From: Candidatus Lokiarchaeum ossiferum
GTDB lineage: Archaea > Asgardarchaeota > Lokiarchaeia > Sigyniarchaeales > Promethearchaeaceae
Reading direction: 5' to 3'
NCBI GenBank assembly: GCA_025839675.1
Contig: CP104013.1
Coordinates: 3,210,001 to 3,242,000, forward strand
DNA: 32,000 bases
In this document: piece after piece, positions 1-32,000 of the stretch
How positions within the stretch are numbered: the stretch's first letter is position 1
Layout of the letters: the number at the start of each line of letters is the position of its first letter
Made by a program: the position numbers and the translations under genes
Notes under the pieces: generated by a model
What the model was told of the DNA's origin: nothing
Seen by the model: only the letters and a program-made list of their open reading frames with translations
Databases searched by the model: none

Positions 1-1
1 T

Positions 2-637
2 TTAATCAATAGTTCTCCTGAAATTGCAATATTTGAAGCTTTTAAAAGCATAGGTCCGAAATCTCAAGAAATTTTAAAATTATCTAATTTTAATTTCTCT
101 CTTGAATTTTTATCTCTTGAACATTTTTTAAATAAAATGTCTCAAACCTTGCAGAACAGTGAAATAAGTCAATTTTTAAATTTCTTGTTAAAACTTTTTA
201 AAAATGATTCTTCACAAGGATATAATTTTTTAATTGATACTTTAATTCAAATTAATTCTCATAAAGTTCAAGTAAACAAGCAAGAAGTTGCTTTCAAAAA
301 TGCCTATTCTAAGTCAAATTTATTCAAAATGCTTCTTGCTTTAATACTTGGCATATTAACTCCATTTATCATCAAATTTCAAGCAACGATAGTTGAATTT
401 CAAAAAGTAGTAAACAGCTCACAAGATTTCTATTTTGAATACTCGACTTTAGCAATCAATCAATCGATATCTCTTGTATTAAGAGTAATTTCATTACTAT
501 TTCTTATTATAAATATTACTTCTTTTAATCGTTTTTATATTAAACGATCTTTCAAAAAAATAGATTTTCTCGTAATTATTTTATACATTATTTTTAATCT
601 AATTTCGAATATTTTGCTCCAAAATACAATCCTTTGA
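2..637 (+). CDS. hypothetical polytopic membrane protein, probably 5'-truncated by the window edge
   Basis: The ORF track gives 137..637. The same frame stays open from nt 2 to 136 (45 sense codons without a stop, in AT-rich DNA where stops are frequent), so the true start is probably upstream of the window. The C-terminal half has several hydrophobic segments (LFKMLLALILGILTPFII, ISLVLRVISLLFLIINI, FLVIILYIIFNLISNILL). No family recognised. Confidence 0.5.
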   Translation, partial: LINSSPEIAIFEAFKSIGPKSQEILKLSNFNFSLEFLSLEHFLNKMSQTLQNSEISQFLNFLLKLFKNDSSQGYNFLIDTLIQINSHKVQVNKQEVAFKNAYSKSNLFKMLLALILGILTPFIIKFQATIVEFQKVVNSSQDFYFEYSTLAINQSISLVLRVISLLFLIINITSFNRFYIKRSFKKIDFLVIILYIIFNLISNILLQNTIL

Positions 638-807
638 AAACATTGTCTTTGGAAAAAGATTTTTTGATAGAAAAAATGAAATAAAGTCCACCTTCAGACA
701 TCCAATATGATTGAATAGTAGTAAATTACTCATTTATCTGAATAACAATTATGGGTAGGATGCTATACTTGCACAGAATTACACACGTGAGAATTTAATG
801 AACAAAT

Positions 808-834
808 TAAAATAAAAATAAAATAAAAAAAGAA
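808..834 (-). terminator. oligo-T tract directly downstream of rpl23, a candidate archaeal intrinsic terminator
   Basis: The minus strand reads TTTCTTTTTTTATTTTATTTTTATTTTAAT immediately after the rpl23 stop (837..839). Archaeal RNA polymerase terminates at oligo-T runs. The next gene is on the opposite strand. Confidence 0.45.
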
Positions 835-836
835 AT

Positions 837-1103
837 TTAGAAGATACCTAACTTAATTGCAAGATCTGCTGCCGAATTATTCGGATGAAGTTTTACAAAG
901 GCTTTTTTATTTCCATTTGAATGAATTAAAGTGTTAATTTTTACAACTTTAACATCATATAATTTTTCAATAGCCTCTTTAATTTGGAATTTATTCGCTT
1001 TTCGTTCAACTATAAACACCAATTTATTATGATCTTCAATTAAATCGAATGTATTTTCTGTGACTAAAGGTTTCAAAATTATAGAATAATAATTCACTGA
1101 CAT
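837..1103 (-). CDS. rpl23: 50S ribosomal protein uL23 (L23P)
   Basis: 88 aa with a uL23-like pattern (ILKPLVTEN..., KFQIKEAIEKLYDVKVVKINTLI). A GAGGTGA Shine-Dalgarno motif lies about 7 nt upstream, inside the end of rpl4. It occupies the third position of the conserved L3-L4-L23 order. Confidence 0.92.
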   Translation of the reverse strand: MSVNYYSIILKPLVTENTFDLIEDHNKLVFIVERKANKFQIKEAIEKLYDVKVVKINTLIHSNGNKKAFVKLHPNNSAADLAIKLGIF

Positions 1104-1107
1104 TTTA

Positions 1108-1905
1108 TTAGTTCACCTCATATTTATTCAAAGATTTGAATGCTGATTGAGTCCAAATGACTAAACGTCCAGAATGGGTTCCTGGAGCTAACAGATTGCA
1201 ATTCAAATTATCAATTTTGACAACTTCAACTCCAGGAATATTCCGTGCAGCTTTATAGATACCAAAATTTTCCTTGATTACAACCAAAGGACCACGTCTT
1301 CGTTTATACTTCCGACCACGTCGTTTTCCTTTTCCTGCTCGAATTGTAACACTATTCTTCACTCTTGCCATTTCATCAATTAATCCGATTTTTTCAAAAA
1401 CATCAATAACTTGAGATGTTTTTTTAAGAGTTTGAAGTTTATCATCAATAACTATCGGTAAAGAAGATATTTTTTCAATAGCATGTCCTCGTTTCTGAAC
1501 AAGATTCCGTTTCTCGGTGGCAGAAATAGCAGATAATAATGCTAATTGCTTTTCTTTACGATTAATTCGTTTAATTGTTACTTTTTCTGCTCGAGGTGGA
1601 TGAGCTACACGCCCACCGACAACACCAGGTGCAAAAGCAGCACTCCGCGCACCAGGATACCCAGAACCACGTAATCGAGGAACTCTTGCAGATGCAAAAC
1701 CAGTCCCCCAACTTAATGCAGTATTTCGCTTTCCAGCTAATGGATTTCGCCCTTGTGGTTGCTTTTGAGCAGCTTCTGTTGAAATAACTGCTCTTTCGAT
1801 AAGATCTAAACGAGGTGTAATGGAAAATACATCTGGAAGATCAATCGATTCTTTTTCCTTTCCATCTAATCCAAGGATATTAATTTTTTCTTTTTGATTT
1901 GCCAT
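1108..1905 (-). CDS. rpl4: 50S ribosomal protein uL4 (L4P/L1e type)
   Basis: 265 aa. It has the conserved Gly/Arg-rich core (QPQGRNPLAGKRNTALSWGTGFASARVPRLRGSG...GGRVAHPP) and a basic loop (RAGKGKRRGRKYKRRRGPLVV). An AGGTG motif lies upstream, overlapping the rpl3 stop. The gene sits between rpl3 and rpl23. Confidence 0.92.
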   Translation of the reverse strand: MANQKEKINILGLDGKEKESIDLPDVFSITPRLDLIERAVISTEAAQKQPQGRNPLAGKRNTALSWGTGFASARVPRLRGSGYPGARSAAFAPGVVGGRVAHPPRAEKVTIKRINRKEKQLALLSAISATEKRNLVQKRGHAIEKISSLPIVIDDKLQTLKKTSQVIDVFEKIGLIDEMARVKNSVTIRAGKGKRRGRKYKRRRGPLVVIKENFGIYKAARNIPGVEVVKIDNLNCNLLAPGTHSGRLVIWTQSAFKSLNKYEVN

Positions 1906-1914
1906 ATTTTACAC

Positions 1915-2931
1915 CTACTTTCCTTGTTGACTGAGTTTACTAATATAAGTTATCTCAGGTACAGATACTGCATGATGTGCTTTGGGTCTCATAGTTTCTC
2001 TTAATCGAATTAATCTTTTCTTTGAACCGGGTACAGAACCGAGTAAAAGTAAATAATCACTTTTAATTAACCCATATCTGATAATTCCACCTTTAGGATT
2101 TACTTCATCTCCATCTTCAGATATTTTAACTACACGCTTATGATATTCCACCCGCTGGTGATAACCCATCTGTCCTGAACGCGCAATGGTGTATAAAAGC
2201 TTTGGAGGCTTCCATGGTCCAATACATCCGACTCTACGTTTGCCTTTTCGATTCTTTCTTGACATTAATTTAATTCCAAATTTCTTAACAGCACCTTGAA
2301 AACCTTTTCCTTTGGAAACGGAAATGGAATCAATTAAAGAGCCTTCTTCGATACAATCTCGAACTCGAAGTTCTTGTCCAAGTAAATCTCTCACATATTC
2401 AAATTGTTCTTTAGATTTACCACCAGAAACTTTAATTTCAATTATATCCGGTTTAATTCTTGGAACTGAAGTATTGTATGGCTGTGTATGGAATAAGCCC
2501 CGAATTTCAACACCATCAACTATTTTTCCTTCCAATTCTTTTAACTTCTCTTCGAAATTATAGGTCTCAGGATTTGGTAATTGAATTTTTCGACCCAATT
2601 CTGGTTTCAACGTTGGTGATAATATTTCCCCAACAGGATTCATACCATATTCATCTCGGAGATATACTTTCATTCCAAATAATACTAATGCGGGTGCTTC
2701 AACAATAGTTACTGCTTTCACAAGTTCTTTTCCAAAGAATGGACTAGTCTCTTGATCTTCAATATAGGCAATGTGTGTCATGCCTGCTTTAAATCCTGCA
2801 AATCCCAAAAATTTTGGTTTTCCTTCGTAATCTAACCAATTTCTAACACGGCCTTTACCATATCTTGCTCTTTTTCGAGGAAGATAGGCCAGCGAGCCAT
2901 GCCGGGGTGCAGATTGTCTTCGATGTCCCAT
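1915..2931 (-). CDS. rpl3: 50S ribosomal protein uL3 (L3P)
   Basis: Archaeal uL3 N-terminus MGHRRQSAPRHGSLAYLPRKRA, plus GFKAGMTH and GKGFQGAVK motifs. I prefer the ATG at 2929..2931 over the track start at 2970, because the 13 extra N-terminal residues (MMQFLLTNQYVIN) are not uL3-like. Confidence 0.92.
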   Translation of the reverse strand: MGHRRQSAPRHGSLAYLPRKRARYGKGRVRNWLDYEGKPKFLGFAGFKAGMTHIAYIEDQETSPFFGKELVKAVTIVEAPALVLFGMKVYLRDEYGMNPVGEILSPTLKPELGRKIQLPNPETYNFEEKLKELEGKIVDGVEIRGLFHTQPYNTSVPRIKPDIIEIKVSGGKSKEQFEYVRDLLGQELRVRDCIEEGSLIDSISVSKGKGFQGAVKKFGIKLMSRKNRKGKRRVGCIGPWKPPKLLYTIARSGQMGYHQRVEYHKRVVKISEDGDEVNPKGGIIRYGLIKSDYLLLLGSVPGSKKRLIRLRETMRPKAHHAVSVPEITYISKLSQQGK

Positions 2932-3132
2932 GTTTATCACATATTGATTTGTGAGCAAAAATTGCATCACGACTTCTCATGAGATCTTGGGAAACTTTTT
3001 TTTCATTTCACCTTGAATGAGAAGTTATTTTAAATAATATGTGATTATTGTTAAATTTTTCGATTTATGTCGATATTAACATGGGATATTTTATGAGAAA
3101 TCATTAGAATTCATCTGAATGTGAATTTAAAT

Positions 3133-3140
3133 AAAAAAAA
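3133..3140 (-). terminator. T8 run about 60 nt downstream of the ABCE1 stop, a possible terminator
   Basis: The minus strand reads CCTATTTTTTTTATTTAAATT downstream of the stop at 3202..3204. Only oligo-T logic supports this; there are no transcript data. Confidence 0.3.
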
Positions 3141-3201
3141 TAGGTCAGTTTAAAGAAAAACATTAAATTTTTGAGGAAAACTTGAAAATACTTGATTTAC
3201 T

Positions 3202-5013
3202 TCAATCTTCATCTTTTGTTGGGATATAGTAATATTCTCCAATTTTTCTTTGATATTTATCCAAGTTCGAATTTATTTTATTAACTCTGGGTCTACCAGT
3301 AGATAAATCTCTTCTAAAGGTAATATTCATCATTTTCAAAAACTCATTCATTCCAGATCTCAAATCTTGAGGAACGCTGGAAAAACCCATTACACCAGGA
3401 GTACCTTTAAATACGATTAATGAATCAGATATGAAATCTTGCGTTATAATATCATGTTCAACAATAAAAGCAGCTTTTTTTATGCTTTCAATGGATCTTC
3501 GTATAATTAATGCCATGGAAAGCCGCATTTCAACGTCAAGAAACGCAGATGGTTCATCGATTAGATATACATCAGCTTCATTAGTTAAACAATCAGCAAT
3601 TGCAATTCTTTGAAGTTCTCCGCCACTTAACTCTTTAATGGTCCTATTCTCAATATCTTCCAACTTAAATCCTTGAATAATACGCTTTTTATATTGTGAA
3701 TCGAAATGAGGAGAACCTTTAATCTTTTGGAGAATTCCATAAACAGTTATTTCCGGTTCATAATCAATATATTGAGTTTTTACAGACAATTTCAAATCTT
3801 TTTGATCGATAACACCTTTATCGGGATTAATTTTACCAGAAATCAGATTAATGAAGGTAGTTTTTCCACTACCATTTGGACCTAAGATCCCAATAACTTC
3901 TCCAGCGTGAATTTCTCCTCCTGGTATTTTCAAATGGAAATCTCCTAGAGTGGTTTCCATATCTCCATACTCAAACAAAATTTTTGAATTTTCATATAGG
4001 GATGAAGCGGGAGGTCTTTCATGAAATTGAATTGCTTCTTCACGAAATCGCATATTTTCGTCTTTGATATAACCATTTAAATATATATTAATACCCACTC
4101 TAACACCTTGTACATTTGAAATGATTCCATACGCTCCAGGAACCCCATAGAGCAAGCAAATTTGATCACTTAAAAAATCTAATATTGCCAAATCGTGTTC
4201 GATCACGATAACTCTTTTTTCAGTATCGGATAACTCCCGAATTAGCTTGGCCATCTTTAACCTTTGACTGACGTCTAAATACGAAGAAGGTTCATCAAAT
4301 AGGTAACATTCACCTTCTCGAAGCAATGCAGCAGCAATCGAGACGCGTTGTAATTCACCTCCACTCAAAACAGACAAATCTCGATGTAAAATTTTATCCA
4401 ATGATAGTTCTGATACAATATAGTCCATTTTTTCGGTGGTGTCAATTTTTTTTAGAAGAGATTCTACGGTTCCCTTTACAAATTTTGGAATAGCGGTGAT
4501 TTCTTGTGGTTTATGAATTAATTTCAACTTCTTTTCTTTCAAACCTTCCAAATATCCTTGCAATATGGATCCTTTAAAGTGATCTATAATTTCAGGCCAA
4601 TCAGGGCTATCTTCATTAAATAATCCCAAATTCATTTTAAGATGTCCCGATAGAATATTCATTGCTGTTGATTTGCCAATTCCATTTTGTCCAATTACAC
4701 CTAAAACTCTCCCTTTACTTGGTAACAACATTCTAAATAGGGTAAAACCATCTAAAGCATATTTATGTGTTATTTGGGAATCTAGTTTTTCAGGTACGTT
4801 CACAATTTTGTAGCAATTAAATGGACATTTCTTAACACAAATCCCGCAACCTGAACATAGCGATGGTGTTAAATATGGGAATCCATTTTTACCCAGTGTT
4901 ATTGTTTCCAATCCGGTTCTTACTCCCGGACAATATTTGATGCATGGTTTATTTGAAGATACAGAACAATCCGTTGGCTTGCATGTATCTCTATCAAGGA
5001 CAGCTATCCGCAT
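3202..5013 (-). CDS. abce1: ABCE1 / RNase L inhibitor homolog (ribosome-recycling ATPase with N-terminal 4Fe-4S domain)
   Basis: N-terminal Cys clusters (CKPTDC...CIKYCP and CSGCGICVKKCP). Two ABC nucleotide-binding domains with Walker A GQNGIGKST and GPNGSGKTT and two LSGGELQR signatures. The ATG at 5011..5013 (MRIAVLDRD...) is preferred over the TTG at 5025 used by the track. Confidence 0.93.
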   Translation of the reverse strand: MRIAVLDRDTCKPTDCSVSSNKPCIKYCPGVRTGLETITLGKNGFPYLTPSLCSGCGICVKKCPFNCYKIVNVPEKLDSQITHKYALDGFTLFRMLLPSKGRVLGVIGQNGIGKSTAMNILSGHLKMNLGLFNEDSPDWPEIIDHFKGSILQGYLEGLKEKKLKLIHKPQEITAIPKFVKGTVESLLKKIDTTEKMDYIVSELSLDKILHRDLSVLSGGELQRVSIAAALLREGECYLFDEPSSYLDVSQRLKMAKLIRELSDTEKRVIVIEHDLAILDFLSDQICLLYGVPGAYGIISNVQGVRVGINIYLNGYIKDENMRFREEAIQFHERPPASSLYENSKILFEYGDMETTLGDFHLKIPGGEIHAGEVIGILGPNGSGKTTFINLISGKINPDKGVIDQKDLKLSVKTQYIDYEPEITVYGILQKIKGSPHFDSQYKKRIIQGFKLEDIENRTIKELSGGELQRIAIADCLTNEADVYLIDEPSAFLDVEMRLSMALIIRRSIESIKKAAFIVEHDIITQDFISDSLIVFKGTPGVMGFSSVPQDLRSGMNEFLKMMNITFRRDLSTGRPRVNKINSNLDKYQRKIGEYYYIPTKDED

Positions 5014-5127
5014 TTTTTTTCCCAATTTAAATAAAAATTTATAATTCTTATCTTTTCCGATTCATAAAGTCCTTCATATTAACAAAAAATTCAAAATTTA
5101 TTCATTCCTACTTACATTTGAACATAT

Positions 5128-6861
5128 ATGGAAAATGATAATGATCAAAAATCTCAAGATGAATTTCCAATTCATTGGTTAGAAGGATTAATTCAAAAAA
5201 TTAATGGACGAAATCTTTCTGAGATTGCTTTATCTACGGGAAAAACACCAAGTGGACATATTCACTTAGGTATCATGAGAGAATTGTTGATATGTGACGC
5301 GATTAAGAGAATTTTTGAAGAAAAGGGAAAAATTGTCCATTTCAGATTATTTATAGACAGTTTAGATGCAGCTAAAAGATTTCCTGGATACATCAAAGAG
5401 GATTATGCAAAAAAAAATATAGGAAAACCATTTGCTTTAATTCCAAATCCAATAAATCAAAATGATAAAAATTATGCACAATATTTTGGTGAAGAGTTAG
5501 AAAGTATCTTTCCTTTATTTGGAATTGGGGCAAAAATCGTCTGGACTCATGAGTTATATAAAACTAAAGAAATGAAAGATATGATTCGGATAGGTTTAAA
5601 AAAAAATGAAGAAGTTAAAAGAATTGTTGCAAAATATCTAACAGCCTCTATGTCCGAAGAACAAAAAGACATTTATTTAGAACAACAGAAAACTTGGATG
5701 GGGGCCATGGTTATATGTGAAAAATGTCAATGTACTCAGAAAAAACAGAAGGATGGGACAATTTCCCCTAATAGAGTTCTTGAATATGATCAAAAATCCG
5801 ATTCTTGCTATTATCAATGTCCTGCGTGTGGTTATAAAGGTTCAGTAGGTATAGAGAGCGGACTAGTAAAATTAAATTGGAGACTGGATTGGCCAGCAAA
5901 ATGGACAATATTCAAAACAACTTGTGAACCGGCAGGAAAAGATCATTGCACTCCAGGTGGATCCTACGATACGGGATTAGATTTATGTAAAAACATCTAT
6001 GGATATGAGGGCCCAATAAAATTATCCTATGAATGGTTGCGACTCGGAGATCGGGACATGAAAACATCAAAGGGAATCGTTTTCACCCCCGCAAAATTTT
6101 TAGAAATGGTTGATCCAAAAATATTAAGGATGTTGATTTTCCAAACTAATCCAAATAAACATATTTCTATTAGAATAGAAGAACTTGAGCAATATTATAA
6201 TGAATATCAAAGAATTGAAAGAATTTTCTTTGGAAAAGAAGAATCAACTGAAACTGAAAAAAAAGAAGTAGAATTCATCTATCCGTTAATTCAAGTTGAT
6301 AAAGTTCCCAAAGAATTTCCCGCCCAAATTCCTCTAAAACTTGTGACAGTTTTAGCTCAATTGAAATCAGTTTTAAAAGAGGAGATTATATTTTCAAAAG
6401 CAAAAGAATATCTCATTTCAAATGGAAATACTTCAAATCTTTCAATTGAAGAATTTCGGATCATTATAAAGCGAGCTTTAAACTGGATTGATGAAATGCA
6501 AAGAATCATTAATACAGAAAAAGATCCAGGAAAAGTTAAAAAATTAAAACAAAAAACAGAAATCTTCACATTTGTGCCCGAGATAACACAAAATATTCGA
6601 AAAAATCTTGATCAATCTCAAGTTGATGCTTTAAAAAGCTTTTTAGATCATACTAAAGAAATGGCAGCATTCACAGAGGAAAATGTCAAAAATGTAATGA
6701 TGAGCATAAGAGAAAAATTAAATATTAAACCGATGAAGATATTTCAAGCATTTTATCGTATATTCTTGGATGCAAAAAAAGGACCTCGTTTAGGACCTTT
6801 AATGACGATGTTAGATAAATCTTGGATTGAAAATCGAATAAAAGAAGCAATTCAAGAATAA
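5128..6861 (+). CDS. lysK: class I lysyl-tRNA synthetase
   Basis: 577 aa. HIGH-type motif in TPSGHIHLGIMRE, KMSKS-type motif in DMKTSKG, and the class I LysRS N-terminal pattern (HW...STGKTPSG). It also contains a Cys-rich insertion (CEKCQC...CPACG), probably a Zn knuckle. Confidence 0.88.
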   Translation: MENDNDQKSQDEFPIHWLEGLIQKINGRNLSEIALSTGKTPSGHIHLGIMRELLICDAIKRIFEEKGKIVHFRLFIDSLDAAKRFPGYIKEDYAKKNIGKPFALIPNPINQNDKNYAQYFGEELESIFPLFGIGAKIVWTHELYKTKEMKDMIRIGLKKNEEVKRIVAKYLTASMSEEQKDIYLEQQKTWMGAMVICEKCQCTQKKQKDGTISPNRVLEYDQKSDSCYYQCPACGYKGSVGIESGLVKLNWRLDWPAKWTIFKTTCEPAGKDHCTPGGSYDTGLDLCKNIYGYEGPIKLSYEWLRLGDRDMKTSKGIVFTPAKFLEMVDPKILRMLIFQTNPNKHISIRIEELEQYYNEYQRIERIFFGKEESTETEKKEVEFIYPLIQVDKVPKEFPAQIPLKLVTVLAQLKSVLKEEIIFSKAKEYLISNGNTSNLSIEEFRIIIKRALNWIDEMQRIINTEKDPGKVKKLKQKTEIFTFVPEITQNIRKNLDQSQVDALKSFLDHTKEMAAFTEENVKNVMMSIREKLNIKPMKIFQAFYRIFLDAKKGPRLGPLMTMLDKSWIENRIKEAIQE

Positions 6862-6862
6862 A

Positions 6863-7114
6863 CTATTTTGAACTTGTAATTGCAATGATAATGAAAACAA
6901 TGATCATGATAGCGTATGAACCGACCATTATTATCGTTCTTTTTCTTTTACTTTTTTTTTGACCCTGAATTTGTCCAGAACATTCCATTGAACAATATTC
7001 ATCAAATTCATTCCCTTCTTCTGGAATCATTTTTTTACATACAGAACAATGCTTATGAGGAAAAACTGATTCTAAGTCCTTGTATTGATTATATTTAGAT
7101 GAAAATTTTGACAT
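6863..7114 (-). CDS. small Zn-ribbon protein with C-terminal transmembrane anchor (resembles the archaeal DUF2116-type Zn-ribbon family)
   Basis: HKHCSVCKKMIPEEGNEFDEYCSMEC (CxxC...CxxxC) is followed by a basic stretch and a hydrophobic helix (IIMVGSYAIMIIVFIIIAITS). It lies 40 nt downstream of, and co-directional with, the S8 protease gene. The family name is from memory only. Confidence 0.55.
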   Translation of the reverse strand: MSKFSSKYNQYKDLESVFPHKHCSVCKKMIPEEGNEFDEYCSMECSGQIQGQKKSKRKRTIIMVGSYAIMIIVFIIIAITSSK

Positions 7115-7154
7115 AAACTCACAATTCTAAAAGATTGATAAAAAAAAAAGGTAG

Positions 7155-10100
7155 CTAAAATTTCATGGTTTGGTTCTTTTTGAAAATGTGACTTTTATAA
7201 TTGATAATTATTATGGACACACCAAGAAGAGCCAAAACAATAATAATTGGCAAAAAGTTGTTTAAGTTTGGAATATCGTAGTAAAGATAAAATAGAAGAA
7301 ATTCACTGGATGATCCTCCATCCGAATCCCGAACGGTTATCCACAATAAGGTAAAATAATTGATCATATCTGTTTGTAATGATTGATCTCTTATATTACC
7401 TGCACGAGAATAATTCAAGCTTTCTGGGAATGAAAAAACACTACGGTGAGAATTATCTTCCGAATTATATTCAAAATTCAATGTTGGAAATTCTTGAGGA
7501 TTTAATAAATTAATAAAACCATTATAAACCAAGATTGGAACTATTGACGCGACCACTGTCAAATCCTCATTCGAATCTTCAAAAGACACTTTTTCTTCAG
7601 TAAATACAGTTAAACTGTAGGGAGTTCCCAACTTTGCTGAAATAGGATAGATTGATCCACCAGATTGTGTTGTAGAAAATTTTACATTGGAAAAAAGAGA
7701 TTTTCCAAAATCTATTTCAGGAATATAATTTTGAACACTGAAAAGAAATCTATCCGGAGAAAAATCAATACATTGAGTAGAAGAATTATCTTGAGTGAAA
7801 CAATAAGCATATCCCTCACCGCCCGTAGTGATTTCGGATGAATTTATTTGAATCTTGTAGAAAAAATCAGAGAGATTATGGATACTTACTCTACCTTTCA
7901 GTTCGGATAGTCTATTTGATGCCAAATATGAATCTGAATAGATTGAAATATATGATTCCAATTGATTGTTTGACGGGCTATTCACATATAAGGCAGGTTT
8001 TGATTCAATAGAGCGATTTATTTCTACATTATCATCTGTAATATTAGAATACCCCTGAATTTGATAAGGATAATAATAGAACTCAAATGAATCTTGGATT
8101 ATTTCGGAATTTTTTGCAATTTTCGTTACAATCCTAAGTGCTTCTTGACTGGTTGCTTCGTTCTCTAAGAAAAGATTCAGATTAAAATGATTATCAATTT
8201 TTTCGATTTGATTTGAAAGAGGACTTTCTGTACCATTTCCATAAATGATTGTGGTGTTAATGCTTTCTCCAGGGATAAATTCATCTTCAAATTTATTAAT
8301 ATAATTATTAAACACGTTGATTGATATATTCAGATAATTTTCTGTTGTATTTTGTCGTTCAAAATCATGAGATATCTCAATTGGATCAAGTGGCATTAAA
8401 TAATCAACCAAATTTAATAATAATTTAGAATGATTTGAGTAATAAGTTGGATCATTATAATATGAATTACCAAAAGTATGGTAATCTCCAAAAGCAACTA
8501 TTTTTCCCTTTCCATTTTCAGTCGAATCATAACATGAAACAACACACTTACCATCTATTGAGGCAAGTGCCTCTGCATTTCCAGATGTTTCAAAAGAATT
8601 TCCGAACAGAAATTTGAAACTATCAATATTTGAAAAGATTGAATGCTGTTGATCTAAGTTCGATACAACGTAAGGTTGAACACTAGCTCCAATTGAATAA
8701 TCTCTAAAATTGAAAATATTTTTTTCTGTTATACTTATCCCCGAGTTAAGAGCAGAAAAAAGAGAGTTGATTGAATCAATACACATTTTATTCGATTTTG
8801 TACCTAAAAATAAAATTGATCCCCCTCTATTAAAGAAGTTTACAATTGTTGTACGTTCAAATTCAGAGTAAGCTAAGATTGGGGTTTGTAAAACGAGCAG
8901 ATCAATATCAGCTAACGAGCGAGGTGATAGAATTTCTGCATCCGAACTTGAAAAATATCCTGAAGTCCAATTTTGCATCTTATAAGAAATACTATAGTTT
9001 TGATGCGATAAATCATACATCATATTATAGAGTTGGATCTGAGAATAGATCGGAGATTCTGAAGGATAAAGGTCATTAAGACCATGAAAACTTTCAAAAT
9101 AGATCTTCTGTTTAGGAATTGCAATAGAGATATTAATTAAAACGCTATCTAATATTCTATTTGAAATTCTATCAGTTATATTTACAGTACCAAGTCTATT
9201 ACCTGCAATGGCAGAATTTTTTATATGTATTTCCAATGGAAAAGATATAATTCCATGATAATCTAGAGAAAATTCATTTTCGGGAGTATTAAATTCAATT
9301 CCGACTAAGTTAGGTAATTCTATGGAAATATGACATTCAGAGCCAGAATAGATGGAAAAATTCATTCCTTGATAATCTCCAGGAAATCGTAATAAATCAA
9401 ATGGAGCATAAGGAATTTGTCTTGGAAAAAGAAGAACTTGATTATTTACACTATCTGCCTGTTTTTTTATATTGCCTAGATAATCCAAAGATTTACTGAC
9501 ATTAATCAACCCAGCACCTTGAGCAGCACCATATCCTTCAGGAGAGGGTCTTTCTATCACTGAAGAGCCCTTGATGAGTGCATTACGAATGGATTCAGGC
9601 GTAGATTCTGGAAAAGCTTCAAGAAGGATTGCAACGGCCCCAGCTACCATAGGACATGCCATGCTTGTACCAGAAAGAGGTATATAACCAAATTGATTTT
9701 TAGAATTAATTAGTGGGTTAGCATAAGTATAATCCAAGGAAAGAATTGAATCTAAAGAATCGGTGGAAATGATATTTACCCCCGGTGCACAAATATCTGG
9801 TCCGATTTGATTTGAAAAGGAAGGACCAACACTACTAAATGAAGCAACATGATTGTTTATATCAGTTGCACCGACAGATATCGAGTATAACCCCGTTCCA
9901 GGAGTTCCTGCAGTATAAAAATTTGGGCCGCTATTTCCCGCGGAAGTAACGACAACAATACCCGATTCAACTGCTTTCTGAATGGCCAATGTTTCAACAT
10001 TCCAAACCTCAGGAATATTCAAGCCAAAACTCATACTAATAATTTGAACTCCTATTTCCATGCACCATTCAATCGCTGCAACTACATCTGATTCTTCTAT

Positions 10101-11003
10101 AGTTCCACTCGAATTTGAGATTTTCGCATTTATAAATTCAACTTCTGGTGCAACTCCACGAAATTTTCCATTTGATGTTATGCCATTACCTCCAGCTATT
10201 CCAGCACAATGAGTTCCATGACCATAGCAATCGTAGGTATAATCTTCAATGGAAACGGCTCTTTCGTAGGTAAAATTCTTGCTCGCAAATATTCGAGATT
10301 GTGAAGGATTTCCATCTTCAAAAAAATCGGGGTGAACAGATATACCAGTATCCATAATTGCCAATTTAATGCCTTTACCAGTATAATTTACATTTGACAT
10401 GCCTATGGCATCCAACCACCAGTTTTCGTCACTAAAGGGAGCATTCCACTTAGAATTATCTGAAAAAAGGTTTTGAAATCTTGACGAGGCTAAATTAGTT
10501 CGATGATCCTGCGATAAAAAACGAATTGATCTAAAATTTTCAATATTATCAATAACATGGGCTAAATATTGGTTTTCAACTTCAATTGAAGTACAAGGGA
10601 GAATATCATAATTATAACCAATCTTAACTTTTGGAAACCAGGTTTTTAATAGTTCTATTCGATTATTTTTTGAAATATGGTCCTGAAAATACACTATAAT
10701 TTTAACTTCAGTACTTAATGGTAAATTGTTTGAAATTTCAATCAGTTTTGAATCAATTTTATTGCTTAAACTAAAGAAAGAAGATAATTTTGATTTCGGC
10801 TCCATGAAAGATGAATCAACATCCTGATTGAATGATTGGAAAATAATATCCTGATTTTTTTTGAATGTATCTAATTCTCTAATTGATATTGCTTTAGAAT
10901 TTCGAAAATTCAATGTGGAAATAGTAGATATGGGTAATAAAAAGAGAATTATGAATGTTACCAATTTTTGTCTTATTCTTCTTGGAATTTGCATTTTCTT
11001 CAC
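7155..11003 (-). CDS. very large membrane-anchored subtilisin-like (S8) serine protease with long uncharacterised C-terminal region
   Basis: 1282 aa. Catalytic Asp (LAIMDTGIS), His (HGTHCAGIAGG), oxyanion Asn (SAGNSGP) and Ser (SGTSMACPMVAG) occur in canonical order. There is an N-terminal signal/anchor (LVTFIILFLLPISTISTL) and a C-terminal TM helix (LPIIIVLALLGVSIIIINY). About 750 aa after the protease domain are rich in N-x-S/T sequons and match no family I recognise. Confidence 0.88.
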   Translation of the reverse strand: MKKMQIPRRIRQKLVTFIILFLLPISTISTLNFRNSKAISIRELDTFKKNQDIIFQSFNQDVDSSFMEPKSKLSSFFSLSNKIDSKLIEISNNLPLSTEVKIIVYFQDHISKNNRIELLKTWFPKVKIGYNYDILPCTSIEVENQYLAHVIDNIENFRSIRFLSQDHRTNLASSRFQNLFSDNSKWNAPFSDENWWLDAIGMSNVNYTGKGIKLAIMDTGISVHPDFFEDGNPSQSRIFASKNFTYERAVSIEDYTYDCYGHGTHCAGIAGGNGITSNGKFRGVAPEVEFINAKISNSSGTIEESDVVAAIEWCMEIGVQIISMSFGLNIPEVWNVETLAIQKAVESGIVVVTSAGNSGPNFYTAGTPGTGLYSISVGATDINNHVASFSSVGPSFSNQIGPDICAPGVNIISTDSLDSILSLDYTYANPLINSKNQFGYIPLSGTSMACPMVAGAVAILLEAFPESTPESIRNALIKGSSVIERPSPEGYGAAQGAGLINVSKSLDYLGNIKKQADSVNNQVLLFPRQIPYAPFDLLRFPGDYQGMNFSIYSGSECHISIELPNLVGIEFNTPENEFSLDYHGIISFPLEIHIKNSAIAGNRLGTVNITDRISNRILDSVLINISIAIPKQKIYFESFHGLNDLYPSESPIYSQIQLYNMMYDLSHQNYSISYKMQNWTSGYFSSSDAEILSPRSLADIDLLVLQTPILAYSEFERTTIVNFFNRGGSILFLGTKSNKMCIDSINSLFSALNSGISITEKNIFNFRDYSIGASVQPYVVSNLDQQHSIFSNIDSFKFLFGNSFETSGNAEALASIDGKCVVSCYDSTENGKGKIVAFGDYHTFGNSYYNDPTYYSNHSKLLLNLVDYLMPLDPIEISHDFERQNTTENYLNISINVFNNYINKFEDEFIPGESINTTIIYGNGTESPLSNQIEKIDNHFNLNLFLENEATSQEALRIVTKIAKNSEIIQDSFEFYYYPYQIQGYSNITDDNVEINRSIESKPALYVNSPSNNQLESYISIYSDSYLASNRLSELKGRVSIHNLSDFFYKIQINSSEITTGGEGYAYCFTQDNSSTQCIDFSPDRFLFSVQNYIPEIDFGKSLFSNVKFSTTQSGGSIYPISAKLGTPYSLTVFTEEKVSFEDSNEDLTVVASIVPILVYNGFINLLNPQEFPTLNFEYNSEDNSHRSVFSFPESLNYSRAGNIRDQSLQTDMINYFTLLWITVRDSDGGSSSEFLLFYLYYDIPNLNNFLPIIIVLALLGVSIIIINYKSHIFKKNQTMKF

Positions 11004-11052
11004 ATTATTATTTATATTGTAAGATCAATAGAAATGAAAAAATTTTAAATTT

Positions 11053-11274
11053 ATGTCGAACAACTCTCTTTATATCAAAATATATGTGATAATTATGGGA
11101 TTATATACATTAGTTGAACAATTATTGCCAGAATCATTTTCACTTTATCAATTTATGGCAGTGTTAGATATGGAACAAGATGATGCACGTGAAGCTCGAA
11201 ATATTTTAAAGCAATTCTATTTACGAGGTTTAGTTAAAAGAAATTCAAAAAATATGTACATTAAGGTAAAGTAA
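11053..11274 (+). CDS. small hypothetical protein, possibly winged-helix-like
   Basis: 73 aa ORF, or 59 aa from the internal ATG at 11095. It is divergent from the protease gene. The C-terminal segment ARNILKQFYLRGLVKRNSKNMYIKV is weakly reminiscent of a wHTH recognition helix plus wing. No firm motif. Confidence 0.3.
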   Translation: MSNNSLYIKIYVIIMGLYTLVEQLLPESFSLYQFMAVLDMEQDDAREARNILKQFYLRGLVKRNSKNMYIKVK

Positions 11275-11402
11275 ATTTCAAACAATCTTTTTTCTAATTC
11301 TCTACTACAACCAATAACACGAAGCTAGATCGTACTTAAAAAGTGATTTAAATTTTTACCCAAAATTCAATAAATTTAATGACTTCATATATAATTATAT
11401 AA

Positions 11403-11786
11403 ATGAAAATTTGTAAAACATGTGGAATTTGTTGTCAATCAACTGAAATGGAACTAAGCATAAAAGACATTAATAGGATTGAAGAATCAAATAAAACTAA
11501 ACATACAAAAGACGATTTTTGCTCTTTTGAAAATGGTTATTATTTATTAAAAAACGTCAATAATAGTTGCATTTTTTATGATTTAAAACTAAAACAATGC
11601 CAAATTTATTCTGTTCGCCCCGAAGGATGCAGATTTTATCCAATGATCTATAATATAGACCAAGATAAATGTGAGCTAGATTCTGATTGTCCGTATAGGA
11701 ATCAATTTTACCAACATCCTCCAGTTTTTAAAACCAAATGTAAAGCTTTAAGAAAATGGGTAAATGCAAATCTACTGAAAGATTAG
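11403..11786 (+). CDS. YkgJ-family (CxxCxxCC) zinc/iron-chelating cysteine-cluster protein
   Basis: 127 aa. It has the N-terminal CKTCGICCQ signature of the UPF0153/YkgJ family, plus further Cys residues (C...C...C...C) downstream. Confidence 0.65.
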   Translation: MKICKTCGICCQSTEMELSIKDINRIEESNKTKHTKDDFCSFENGYYLLKNVNNSCIFYDLKLKQCQIYSVRPEGCRFYPMIYNIDQDKCELDSDCPYRNQFYQHPPVFKTKCKALRKWVNANLLKD

Positions 11787-11828
11787 GAACAAATAAATAA
11801 ATTTTAAAATAAAATCATATTCAATAGT

Positions 11829-12341
11829 ATGGAGCATAAAATGTCAGATATCCCCTTAGAAAAAGAAACAAAAAGACTGTATGTTGAAAGAATTTGTAAT
11901 GGCACAGTGATTGATCACATCAGAGCAGGTTTTGCGTTTTCTGTACTAAAAATTCTTGGTTTAGAAGGTAGAGACGGCAAGCTAATTACAGTTGGAATTA
12001 ATGTTAAATCCAATTCATCACAAAGTGGTAAAAAAGATATTGTGAAAGTTGAAAATATTTTATTAGATGAAAAACAAATCCACCAAATAGCCCTTATCTC
12101 CCCAATGTGCAAAGTTTCTTTCATTGAAGATTATAAAGTTGTGGAAAAATTAGTAGTCAAAATACCAGAGATGATATTAGGAATAATTAAGTGTCCTAAT
12201 GAGAAATGCATAACAAATGTAGAACGGGAACCTGTAGCAACAGAATTTAAAGTACTTAAAGAAGAACCTTTGAAAGTAGCGTGTAACTATTGTGAACGAA
12301 TTGTTTATAAAGAAGAAATGTTACGCACAAGTTTTTCTTGA
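11829..12341 (+). CDS. pyrI: aspartate carbamoyltransferase regulatory subunit
   Basis: The allosteric-domain signature GTVIDHI is followed by ITVGINV...KDIVKVEN. The C-terminal Zn domain has CPNEKC...CNYCER. It is collinear with E. coli PyrI along its full length, by eye. Confidence 0.9.
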   Translation: MEHKMSDIPLEKETKRLYVERICNGTVIDHIRAGFAFSVLKILGLEGRDGKLITVGINVKSNSSQSGKKDIVKVENILLDEKQIHQIALISPMCKVSFIEDYKVVEKLVVKIPEMILGIIKCPNEKCITNVEREPVATEFKVLKEEPLKVACNYCERIVYKEEMLRTSFS

Positions 12342-12429
12342 GAAAAAGTAAAAAACCAAAATTTTTTTGATTACTTTTAATTTTGATCATGTAGTTTTAA
12401 CAACCAATATAATTATAATGTGAAAAGAA

Positions 12430-13794
12430 GTGGCTAAGAAAAAAAAGAAAAAAATAATGTACAAGGTAAAAACGAAGGAAAAAGTCGCAGATATTGAGAA
12501 AAAAAAAGAGATAACCAAAGAAGAAAAATTCTATTGGGTTAGAGTTGCTGTTGCTGCTGTTTCCGCACTTTTAGGAGTACTGGTCTTTAAACTTGTCGGT
12601 TGGTGGATGTTTTTGTATATGATGCTGCTACTTTTGGGATGGCCGTTCATTCAAAGTTTCTTAATATTTAAATTACCCTATCAAAAAGATAAGTGGGATT
12701 GGAAACAGATATTAAAAACTGGGATCGGAGGTCATTTCTTTACATTCATGTTCATCTCTACAATTTGTTTTACTCTTGTATCTTATCCTGCTTGGGATGA
12801 TCAATTAAGTAATCCCGCTGATACCTACGATATCCAAATCGAAGGAAATATGGTGTATATTGCAGATGGTACAAATGGATTTGTTATTTTGGATATCACC
12901 AATCCGAATCACAGAGAATTGATGAGTTCTTATAAAATAGATGGGCTTAATGCACAAAAAATTTTTGTTGCCGATGATATTGGCTATTTAGCAGATTCAA
13001 ATAATTCAATTCTCCTTTTTGATTTAAGCGATGAAACTAATCCAATATTGTTATCTAAATACCAATATTCTAATAGCATTGCAAGTATTTCTGTACAAGG
13101 TAATTTAGCATATGTAGCAATAGGAAATGAAGGTTTATCTATTTTAGACGTATCAACTCCATCGAACCCATCTCAAGTAGGAAAAATTGATGGAAGCATA
13201 AGTGATGTTGTAGTAATTAATAATACAGCATATTTGACAGATTTTAATGAGGGTTTGAAAATAGTGAATGTATCAGATGCTACCCATCCTATTATTATGT
13301 CAACACTCAATTTAGAAGGCCAAATGATGGATTTGGAAATTTCGGATTCCATAATTTTCATTGCTGCTGGTGAAAAAGGAATGCATATTGTTAATTCAAG
13401 TGTATTAGACAGCCCCCAATTACTTGGAAGTTATAATTCAACAGCAAATGCAAGTTCTATCGTTGTTAATGGAGAATCAGCATATTTATCAAATGGAGAA
13501 CAAGGAATTTCATTTATTGATATTTCAGATTTATCGAATCCTGTAAATATAACGGATGATAAACTCTACAATACAATCGGTCCAGCTTATGATTTAGCAA
13601 TTTACAATGATTATTTGGTTGTAGCTGATGGGACAAAAGGATTAACATTGATCTATCTCCCAGAACCAGCAGCTGAACCAGATGAAATTGTTGCTACTGC
13701 AAATAAAACTATCCCCTTTGGATGGACATGGGGAATTATATCGCTGATAACTGTAACAAGTTTAGTTTCCGCAATTAAAAAGAGAGAAAACTAA
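12430..13794 (+). CDS. membrane-anchored LVIVD-repeat beta-propeller surface protein
   Basis: Lys-rich N-terminus and about 3 TM helices. These are followed by 7 repeats, about 40 aa each, of the type AY[VL]A.G..G[LF].I[LV]D[IV]S.P..P (e.g. MVYIADGTNGFVILDITNPNH, LAYVAIGNEGLSILDVSTPSNP). There is a C-terminal TM helix. The track start at 12430 is GTG; an in-frame ATG is at 12457. Confidence 0.75.
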   Translation: MAKKKKKKIMYKVKTKEKVADIEKKKEITKEEKFYWVRVAVAAVSALLGVLVFKLVGWWMFLYMMLLLLGWPFIQSFLIFKLPYQKDKWDWKQILKTGIGGHFFTFMFISTICFTLVSYPAWDDQLSNPADTYDIQIEGNMVYIADGTNGFVILDITNPNHRELMSSYKIDGLNAQKIFVADDIGYLADSNNSILLFDLSDETNPILLSKYQYSNSIASISVQGNLAYVAIGNEGLSILDVSTPSNPSQVGKIDGSISDVVVINNTAYLTDFNEGLKIVNVSDATHPIIMSTLNLEGQMMDLEISDSIIFIAAGEKGMHIVNSSVLDSPQLLGSYNSTANASSIVVNGESAYLSNGEQGISFIDISDLSNPVNITDDKLYNTIGPAYDLAIYNDYLVVADGTKGLTLIYLPEPAAEPDEIVATANKTIPFGWTWGIISLITVTSLVSAIKKREN

Positions 13795-13858
13795 ACAATT
13801 TTAATTCTATTTTTTTAAATATTAATTTTAACAATATTCTAAAAGGATTGCAATCAAA

Positions 13859-15994
13859 ATGGCAACCAATATAAATAATCTCAAACTAATCAAGAAATCC
13901 ATCAGCAATATCGATATTTTTGTCCTTTCTCATGAATTAAATGCAGTTTTGGAAGATGGTTTTATTCAAAACATTTACGAAGTACCAAGTAAAGAAGGGA
14001 AAATACTTCTAATCAAATGTAGATCAAAGGATGGAAAAAAAAACATCATCATTGATCCAAAACGAAGAATCAATTTCACTGAATTTACTTATCCTGTTCC
14101 CCCTTTTCCATCACAATTTATTACTTCGCTTAGAAAATATATGAAAGGGAGGAGGATTGAACGGGTTTATCAGTATAAACTCGATCGAATACTAATATTT
14201 CAATTAAAATCTTCAGAAGGAAAACCATGGAAATTCATAGTCGAGTTTTTTGGAGGGGGAAATTATATTCTGGTAGATGGAGATGATATGACGTACATGG
14301 CTAAAAGTTATAAAAAAATGCGAGATCGAGCCATTCTTGCAAAAAAACCTTATTTATATCCCCCTTCAAGGGGTGTGGATTTGTGGGATATTAATGACGA
14401 TTTATTCATTGATCATTTAAAAGAGTCCACAGGTGAGCTGGTAAGAATTATTGCCCGTTCTTTTAATGTTGGAGGGGCTTTTTCCGAAGAAATTTGTAAA
14501 AGGGCAAATATTGATAAAAAATCGGAAGTTACTAACCTATCTAATGATCAAATGTGTCTCATTTATAATACAACGAAAAATATGATAGAATCTCTTCAAA
14601 AATCGAAATTTTCTCCTAGACTAATTCTAAATAAAGAAAATATTCCAGTTGGATTTGAACCTATTGAGATGCAATTATATTCGAACTTCGATTCAAAAAA
14701 ATTAGAAAGTTTTAATCAAGTTGTTGATGAATTTTTCTCTAGATTTGATTCGGATGAAATTTTTGATGGAGAAGTAAAAGAATCTCAAGGAAAATTATCG
14801 AAAAACGAGAAAATATTAAAAAAGCAATTAGAAAAAATTGATGAATCAAAAAAAATTCGCGAAAGATCGATAACACAAGGACATTTAATTTATCAATATA
14901 TACCTCAGATAGACACGTTAATTAATACAATAATGACTCAAAAACGAGAAAAAAAGAGATCTTGGAAAGAAATTACAAATATATTAAAAATGGGAAAAGA
15001 AAAACAAATTCCAGAATGTTTAATTTTTGATAAAATTTTTGAAAAAGAAGTGGCTGTTCAAATAAAACTGGAAGAGAATTTGTTTAAACTTGATCTAAAG
15101 AAAAGTGCCATTGATAATGCTCAAATAATTTACGATAGAGCAAAAAAAGCGAAGAAAAAGATAATTGGGGCTAAAAAAGCATCAATCGATACAAAAAAGA
15201 AAATAGAAAGACAAAAGGAAGTCCATGAAGATGTTGAAGCAAGAAAAGCTATACTCTTAAAACGTCCAAAAATGAAATGGTACGAAAAATTTAGATGGTT
15301 CATTTCAAGCGATAATTTTTTAATAGTAGGGGGAAGAGATGCCTCATCAAATGAAGCAATTGTAAAAAAACATATGAGCAAAAACGATCTTTTCTTTCAT
15401 ACTGACGTTAGAGGTGCTTCAGTGTGTATAATAAAGAATGATGATAATCTAAATATTCCAGAACAAACTATTAAAGAGACTGCGAATTTTGCATCTTGTT
15501 ATTCATCAGCATGGAAACAAGGATGGGGAAACGCCGACATATTTTACGTTCATCCCGAGCAAATATCGAAATCTCCCAAATCAGGGGAATATCTAAAAAA
15601 GGGCTCTTTTATTGTAAACGGAACGAAAAATTTCTTAACCAAACCATTTCTTGAAATTGGAATAGGAGTTAAATTAATTTCTGCAAATGATCAAAATGAG
15701 GAAGAGGCAGATTCCACAAATGAAAACTCTTCTTTAAATGAAGAGGGAGAGGAAAAACAATTCTATCCAATGGTGTTGGCTGGTCCAATTTCTGCATTAA
15801 AATTACAAACTAACAATTTCGTTCGAATAAAACCATCTAAAAGTGGGTTAAAAACGAGTAAACTTGCGAAGAAAATTCTTGGAAAATTTATTTTCAAAGC
15901 GAGACCTTCAGAAAAAAAATGGGTCCGATTAACCTCTATCGATGATCTCATCCGTATAATTCCAACCGGTTCAGCTGAAATAGCTCAAAAATAA
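13859..15994 (+). CDS. NFACT-family protein (archaeal Rqc2/NEMF/FbpA homolog, ribosome quality control type)
   Basis: 711 aa. N-terminal NFACT-N-like region, a long Lys/Glu-rich coiled coil, then an NFACT-R/DUF814 signature (FLIVGGRDASSNEAIVKKH...DLFFHTDVRGASVCIIKN) and a C-terminal domain. Confidence 0.85.
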   Translation: MATNINNLKLIKKSISNIDIFVLSHELNAVLEDGFIQNIYEVPSKEGKILLIKCRSKDGKKNIIIDPKRRINFTEFTYPVPPFPSQFITSLRKYMKGRRIERVYQYKLDRILIFQLKSSEGKPWKFIVEFFGGGNYILVDGDDMTYMAKSYKKMRDRAILAKKPYLYPPSRGVDLWDINDDLFIDHLKESTGELVRIIARSFNVGGAFSEEICKRANIDKKSEVTNLSNDQMCLIYNTTKNMIESLQKSKFSPRLILNKENIPVGFEPIEMQLYSNFDSKKLESFNQVVDEFFSRFDSDEIFDGEVKESQGKLSKNEKILKKQLEKIDESKKIRERSITQGHLIYQYIPQIDTLINTIMTQKREKKRSWKEITNILKMGKEKQIPECLIFDKIFEKEVAVQIKLEENLFKLDLKKSAIDNAQIIYDRAKKAKKKIIGAKKASIDTKKKIERQKEVHEDVEARKAILLKRPKMKWYEKFRWFISSDNFLIVGGRDASSNEAIVKKHMSKNDLFFHTDVRGASVCIIKNDDNLNIPEQTIKETANFASCYSSAWKQGWGNADIFYVHPEQISKSPKSGEYLKKGSFIVNGTKNFLTKPFLEIGIGVKLISANDQNEEEADSTNENSSLNEEGEEKQFYPMVLAGPISALKLQTNNFVRIKPSKSGLKTSKLAKKILGKFIFKARPSEKKWVRLTSIDDLIRIIPTGSAEIAQK

Positions 15995-16003
15995 AATTAA
16001 TAA

Positions 16004-16273
16004 CTAAGATTCTTTTTTTCTTTCGGTTTCTTCAATTCTTTTTTCCAGATTATGTAATTTCCCTTCTAATCGTTCCACAGTAGATGATAAGGACTGAATT
16101 ATTTTCTGAAGATTTCCAGCAACAGCTCCAAAGTGATCTAGGCTTTCTGCTAATTGATCTTCTTCAAATACATCCTCTATTGTATTTTCTTCACTGATAT
16201 TATTAGTTTTGCTTGTTATGGAAGTTTTATTTGAAACCTTTTTTTGCATAAACACCATTTCCGGTATCATCAC
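16004..16273 (-). CDS. small coiled-coil hypothetical protein
   Basis: 89 aa. The C-terminal heptad-like segment is NLQKIIQSLSSTVERLEGKLHNLEKRIEETERKK. It is divergent from the RHH gene at 16318 with at most 68 nt between starts. No family recognised. Confidence 0.4.
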   Translation of the reverse strand: MMIPEMVFMQKKVSNKTSITSKTNNISEENTIEDVFEEDQLAESLDHFGAVAGNLQKIIQSLSSTVERLEGKLHNLEKRIEETERKKES

Positions 16274-16317
16274 GATATTGTTCAGGAATAAATAAAAATT
16301 TATTTATATATTCTTTG

Positions 16318-16467
16318 ATGAAATTAATTACATTAAATCTTCCGGAACCATATCTTGAGGGACTTGAAAAATTGGTTCAAGAAGAACTCTATCCAAATCG
16401 ATCTGAAGCAATCAGGCACGCAGTTCGCGATTTAATAAGAAAGGAAAAAGCATTTACTCCATTATAA
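16318..16467 (+). CDS. ribbon-helix-helix (CopG/CdrS-like) DNA-binding protein, 49 aa, not in the supplied ORF track
   Basis: My translation from ATG 16318 to TAA 16465..16467 is MKLITLNLPEPYLEGLEKLVQEELYPNRSEAIRHAVRDLIRKEKAFTPL. This is a typical RHH layout: N-terminal beta strand (ITLNLP), then helix, helix (RSEAIRHAVRDL). 28 of the first 43 residues are identical to the product of 18103..18285. Confidence 0.75.
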   Translation: MKLITLNLPEPYLEGLEKLVQEELYPNRSEAIRHAVRDLIRKEKAFTPL

Positions 16468-16513
16468 TATTTAAAGAAAAACAAAAAGTGCAAAAAAAGG
16501 ATGGATATTTGAC

Positions 16514-17005
16514 TTATTCAATATCTAATTCGTTGTTAACTTTCCCTTGAATAAAATACATATATGTTAGGACAATCGCAACTCCGCAAGCACAAATCAC
16601 AAAAATTAACCCACTTGTAGTTGCTTGAATTAACGTAATTATTAATAGTACCAATAATTCTTTCCAAGACATTAAATATCCAGATAATTCTCGATAATTA
16701 GCAACTGAAATTAAAGTAAAGAAGAAGAATGCAATGATTGAAATTGTTTTGATAAGGATATCTGCAATATAAATAAAGGGCATTCCTTCATTATTCTCAA
16801 CTTTAAGTGCTGCTTCATTAACCAAATCAACCCACCCATTAATAGCTAATCCATTGAATAAAAATGAAATGATCAAAAATATAGCAGCAATGAGATATGT
16901 TATGAAAGATGACTTAAACATAGATTGTTTCAATATTGCTTTTTGATTTTCTAAATCACGTAATTTTTCTTGTCGAGTTTTTTTCTTTTTTTCAATTTTT
17001 GGCAT
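16514..17005 (-). CDS. 4-TM integral membrane protein, hypothetical
   Basis: Lys-rich cytoplasmic N-terminus, then four hydrophobic helices (FITYLIAAIFLIISFLF, IKTISIIAFFFFTLISV, LLVLLIITLIQATTSGLIFVICACGVAIVLTYMYF). I prefer the ATG at 17003..17005 (MPKIEKKKK) because a GAGGGGGG motif lies 8 nt upstream of it. The track start at 17035 is a TTG. Confidence 0.65.
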   Translation of the reverse strand: MPKIEKKKKTRQEKLRDLENQKAILKQSMFKSSFITYLIAAIFLIISFLFNGLAINGWVDLVNEAALKVENNEGMPFIYIADILIKTISIIAFFFFTLISVANYRELSGYLMSWKELLVLLIITLIQATTSGLIFVICACGVAIVLTYMYFIQGKVNNELDIE

Positions 17006-17006
17006 T

Positions 17007-17837
17007 TTACTTTCCCCCCTCACGAATTTCTCCAACTTTTGATTTGGAAGACATTAAGACAAGGCCATACACAACAAAAATGCTTGAAACAGAAATCATA
17101 ACGATTATTATATATTTTTCGACATTTATATCTACCTCTATAACTGTATCATCTGTTGCACTAGATTCTCGTCCAATTTGAATTAATAATGGGTCAGATT
17201 CATATATCACTTCATTTGTAAAATTTAATCCAACTTTGATGGCATAAGTACCTCTTCCTACAATTATAGCATCTTGACTTGAATTTGTTGAATTCGATTT
17301 AACTTTAAATTCATAATATCTAGTCTCAGGGTTTGTAGTATTGCTATATCTTGCTTTTCCTTCAAATGAGACAGTAGAACTTGCATCAGAATCTGTTACA
17401 TATTCCCCATCAGATAAAAATAAGTCTTGACTGGTAGAAGTCTCATTCCCCTTTTCATCAGCATTCAACATCGTAATTTGCTTCTTATCATAGAAATTTT
17501 CAGATGAATTATCAGAAGAAATTTGAATTGAGAATGTTTCAGAAGATGAGGTACAAATAAAATCTGTTTCAATCAGAAAATATAGATTGTTCTCATCATG
17601 TTGTACAAAAAGTTTAAATTGTAAATCTAAATAACATACTGAAGAATTGATACCTTCAGCCAACCATGAATCATCTATATTACCATTAATCTCGGGAGAA
17701 TTACTAAGATTGTTTGAAATAATCTCCGTACGACTCCAATTACCCGATTGAGCAGAACCCATTAAGATGGATGAAGAGATTATTGAAACGGAGAAAAGTA
17801 ATAAGATAGATATTGAAATACTTTTTCGCGACATCAT
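17007..17837 (-). CDS. secreted/anchored surface glycoprotein candidate (possible CBM9/DOMON-like fold)
   Basis: 276 aa. It has a signal peptide (ISISILLLFSVSIISSSILMGSAQS), many N-x-S/T sequons and a C-terminal TM helix (YIIIVMISVSSIFVVYGLVLM). INGNIDDSWLAEG and HDENNLYFLIE are reminiscent of CBM9/DOMON-type domains; the fold call has low certainty. Confidence 0.6.
   Translation of the reverse strand: MMSRKSISISILLLFSVSIISSSILMGSAQSGNWSRTEIISNNLSNSPEINGNIDDSWLAEGINSSVCYLDLQFKLFVQHDENNLYFLIETDFICTSSSETFSIQISSDNSSENFYDKKQITMLNADEKGNETSTSQDLFLSDGEYVTDSDASSTVSFEGKARYSNTTNPETRYYEFKVKSNSTNSSQDAIIVGRGTYAIKVGLNFTNEVIYESDPLLIQIGRESSATDDTVIEVDINVEKYIIIVMISVSSIFVVYGLVLMSSKSKVGEIREGGK
17014..17021 (-). 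promoter_or_regulatory. Shine-Dalgarno-like GAGGGGGG for the 4-TM gene, embedded in the 3' end of the upstream gene
   Basis: The minus strand reads GAGGGGGGAAAGTAAAATG. The upstream gene's TAA stop (17007..17009) is 1 nt from the ATG (17003..17005), an arrangement typical of translational coupling. Confidence 0.55.
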
Positions 17838-18102
17838 TTACACTATATTCTCCAAATTATGAAAATTTTTTAAACTTGTTGTTCAATTATTTTGTCATAA
17901 TGAAATTGAAAGGTTAATTTTTCAAAATTCAGTTTTAAGACTTAAAATACAAAGATTTGAGTTTTCAATTTATATTCGTTACTTCGATGCAGACAAAATT
18001 CGATAAAATATATATCTCTACATAATATGCAATATTAATTAGCTTTATTTCTCCATATTATTTAGATATTATTCACGTATATCGAATAGGATTTGATTTA
18101 AA

Positions 18103-18285
18103 ATGAGATTAATAACAGTTCACTTGCCGGAAGCTTATCTTGCTGGAATTGACAAATTAGTTACAAATGAAGCCTACCCCAACCGATCTGAAACCATCAG
18201 AGTAGCCGTTCGTGATTTGCTCAAAGCTGAATTAGGTGGATTTATAAGATATGAAACGAAAGAAGTTCCAGATCTTCTGAATTAA
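18103..18285 (+). CDS. ribbon-helix-helix (CopG/CdrS-like) DNA-binding protein, 60 aa
   Basis: MRLITVHLPEAYLAGIDKLVTNEAYPNRSETIRVAVRDLLKAE is a classic RHH pattern. It is a paralog of the 16318..16467 product. Confidence 0.8.
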   Translation: MRLITVHLPEAYLAGIDKLVTNEAYPNRSETIRVAVRDLLKAELGGFIRYETKEVPDLLN

Positions 18286-18391
18286 GCGTTTTTTTTTCTT
18301 TGTTTATTTCTAGATTTAATATGTCTATTACTTGGCAATCTTTATATTTATCTAGAACATTATACAAACCAGAAAGAAGTGAGAAATATCT

Positions 18392-18838
18392 ATGAAGCAA
18401 TGGCAGATAACAGTAAAAATTGCAGATGAACCCAAAGAGGATCTTATATTAGCAGATATTAATGAATTTTTAGAAGGATATCTTACTGTCCATCGGAATT
18501 TCTTTGATGAATTACTTAATATCGTGAAGATGATCAAAAAATATGTAATTGGCAAAGGAATTGAAAAAATTTTGGGCCCTGATAAAAAGGATTGGACACA
18601 TAATTCTTGGGTTTTAGTAATGTTTAAAGATAACGAAAAAAATATCCCGTTTTGGTTATTATTAAAACGCGAAAAAGATTTAAACGGAAATTTAGTCGCT
18701 ATTGGGCCTGAAAAATTTGTCGATTATTGTAAAAAATCAACGGATCCAGATGATGAAATTAAGAAATTAATGGAATATATTGTTGCTTATCCTCAAAAGT
18801 TCAAGGTTTCCATAATAATTCCTAATTTTGTTGAATAA
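18392..18838 (+). CDS. hypothetical protein
   Basis: 148 aa soluble ORF, 106 nt downstream of and co-directional with the RHH gene. No motif recognised. Confidence 0.45.
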   Translation: MKQWQITVKIADEPKEDLILADINEFLEGYLTVHRNFFDELLNIVKMIKKYVIGKGIEKILGPDKKDWTHNSWVLVMFKDNEKNIPFWLLLKREKDLNGNLVAIGPEKFVDYCKKSTDPDDEIKKLMEYIVAYPQKFKVSIIIPNFVE

Positions 18839-18842
18839 TTTT

Positions 18843-19211
18843 TTATCTTCTATATTCTCTTTCATAAAATCCTCGAGATTTGTGTTTTCCAAAAGACAAT
18901 AAACCTTCGGATTCTAACCGGGTTCGAAACTCCAGCGCTTGATCATAAGATATTTCACCATTATTCTCTAAATAATCAATAATCTCAATAGCTTGTTCAT
19001 TTGTTGAACATCTTCTAATGAAATCAATTGCAGTTGGATCTTTTGGTTTTTGGGGGTTTTGTCGAATACCAGAAATTGGTACTGTCGCTTTTTTATTACT
19101 TTCCAACATTTCAGATGCCAAATTGGGTAACGAAGTAACAAATTCCTCTTTTTCATATTCTACTGTCAACTTATCATCAGAAAGCGTAGCTCTCGATTTA
19201 TTTTTATTCAT
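18843..19211 (-). CDS. hypothetical protein (conserved-archaeal-looking, family not assigned)
   Basis: 122 aa. The helical C-terminal part is EQAIEIIDYLENNGEISYDQALEFRTRLESEGLLSFG, with a basic tail (GFYEREYRR). It is co-directional with thyX, 52 nt downstream of it. Confidence 0.5.
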   Translation of the reverse strand: MNKNKSRATLSDDKLTVEYEKEEFVTSLPNLASEMLESNKKATVPISGIRQNPQKPKDPTAIDFIRRCSTNEQAIEIIDYLENNGEISYDQALEFRTRLESEGLLSFGKHKSRGFYEREYRR

Positions 19212-19263
19212 AATATCTCACTAAAAATAAAAGAAAACCCAAATTTTATTTTTTTGGGAAAAC

Positions 19264-20178
19264 TCAATCATTTTTTTTTTTTAGGTAATCTAATGAAATA
19301 GAATCACCCATTAATGTGCGAATCTTATCCTTAAACTCGATTTTTTCTAACTCAGCTAACGATGGTGTTTTATTTTTATCAAAATATTCTGATACTTTTT
19401 CATTTATGTCAATATTTGCTTCGGACAATATTTTTTTGAGAACATTCAATTCAGGAAAAGAAAAATGCAAAGAGTTTTTCATATAATCCCGCCATGCTTG
19501 AATCGTTATCGGAAAAAATTTTTCAGCCATTTCTACCATTGCTTCTGCATACTCGCGGATCTCAAATTGCGCGTGAGAATCGGTTCGAAGTGTTAAGAAA
19601 TTGAGCAAATTTCTAAGGTCTGATTTATAGCAAAAGGTAGTATATAAAGAAAGAGGTAAATTAATTCGTGCAATTTCTCTCGCCACACCTCTTTCTAAAT
19701 AATTATTATACTTTTTTAATAAATCGTTAGCATCAGAATTAAATTCATCTCGTATTAACTCAGAATCGTTGAGAACAGTTCCAGTTCTCGCTTGTCTATT
19801 CCTTCTATCTTGAGTAGTAATCCATTCAGATTTTGGAACATAATACTCATCAGTTGCCTCAGAGTATCGCAAACTAACTTCATTATAGGACCCTGTTCTA
19901 TGTCTAAACCATTGTCGCGCCACAAAAAGTGGACAACGAATTCTAAAAACCAGCTCTCCAAATTCTAATGGACCAGAATGTTGATGTCTCATTAAATATC
20001 TGATTAGCTGTTTGGTTGAAGATACTTTTTTTGTCCCTTTATCATAGGATGTGCGCGCAGCATTTACAATAGCTTGATCAGAACCAAGTACATCTACGAG
20101 TTCAACAAATCCATGGTCAAGAATGTTTTTTACTTGTAATAATTCTCCTTTTTTTTCCATCGAGATCAACTTATTCAT
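19264..20178 (-). CDS. thyX: flavin-dependent thymidylate synthase ThyX
   Basis: The ThyX signature RHRxxSxxxxSxR is present as RHRTGSYNEVSLRYS. The N-terminal region HGFVELVDVLGSDQAIVNAARTSY is typical. The protein is 304 aa, with a C-terminal extension relative to minimal ThyX. Confidence 0.9.
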   Translation of the reverse strand: MNKLISMEKKGELLQVKNILDHGFVELVDVLGSDQAIVNAARTSYDKGTKKVSSTKQLIRYLMRHQHSGPLEFGELVFRIRCPLFVARQWFRHRTGSYNEVSLRYSEATDEYYVPKSEWITTQDRRNRQARTGTVLNDSELIRDEFNSDANDLLKKYNNYLERGVAREIARINLPLSLYTTFCYKSDLRNLLNFLTLRTDSHAQFEIREYAEAMVEMAEKFFPITIQAWRDYMKNSLHFSFPELNVLKKILSEANIDINEKVSEYFDKNKTPSLAELEKIEFKDKIRTLMGDSISLDYLKKKND

Positions 20179-20209
20179 TCAATGTTTATTAGTAATTTAT
20201 GAATTCTTA

Positions 20210-21001
20210 TTAGATGATTAATACTGGTTCAGCTGTCTCGATAAAATAAAAATTATCTCTGGGGAACTCTAAAGATAGTATTTTCTGCAGATTTTCCATC
20301 CCATGTTTTTCACTTGAATAGTGCGATGCTGCAATTAGATTCAAGTCCATTTTTTTTGCTATTTGGGCTTCTTGATAAGTAAATTCACCAGAAATAATGG
20401 TGTTACAACCTGCTCGAATTATATCGATGAAATGACGGCTTTCAATTCCAGTGCCTCCTTTCACTAAAACCTTCTTAACAGTCTTCTTTGGGTTCCCAGC
20501 AATTTGTATAAAAGATAATCTTAAATTTCTTTTCAATGTGGTACATATTGATTCCACAGATGTATTCTCTTGGTATGGAAAACCGAATCTACCTAGAGAG
20601 TATGTTCTTTCATTTTTAGAAATTCGAAAAGTTCCTTCAATATTGATGCCCGCTTGTTTTGCTAAATTATCTGAAATTCCTCCCTTCGCATTGTGCCATG
20701 GTCGATGGATAACAAATAATTTAATATCGCTCAGTGAGAGTAATTTTATCTCATTGTAAATACCATCATTAAAATATGTCATTGACTGATCAGTTAGACC
20801 ATGATGCGAAATAATTATATGTGATTTAAGTTTTCGGGCTTTCATAATCACTTCTTTATCACACTCGAGTGATATTGCAATATTATGCAAATTTTGATCT
20901 TTCATTAGGGAACCGAATTGTAATCCATAAGTTTCATCACTAAATTCAAGATTTTTTGGTGCTAATTTTTCTAATTTTTCCTTCAACATTGAAAAAAGCA
21001 T
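20210..21001 (-). CDS. NIF3-family dinuclear-metal-centre protein (YbgI / 'GTP cyclohydrolase 1 type 2' family)
   Basis: 263 aa. N-terminal ETYGLQFGS, metal-ligand-type IISHHG and C-terminal AASHYSSEKHGM match the NIF3 pattern. It lies 31 nt upstream of thyX on the same strand. Confidence 0.8.
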   Translation of the reverse strand: MLFSMLKEKLEKLAPKNLEFSDETYGLQFGSLMKDQNLHNIAISLECDKEVIMKARKLKSHIIISHHGLTDQSMTYFNDGIYNEIKLLSLSDIKLFVIHRPWHNAKGGISDNLAKQAGINIEGTFRISKNERTYSLGRFGFPYQENTSVESICTTLKRNLRLSFIQIAGNPKKTVKKVLVKGGTGIESRHFIDIIRAGCNTIISGEFTYQEAQIAKKMDLNLIAASHYSSEKHGMENLQKILSLEFPRDNFYFIETAEPVLII

Positions 21002-21122
21002 AGTTACTTCTGATAGCGGATGTATTAATAAACCCCCACCAAGTAATTTTTTTAATTTTAAAATTAATAATCAAAAAACAAAATGGTTATAACAAGTTAA
21101 AAAGTACTTAGACTTGATACAT

Positions 21123-21542
21123 ATGAACGATCCCGAATGTTTATTTTGTAAAATTCTTGCTGGTGAGATCCCTAGTTACAAGGTTTTTGAATCAGAATTT
21201 ACCCTTGCTTTTTTAGATATTGCACCTGTAAGTGAAGGCCACACAGTTGTGATTCCTAAAAATCATTATTACAATCTTCTTGATATCCCAGAAAATGAGA
21301 TTCTACCATTTTTTAATGATTTAAAAACAGTTGCAAATCTTATCAAGACAAAACTTGGTTGTGAAGGATTTAATATTGTTCAAAATAATTTCCCTGCGGC
21401 GGGGCAGGTGATTCCTCACTTTCATTTTCACATTTGGCCTCGTATTTCAAGTGATAAACTCTCTCATTTTCAGCGAAATCCTGAAATTGCAAATAAGGAA
21501 GAGATTGAATCAGTTTTTAAGAAATTTACCAATGATTATTAA
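21123..21542 (+). CDS. HIT-family (histidine triad) nucleotide hydrolase/transferase
   Basis: CLFCKILAGEIP N-terminus and the histidine triad HFHFHIWPR. The ATG at 21123 is preferred to the TTG at 21114. Confidence 0.88.
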   Translation: MNDPECLFCKILAGEIPSYKVFESEFTLAFLDIAPVSEGHTVVIPKNHYYNLLDIPENEILPFFNDLKTVANLIKTKLGCEGFNIVQNNFPAAGQVIPHFHFHIWPRISSDKLSHFQRNPEIANKEEIESVFKKFTNDY

Positions 21543-21781
21543 AAACCAATAATCTTATTCTTTCGTAAAAACCAATTTGGAAGTTGAATCACCTGAGTTT
21601 CATCTAAAATTAACGAAAGATCATTTTTTACAATATATTTTGGCACAATTATTCTTCGTTTGAGAGTATCGACATAAATATGAAAAAATTTTGTATCAAT
21701 TTCTTTAATTTTACCATTAATTTGTGAATATTCTTCTCCGTACAATATCATAGTCAATAGCTTATCTTGAACATCCGACAA
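21539..21781 (-). CDS. hypothetical small protein
   Basis: 80 aa ORF, convergent with the HIT gene and overlapping its end by 4 nt. No motif recognised. Confidence 0.35.
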   Translation of the reverse strand: MSDVQDKLLTMILYGEEYSQINGKIKEIDTKFFHIYVDTLKRRIIVPKYIVKNDLSLILDETQVIQLPNWFLRKNKIIGF

Positions 21782-22059
21782 TAAAAAAAGGGAGAGGGTG
21801 ATGACTTTTTAAAATAAAAGGATGACCCTTTCATCCCAGATTTCTTCAATTTAGATATTTCCGAGTGGAATTTGAATAGATTTCAGCGTAACTATAAAAA
21901 GTCATAAATTAAACTTAAACTTAATTTCCAATTTTTTTTCTATCGTCATCAATCTATCCACTGATCGGTATCAGAACCACAAATCGTGTTCTTAAATATG
22001 GAAAGTAATAGGACTTTTTATATTTACTCTAAAAGATTTACATTCTGAGATTTAGAAAA

Positions 22060-24507
22060 TCAGAGAAAATTTTTGATTGAAAGTTGTTTAGGAAGACTTT
22101 GCCCGATAAATGGAAGATTACATTGTAATAACTGCATTTTTATCTCATTGGACAAGACAAATGGAACCATATTAACAAAAGCTCGCAATAAAAGTTCTTT
22201 ATACTTCCCAATATCATAATTCTTACCGCGTTCACGATAAATTTGAACAGGTAAAACTCGATCCATTTTATTAGGGGCACAATCATCTACAATAATAAAC
22301 GAGATTTTTTGTCCTGCTCCTAGCGGTAAACCCGCCATTTGTAAATGCTTGGCTGCTATTGCTTGATAGTTCAACACACTATATTGTTCTGGTCGACGAG
22401 TCAAACGAATATTTACTGCCAGATCATCAATACTAACGGTACCCGATTCTAAATATGCAACATATTTTTTAAACACAGGAATAATAGTCTGTTTCAACAG
22501 CTGATCAAAGTTATGCCTGTAAGAGGAAGAGCCAATAACACGCATTAATTCTTCTTGAAATTTTTTAATTAAAATAGGTGAATCATGCCTTCTAAGCTCT
22601 AAGCCTCGAACTTTTGCTTTTCCTGAAGGTTTTATCCCCCAATAACGATTAAGAGCACCAATTAATGGATCTGCTTTTGTTGGTAAAAAAGAAATAAACT
22701 GGAAGTAATCTTTCGTAGAATCATAAGAAATGGGAATATTTGTTCTTTGTGTGATTTCTTGAGTAATTTTTTGACATTCTGCATGAAAATTCTCCATACT
22801 CATTGATTGAGGGGATTGGACGTAGAGTGAATCAACAATTCCATGTAAGTAGTGAATTCCATGTTTTTCAACTATCTCCATACCATCTATCAGAAATTCT
22901 CGAGCATAAGCACAAACTGCTTGATGAGCCTCAATACGGCCAAATCGAGCATTTCGAAATCCAAGATATCCAAAGCAAACAACTAATATCCATTTCAGCG
23001 CAGTTTGCATTTGATCATATTTCTTTTTTATTCTTCCGTGGCTGGAAATTGCCAATTTTTTGTAATGCATGCGCTTAGTTAACGGGAGACGCAAGGAAAG
23101 AGGCACAACCCCAGTTCGTTTTTTACACGTATAATAAGATAATCCTGGAACTTTGATACCATCTTGCTTACAGCAAGGGCAATTTAAGGTTTCAGGAGAA
23201 ACATTATAAAAAACCATCAAGCTAGGATACATTGACGTGAAATCGAGTTCAGCAACCCGATCAAACATCCCAACTTGAGGGTTTAAAATGTGTCCCCCTC
23301 GATCTGAAAGCAAAAGATTCCATCCATTTCGGAAGATTTCTGCATTCTTTTTTTCCTCTGGAATTAAAATTCCTTGCTTAAAAGCGTGATAAAACTGAAT
23401 TGACTGAAGAGCTCCCCCAATAGTTATACGTGTAAGTCTCTGGAGAGTGATATATGAAATACGCGCGATCTCAACGATTCCATTAATATTTCCATCATCG
23501 AAATGCAAAGATCCCATGATGCTAGAATTAATGTGAAGCCTTCCATTCAAATAGAACTGATTTTTGCTTCGATGGATGATTTGTCCGTAAGAAAAATAGC
23601 TATCAGCACCATTCATCCTGAACCGGGTTGATTTTAAAGGAGTCGAATCCCGAGAAAGTGTGAATGAATTGATAAGATCCAAAAAAGAACAACGAGATAA
23701 CAAGTAAGGAAAAATAGTTTCATCACCCTTATGTGTAAAAATGACATCTGGATCGATACGCTTTATTGCAACTTGCAAGAATTCAAGAGTTTCATATTCT
23801 GAAGATTCTTGAATAATTATTTGTTGAGCACCATGTTCATCCTGGAAAATCATATCACGCGAAAATCTTAGAGAAAGATCGATAGGTGAACTATCGGGAT
23901 CTAATGTTAATTTTATACTATGGAGAGAATCAGAAGTGCTAGTCACAAAATTATGTGATTTCGATTGAATTTCCATCCAAATAATTCGTAATGGAGGAAG
24001 ATCATAGTCAATAGCTTCATTTGAATCAGCTAATTGTATAGAAGAAATAAACAATTGTGAGTTTTTTTTCTTGAAACCAACCCTGACTTTTCCAAATGGA
24101 AACAAATCTGTTGAATAAAAGAAGATCTGTACAAGAGGCAAATCTACATTGAACAGTTCAAAAATGTTCAACCTTCGAATCGTTTCTACTGTTTTTTTAA
24201 ACTTAAAAGGAGATTGAACAACTATTTTTAGACAAGGGGAGGGAATAATTGCTTCAGCTCTAATTCTGCGATCACATATATTAACTTCACAAATATCAGG
24301 ATGTGATCTGATCTGAGCTATTTTTTCTTGATATTTTTGTTCAGAAGATGGAGAAATACTAAAAGGAAAAGAAGCATAGAAAAAAGGATGAAAGGAACGA
24401 ATTCCTGCAATTACATCACCTGAAGGAAGTTTAAGCCAAATCTTAATTCCTTCTTTGTGGATTTGGGCATCCAAAATCCATGCATCATATAATTTTGAAG
24501 ATTTCAT
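22060..24507 (-). CDS. polB: family B DNA polymerase, divergent: exonuclease motifs lost, polymerase motifs B and C altered (PolB2/'inactivated PolB'-like)
   Basis: 815 aa, collinear by eye with archaeal PolB. The N-terminus is WILDAQIHKEG.., and motif A is intact (LDFTSMYPS). Motif B reads KWILVVCFGYLG instead of KxxxNSxYG, and motif C reads LHGIVDSL instead of YxDTDS. The Exo I position reads IIWMEI instead of FDIE, and Exo II reads KGDETIFPYL instead of NGDxFDxPYL. The Exo III region is largely absent. The C-terminal QLSIKNFL is a PIP box. Confidence 0.85.
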   Translation of the reverse strand: MKSSKLYDAWILDAQIHKEGIKIWLKLPSGDVIAGIRSFHPFFYASFPFSISPSSEQKYQEKIAQIRSHPDICEVNICDRRIRAEAIIPSPCLKIVVQSPFKFKKTVETIRRLNIFELFNVDLPLVQIFFYSTDLFPFGKVRVGFKKKNSQLFISSIQLADSNEAIDYDLPPLRIIWMEIQSKSHNFVTSTSDSLHSIKLTLDPDSSPIDLSLRFSRDMIFQDEHGAQQIIIQESSEYETLEFLQVAIKRIDPDVIFTHKGDETIFPYLLSRCSFLDLINSFTLSRDSTPLKSTRFRMNGADSYFSYGQIIHRSKNQFYLNGRLHINSSIMGSLHFDDGNINGIVEIARISYITLQRLTRITIGGALQSIQFYHAFKQGILIPEEKKNAEIFRNGWNLLLSDRGGHILNPQVGMFDRVAELDFTSMYPSLMVFYNVSPETLNCPCCKQDGIKVPGLSYYTCKKRTGVVPLSLRLPLTKRMHYKKLAISSHGRIKKKYDQMQTALKWILVVCFGYLGFRNARFGRIEAHQAVCAYAREFLIDGMEIVEKHGIHYLHGIVDSLYVQSPQSMSMENFHAECQKITQEITQRTNIPISYDSTKDYFQFISFLPTKADPLIGALNRYWGIKPSGKAKVRGLELRRHDSPILIKKFQEELMRVIGSSSYRHNFDQLLKQTIIPVFKKYVAYLESGTVSIDDLAVNIRLTRRPEQYSVLNYQAIAAKHLQMAGLPLGAGQKISFIIVDDCAPNKMDRVLPVQIYRERGKNYDIGKYKELLLRAFVNMVPFVLSNEIKMQLLQCNLPFIGQSLPKQLSIKNFL

Positions 24508-24578
24508 AATGTCACTTCATCTCAAATCATTTTACTTCTTCAAGTAAACAGTAACTTTCTAGTTTTGTTTTTCTTGCT

Positions 24579-25403
24579 TTATCGCATCAATTTTTTTGTA
24601 AAAAATGAATCCAAAGTAGTTGTTTGAGATTTAACACCACCCCGTGATGAATTTAACCTCCCCTTTTTTATTTCAGCAGGTTTCCAAGATCTTTGCACAT
24701 TATATGAATAAAAAGGATGTTGATCTAAAGAATATTCAATAAAACGTGGAAATTCTCGAACTCCAATTATAATATTGCTGAAATGTGAAAGTAATTTTCC
24801 TCCAGCAGGCCGATAATTTGACTTAGAATGACGAGGTCCTGTTAAAACGATGATTGGATTAGAATGCTGGGTAATACGTTTCAATCCCAAAAAAATCCGA
24901 TTTAAATCGTTATATGTTTTGATATTCAACAAATTTATCTGTGAGGATGAAACATTTTGAGAGAGATTTTCTTCGAACATCGATGTTAATCCAGCAACTA
25001 AGATTAAATCAATCTTTTCGTCAGTCTGAAGTATCAACTTCTCCTCCATCAATTCAACCATTTGATTCCAAGTAAAAGCCCGAGCAACGAGGATTTGCTG
25101 GAGAACAAATTCAGGATTAAGACCATTTGATATGGCCATCTTTGAAATCCAATATGGATTGAAACGGTTTTCTCCATCAACATATAATACACGATTCGAA
25201 GCTAATCCACCATCAACAGAAGATTTGAATGAATTCACAGCCGTTTTCATCAATATTACAGAAAGGTGTTGTTTGGCCCCATGTAGAAAATGAACCAGCC
25301 CTGGAAGAAATCCTCCTCCTAACAGTTTATTCAAAAAAATATCACCGCTGGACAATGAATGTTGTTTATTAATTTGGCTTAAATATTCAGATGCAGAAAT
25401 CAT
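24579..25403 (-). CDS. RadA/Rad51-superfamily paralog with degenerate Walker A and Walker B (predicted ATPase-dead)
   Basis: 274 aa. RadA/Rad51 landmarks are LNKLLGGGFLPGLVHFLHG (cf. LDxLLGGGIxxGxITExxG), RVLYVDGENRFNP (cf. YIDTEGTFRPER) and ILVARAFTWNQ (cf. YARAYNxxHQ). The P-loop position reads HGAKQHLS (no GxxGxGKT/S), and the Walker B position reads LILVAGLT (no Asp). Confidence 0.72.
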   Translation of the reverse strand: MISASEYLSQINKQHSLSSGDIFLNKLLGGGFLPGLVHFLHGAKQHLSVILMKTAVNSFKSSVDGGLASNRVLYVDGENRFNPYWISKMAISNGLNPEFVLQQILVARAFTWNQMVELMEEKLILQTDEKIDLILVAGLTSMFEENLSQNVSSSQINLLNIKTYNDLNRIFLGLKRITQHSNPIIVLTGPRHSKSNYRPAGGKLLSHFSNIIIGVREFPRFIEYSLDQHPFYSYNVQRSWKPAEIKKGRLNSSRGGVKSQTTTLDSFFTKKLMR

Positions 25404-25793
25404 ATTGAGGAAACACTATCCAACTATAATCTATGTTATATCATCAAGAAGGGTCTGTGAAATATTAAATATGGTGAGCCGACAGAATTTTTTATTTACT
25501 TAAAATCCGTCAATTTCTCCCCATCAATTTGAAATAGCCTAAAAAACAAATTATTTAGCTACAAACATTCATAGGGGTTCGTTAAATGCAAGAGAGAGAT
25601 AACAATGGAAGTAGAAAAAAATATATGCGATTTCAAAAGAATAAATGTCCGACAAAAAATAGACAAGCCATTTGAGAATTAAAAATTCAATATATTCCAA
25701 ATAGATTAACAAAAAATTATTGTCCATTTTTTTTTTTCCATCAAGTGTTCACAAATCTAAATTTTGAAATCCGAAAGTGCATTGTTCATTCAT

Positions 25794-27236
25794 ATGAAAT
25801 CAAATTTTGCGTTTATTGGTTTTATGGGGACAGGAAAATCGACCGTAGCAAAATTATTCTCTCAACAATTTAACCTAAAATTTGTGGAAATTGATGCAGT
25901 GATTGAAAAAAAGGCAAAAAGAACAATTCCTGAAATTTTTCATGAAGGAGAAGAGATATTTCGGAAATATGAATCAGAAGTTATTATTGAAAGCACAAGT
26001 TTAAGCAATACTTGTATATCTTGCGGCGGTGGAGCCATATTAGATAAAATCAATAGAGAGTATTTATCAAAATCATCCATAATCATATTGTTAGAAGCGA
26101 CACCCTCCACAATTTTTCAACGAATAAAAGAAGAAGGGATTAAAAAGAGACCCCTTCTTAATAAAGAAGATCCGATTAAAGAAATTACAAATTTACTCAT
26201 TTCACGACAAGAATTATATCATGAAGTGGCAGATATAATAATTAGTACAGATGACAAGACTTTAGAACAAATTATCAATGAAATTGTCGAAAATCTTGAA
26301 AAAAATGATGATGAAAACTTGGTTGATGTGGATTTGGAAGTAGCATTTAATCAAATTAAAGAAGAAATCTCTCAAAAAAAAGAGACTAATAAAAAAACGA
26401 TCAATTATTATTGCAAAATCTGTGGAAAAAAGCAGGAAATGAAGAAAACTAAATTTTGTAAGGTTTGCAAAATTCCTGTATGCAAAAAATGTCGGAATGG
26501 TCAATTTTGTATTAATTGTTGGGTAAATTTCAAAGAAGATCCTCGAAAAACAATCAAATTAACTCAAACTTTGGCATTATTTATTCCCTTTATTACTGTT
26601 TTTATTTTGTTAAGTGATGTAATTCGATATTTTATTACAAATATAGTAATTATTTCTATTTTACTCCTGATTTCCTTTGTTGCAAGGTTTCAGATAATTA
26701 AAAATCCAACAAAGTTCATTGAACTGAGCTGGTGGCAAAATACTCAAACTGAAAAATATCAAGAAATTTTGAATCCTTTGACACCTGAACGTTATATAAA
26801 TAAAGAATTGATCCAAAATTATCAAGATCAAAAACAAAAAAAAATCAAGAAACTAAAAAATTGGATTGAAATGGGTGATCAATTAGCAAATATTCCAATC
26901 CCAGCCCATTATGAAGATAAAAAACTGCATAAGGGAGATATTTCAGAATATTCAGAAGCTGAATTAGTTTCGACAATTGAAAATCTTGACAAAAATGCAG
27001 ATAGAAAGAAATGGGAATATTTGTTAATTGACAAACCTTGTCCAAAGTGCCAATCTATTATTAAATTTGCAGATTTTTGTATTGAGTGTAATGAGAGATA
27101 TTGCCCTAAATGTGGAGAAAATTCCGATTCGTATTCTTTGAAATGTATTTGTGGATATAATTTCGAACCACTCCCTAGCGAGTTCATGAAATGGACTAAT
27201 ACAAATGAAGTTTTATTCCAAAAAAAAAAAGATTGA
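25794..27236 (+). CDS. AroK-type (P-loop) shikimate kinase domain fused to an 8-Cys zinc module, two TM helices and a C-terminal double zinc ribbon
   Basis: The N-terminal roughly 170 aa carry Walker A GFMGTGKST, EID, GEEIFRKYE, CGGGA and KKRPLL, all in the order of AroK/AroL shikimate kinases. Next comes CKICG-x11-CKVC-x4-CKKC-x5-CINC, then hydrophobic segments LALFIPFITVFILL and IVIISILLLISFVA. The C-terminus has CPKC-x9-CIEC-x4-CPKC-x10-CIC. The ATG at 25794 is preferred to the TTG at 25764. Confidence 0.75.
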   Translation: MKSNFAFIGFMGTGKSTVAKLFSQQFNLKFVEIDAVIEKKAKRTIPEIFHEGEEIFRKYESEVIIESTSLSNTCISCGGGAILDKINREYLSKSSIIILLEATPSTIFQRIKEEGIKKRPLLNKEDPIKEITNLLISRQELYHEVADIIISTDDKTLEQIINEIVENLEKNDDENLVDVDLEVAFNQIKEEISQKKETNKKTINYYCKICGKKQEMKKTKFCKVCKIPVCKKCRNGQFCINCWVNFKEDPRKTIKLTQTLALFIPFITVFILLSDVIRYFITNIVIISILLLISFVARFQIIKNPTKFIELSWWQNTQTEKYQEILNPLTPERYINKELIQNYQDQKQKKIKKLKNWIEMGDQLANIPIPAHYEDKKLHKGDISEYSEAELVSTIENLDKNADRKKWEYLLIDKPCPKCQSIIKFADFCIECNERYCPKCGENSDSYSLKCICGYNFEPLPSEFMKWTNTNEVLFQKKKD

Positions 27237-27334
27237 TATGATAATAATAAAAAATGGAATATTAGAGAATTTGAATTATAAAATTTCAGTTGAGGAAAAA
27301 ATTAAAACCTCAAAAAAACCTATGTAATTAATGG

Positions 27335-27760
27335 GTGAAGAATTTGTCAGAAATACAACTTGATAAAGATTTGCAAATAGATTTACATCGAATGTTGGAG
27401 TTACTTGAAAGTTCGACGGATTTAGAGGGAACGGCTTTAGTAACAAAAACAGGCCTTAGAATAGCGAGTTCTACTCACGCTTCTACAGATGTTGATCAAC
27501 ACAGTGCAAGTCCAGCAACTTTAGTCTCTTTGGCAAATAAAGTATCTCAAGGATTGGATTTTGGAAATTTAAAACAGTTAGTAGTAACGGGCGAAAATGG
27601 CTACACAATAATTACAACTACTGAAGAAAGCAAATTTATGTTACTTTCCCATAGCAAACGCGCATCTACATTGGGATATTACTTTCATCGCTTGTCAAAA
27701 GCTTTTGGAAAATTAGTTGCCCTCTTGGTTGATATCCAAATCGGGGAAGCGACTTATTAA
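27335..27760 (+). CDS. Roadblock/LC7 (MglB-like) domain protein
   Basis: 141 aa. The pattern LLESSTDLEGTALVTKTGLRIASS...LKQLVVTGENGYTIITT matches the Roadblock/LC7 alpha-beta fold consensus. The track start is GTG at 27335, and the start is uncertain. Confidence 0.72.
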   Translation: MKNLSEIQLDKDLQIDLHRMLELLESSTDLEGTALVTKTGLRIASSTHASTDVDQHSASPATLVSLANKVSQGLDFGNLKQLVVTGENGYTIITTTEESKFMLLSHSKRASTLGYYFHRLSKAFGKLVALLVDIQIGEATY

Positions 27761-27780
27761 AGATGCTCAAAAAACTCTTA

Positions 27781-29247
27781 TTATTGAGGAATTATTTTTT
27801 CGTAGGATTTTGAATAATCCAGTTTGATATCTTTAAATAATTGTAATTCTACTTCATTTTGACCGGATGAAAGCAAATTTAGTTGAGTTTTATTTACTCT
27901 AACTTCAACATTACCTTTTTGACCAAATGAAGAGACAATTTTATCATATGGAGGTTCAGCATTCAAATTGAGAATGCTTTGAGCACCTTTCAAAGATGCA
28001 GCTAATCCTTCAACGATTACTGTATTTGGAGAGTAATTTAGTTTAGTTACAATTCCATGCTTCATTTTAATCTTATTCAATAGAGGGGGATTAAAATGCA
28101 CTTTTTTGATTTTTGCTGATCCCATAATTCTCAGAGCTTTAGGTGATAAATCTAATCTACTCAGAAGAAAAACATCAGAGTCTCGAATATATTCTTCAGT
28201 AGCCAACCATAAAATGGCACGATACTTCTTTTTTGATCGCGGAGGGTGGAAAGCCACGGGATAGCGTTGTCCTGATTTTTGAAGTGTATAAAAAGGAAAA
28301 ATTCGAGCATTCAATGCCATCATGCCATGATTTACATTTATGGATTGACCAAATTTGCACCCCAATTGAAATAATGCTAATTCTTCAACTTGAATCTCAA
28401 AAATTTGAGCTTTCTTATATTTATCACCTTCATTTGTAGCAAAACATCCTCGATATATTCGATTTGAATCAATTTGAGTAACAGCAATTCCACATCGATC
28501 TCCCGCAACAACAAATTGGGCATTTTCTTTCCATTTTTGAATGGATTTGATGCGTGTAGATATTTTTGGAGGTAAAATTAGTAATTCATCACCAATCTTA
28601 ACTTGACCACTAATTGCAGTTCCAGTTAAAATGGTTCCGAATCCTTTTTTGTTAAAATGATGATCAAATAGAAAATGCAGAGGAGTTTCCGAAACACGCT
28701 TAATTTTCATGCTTTTAATTGTTGTTAATAAATAATCTTTAACTACACCAAATCCCCTATTTTGTTTGGCCGAAACATTAAATGTCTTATATTGTGTTTT
28801 ATATCGAGTTGCTTGCATAATTTGCTTCATTTGACCTTCCAAGATAGAAATCTGCTCAGGATTAACCATTTCAATTTTATTAAATAGAACGACAACTTCC
28901 TTAATTTCGAGAATATCCAAAATTAATAAATGTTCACCAGTTTGAACTTGAGGTCCTTGAACTGCATCCACGACAAGAATTGCAAGATCAATGATATTTG
29001 CACAACTAACTACACTACGAATTAAATCTGCATGACCTGGAGCATCCACCAAAGTAATCATATACTCATCAAGAGGAAAAAAAGTGAAACCCAAATCAAT
29101 GGTGATTCCGCGTTTTTTAGATTGAGGATGTTTATCCAAACCCGCGGTTGAGACAACTTCACTTAAGCATCTGGCGATCGCAGTTTTTCCGGCATCTATA
29201 TGTCCTAGAAGACCGATGTGTATAGGAGTGTACTCATTTCTTGTCAT
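27781..29247 (-). CDS. SelB-type translational GTPase (selenocysteine-specific elongation factor or SelB-like paralog)
   Basis: 488 aa. G1 is GHIDAGKT and G3 is DAPGH. The SelB-like switch region is STAGLDKHPQSKKRGITIDLGF, followed by GPQVQTGEHLLIL. G4 reads NKIE. Three beta-barrel-sized domains follow the GTPase domain. Length and pattern resemble archaeal SelB rather than EF1A or aIF2-gamma. Confidence 0.75.
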   Translation of the reverse strand: MTRNEYTPIHIGLLGHIDAGKTAIARCLSEVVSTAGLDKHPQSKKRGITIDLGFTFFPLDEYMITLVDAPGHADLIRSVVSCANIIDLAILVVDAVQGPQVQTGEHLLILDILEIKEVVVLFNKIEMVNPEQISILEGQMKQIMQATRYKTQYKTFNVSAKQNRGFGVVKDYLLTTIKSMKIKRVSETPLHFLFDHHFNKKGFGTILTGTAISGQVKIGDELLILPPKISTRIKSIQKWKENAQFVVAGDRCGIAVTQIDSNRIYRGCFATNEGDKYKKAQIFEIQVEELALFQLGCKFGQSINVNHGMMALNARIFPFYTLQKSGQRYPVAFHPPRSKKKYRAILWLATEEYIRDSDVFLLSRLDLSPKALRIMGSAKIKKVHFNPPLLNKIKMKHGIVTKLNYSPNTVIVEGLAASLKGAQSILNLNAEPPYDKIVSSFGQKGNVEVRVNKTQLNLLSSGQNEVELQLFKDIKLDYSKSYEKIIPQ

Positions 29248-29355
29248 ACAAAAAACCCAAGTTTACTAATCATTGGCTCCTAAAAATATTTTAAATCAAT
29301 TCCCCTAATTAAGCATATAGCAATTTAGTATCGAAAAAAAAAACAGTGAAATCTA

Positions 29356-30318
29356 ATGGCAAAATTTAAAGAAGTCCAATGTAACTTTTGTGGTCGAATG
29401 ATAAGAGATTCGGACAAATTCTGCATTTTTTGTGGATCAAAAGTAGGTCAGACACCCCAAAAACCATCAATATCAAAAGAAGAGAGAGACGAAATTGATA
29501 AGGAGCTAGGAACTGGAATGATCCAAGGATTGGACAAGAATGATGGAGACTCTAATCATGAAAATGCACCCTTCTTAGTTACTGAAGGTTCTCAAGATCA
29601 ATTGGATGATAGAATTCTTTCAGCGGATGAAATTGATGAGAAAAAGAAGACAAAGAAAAAAGATAAGGAGGAAGTTAGTTCTACGGTTGATCTTCCTGAA
29701 GAAATTCGAGATCAGCTCAAAACAAAAATGAAACTTGCAATTGTCGAAAATAAGAAAAAATTGCTTAAGAAAAAGTTAAAAAATCTCACCGATGGATTGG
29801 ATTCAGAGCGTTATGAATATGATATCGAATATGCTCAAGGTATGAATGCAAAATTAAATGCATTTAAAAGTGTAAAAGAAGAGTTAAAACAAGAAGAAGA
29901 TGATTTACGTGATGAATTAGGACCATCTGGCCAATTTAGAGTTGATGAATTGGATTCAGAGATGGATGTGTTAAGAGGACAATTGGTTGAGTTAAAAAGA
30001 TCATTCAAACATCACAAAATTAAACGTGATATTTATGAACAATTGAAAATGGAATATTCTACCGCCTTTAGAAAATATGAAGATGAAGTCCAAGGGTTGC
30101 GAGTTAATATTATTCGATGGCTCTCCCAAGAAAAAACAGAAAAAAACAAACTAGAAGGCCGTATCAGATTACTCCAGGCACGATTTAAAACCCATGAAAT
30201 TGATCAGGACGATTTTGATTCACAAAAATCCGATTTATCCAAGGAAATTGAACAAATCACTCAGAAAATTAAGATTCTTGAACTTTATTCTAGACCCAAA
30301 AGATCAAAATGGTTTTAA
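29356..30318 (+). CDS. N-terminal zinc-ribbon protein with acidic linker and long coiled coil
   Basis: CNFCGRMIRDSDKFCIFCGSKV (CxxC-x10-CxxC) is followed by a D/E/K-rich region and heptad-like helices through the C-terminus. It is divergent from the SelB-type gene. Confidence 0.6.
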   Translation: MAKFKEVQCNFCGRMIRDSDKFCIFCGSKVGQTPQKPSISKEERDEIDKELGTGMIQGLDKNDGDSNHENAPFLVTEGSQDQLDDRILSADEIDEKKKTKKKDKEEVSSTVDLPEEIRDQLKTKMKLAIVENKKKLLKKKLKNLTDGLDSERYEYDIEYAQGMNAKLNAFKSVKEELKQEEDDLRDELGPSGQFRVDELDSEMDVLRGQLVELKRSFKHHKIKRDIYEQLKMEYSTAFRKYEDEVQGLRVNIIRWLSQEKTEKNKLEGRIRLLQARFKTHEIDQDDFDSQKSDLSKEIEQITQKIKILELYSRPKRSKWF

Positions 30319-30385
30319 CAAAAAAATTGAAATCAAGGGATCGTCACGAAATTTTTTAAAATTTTTTTTGCTTATCAAACTTGTT

Positions 30386-30511
30386 ATGCGCAAAGTAATG
30401 ATCTCAATTATAGCTTTATTGGCAGTTTTGACCCTTGTTGCTGTAGGTTTAAATTTAAATCAACATGAATCGATCTCATCTTTCTTTTCACAAATGTCTT
30501 ATTCATCATAA
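30386..30511 (+). CDS. possible 41 aa single-pass membrane peptide
   Basis: This is the internal ATG of track ORF 30194..30511, giving MRKVMISIIALLAVLTLVAVGLNLNQ... with one clear TM helix. The upstream part of the track ORF overlaps the preceding CDS out of frame. No other support. Confidence 0.25.
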   Translation: MRKVMISIIALLAVLTLVAVGLNLNQHESISSFFSQMSYSS

Positions 30512-30567
30512 TCGAACTATTTGAGATTTAAGGATTTTTAAAAACTGTATAAAAAAAGATTTTTTAT

Positions 30568-30894
30568 TTATTCTAAGAAATTATGTGATTTTTCTCGTTT
30601 GGGTGCACTTTTATTTCCGAAATCTCGAAACTTCGTGTATTTTTCATCTTTATTTTTCAATTTCTTATATTCTTTATAATGTTTTTTACACAAAGCTGCA
30701 CGTTTTGACTTTTTTTTATCAATGTCTAAGGTCCATTTTAGTTTTGTCATATAACCATCTAGATTAGATGCTGCTAAATGATGGGACCCTTCTAGTGAAC
30801 ATCCACTAACTGAACACGAATCGTTAGTTTTTTTTATTCCCATGTCTCTCGATTGAGTAATTTTTTTTCGATGTTTAGGATTCGAACTTGGCAT
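30568..30894 (-). CDS. small basic protein with C-x4-C-x36-C-x2-H (THAP-like C2CH) zinc-finger spacing
   Basis: 108 aa and very Lys/Arg-rich. The motif reads CSVSGC...SHH...KLKW...LCKKHY, followed by a basic tail. An alternative start is at M18. Confidence 0.55.
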   Translation of the reverse strand: MPSSNPKHRKKITQSRDMGIKKTNDSCSVSGCSLEGSHHLAASNLDGYMTKLKWTLDIDKKKSKRAALCKKHYKEYKKLKNKDEKYTKFRDFGNKSAPKREKSHNFLE

Positions 30895-30947
30895 TTATAA
30901 TCAATTACAATAAATCAAATAAGGTAAAATATTTTTTGTTGCTATAT

Positions 30948-31661
30948 ATGAAAGAAAGAAAAAATGTTCTAAATAAAAAAGTAATTATTAAAAAAATAAC
31001 TCAGAATTTGAAAATTGATCCCCCTGATGAATTTGAAAGTCCTTATCTTAAAAAATCCGCCATTCTAATTTTATTGGTTGAGAAAGATTCTCAGCTTAAG
31101 ATAATCATGACTTCACGATCATCCAAATTAAACAATCATACGGGTGAAATGAGTTTTCCAGGTGGAAAATTTGATGTTTATCTTGATTACGACTTGAAGC
31201 ATACTGCAATACGTGAAACTGTCGAGGAAATTGGAATAGAAAAAAATAAAATTTCTATTTTGGGAAGGTTAAACGATCTACCTACAATAACAGGATATTT
31301 AATAAGACCCTTTATTGGAATATTGGACTGGAATGATTCAGATAATTTCGCGATTAATCATCAAGAAGTGGCCCATTTGGTAGAAATTCCATTAAACTAT
31401 CTGTTAAGAAAAAACTTATTCACTGAAACTCCAATGAAAATTTTTGAAGGGACAACAATTCCATTATTAAGCTTCGATTTTAAAGATCCTAATATTAACA
31501 AAATATTCCATATTTGGGGTGCTTCAGCTCACATACTTGCAGAATTCTTAAAAAAAATTTTTGAAATTGATAATATTAGCAATAAGTATAAACGCCCAAA
31601 CATTTCTGAAATAAATGACTATTTTAAAAAAAAATTAAAGGGTAAAAACTTGCCCCATTAA
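30948..31661 (+). CDS. Nudix hydrolase, CoA-pyrophosphatase-like subgroup
   Basis: The Nudix box is FPGGKFDVYLDYDLKHTAIRETVEEIGI (REx2EExGU core; the FPGGK...D...TA.RE pattern is typical of the NUDT7/NudL type). The ATG at 30948 is preferred, because the TTG at 30888 would overlap the divergent gene's start. Confidence 0.8.
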   Translation: MKERKNVLNKKVIIKKITQNLKIDPPDEFESPYLKKSAILILLVEKDSQLKIIMTSRSSKLNNHTGEMSFPGGKFDVYLDYDLKHTAIRETVEEIGIEKNKISILGRLNDLPTITGYLIRPFIGILDWNDSDNFAINHQEVAHLVEIPLNYLLRKNLFTETPMKIFEGTTIPLLSFDFKDPNINKIFHIWGASAHILAEFLKKIFEIDNISNKYKRPNISEINDYFKKKLKGKNLPH

Positions 31662-32000
31662 TGGAGTCTCAGTAGTGTAACCTAACTCTTGAATTTCTTT
31701 GGCAAAAGCCAATAGAACCTCGGATTCTCCATGAACACAAAATACTTTTTTCTCACCAGTAAATTTCAACTGATTTAAATAGGCTATCAAATCTGATTTT
31801 CCAGAATGAGAACTAAAATCAAAATGATTCACTTTGGCTTGCACATCTATTGCATCTTCGGGTGAATTTTTGATAAATTTACCATGATCTAATAGATATC
31901 TTCCAGGAGTATCTTCAGCTTGATATGATACAAGATTGAAAGAATTTTTTGGATCCTCGATAATATTTTCCGCATAATAACGGGCAGTTCCACCTTTTAA
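31635..32000 (-). CDS. beta-CASP / metallo-beta-lactamase-family RNA nuclease, C-terminal part only (5' end beyond the window)
   Basis: The track ORF 31635..31844 starts at an internal GTG. The same frame is open for all 52 codons up to nt 32000. The combined translation ...GGTARYYAE...VSYQAEDTPGRYLL...VQAKVNHFDFSSHSGKSDLIAYLNQL...KKVFCVHGE matches the C-terminal motifs of beta-CASP nucleases (aCPSF/RNase J type). Confidence 0.75.
   Translation of the reverse strand, partial: LKGGTARYYAENIIEDPKNSFNLVSYQAEDTPGRYLLDHGKFIKNSPEDAIDVQAKVNHFDFSSHSGKSDLIAYLNQLKFTGEKKVFCVHGESEVLLAFAKEIQELGYTTETPLMGQVFTL

Follow-up and report, generated by a model that had tools for sequence, protein, structure and literature searches.

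A pair of adjacent genes in Candidatus Lokiarchaeum ossiferum very probably (we put the probability at about 0.85) codes for PolB2, a Dpo2-type DNA polymerase, and its dedicated partner iRadA, which are two of three subunits that make up the archaeal PolB2 "mutasome". The first-pass annotation had offered this locus as a candidate undescribed module, a suggestion that does not survive comparison with the literature. The linkage of PolB2 to an inactivated RadA was reported in 2013–2014, and Makarova, Krupovic & Koonin described in 2014 its linkage to both inactivated RadA and arCOG07300 (PMC4104785). The complex and its clamp-binding tails followed in 2025, when Timinskas, Timinskas & Venclovas, with Lokiarchaeota operons in their dataset, presented a computational model of a PolB2:iRadA:PPB2x3 heteropentamer, the "mutasome" (PMC11791011). 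Hence the pairing of PolB2 with an ATPase-dead RadA is already published, and the window (the whole 32-kb stretch of DNA that was analysed) contains an ordinary example of it; the only unusual point at the locus is that PPB2, the third subunit, is missing.

Layout and genomic context of the locus

The two minus-strand genes are as they were first described. The iRadA gene lies at 24579–25403 (minus strand; 274 aa), 71 nt upstream of the PolB2 gene at 22060–24507 (minus strand; 815 aa). The spacer between them (24508–24578) stands where canonical operons have PPB2; it has no PPB2 coding capacity and shows homology to the 3′ portion of a 112-nt spacer in one relative (L001). The long non-coding borders seen at first reading are also real: downstream of PolB2, 278 nt separate it from the next ORF, and upstream of iRadA the distance to the shikimate-kinase ORF is 390 nt to its first ATG or 360 nt to its first TTG. 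A terminator-like hairpin followed by a T-run (21819–21837, minus strand), lying 223 nt beyond the PolB2 stop, may possibly mark the end of the transcription unit; it comes from a scan based on consensus only, which returned 4 sites where 2.4 were expected. The iRadA protein matches, at 100% identity, NEF87_002741 of Ca. Lokiarchaeum ossiferum, which the public record labels "hypothetical protein".

Both proteins belong to Asgard branches of their families, with matches to the proteins of comparison loci at E-values of 1e-188 to 1e-302 for PolB2 and mostly 1e-43 to 1e-87 for iRadA. The first-pass annotation had made its reading depend on the co-occurrence of the two families in other genomes, and they do co-occur, the pairing recurring in dozens of Asgard genomes.

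Stand-alone archaeal PolB genes are often element-borne. That background, which includes the casposons (PMC4104785), and the 278-nt and 360-nt non-coding gaps that flank the cassette would suit a PolB of a mobile element or virus (of the casposon, pPolB or provirus type) lying beside a RadA-like gene by chance. Such an origin is nevertheless highly improbable in light of the genomic context. As first noted, the neighbours are housekeeping genes (SKI, HIT, NIF3, ThyX and similar), and the order SKI / iRadA-PolB2 / HIT-NIF3-ThyX-DUF2095 is kept in relatives that share only about 55% identity in PolB2. Among the neighbours there are no integrase, Cas1 or terminal-protein genes and no tRNA was found, the G+C content of the locus is unremarkable, and the recurrence of the pairing across Asgard genomes likewise argues against a chance association.

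An exonuclease-dead polymerase, probably of the PolB2 group

The identity of the 815-aa product as a family B DNA polymerase with a degenerate exonuclease domain is supported by several comparisons. It matches Pfam DNA_pol_B (1.3e-28) and DNA_pol_B_exo1 (1.3e-7) as well as PolB structures in the PDB (down to 1e-35). Its best NCBIfam match is NF004416 (2.9e-100), which at 336 bits, together with NF004418 at 300 bits, stands above the "polymerase I" models (≤156 bits), although all of these scores fall under the model cutoffs. Furthermore, it shares 40.6% identity (phmmer 7e-188) with the PolB2 of locus L012, whose motif-C block and C-terminal PIP (KSGLDKYF) are the same as those of a Lokiarchaeota operon in the 2025 study; the supplement of that study includes a Lokiarchaeota operon of type 1a whose "IVD" block differs little from that of the window (PMC11791011).

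The catalytic motifs, called from HMMER alignments to Pyrococcus/Thermococcus PolB (P. abyssi, 9°N) and from a 73-sequence family alignment, agree with the initial description of a polymerase that retains the Asp of motif A and the second Asp of motif C, has non-canonical motifs B and C and has lost Exo I, II and III. Motif A (D422-FTSMYPS, residues 422–429; 23221–23244, minus strand) is intact. In motif C (G-I557-V558-D559-S; 22828–22842, minus strand) DTD has become IVD with the second Asp kept, such that both metal-ligand aspartates, D422 and D559, are present. Motif B reads K505-WILVVCFGY, where other residues stand in for the N, S and Y of KxxxNSxYG. In the exonuclease domain the loss of Exo II is solid, as a significant HMMER alignment places K260-GDETI265-F against NGDNFDF with the catalytic Asp changed to I265. 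The Exo I and Exo III stretches lie outside any significant HMMER alignment and were read by eye, guided by the family alignment; W-M-E179-I-Q181 takes the place of F-D-I-E in Exo I, and both the Y and the D of Exo III are replaced.

It is worth considering whether a protein so altered is still an enzyme. The original idea of an inactive PolB2 reportedly goes back to Rogozin in 2008. Extended to this locus, it would make both proteins enzymatically dead, with a structural or regulatory role in replication regulation or fork handling but none in making DNA; the replaced first Asp of motif C, the replaced N, S and Y of motif B and the dead exonuclease all fit, and regulatory roles for inactive PolB2 were weighed in the 2014 paper (PMC4104785). 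However, we find this unlikely. The Dpo2 enzymes of S. islandicus and S. solfataricus, which have IID in motif C (as given for S. islandicus in PMC11791011), are robust polymerases that are required for damage-induced mutagenesis, and Sulfolobus Dpo2 is a damage-inducible, exonuclease-minus extender of mismatches and lesions that is needed for targeted mutagenesis (PMC7390963, PMC8764526). Across the displayed Asgard members of the family, neither motif A nor the metal-ligand aspartates vary, and the neighbourhood contains no orc1/cdc6 gene.

A further element of PolB2 may bear on how the complex is put together. At 23299–23334 (minus strand), ahead of motif A, the protein has an FxxA/G-like loop, F392-R-N-G395, followed by S-D402-R403-GGH. 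In the published model a loop of this FxxA-like kind docks PolB2 onto iRadA, and the D(K/R) touches the N-terminal arm of PPB2 (PMC11791011). Both F-x-x-A/G and DRGGH are kept in 16 of the 16 rows displayed from the 73-sequence alignment, including those from loci that lack PPB2.

A RadA-core partner without ATPase motifs

The product of the upstream gene corresponds to the inactivated RadA partner of PolB2 (arCOG04294/07763/08101). It has a Pfam Rad51 match (3e-14), and its HMMER alignment to the 349-aa P. furiosus RadA (1pzn) starts at residue 99 of the latter; it is thus a paralog of the RadA/Rad51 core in which the N-terminal HhH/polymerisation domain is missing. The scaffold had been described as lacking the Walker A Lys and the Walker B Asp, and the HMMER alignment bears this out. 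At the degenerate Walker A position (25257–25280, minus strand) G42-A-K-Q-H-L-S48-V49 aligns with GEFGSGKT of 1pzn, with S48 for the Lys and V49 for the Thr, and at the Walker B position (L133-I-L-V-A137; 24993–25007, minus strand) LILVAG aligns with LLIVDS, with A137 for the Asp. These losses are common to the iRadA family: a GK[ST] at the Walker A position occurs in 0 of 22 aligned homologs, and the family consensus at Walker B is LVxGxTSMFEE. The possibility, raised in the first-pass annotation, that an intact P-loop or intact exonuclease motifs had been misaligned by eye was not borne out for the P-loop and Exo II, neither of which is intact in the HMMER alignments; Exo I and Exo III were again read by eye.

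An AlphaFold2 model of iRadA (pLDDT 80, pTM 0.77) has RAD51, RadA and DMC1 as its top PDB matches in Foldseek (TMq ~0.72), mostly from filament structures. Residues 246–264 of the model are of low confidence and are followed by a predicted helix at 264–273.

PIP-like tails on both subunits

The C-termini that had first been called PIP-like turn out to be conserved features. The iRadA tail reads Q260-TTTLDSFF268-TKKLMR, its PIP-like box (24600–24626, minus strand) ending six residues ahead of the C-terminus; the box adjoins the low-confidence stretch of the model, reaches into the predicted helix and includes L264 and D265, which are nearly invariant in the family. In PolB2 the PIP box, Q808-LSIKNFL815 (22063–22086, minus strand), is directly followed by the stop, and QKDLSCFI-type C-termini are found in most Asgard PolB2 proteins. 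A PIP-like regular expression matches 62 of 73 Asgard PolB2 tails vs 3.7% of interior 20-aa windows, and 55 of 58 Asgard iRadA tails (of the NxTLDxW[FIL] type) vs 1% of such windows. Because the tail match rates in Asgard relatives are so far above those of interior windows, the PIP-like tails are, as judged from these sequences, no chance matches.

Both subunits carry such tails in 45 of 53 Asgard loci. The 2025 study described clamp-binding motifs for iRadA as well as for PolB2, but "rarely both" overall and in just a small fraction of PolB2 proteins (PMC11791011). Within the Asgard archaea, these counts suggest that a PolB2 complex with a PIP tail on each subunit is usually the rule and not the exception.

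The missing third subunit

PPB2 (arCOG07300; Pfam PF26485, DUF8156) is a protein of about 90 aa with an N-terminal MGRT arm. Among the 80 best PPB2-bearing loci of the species genome collection, 75 have a PolB2 match, and in 74 of these 75 PPB2 is directly upstream of PolB2, with iRadA adjacent or within a few kb. An HMM built from 37 Asgard sequences (run with --max) and tblastn, applied to six-frame translations, gave no PPB2 match in the window, 32 kb of a 6-Mb chromosome, or in stretches of 8.6–15.8 kb from relatives L001, L002 and L003, while L004, L005 and L006 were recovered at 1e-43. PPB2 is therefore absent from the locus in three lineages, represented by the window, L001 and L002/L003. 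This qualifies the initial description of a two-protein unit: the iRadA-PolB2 pair stands, but the known system includes one more subunit, which this locus does not encode.

One way to read this absence is that the Lokiarchaeum lineage lost PPB2 and uses a two-subunit PolB2-iRadA heterodimer tethered to PCNA by the two PIP tails. No PPB2 lies between the genes in any of the three lineages, and in L002 iRadA even overlaps PolB2 by 8 nt. Two protein searches, which also missed the PPB2 of P. syntrophicum MK-D1, recovered none attributable to L. ossiferum, and Dpo2 isolated from its partners shows activity in vitro (PMC11791011). We nonetheless regard the loss as doubtful, though not far-fetched, given that even proteins from PPB2-less loci keep an invariant D(K/R), the motif in contact with the PPB2 arm. 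In addition, a stand-alone PPB2 gene occurs in P. syntrophicum MK-D1, in Harpocratesius and in relatives, the Promethearchaeum genomes among them coming from cultured as well as uncultured archaea, and because PPB2 is unlinked in these related genomes, its absence from the locus is not equivalent to its absence from the genome. The invariant D(K/R) and the stand-alone genes of the relatives together suggest that L. ossiferum, too, most likely has its PPB2 gene at another site in the genome.

Discussion

The locus is most readily understood as part of a three-subunit PolB2 complex, and a tentative mode of action can be put forward from the literature on the family. In this view iRadA would bind the FxxA/G-like loop of PolB2 (F392–G395) as one Rad51 protomer binds the next, with the MGRT arm of a PPB2 trimer, probably encoded outside the locus, inserted between PolB2 and iRadA. 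One or both PIP tails may attach the complex to PCNA where a primer terminus has stalled, and there PolB2, lacking proofreading, could extend mismatched or lesion-paired termini as S. islandicus Dpo2 does; by the same analogy, its expression is probably damage-inducible. The catalytic activity of the window's PolB2 is extrapolated here from Sulfolobus, and its motif B (KWILVVCFGY) is strongly non-canonical. The first-pass annotation had proposed a dead Rad51-like partner and an exonuclease-less PolB, tethered to PCNA and acting in damage tolerance; this is essentially the published model (PMC4104785, PMC11791011, PMC7390963, PMC8764526), which it re-derived from raw sequence alone.

The main value of these observations lies in annotation: NEF87_002741 can be named iRadA, and the adjacent gene PolB2 (a Dpo2-type translesion polymerase). 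As one of the few cultured Asgard archaea, L. ossiferum is also a possible test system for the PolB2 mutasome model, which is purely computational. One could ask in this organism if the complex depends on PPB2 and if a single PCNA ring can be engaged by two PIP tails. If the loss of PPB2 were true, the PPB2 trimer of the heteropentamer model would be dispensable in a cultured Asgard archaeon.

It is informative to compare this system with other polymerase complexes. In E. coli Pol V (UmuD′2C-RecA), a translesion polymerase also binds a RecA/Rad51-family protein, using an oligomerisation motif of the filament type, and it operates alongside the sliding clamp and a small oligomeric subunit (PMC11791011). 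However, catalysis in Pol V is of the Y family, its RecA is the active recombinase itself, in contrast to a dedicated dead paralog such as iRadA, and the small subunits of the two complexes are without homology. Pol zeta resembles the PolB2 complex as a B-family, exonuclease-dead, multi-subunit extender polymerase, and the Shu complex and Rad51 paralogs, which the first-pass annotation had brought up, resemble iRadA as ATPase-poor mediators of damage tolerance with a Rad51 fold. Neither is known to be orthologous to PolB2-iRadA, and the iRadA model lies closest in Foldseek to RAD51, RadA and DMC1 chains. To our knowledge, Shu proteins are not polymerase subunits.

With the PolB2-iRadA-PPB2 operon the window shares adjacent, co-oriented genes, a PolB2 in which motif C is of the IVD type, the exonuclease is dead and D(K/R)GG is conserved, a RadA-core partner without ATPase motifs or N-terminal domain, and C-terminal clamp-binding motifs; it differs in having PIP-like tails on both subunits and no PPB2 between or near the two genes. 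The Dpo2 of S. islandicus and Saccharolobus solfataricus likewise belongs to the PolB2 group, with the first Asp of motif C changed to Ile and no exonuclease catalytic residues, but the Sulfolobus enzyme has undergone more structural decay (PMC11791011), whereas the exonuclease domain of the 815-aa window protein is full length and not truncated. Although its host is a distantly related thermophilic crenarchaeote, Dpo2 provides the experimentally supported functional template for the polymerase described here.

A known PolB2–iRadA module in Lokiarchaeum

The locus formed by iRadA, an ATPase-dead RadA/Rad51 paralog (24579–25403(−)), and PolB2, a Dpo2-type family B polymerase (22060–24507(−)), is a member of the known PolB2–iRadA(–PPB2) translesion-polymerase module. 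The first-pass annotation had put this pairing forward as a candidate undescribed module, a novelty claim that is untenable given its description in two papers (PMC4104785, PMC11791011). Specifically, in 2014 Makarova, Krupovic and Koonin reported predicted operons combining an “inactivated” PolB2, an inactivated RadA family (arCOG07763/04294/08101) and arCOG07300, a small helical protein; they credited a 2013 paper with first reporting the linkage and proposed a damage-response complex (PMC4104785). Timinskas, Timinskas and Venclovas (2025) coined the names iRadA and PPB2, the latter for the small third subunit, and modelled a PolB2:iRadA:PPB2x3 heteropentamer, covering 40 species (PMC11791011). 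On the functional side, Dpo2 of S. islandicus is damage-inducible and needed for targeted mutagenesis (PMC7390963), and in purified form it is a robust polymerase, free of exonuclease activity and able to extend mismatched and lesion-paired termini (PMC8764526). The mechanism suggested from sequence alone, a PCNA-tethered unit of a structural Rad51-like mediator and a proofreading-less polymerase acting in damage tolerance or recombination-associated synthesis, is essentially the model that these four studies present.

Genomic setting

Both reading frames were correctly delimited in the first-pass annotation, and the gaps it gave were reproduced: 71 nt between the two minus-strand genes, 278 nt of non-coding DNA 3′ of PolB2 and 390 nt 5′ of iRadA, the last being 360 or 390 nt depending on the start chosen for the shikimate kinase gene. 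The 274-aa iRadA matches NEF87_002741 from the cultured Asgard archaeon Candidatus Lokiarchaeum ossiferum at 100% identity, and the gene pair is also present in sequencing runs and in a 42-kb Logan contig. The window has a G+C content of ~31%, and the neighbours are housekeeping genes (ribosomal L3/L4, ABCE1, LysRS, PyrI, NFACT, ThyX, NIF3, HIT, shikimate kinase, Roadblock/LC7 and a SelB-like GTPase). The genes of the window include no orc1/cdc6, integrase or Cas1, and tRNA and Rfam scans of the window gave zero matches. A family B polymerase might belong to a mobile element; this housekeeping neighbourhood, together with conserved synteny, excludes that origin for PolB2.

Some features of the surroundings deserve mention in their own right. 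The Roadblock/LC7-domain protein (27335–27760(+), Pfam 3e-13), beside the SelB-like GTPase, keeps the same relative position in two relatives' loci, L001 and L002. The shikimate kinase frame (25764–27236(+)) encodes 490 aa with the kinase domain confined to residues 21–178, and its C-terminal 300 aa carry several CxxC pairs and one hydrophobic stretch; the counterpart has 501 aa in L001, and in L002 and the related locus L004 the kinase is a plain 170-aa protein with separate genes after it. Immediately 5′ of the iRadA start, ~170 nt (25404–25580(−), against L001 7990–8166) are roughly 90% identical and include an A/T-rich TAAATAAAAAA element, and the block has no similarity in L002 or L004. 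We considered a conserved regulatory element here and rejected it, since the block is kept only with L001, a relative that is itself 84–90% identical; recent descent from a shared ancestor is the more probable explanation.

The two proteins

The iRadA product scores as Rad51/RadA (Pfam 3e-14), with NCBIfam RadA models far under their cutoffs. Its HMMER alignment with Pyrococcus furiosus RadA begins only at RadA residue 99, indicating that the N-terminal HhH/polymerisation domain is absent. The loss of the Walker A lysine and Walker B aspartate from a retained RadA/Rad51 scaffold, first noticed by eye, is borne out: the P-loop GEFGSGKT aligns to GAKQHLSV, so that Lys and Thr become S48 and V49, the Walker B aspartate is A137, and these replacements are shared with 22 homologs. 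An AlphaFold2 model (pLDDT 80, pTM 0.77) has a RadA-type alpha/beta core, a low-confidence segment at residues 246–264 and a short helix after it (264–273), and among PDB structures it most closely matches chains of RAD51, RadA and DMC1 (TMq ~0.72). A second, more distant iRadA-like protein of 290 aa, 33% identical to that of the window and terminating in the PIP-like ESTLDNFMR, is encoded in loci L007 (6001–6873) and L008 (2033–2905), where its gene stands alone 5′ of a ribosomal L11-L1-L10-P1 operon with neither PolB2 nor PPB2 within 6 kb.

The downstream product is a full-length family B polymerase, whose motifs were read from alignments to Pyrococcus/Thermococcus PolB and to 72 Asgard homologs. 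They agree with the initial reading of retained motif A and second motif C aspartates, odd motifs B and C and a lost exonuclease: motif A is intact (D422-FTSMYPS), motif B reads KWILVVCFGY, motif C has become IVD and keeps its second Asp (D559), the catalytic Asp of Exo II is I265, and, as aligned by eye with the family alignment as guide, Exo I is E-I-Q and Exo III lacks Tyr and Asp. An older interpretation holds that such proteins are inactive and structural; it is disfavoured, in our analysis, by the Sulfolobus biochemistry and by the strict conservation of both metal-ligand aspartates. Within the window's subclade, PolB2 of locus L009 (5293–7917) still has a canonical DxE in Exo I (W-L-D-I-E) and an Exo II degenerate like the others, which suggests that the exonuclease site has decayed step by step in this clade.

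The surface proposed to hold the complex together is also recognizable. In the published model a PolB2 loop binds iRadA in the manner of the Rad51 oligomerisation motif, and a D(K/R) motif following the loop touches the MGRT N-terminal arm of PPB2 (PMC11791011). The window PolB2 retains F392-R-N-G395, which is FxxA/G among the displayed members of the family, and S-D402-R403-GGH, invariant in that set.

Absence of PPB2 from the locus

The 71-nt spacer is too short to encode PPB2, and an unfiltered six-frame search with a PPB2 HMM gave zero matches in the window, in L001 and in L002/L003. The identical HMM recovers PPB2 at 1e-43 in L004, L005 and L006, all members of the window's PolB2 subclade. 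In L001, a close relative (PolB2 90.6% identical), the spacer is 112 nt with an unrelated 39-codon ORF, and in L002/L003 (~55% identical) iRadA and PolB2 overlap by 8 nt. The flanks, shikimate kinase on one side and HIT-NIF3-ThyX-DUF2095 on the other, are common to all three PPB2-less lineages, making these orthologous loci that have lost PPB2.

Several hiding places were considered and rejected. Among ORFs of at least 20 aa at 21500–22100 and 25380–25800, none has an MGRT start and none is PPB2-like. An 80-aa ORF with a TTG start, 278 nt 3′ of PolB2 (21539–21781(−); L001 11832–12083), is not a relocated PPB2: it matches neither the PPB2 HMM nor Pfam, in a set used without PF26485 where hmmscan of true PPB2 sequences returns only noise, and it is kept only in L001. 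It is a candidate gene, 71% identical in L001 and with a beta-rich look, undetected in any other fetched locus. The 39-aa ORF of the L001 spacer has no detectable similarity to PPB2, and a fusion is contradicted by iRadA and PolB2 lengths equal to those of homologs in PPB2-bearing loci and by the lack of an HMM match inside either.

A PPB2 alignment (A1, 37 Asgard sequences) scanned against one genome per species found 227 loci, the best 80 of which were kept. A PolB2 match is present in 75 of these 80, and PPB2 lies immediately 5′ of PolB2 in 74 of the 75. The window PolB2 matches the proteins of the surveyed loci at E values of 1e-188 to 1e-302, and the window iRadA mostly at 1e-43 to 1e-87. 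The iRadA gene is adjacent, or 0.6–4 kb 5′ beyond unrelated opposite-strand genes, or 3′ on the other strand. The second arrangement, with intervening genes unrelated by inspection, is that of most Asgard loci (for example L013, L017, L020, L035 and L054), where the three genes are therefore neighbours without forming a single operon; a 323-aa ORF and a ~140-aa Cys-rich protein recur in the interval, and a hydrophobic, membrane-like protein is also among the genes there.

PPB2 with an intact MGRT arm also occurs as a stand-alone gene in Promethearchaeum syntrophicum MK-D1 (L080 5001–5285, on the chromosome), Harpocratesius repetitus and several Promethearchaeum MAGs (further stand-alone loci being L066, L077, L081 and L093–L096). 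It adjoins cysS in MK-D1 and close relatives, and the Promethearchaeum-group neighbours are cysS and a TrkA-N gene. PPB2 of MK-D1 itself was not found in the protein collection searched and so may be unannotated there. For L. ossiferum, no PPB2 locus appeared among the best 80 of 227 in the species-genome scan, none was found in protein-index searches, which also missed MK-D1's own PPB2, and two Logan-derived PPB2 matches traced to samples other than L. ossiferum runs. Given the stand-alone genes of relatives and the D(K/R) motif retained in PolB2, it is more likely that PPB2 is supplied from elsewhere in the L. ossiferum genome.

Comparison with the published module

C-terminal PCNA-binding motifs were described on iRadA and less often on PolB2, and both together are rare across all archaea (PMC11791011). 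The PIP-like endings first seen in the window are common among Asgard archaea: a PIP-like pattern matches 62/73 PolB2 tails (typically QKDLSCFI then stop), against 3.7% of interior windows, and 55/58 iRadA tails (typically NxTLDxWF then stop), against 1%. Paired boxes are no special feature of the window: where a locus has both proteins, both subunits carry the motif in 45 of 53 cases. Compared with the all-archaea set, and under a looser pattern than that of PMC11791011, the Asgard archaea seem to depart from the general trend in this respect.

The published supplement already includes Lokiarchaeota operons, one of the type iRadA-PPB2-PolB2 (PMC11791011), which corresponds to our locus L012, where the motif block and the PIP, KSGLDKYF, are identical. 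Its polymerase block ALKWILVVSFGYLGFRNARFG...LHGIVDSMWL closely resembles the window's ALKWILVVCFGYLGFRNARFG...LHGIVDSLYV. The initial interpretation of the gene pair was right in substance and already published, and the PPB2-less operon of L. ossiferum is a minor variation on the known module.

Follow-up and report, generated by a model that had tools for sequence, protein, structure and literature searches.

The PolB2 family of archaeal DNA polymerases was described as "inactivated" by Rogozin et al. 2008 (PMC2527604), a view since overturned for Sulfolobus, where Dpo2 is an active, exonuclease-free extender of mismatches and lesions (Feng et al. 2022, PMC8764526). The activity data come from the S. 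islandicus and S. solfataricus enzymes only, and the alignment of the same study, which describes HxxxD as the PolB2 form of YxDTD, includes a Thorarchaeota PolB2 (PMC8764526). Makarova et al. 2014 (PMC4104785) were the first to report the association behind the PolB2-iRadA-PPB2 mutasome, a complex described, together with its clamp motifs, by Timinskas, Timinskas and Venclovas 2025 (PMC11791011). The mutasome is modelled as a heteropentamer of PolB2, iRadA, and a PPB2 trimer, in which PPB2 is a small helical protein that has a conserved N-terminal MGRT arm and shares the operon of its partners. In the published models of that complex, a strand-helix element before a D(K/R) motif binds iRadA and the PPB2 arm, and the combination of clamp motifs on both PolB2 and iRadA is called rare. 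According to the main text of PMC11791011, the Lokiarchaeal lineage is not among the published multimer models.

We analyzed a window of 32,000 nucleotides from Candidatus Lokiarchaeum ossiferum, in which an ORF at 22060..24507 on the minus strand (the strand of all window features given below) encodes an 815-aa family B DNA polymerase. By its motifs, tree placement, fold, and partner genes, this protein is a member of the PolB2 family. We consider polB2 to be the Lokiarchaeal orthologue of archaeal PolB2 (Sulfolobus Dpo2 type), the putative catalytic subunit of a PolB2 mutasome, and probably an active, proofreading-free extender in damage tolerance, a reading to which we assign a probability of roughly 85%. 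Reexamination bore out the ORF, its coordinates, and nearly all motif readings of a preliminary description of this DNA, which did not place the protein in the PolB2 family, already described along with its partner proteins. The pattern of motif loss reported there is real and already known, since it is that of the PolB2 family, whose signature was published in 2008 and whose biochemistry followed in 2022.

The polB2 product matched the Pfam families DNA_pol_B (1.3e-28) and exo1 (1.3e-7). Its top NCBIfam models, named "type B DNA-directed DNA polymerase," scored under their cut-offs (NF004416, 336.6 bits against 516; NF004418, 300.1 bits against 692), and these are narrow equivalog/subfamily models whose coverage does not extend to the Asgard branch. 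The NF004418 cut-off was passed by one control genome. In a quick-search tree (LG+G4) that left out Sulfolobus Dpo2 and a curated PolB1/PolB3 set, 27 PolB2-type rows, including the Lokiarchaeal protein, formed a clade apart from eight canonical PolBs of the same genomes (SH-aLRT 100), and the nearest neighbors of the Lokiarchaeal sequence were the PolB2 proteins of Promethearchaeum and Harpocratesius. Relatives were found in Asgard archaea, Bathyarchaeia, Nitrososphaerales, Hadarchaeota, haloarchaeal plasmids, and several bacterial phyla; since this spread is that of the published PolB2 distribution, we count it in favor of family membership. Orthologues in Asgard lineages share 40 to 91% identity and carry no public name beyond "DNA polymerase domain-containing protein" or "hypothetical protein," and a cluster look-up of distant PolB2 representatives likewise returned only generic names.

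Motifs were called from phmmer alignments to PDB sequences and from a 122-sequence MAFFT alignment that included the genome's own canonical PolB but no Sulfolobus sequence. Motif A (LDFTSMYPS, residues 421 to 429; 23221..23247) is intact, as previously read, and retains the metal-ligand Asp422 and the steric-gate Tyr427. Motif B takes its PolB2 version, KWILVVCFGYLG (residues 505 to 516; 22960..22995), in which Lys505 is kept and Val takes the place of both Asn and Ser; the preliminary description was right that these two residues are lost, but its "lost" Tyr is a conservative change to Phe512. Motif C (LHGIVDSL, residues 554 to 561; 22825..22848) has lost the first Asp of DTD and kept the second, in agreement with the earlier reading: His555 stands in for the Tyr and Ile557 for the first Asp, and the second Asp persists as D559, so that H555-G-I-V-D559 displays the HxxxD signature. 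The region where the KKY/KxY primer-contact motif is expected, which had been read as LNRYWG, aligns as NRY (residues 620 to 622; 22642..22650). Upstream of motif A lies DRGG (residues 402 to 405; 23293..23304), the PolB2-specific D(K/R) motif, whose D402 is invariant in the family alignment (A1) and is followed by R403. A Cys cluster, CPCC...C (C443, C445, C446, and C461; 23125..23181), is at least 90% conserved in the family and is partly common to the canonical PolB paralogue, which has no D[KR]GG.

Among 256 PolB2 relatives, HxxxD was found in 241, D[KR]GG in 244, and KWxLVxxFGY in 211, with YxDTD in a single sequence. Across 121 family representatives, D422 and D559 are present in all 121, F512 in 120, the steric-gate Tyr427 in 115, W506 in 114, and H555 in 112, and Lys505 and Gly513 are also conserved. 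Since the substituted residues are themselves near-invariant in the family, the changes do not represent decay, and the pattern lies far beyond chance.

The catalytic carboxylates of exonuclease motifs I to III are replaced or the segment is deleted, as is characteristic of PolB2. At the Exo I position (WMEIQ, residues 177 to 181; 23965..23979), the DxE carboxylate pair is missing. The loss of the Asp had been reported correctly, but the proposed pairing of WMEI with FDIE is one residue off the best register, in which MEIQ aligns with canonical YDIE, placing Glu179 at the Asp and Gln181 at the Glu; the column is unconserved in the PolB2 family, and neither register yields DxE. The Exo II remnant, KGDETIFPYL (residues 260 to 269; 23701..23730), lacks the Asn and Asp as previously noted, with Lys260 and Ile265 in place of the Asn and the catalytic Asp of NGDNFDxxYL, and retains the conserved GD..P.L scaffold (G261-D262...P267..L269). 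For Exo III, the segment between GRLHIN and EIARISY, earlier put at about 20 residues, spans about 18, against about 70 in canonical enzymes, and contains no YxxxD. Canonical Exo I to III or DTD motifs at shifted positions, which would have undercut the preliminary description, were not found by phmmer-PDB alignments, MAFFT alignment with the canonical paralogue, or regular expressions.

An AF2 model of PolB2 (pLDDT 90.3) has the complete archaeal PolB fold and matches the KOD/9N replicative complexes at TM 0.72 to 0.79. In this model, a short strand and a helix (about residues 380 to 401) precede DRGG, with lower pLDDT at that site. The genome also encodes a canonical PolB (P0122; G000:C1, about 1,931,509-1,934,469) with intact DIE, NGDNFD, YNLMD, KxxxNGSYG, and YGDTD. 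P0122 and PolB2 share their overall fold, domain order, and motif A, but their alignment, limited to the polymerase domain, shows only 24% identity, and P0122 keeps all of the motifs. PolD, a Y-family polymerase, and PCNA are encoded as well. Given this complement, polB2 is not the replicase; we rejected the possibility, raised in the preliminary description, that it might be the only PolB or PolD of the genome.

Directly upstream of polB2, at a distance of 71 bp and on the same strand, lies a gene (24579..25403) for a 274-aa RadA/Rad51-fold protein, iRadA (Pfam Rad51, 3.3e-14). Alignment to the two full RadA proteins of the genome indicates that it has no N-terminal HhH domain, Walker A, or Walker B: the degenerate P-loop reads HGAKQHLS (25260..25283), without GKT/S, and the Walker B position reads DLILVAGLT (24984..25010), with Asp replaced by Ala. 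Homologues of iRadA adjoin PolB2 in 54 of 80 related loci. The locus thus has the adjoining RadA homologue, ATPase-dead as judged from its residues, that is typical of the PolB2-iRadA-PPB2 mutasome.

The third component is encoded outside the polB2 operon. A genome-wide scan for MGR[TS] starts located a PPB2 orthologue of 92 aa, with the N terminus MGRTLPSFR, at G000:C1:2278767-2279045, about 955 kb from polB2. Nearer to polB2, an 80-aa ORF downstream of the gene (21539-21781) was considered and rejected, having no Pfam match and no MGRT start and not being a PPB2 homologue, and the 360-bp gap upstream of iRadA contains no plausible ORF. No orc1/cdc6 gene lies near polB2. Elsewhere, PPB2 homologues abut the start of PolB2 in 61 of the 80 loci, with the order iRadA-PPB2-PolB2 in 42 of them. 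With PPB2 placed outside the Lokiarchaeal operon, we are less sure that the complex forms than we would be for loci in which all three genes adjoin. In Harpocratesius, polB2, iRadA, and PPB2 are all unlinked. Dispersed partner genes are a feature particular to the Lokiarchaeal lineage. The Lokiarchaeal genome has further paralogues elsewhere, one iRadA-like (G000:C1:5741010-5741666) and one PPB2-like (G000:C1:1549052-1549282), the latter without MGRT.

PolB2 and iRadA both have C-terminal tails resembling PCNA-binding (PIP) motifs. The PIP box of PolB2 (QLSIKNFL, residues 808 to 815; 22063..22086) is followed directly by the stop codon, and 92 of 121 Asgard-type PolB2 proteins have a motif of this type within their final 20 residues, against 9 of 135 wider representatives. 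The PIP-like tail of iRadA (QTTTLDSFF; 24600..24626) has counterparts in its Asgard orthologues, which share a conserved C-terminal xT[LI]Dx[WF][FI]. Tails of this type on both proteins are particular to the lineage and, judging from their motifs, may bind PCNA.

By analogy with the far shorter and only distantly related Sulfolobus enzymes, from which the activity of Asgard PolB2 is extrapolated, we infer that PolB2 is an active, distributive DNA polymerase that would serve DNA damage tolerance without proofreading. A first polymerase, Y-family or replicative, would place a nucleotide opposite a lesion, or make a mismatch, and PolB2 would then extend the distorted primer end. Judging from the retained residues, two-metal chemistry could proceed through Asp422 of motif A and Asp559 of motif C, with Lys505 of motif B acting on the triphosphate and Tyr427 serving as the sugar gate. 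Three changes plausibly make the enzyme less strict in checking the primer-terminal base pair: HxxxD in motif C, the replacement of Tyr by Phe and of Asn by Val in motif B, and the missing exonuclease. PolB2 is probably made together with the upstream iRadA and, by homology to the published models, would be expected to assemble with a PPB2 trimer; the C-terminal PIP motifs of PolB2 and iRadA would then recruit the complex to PCNA.

The preliminary description had offered a structural pseudo-polymerase as one reading of the motif losses, which corresponds to the 2008 view of the family (PMC2527604). Under this reading, the protein would be catalytically dead and would serve, with iRadA, as a scaffold or as a DNA- and PCNA-binding subunit for another polymerase or for recombination proteins. 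It would account for the losses in motif C (the Tyr and first Asp), in motif B (Asn and Ser), and in the exonuclease motifs (every carboxylate), and iRadA, the partner, is likewise an inactivated enzyme. However, a scaffold would have no need of the two metal-ligand Asp residues found in 121 of 121 representatives, or of the conserved Lys505, Gly513, and steric-gate Tyr, and Sulfolobus Dpo2, with the same HxxxD, incorporates nucleotides as actively as Dpo1 (PMC8764526). We therefore regard a dead polymerase as improbable. The earlier statement that proofreading is absent and catalysis not excluded fits the family well, given that its Sulfolobus members polymerize robustly and lack 3'-5' exonuclease activity (PMC8764526).

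The other earlier suggestion, a low-fidelity enzyme with altered substrates, finds no support in the known properties of the family. It would make PolB2 an error-prone inserter rather than an extender, with a changed choice of substrate (rNTPs or damaged or modified dNTPs), and it draws on the absence of proofreading and on the changes in motif B residues that touch the incoming nucleotide (Asn and Ser to Val, Tyr to Phe). However, retention of the steric-gate Tyr427, here and in nearly all relatives, argues against the use of rNTPs; the PolB2 enzymes characterized so far are selective on undamaged templates and poor at insertion opposite lesions, Dpo2, which copies undamaged DNA accurately, being specialized in the extension of mismatched or lesion-paired primer ends (PMC8764526); and a separate Y-family polymerase is encoded in the genome for insertion. 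An inserter thus seems very improbable to us. That polB2 might be a decaying pseudogene copy of a replicative PolB, as the many missing canonical motifs could imply, has a negligible chance of being correct and is refuted by its intact 815-codon frame, the orthologues of 40 to 91% identity across Asgard lineages, the conservation of the substituted positions and of the C-terminal PIP box, and the confident structure model.

The polB2 gene adds nothing new in kind, but its correct annotation is still worthwhile. It gives an Asgard genome of a cultivable lineage a complete predicted two-step translesion toolkit, consisting of a Y-family inserter, the PolB2 extender, iRadA, PPB2, and PCNA, and the lineage-specific details (the exonuclease fold, the dual PIP tails, and the dispersed genes) could interest those who study the evolution of multisubunit extender polymerases near the root of eukaryotes. 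A bolder possibility is that Lokiarchaeales have rebuilt the PolB2 mutasome, with alternative PCNA-tethered complexes of varied composition, as a step toward a clamp-bound extender resembling Pol zeta. We consider this speculative and unlikely; the observations behind it are the dead, full-size exonuclease fold, the two PIP tails, the location of PPB2 outside the operon, and the second iRadA and PPB2 paralogues.

Compared with Dpo2 of Sulfolobus islandicus, the Lokiarchaeal protein shares HxxxD in place of YxDTD, the D(K/R) motif, the loss of the Exo I to III carboxylates, the retained motif A Asp and second motif C Asp, a linked iRadA gene, and coexistence with canonical replicases. It differs in its canonical C-terminal PIP box and in size: Sulfolobus Dpo2 is described as the smallest member of the family, its exonuclease domain being heavily decayed, whereas the N-terminal and exonuclease-like domains of the 815-aa Lokiarchaeal protein are predicted to be well folded, and this full-size but catalytically dead exonuclease fold is particular to the lineage. 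With the PolB2-iRadA-PPB2 mutasome, it shares a genome that encodes all three components, clamp-binding motifs, an iRadA without its N-terminal domain and ATPase residues, a PPB2 with Arg3 and Arg9 in its MGRT arm, and the strand-helix plus D(K/R) segment. The differences lie in the dispersal of the genes, with iRadA and PolB2 adjacent and PPB2 far off, in the extra iRadA and PPB2 paralogues, and in the PIP-type tails on PolB2 and iRadA. A functional analogue in eukaryotes is Pol zeta (Rev3), likewise a family B enzyme with an inactivated exonuclease domain that acts as a multisubunit extender after an inserter, an analogy drawn in both PMC8764526 and PMC11791011. Pol zeta, for which we see no evidence here of direct descent linking it to PolB2, differs in keeping the canonical DTD of motif C and in using Rev7, Pol31, and Pol32 as its accessory subunits.

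The minus-strand open reading frame at positions 22060 to 24507 of the window (which spans positions 3210001 to 3242000 of a single-contig genome of 6,035,313 bp and about 31% G+C) encodes an 815-residue protein, PolB2, that matches Pfam DNA_pol_B (1.3e-28) and, weakly, DNA_pol_B_exo1 (1.3e-7). Among NCBIfam models the top two, each named "type B DNA-directed DNA polymerase," score under their curated cutoffs. We checked its motifs in HMMER alignments to solved Thermococcales PolBs and in a 122-sequence alignment that included the canonical PolB of the same genome. These bore out almost word for word, and at the right coordinates, the motif list that the preliminary description had compiled by hand. 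The Exo I position indeed lacks DxE, but the register given there was off by one residue, the best being MEIQ against YDIE. Exo II reads KGDETIFPYL, with Lys260 in place of Asn and Ile265 in place of the catalytic Asp, and the segment bearing Exo III is shortened to about 18 residues, from GRLHIN to EIARISY. Motif A, LDFTSMYPS, is intact; motif B, KWILVVCFGYLG, retains Lys505 and Gly513, with Asn-Ser changed to Val-Val and Tyr to Phe512; motif C is H555-G-I-V-D559, and the KxY region reads NRY. The protein thus keeps both metal-ligand Asp residues, the triphosphate Lys, and the sugar-gate Tyr, while every exonuclease carboxylate is gone.

Among 121 PolB2 representatives of 50%-identity clusters, D422 and D559 occur in all, F512 and G513 in 120 each, W506 in 114, and H555 in 112; the steric-gate Tyr427 is found in 115 and is Phe in the remaining 6. 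Judged by this conservation, the noncanonical residues are family signatures, themselves nearly invariant, and not decay. A pseudogene is excluded, since the substituted residues are nearly invariant and orthologues at 40 to 91% identity occur across Asgard lineages (Lokiarchaeia, including Promethearchaeum syntrophicum, and Thor-, Hod-, Hermod-, and Sigynarchaeota). Across 256 relatives, HxxxD was present in 241, D[KR]GG in 244, KWxLVxxFGY in 211, and YxDTD in 1. This motif pattern is that reported by Rogozin et al. (2008; PMC2527604). Feng et al. (2022; PMC8764526), whose alignment included a Thorarchaeota "AsgardPolB2," defined HxxxD as the PolB2 version of motif C and named a D(K/R) motif invariant, and both features are found in the target (H555...D559 and D402-R403).

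A whole-library search with the target returned 609 clusters below 1e-30. Named relatives in species genomes belong to Asgard archaea, Bathyarchaeia, Nitrososphaerales, Hadarchaeota, and several bacterial phyla, and the matches also include haloarchaeal megaplasmid genes that carry the annotation "type B DNA-directed DNA polymerase," a spread that fits the published PolB2 distribution. A haloarchaeal plasmid PolB2, on Halobacterium salinarum plasmid NZ_CP146626.1 (positions 340784 to 342529; locus L094), has TnpB genes and an orc1/cdc6 gene at its flanks, which fits the published orc1/cdc6 association; the annotation within 3 kb of it includes neither iRadA nor PPB2. In a quick maximum-likelihood search (LG+G4) of 26 PolB2-type sequences, the target, and 8 canonical PolBs of the same genomes, with Sulfolobus Dpo2 and a curated PolB1/PolB3 set not among the sequences, PolB2-type and canonical groups split at SH-aLRT 100, and the target clustered with Promethearchaeum and Harpocratesius PolB2 (SH-aLRT 100). 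The target belongs to a known family with known partners.

Two further features of the family were observed. Some representatives are 1,200 to 1,340 aa long (proteins P0140, P0147, P0169, P0172, P0176, P0193, P0208, and others), and their match to the query is interrupted at residue 512/513, within motif B (F512-G513), as would fit an intein inserted at that site. A four-Cys cluster, CPCC...x14...C (C443, C445, C446, and C461; window positions 23125 to 23181, minus strand), is at least 90% conserved across PolB2 at the site of a disulfide pair in Thermococcales PolBs; the canonical paralogue has C-x4-C...C there. The cluster could be a metal site or form disulfides.

That the target might be the genome's only replicase is contradicted by a canonical PolB of 987 aa, in which DIE, NGDNFD, YNLMD, KxxxNGSYG, and YGDTD are all intact and which shares only 24% identity with the target over the polymerase domain, and by a PolD DP2; one Y-family polymerase and one PCNA are also encoded. 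The target is not the replicase.

A PolB2-iRadA-PPB2 operon has been described, and a heteropentamer modelled, by Timinskas et al. (2025; PMC11791011). The Rad51-fold gene 71 bp upstream of polB2 on the same strand (24579 to 25403) lacks the N-terminal HhH domain and, in an alignment with the two full RadA proteins of this genome, has HGAKQHLS as its P-loop and Ala for the Walker B Asp. These sequence features identify it as iRadA, and the pair is the published PolB2-iRadA module. A plus-strand gene at 25764 to 27236, divergent from the pair, encodes a fusion protein in which a shikimate kinase domain (SKI, 4.2e-43) is joined to a long C-terminal extension, about 300 residues in length and rich in Cys. 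A second iRadA-like paralogue (positions 5741010 to 5741666 of the contig, plus strand; 6002 to 6712 of locus L115; 236 aa, 36% identical to the first) has likewise lost Walker A and B, lacks a PIP tail, and adjoins an ABC/FecCD iron-type transporter and a small RNase III-domain open reading frame.

PPB2 was not found in the 32-kb window; the 80-aa open reading frame that lies downstream of polB2 on the minus strand, 278 bp away (21539 to 21781), is not a PPB2 homologue and has no Pfam match. A genome-wide scan of small open reading frames starting with MGR[TS] recovered a 92-aa gene, MGRTLPSFRPALD..., on the plus strand at 2278767 to 2279045 of the contig (6768 to 7046 of locus L005), which carries the published Arg3 and Arg9. 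We assign it as the PPB2 orthologue because in 61 of 80 related loci its homologues end within a few bases of where PolB2 starts; 42 of them have the order iRadA-PPB2-PolB2. PPB2 abuts polB2 in most other lineages; here it is a solitary gene, some 955 kb away from polB2, with unrelated neighbours (FtsX-like, zinc-ribbon, ACS/CODH-like, and TatD). At the Promethearchaeum locus iRadA likewise adjoins PolB2 and PPB2 is absent, and Harpocratesius has PolB2, its iRadA-like gene, and PPB2 at separate, unlinked sites. A second PPB2-like gene (1549052 to 1549282, plus strand; 5002 to 5289 of locus L116; 34% identical to PPB2) lacks the MGRT arm, its sequence from an internal ATG being MVVTHPFK..., which matches a published remark that, of duplicated PPB2 copies, only one kept MGRT. 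Neither a polymerase nor a RadA is among its neighbours.

The target ends in QLSIKNFL, which conforms to Qxx[ILM]xx[FYW][FYWL], a type of motif that 92/121 Asgard-type PolB2 sequences, versus 9/135 wider representatives, carry within their last 20 residues. The iRadA tail reads ...TLDSFF..., and the ends of its Asgard orthologues are conserved as xT[LI]Dx[WF][FI]. Since clamp motifs rarely occur on both subunits (Timinskas et al., 2025; PMC11791011), PIP tails on both proteins make this lineage look like one of the exceptions.

The AlphaFold2 model of the target (pLDDT 90.3, pTM 0.89; 62-sequence alignment) aligned over the whole chain to archaeal PolBs in Foldseek, best to KOD/9N replicative-state complexes (TMq 0.72, TMt 0.77 to 0.79). 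Residues 380 to 401, ahead of D402-R403, were modelled with lower confidence as a short strand, loop, and helix, and this predicted segment corresponds to the element to which iRadA and the PPB2 arm bind in published models.

The preliminary description had proposed a pseudo-polymerase or a low-fidelity, proofreading-free enzyme with altered substrates. Absence of proofreading stands, and the enzyme is likely to be catalytic, but for the PolB2 family neither low fidelity nor altered substrates find support. By homology to Dpo2, the Sulfolobus PolB2, the target would be an active, distributive polymerase without proofreading that copies undamaged DNA accurately and inserts poorly opposite lesions. 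It would efficiently extend mismatched or lesion-paired termini once an inserter has acted, and iRadA and PPB2 would serve as its accessory subunits. In RB69-type enzymes the Tyr of motif B is in contact with the minor groove of the nascent pair; the change of Tyr to Phe, together with HxxxD, may therefore make checking of the primer terminus less strict.

The new points are modest and concern lineage details: PPB2 dispersal, dual PIP tails, extra paralogues, and a retained exonuclease fold. Whereas the exonuclease domain of Sulfolobus PolB2 has been published as decayed, the core strands and helices of this fold (residues 175 to 275) are confidently predicted in the target.

Follow-up and report, generated by a model that had tools for sequence, protein, structure and literature searches.

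The gene at 24579..25403 (-) of the window (the whole analyzed stretch of 32,000 nucleotides of Candidatus Lokiarchaeum ossiferum DNA) most probably encodes iRadA, the catalytically dead RadA-fold subunit of a PolB2 (Dpo2-type) translesion/mutagenic polymerase complex. It does not constitute a new kind of paralog but is a member of the already known iRadA family, with a locally split operon. This assignment is based on operon context, motifs, tree position, and the Lokiarchaeota sequences included in the study of Timinskas, Timinskas and Venclovas (2025) (PMC11791011). The sequence-only reading of this DNA had stated that all characterised archaeal RadA paralogs retain a P-loop, which is wrong, as Walker-less ones have been on record since 2013-2014 (PMC4104785). 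Makarova et al. (2014) reported linkage of PolB2/Dpo2 genes with arCOG07300 and with genes of the RadA family in which ATP-binding residues have been substituted, the Walker-less RadA paralogs of PolB2 operons being arCOG07763, arCOG04294, and arCOG08101 (PMC4104785). These partners were later renamed PPB2 and iRadA, and a PolB2-iRadA-PPB2x3 heteropentamer, the "mutasome," was modelled (PMC11791011). According to a 2026 review, the PolB2-iRadA-PPB2 complex, an AlphaFold model, still awaits experimental verification (PMC13324097). In a study of Asgard RadA phylogeny, highly divergent sequences were set aside and Walker-less paralogs are unmentioned (PMC12722695).

The assignment leaves the published basic picture of the PolB2 mutasome unchanged. 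With it, a component of the PolB2 machinery for tolerating damage is cleanly annotated in an Asgard archaeon available in culture, and the Asgard lineage serves reasoning on the origin of eukaryotic replication and repair. For specialists, it adds that putative PCNA motifs are usual on both PolB2 and iRadA in Asgard archaea and that the three genes may be scattered over the chromosome.

A RadA/Rad51 core without an ATP site

The coding sequence (274 aa, stop included in the coordinates) encodes a RadA/Rad51 core without an ATP site, and the original observation was confirmed in all parts. The four RadA landmark strings quoted in the sequence-only reading are all present in the minus-strand translation in the claimed order, and the N-terminal HhH domain is absent, the protein starting at the RadA linker position (residue 97-99 of the Pyrococcus furiosus [Pf] protein). 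The Pfam Rad51 model (PF08423) matched with an E value of 3.3e-14 and 53 bits against a cut-off of 22, and P. furiosus Rad51/RadA (1pzn) was aligned to residues 3-216 with an E value of 1.2e-14, the first aligned Pf Rad51 residue being 99. With an AlphaFold2 model based on 16 members of the family (mean pLDDT, 79; pTM, 0.77) as query, Foldseek retrieved RAD51, RadA, and DMC1 structures at E values of about 1e-16 to 1e-17 (best, 1.6e-17) and TM scores of ~0.7 (0.73). Thus, both the profile and the structure search that had been suggested as a check confirmed the RadA/Rad51 fold, with RadA, Rad51, and DMC1 as best matches. The NCBIfam models of these three proteins nevertheless matched far under their family cut-offs. 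Canonical RadA was rejected as an identity, with 61 bits against a cut-off of 259 (NF003301) and 56 bits against 361 (TIGR02236) and with the HhH domain and Walker A/B absent; RadB was rejected with 38 bits against 172 (TIGR02237) and no Walker A. Membership in aRadC was dismissed on scores, motifs, and tree position.

The degenerate Walker A position comprises residues 41-48 (25260..25283 (-)), which read HGAKQHLS as previously pointed out and contain no GK[ST]. In the alignment to 1pzn, the P-loop GEFGSGKT faces GAKQHLSV (residues 42-49) without Gly-Lys-Thr, and in the family alignment the loop falls one residue short of a P-loop. The AlphaFold2 model shows the former P-loop as a turn of 2-3 residues leading from strand 37-41 to helix 44-57. 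The proposed loss of the nucleotide pocket was therefore seen in the alignments and in the model alike. Loss of the Walker B Asp was likewise borne out: in the strand of residues 132-140 (24984..25010 (-)), Ala136 replaces the Asp in both the 1pzn and the family alignments, and most family members carry A, S, G, or T here. In addition, loop L2 is 6 residues shorter, and the N-Q motif that precedes it in RadA has lost its Gln.

A non-canonical P-loop that binds ATP or another ligand, and with it a cryptic nucleotide-binding or enzymatic site, is very unlikely in view of these losses and of the absence of [AG]x4GK[ST] at the P-loop position from all of about 100 iRadA family representatives. This holds even though the RadA D-T-E motif persists as D-G-E with its Glu retained (Asn79 being invariant and Asp76 nearly so), His207 of a P-x-G-G-x-x-x-x-H motif is invariant, and an Asp is found at the Walker B position in one subclade (P0011, P0014, and P0019). 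One representative (P0034) has a chance [AG]x4GK[ST] match at residue 61, away from the P-loop position. An operon-linked iRadA open reading frame (ORF) of another locus (L134) matched a loose Walker A pattern that was scored irrespective of P-loop position. The non-enzymatic adaptor role proposed from the sequence is in keeping with both the evidence and the published model, where iRadA is a non-catalytic subunit of the PolB2 complex (PMC11791011). Its contribution would consist of binding surfaces, not of ATP hydrolysis or strand exchange.

Spread and conservation of the Walker-less family

A word-indexed search returned 25 relatives with 33-84% identity, some labelled Promethearchaeota, and a P-loop was present in 0 of the 25. 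When 1.8 billion representatives were searched exhaustively with a profile, 59 clusters were obtained at E<1e-30. Past this threshold, the matches tailed off gradually, and Walker-bearing RadA/Rad51 proteins first appeared at about E 1e-21; the distant representatives carried the taxon labels Sigynarchaeota and Promethearchaeota only. The suggested survey of the Walker-less form thus showed it to be widespread in Asgard archaea and mostly linked to PPB2 and PolB2. Among Lokiarchaeia, iRadA was found in all families sampled. One locus from the same genus (L011) holds the other paralog type and not the ortholog.

The phylogeny that had been called for was built from 145 RadA-family sequences by a quick maximum-likelihood search without bootstraps. 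Walker-less proteins (101 rows, including the query) and Walker-bearing proteins (44 rows) were placed on opposite sides of one branch, for which support was moderate (SH-aLRT 84-86). The Walker-bearing side includes the two RadAs, the RadA-like paralog, and the RadB-like paralog of the host genome, and a PIP-like (PCNA-interacting) tail was present in 77 of the 101 Walker-less rows. A separate "orphan" clade for copies unlinked to PolB (G135, G128, and G126) was considered and rejected, as each is the sole iRadA of its genome and PolB2 and PPB2 are encoded elsewhere in that genome.

The host genome is a single contig of 6,035,313 bp with six Rad51-family genes, two of them Walker-less. Two are canonical RadAs, and the RadB-like (L006) and RadA-like paralogs keep Walker A. 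The second Walker-less, iRadA-type gene (G000:C1:5741001-5741711 (+), corresponding to L005:1453-2163 and L048) encodes 236 aa with 36% identity to the query. Its match to P0022, the nearest relative, ends at residue 218. The gene lacks the final beta strands and the PIP tail, of which no remnant was found in the other frames, and neither PolB2 nor PPB2 lies within 8 kb. This second gene is possibly a truncated, decaying paralog.

Whether the gene in the window might itself be a decaying, non-functional remnant of a RadA duplication was weighed against its conservation. The catalytic motifs are lost and the second copy in the host genome is C-terminally truncated, as such a remnant would suggest; the frame, however, is intact, 27 columns are invariant over 16 iRadA sequences, and the family is held together at 33 to 84% identity. 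The dN/dS ratio against three other loci (L037, L008, and L012) was 0.29-0.31, a rough value only, since dS is saturated (1.4-2.1), which even so speaks against decay. Together with the presence in all sampled Lokiarchaeial families and in RNA libraries, this conservation excludes pseudogene decay, and we consider a remnant hardly conceivable.

The PolB2 neighbour and a fluid operon

A family B polymerase gene (22060..24507 (-), 815 aa) lies directly downstream of iRadA on the same strand. The two are separated by a spacer of 71 nt (24508..24578 (-)) that contains no PPB2 gene and no evident terminator. PolB2 is a family B polymerase in which the first Asp of DxD is replaced and the exonuclease is dead; here it was judged by motif C, which reads IVD instead of DxD. 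Adjacency and the IVD motif thus place the gene beside PolB2, as is characteristic of iRadA. The best NCBIfam match of the polymerase was the short type B polymerase model NF004416, and it is one of two family B polymerases in the host genome. Its loop with the conserved Asp-Arg motif closely resembles that of the Lokiarchaeota PolB2 modelled previously (PMC11791011). The supplement of that paper contains Lokiarchaeota operons of several arrangement types and a Lokiarchaeota PolB2 with the same IVD motif. Of the sequence-only reading, the adaptor inference stands, whereas the link to the directly downstream PolB2 had been missed.

Four metatranscriptome libraries from one study contain the iRadA-PolB2 stretch. 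Single RNA contigs span iRadA, PolB2, and the 71-nt spacer (21766-25415 in X1 and 21727-25424 in X2), and the contigs of all four runs end at 25415-25424, that is, 12-21 nt upstream of the iRadA ATG, which speaks against an overlooked upstream extension of the ORF. The 400-nt spacer toward the divergent gene is hardly covered by RNA contigs. A TATA-like hexamer at 25435..25440 (-), about 32-37 nt upstream of the ATG, is a candidate promoter of the unit. These data are consistent with one iRadA-PolB2 transcription unit, although contigs from one study cannot prove a single transcript.

Several further genes were observed around the pair. Downstream of PolB2, after 278 nt and in the same orientation, follows an 80-aa ORF without a Pfam match (21539..21781 (-)), at whose first codons the iRadA-PolB2 RNA contig ends. 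In G142, the other genome with a PPB2-less iRadA-PolB2 operon, a 76-aa ORF with 30% identity to it (E 4e-10) occupies the corresponding position (L037:5107-5337). The 80-aa ORF also has a weak paralog at G000:C1:3056222-3056431; no homologue was found beside PolB2 in the remaining loci. The divergent neighbour (25764..27236 (+)) combines a shikimate kinase domain (Pfam SKI, E 4e-43) with a long Cys-rich, hydrophobic C-terminal half; at its position, G142 has a separate 170-aa kinase and a 333-aa ORF (L037:9113-9625 and 9632-10633). A Roadblock/LC7 protein (27335..27760 (+)) adjoins a SelB-like GTPase (27781..29247 (-); aSelB domain III, E 7e-6), and in G142 and G132, synteny of these two genes with the iRadA-PolB2 locus is conserved.

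Comparison of loci placed the arrangement in context. Among 16 Lokiarchaeial loci retrieved around relatives of the query, 12 have a PolB2 ortholog (32-55% identity) on the same strand, 0.1-7 kb away, and in 10 of those 12 an MGRT-type PPB2 ORF of ~90 aa immediately precedes PolB2. A wider set comprised the best 80 PPB2 loci retrieved with a six-row PPB2 alignment, all of them Asgard except for one labelled Nitrosopumilaceae and some labelled "uncultured archaeon." The order iRadA-PPB2-PolB2 on one strand was found in 52 of these loci (iRadA relatives being taken at E<1e-25 against the family profile), and PPB2-PolB2-iRadA, with iRadA convergent after PolB2, was found in 3. The distance from PPB2 to PolB2 was always -28 to +20 nt, and iRadA lay 34 to about 5000 nt away.

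A search of the window for PPB2 found no such gene between iRadA and PolB2 or to either side of them. Unlike in the published iRadA operon, the PPB2 of the host genome that carries the MGRT arm (G000:C1:2278767-2279045 (+), L055:2768-3046; HMM E 2.4e-30) is unlinked, about 0.95 Mb from iRadA-PolB2. A second copy (G000:C1:1549001-1549288 (+), L056:3038-3289) lacks MGRT and the H-A-D-A-G-S motif, in line with the published note that, where PPB2 is duplicated, the arm persists in just one copy (PMC11791011). PPB2 (arCOG07300, about 90 aa with an N-terminal MGRT arm), the other usual partner of iRadA, was therefore found in the host genome and in orthologous operons, and we treat the PPB2-less iRadA-PolB2 locus as an atypical arrangement and not as an argument against iRadA.

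Gene order of iRadA, PPB2, and PolB2 is fluid within the family of the host genome. The three-gene operon is intact in one relative (L044), whereas in the host genome and in G142 iRadA abuts PolB2 with no PPB2 in the locus. In the closed genome G135:C1 of the same family, iRadA (3297704-3298456), PolB2 (3001830-4193), and PPB2 (4178575-4178829) are hundreds of kilobases apart; coregulation therefore cannot everywhere depend on an operon. In G128 and G129, iRadA adjoins PPB2, and PolB2 is located 20 kb off or on another contig. All genomes checked that contain iRadA also contain PolB2 and PPB2.

Predicted clamp-binding tails, the N-terminal motif, and known systems

A C-terminal clamp-binding motif is frequent, though not obligatory, in iRadA, and one is recognizable here in the sequence. 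The PIP-like motif comprises residues 260-268 (24600..24626 (-)) and is followed by a basic tail. Its Leu and two Phe (L-x-x-F-F) are in register, the Gln stands one residue early, and Asp265 is invariant in the family. The linker before it (246-264) has low pLDDT in the model. A PIP-like C terminus was present in 55 of 55 operon-linked Asgard iRadAs, mostly with Asn at the Gln position. PolB2 itself ends in a canonical PIP box, formed by its last 8 residues directly before the stop (22063..22086 (-)); in the 55 Asgard operons with iRadA, the PolB2 C terminus is a strict PIP box in 46 and a loose one in 3 more. Many iRadAs have been reported to end in a clamp-binding motif, rarely both iRadA and PolB2 of the same organism (PMC11791011). 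In contrast to this overall rarity, predicted clamp motifs occur on both proteins in 46-49 of the 55 Asgard operons, and two putative clamp motifs per PolB2-iRadA complex are the rule in the sampled set. A Lokiarchaeota PCNA:iRadA pair is among the models in the supplement of the same paper.

In the published model, a PolB2 loop imitating the RadA oligomerisation motif binds iRadA (PMC11791011). Following that model, the loop would plug into the acceptor pocket of iRadA, and one N-terminal arm of the PPB2 trimer would be inserted between PolB2 and iRadA, near DNA. The flexible iRadA tail and the PolB2 tail may then hold the complex on PCNA where a primer end has stalled, and there PolB2 would extend mispaired or damaged termini.

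The N terminus of the protein retains a further RadA feature. Residues 1-4 (25392..25403 (-)) correspond in position and spacing to the RadA polymerisation motif (F-x-x-A), with the initiator Met at the Phe position. They align with F97..A100 of Pf Rad51 in the 1pzn alignment, and the motif starts 19 residues before the Gly of Ser-Ser-Gly, the same distance as from F97 to G116 in Pf Rad51. Among 78 distinct iRadA N termini, position -19 holds Phe, Met, Tyr, Leu, Ile, or Val in 73 cases, Ser or Thr stands two positions later in 68, and position -16 is Gly or Ala in 76. The main text of PMC11791011 does not discuss a polymerisation-type motif at the iRadA N terminus; PolB2 was tested against RadA in that study, as a control that scored about 0.3 compared with interface scores of 0.8-0.9 for the published complex, and we found no iRadA-RadA test in it.

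Such a motif could also belong to a free-standing recombination mediator or filament cap that acts independently of PolB2, docks on RadA, and regulates its filaments, resembling eukaryotic Rad51-paralog and Shu-type complexes. The [FYML]-x-[ST]-[GA] motif at RadA spacing in 73-76 of the 78 N termini would fit this role, as would the two canonical RadAs of the host genome as possible targets, the dispersed genes of G135, and the second, PolB2-unlinked copy in the host genome. However, linkage of iRadA to PolB2/PPB2 is the dominant pattern, PolB2 and PPB2 co-occur with iRadA in every genome checked, and the PCNA-type tail points to work at replication forks or primer ends and not to filament control; a free-standing mediator is therefore improbable. 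The eukaryotic mediator complexes that the sequence-only reading had offered as an analogue are also not the nearest one; the nearest is found in translesion polymerases that have a subunit of recombinase fold, such as RecA in Pol V.

For the PolB2 subunit that we favour, the retained N-terminal motif hints at a connection of the mutasome with RadA filaments that can be tested. Judged from these motifs, Asgard iRadA might tentatively be pictured as a three-way bridge that offers its pocket to the PolB2 loop, its tail to PCNA, and its N-terminal motif to the end of a RadA filament, a reading that we regard as rather unlikely. If it were true, the iRadA and PolB2 tails would give the complex two holds on one PCNA ring, and PolB2 could be recruited to recombination intermediates or be activated by RadA filaments as Pol V is by RecA filaments.

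Compared with known systems, the protein corresponds most directly to the described iRadAs: the RadA core without the N-terminal domain, the replaced ATPase residues, and the C-terminal clamp-binding motif are the same, as is the linkage to a PolB2 with an I-x-D motif C, and the orthologs are arranged as iRadA-PPB2-PolB2 (PMC4104785, PMC11791011). RadB, aRadC, and the Sulfolobus Ral/Rad55-like proteins are also short RadA cores without HhH but, unlike iRadA, have kept Walker A. The Csm2-Psy3 proteins of the Shu complex and SWSAP1-type proteins have a Rad51 fold, have lost ATPase motifs, and serve a non-enzymatic role in damage tolerance. Unlike iRadA, these paralogs work on filaments of Rad51 and not as subunits of a polymerase. 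A specific sequence relation of iRadA to eukaryotic Walker-less Rad51 paralogs was not seen, the best matches being RadA, Rad51, and DMC1. ImuA, the RecA-related accessory protein of the bacterial ImuA-ImuB-DnaE2 cassette, is encoded together with an error-prone polymerase; the likeness to iRadA is one of description, and the polymerase family and the partners are different. RecA in Pol V is likewise a recombinase-fold accessory subunit of a damage-inducible mutagenic polymerase, and in both, according to the published model, the polymerase binds this subunit by imitating the motif through which the recombinase itself oligomerises. RecA, however, is an active housekeeping recombinase that binds ATP, whereas iRadA is a dedicated paralog without an ATP site; Pol V belongs to family Y and PolB2 to family B, and in the PolB2 system the clamp motif can sit on iRadA.
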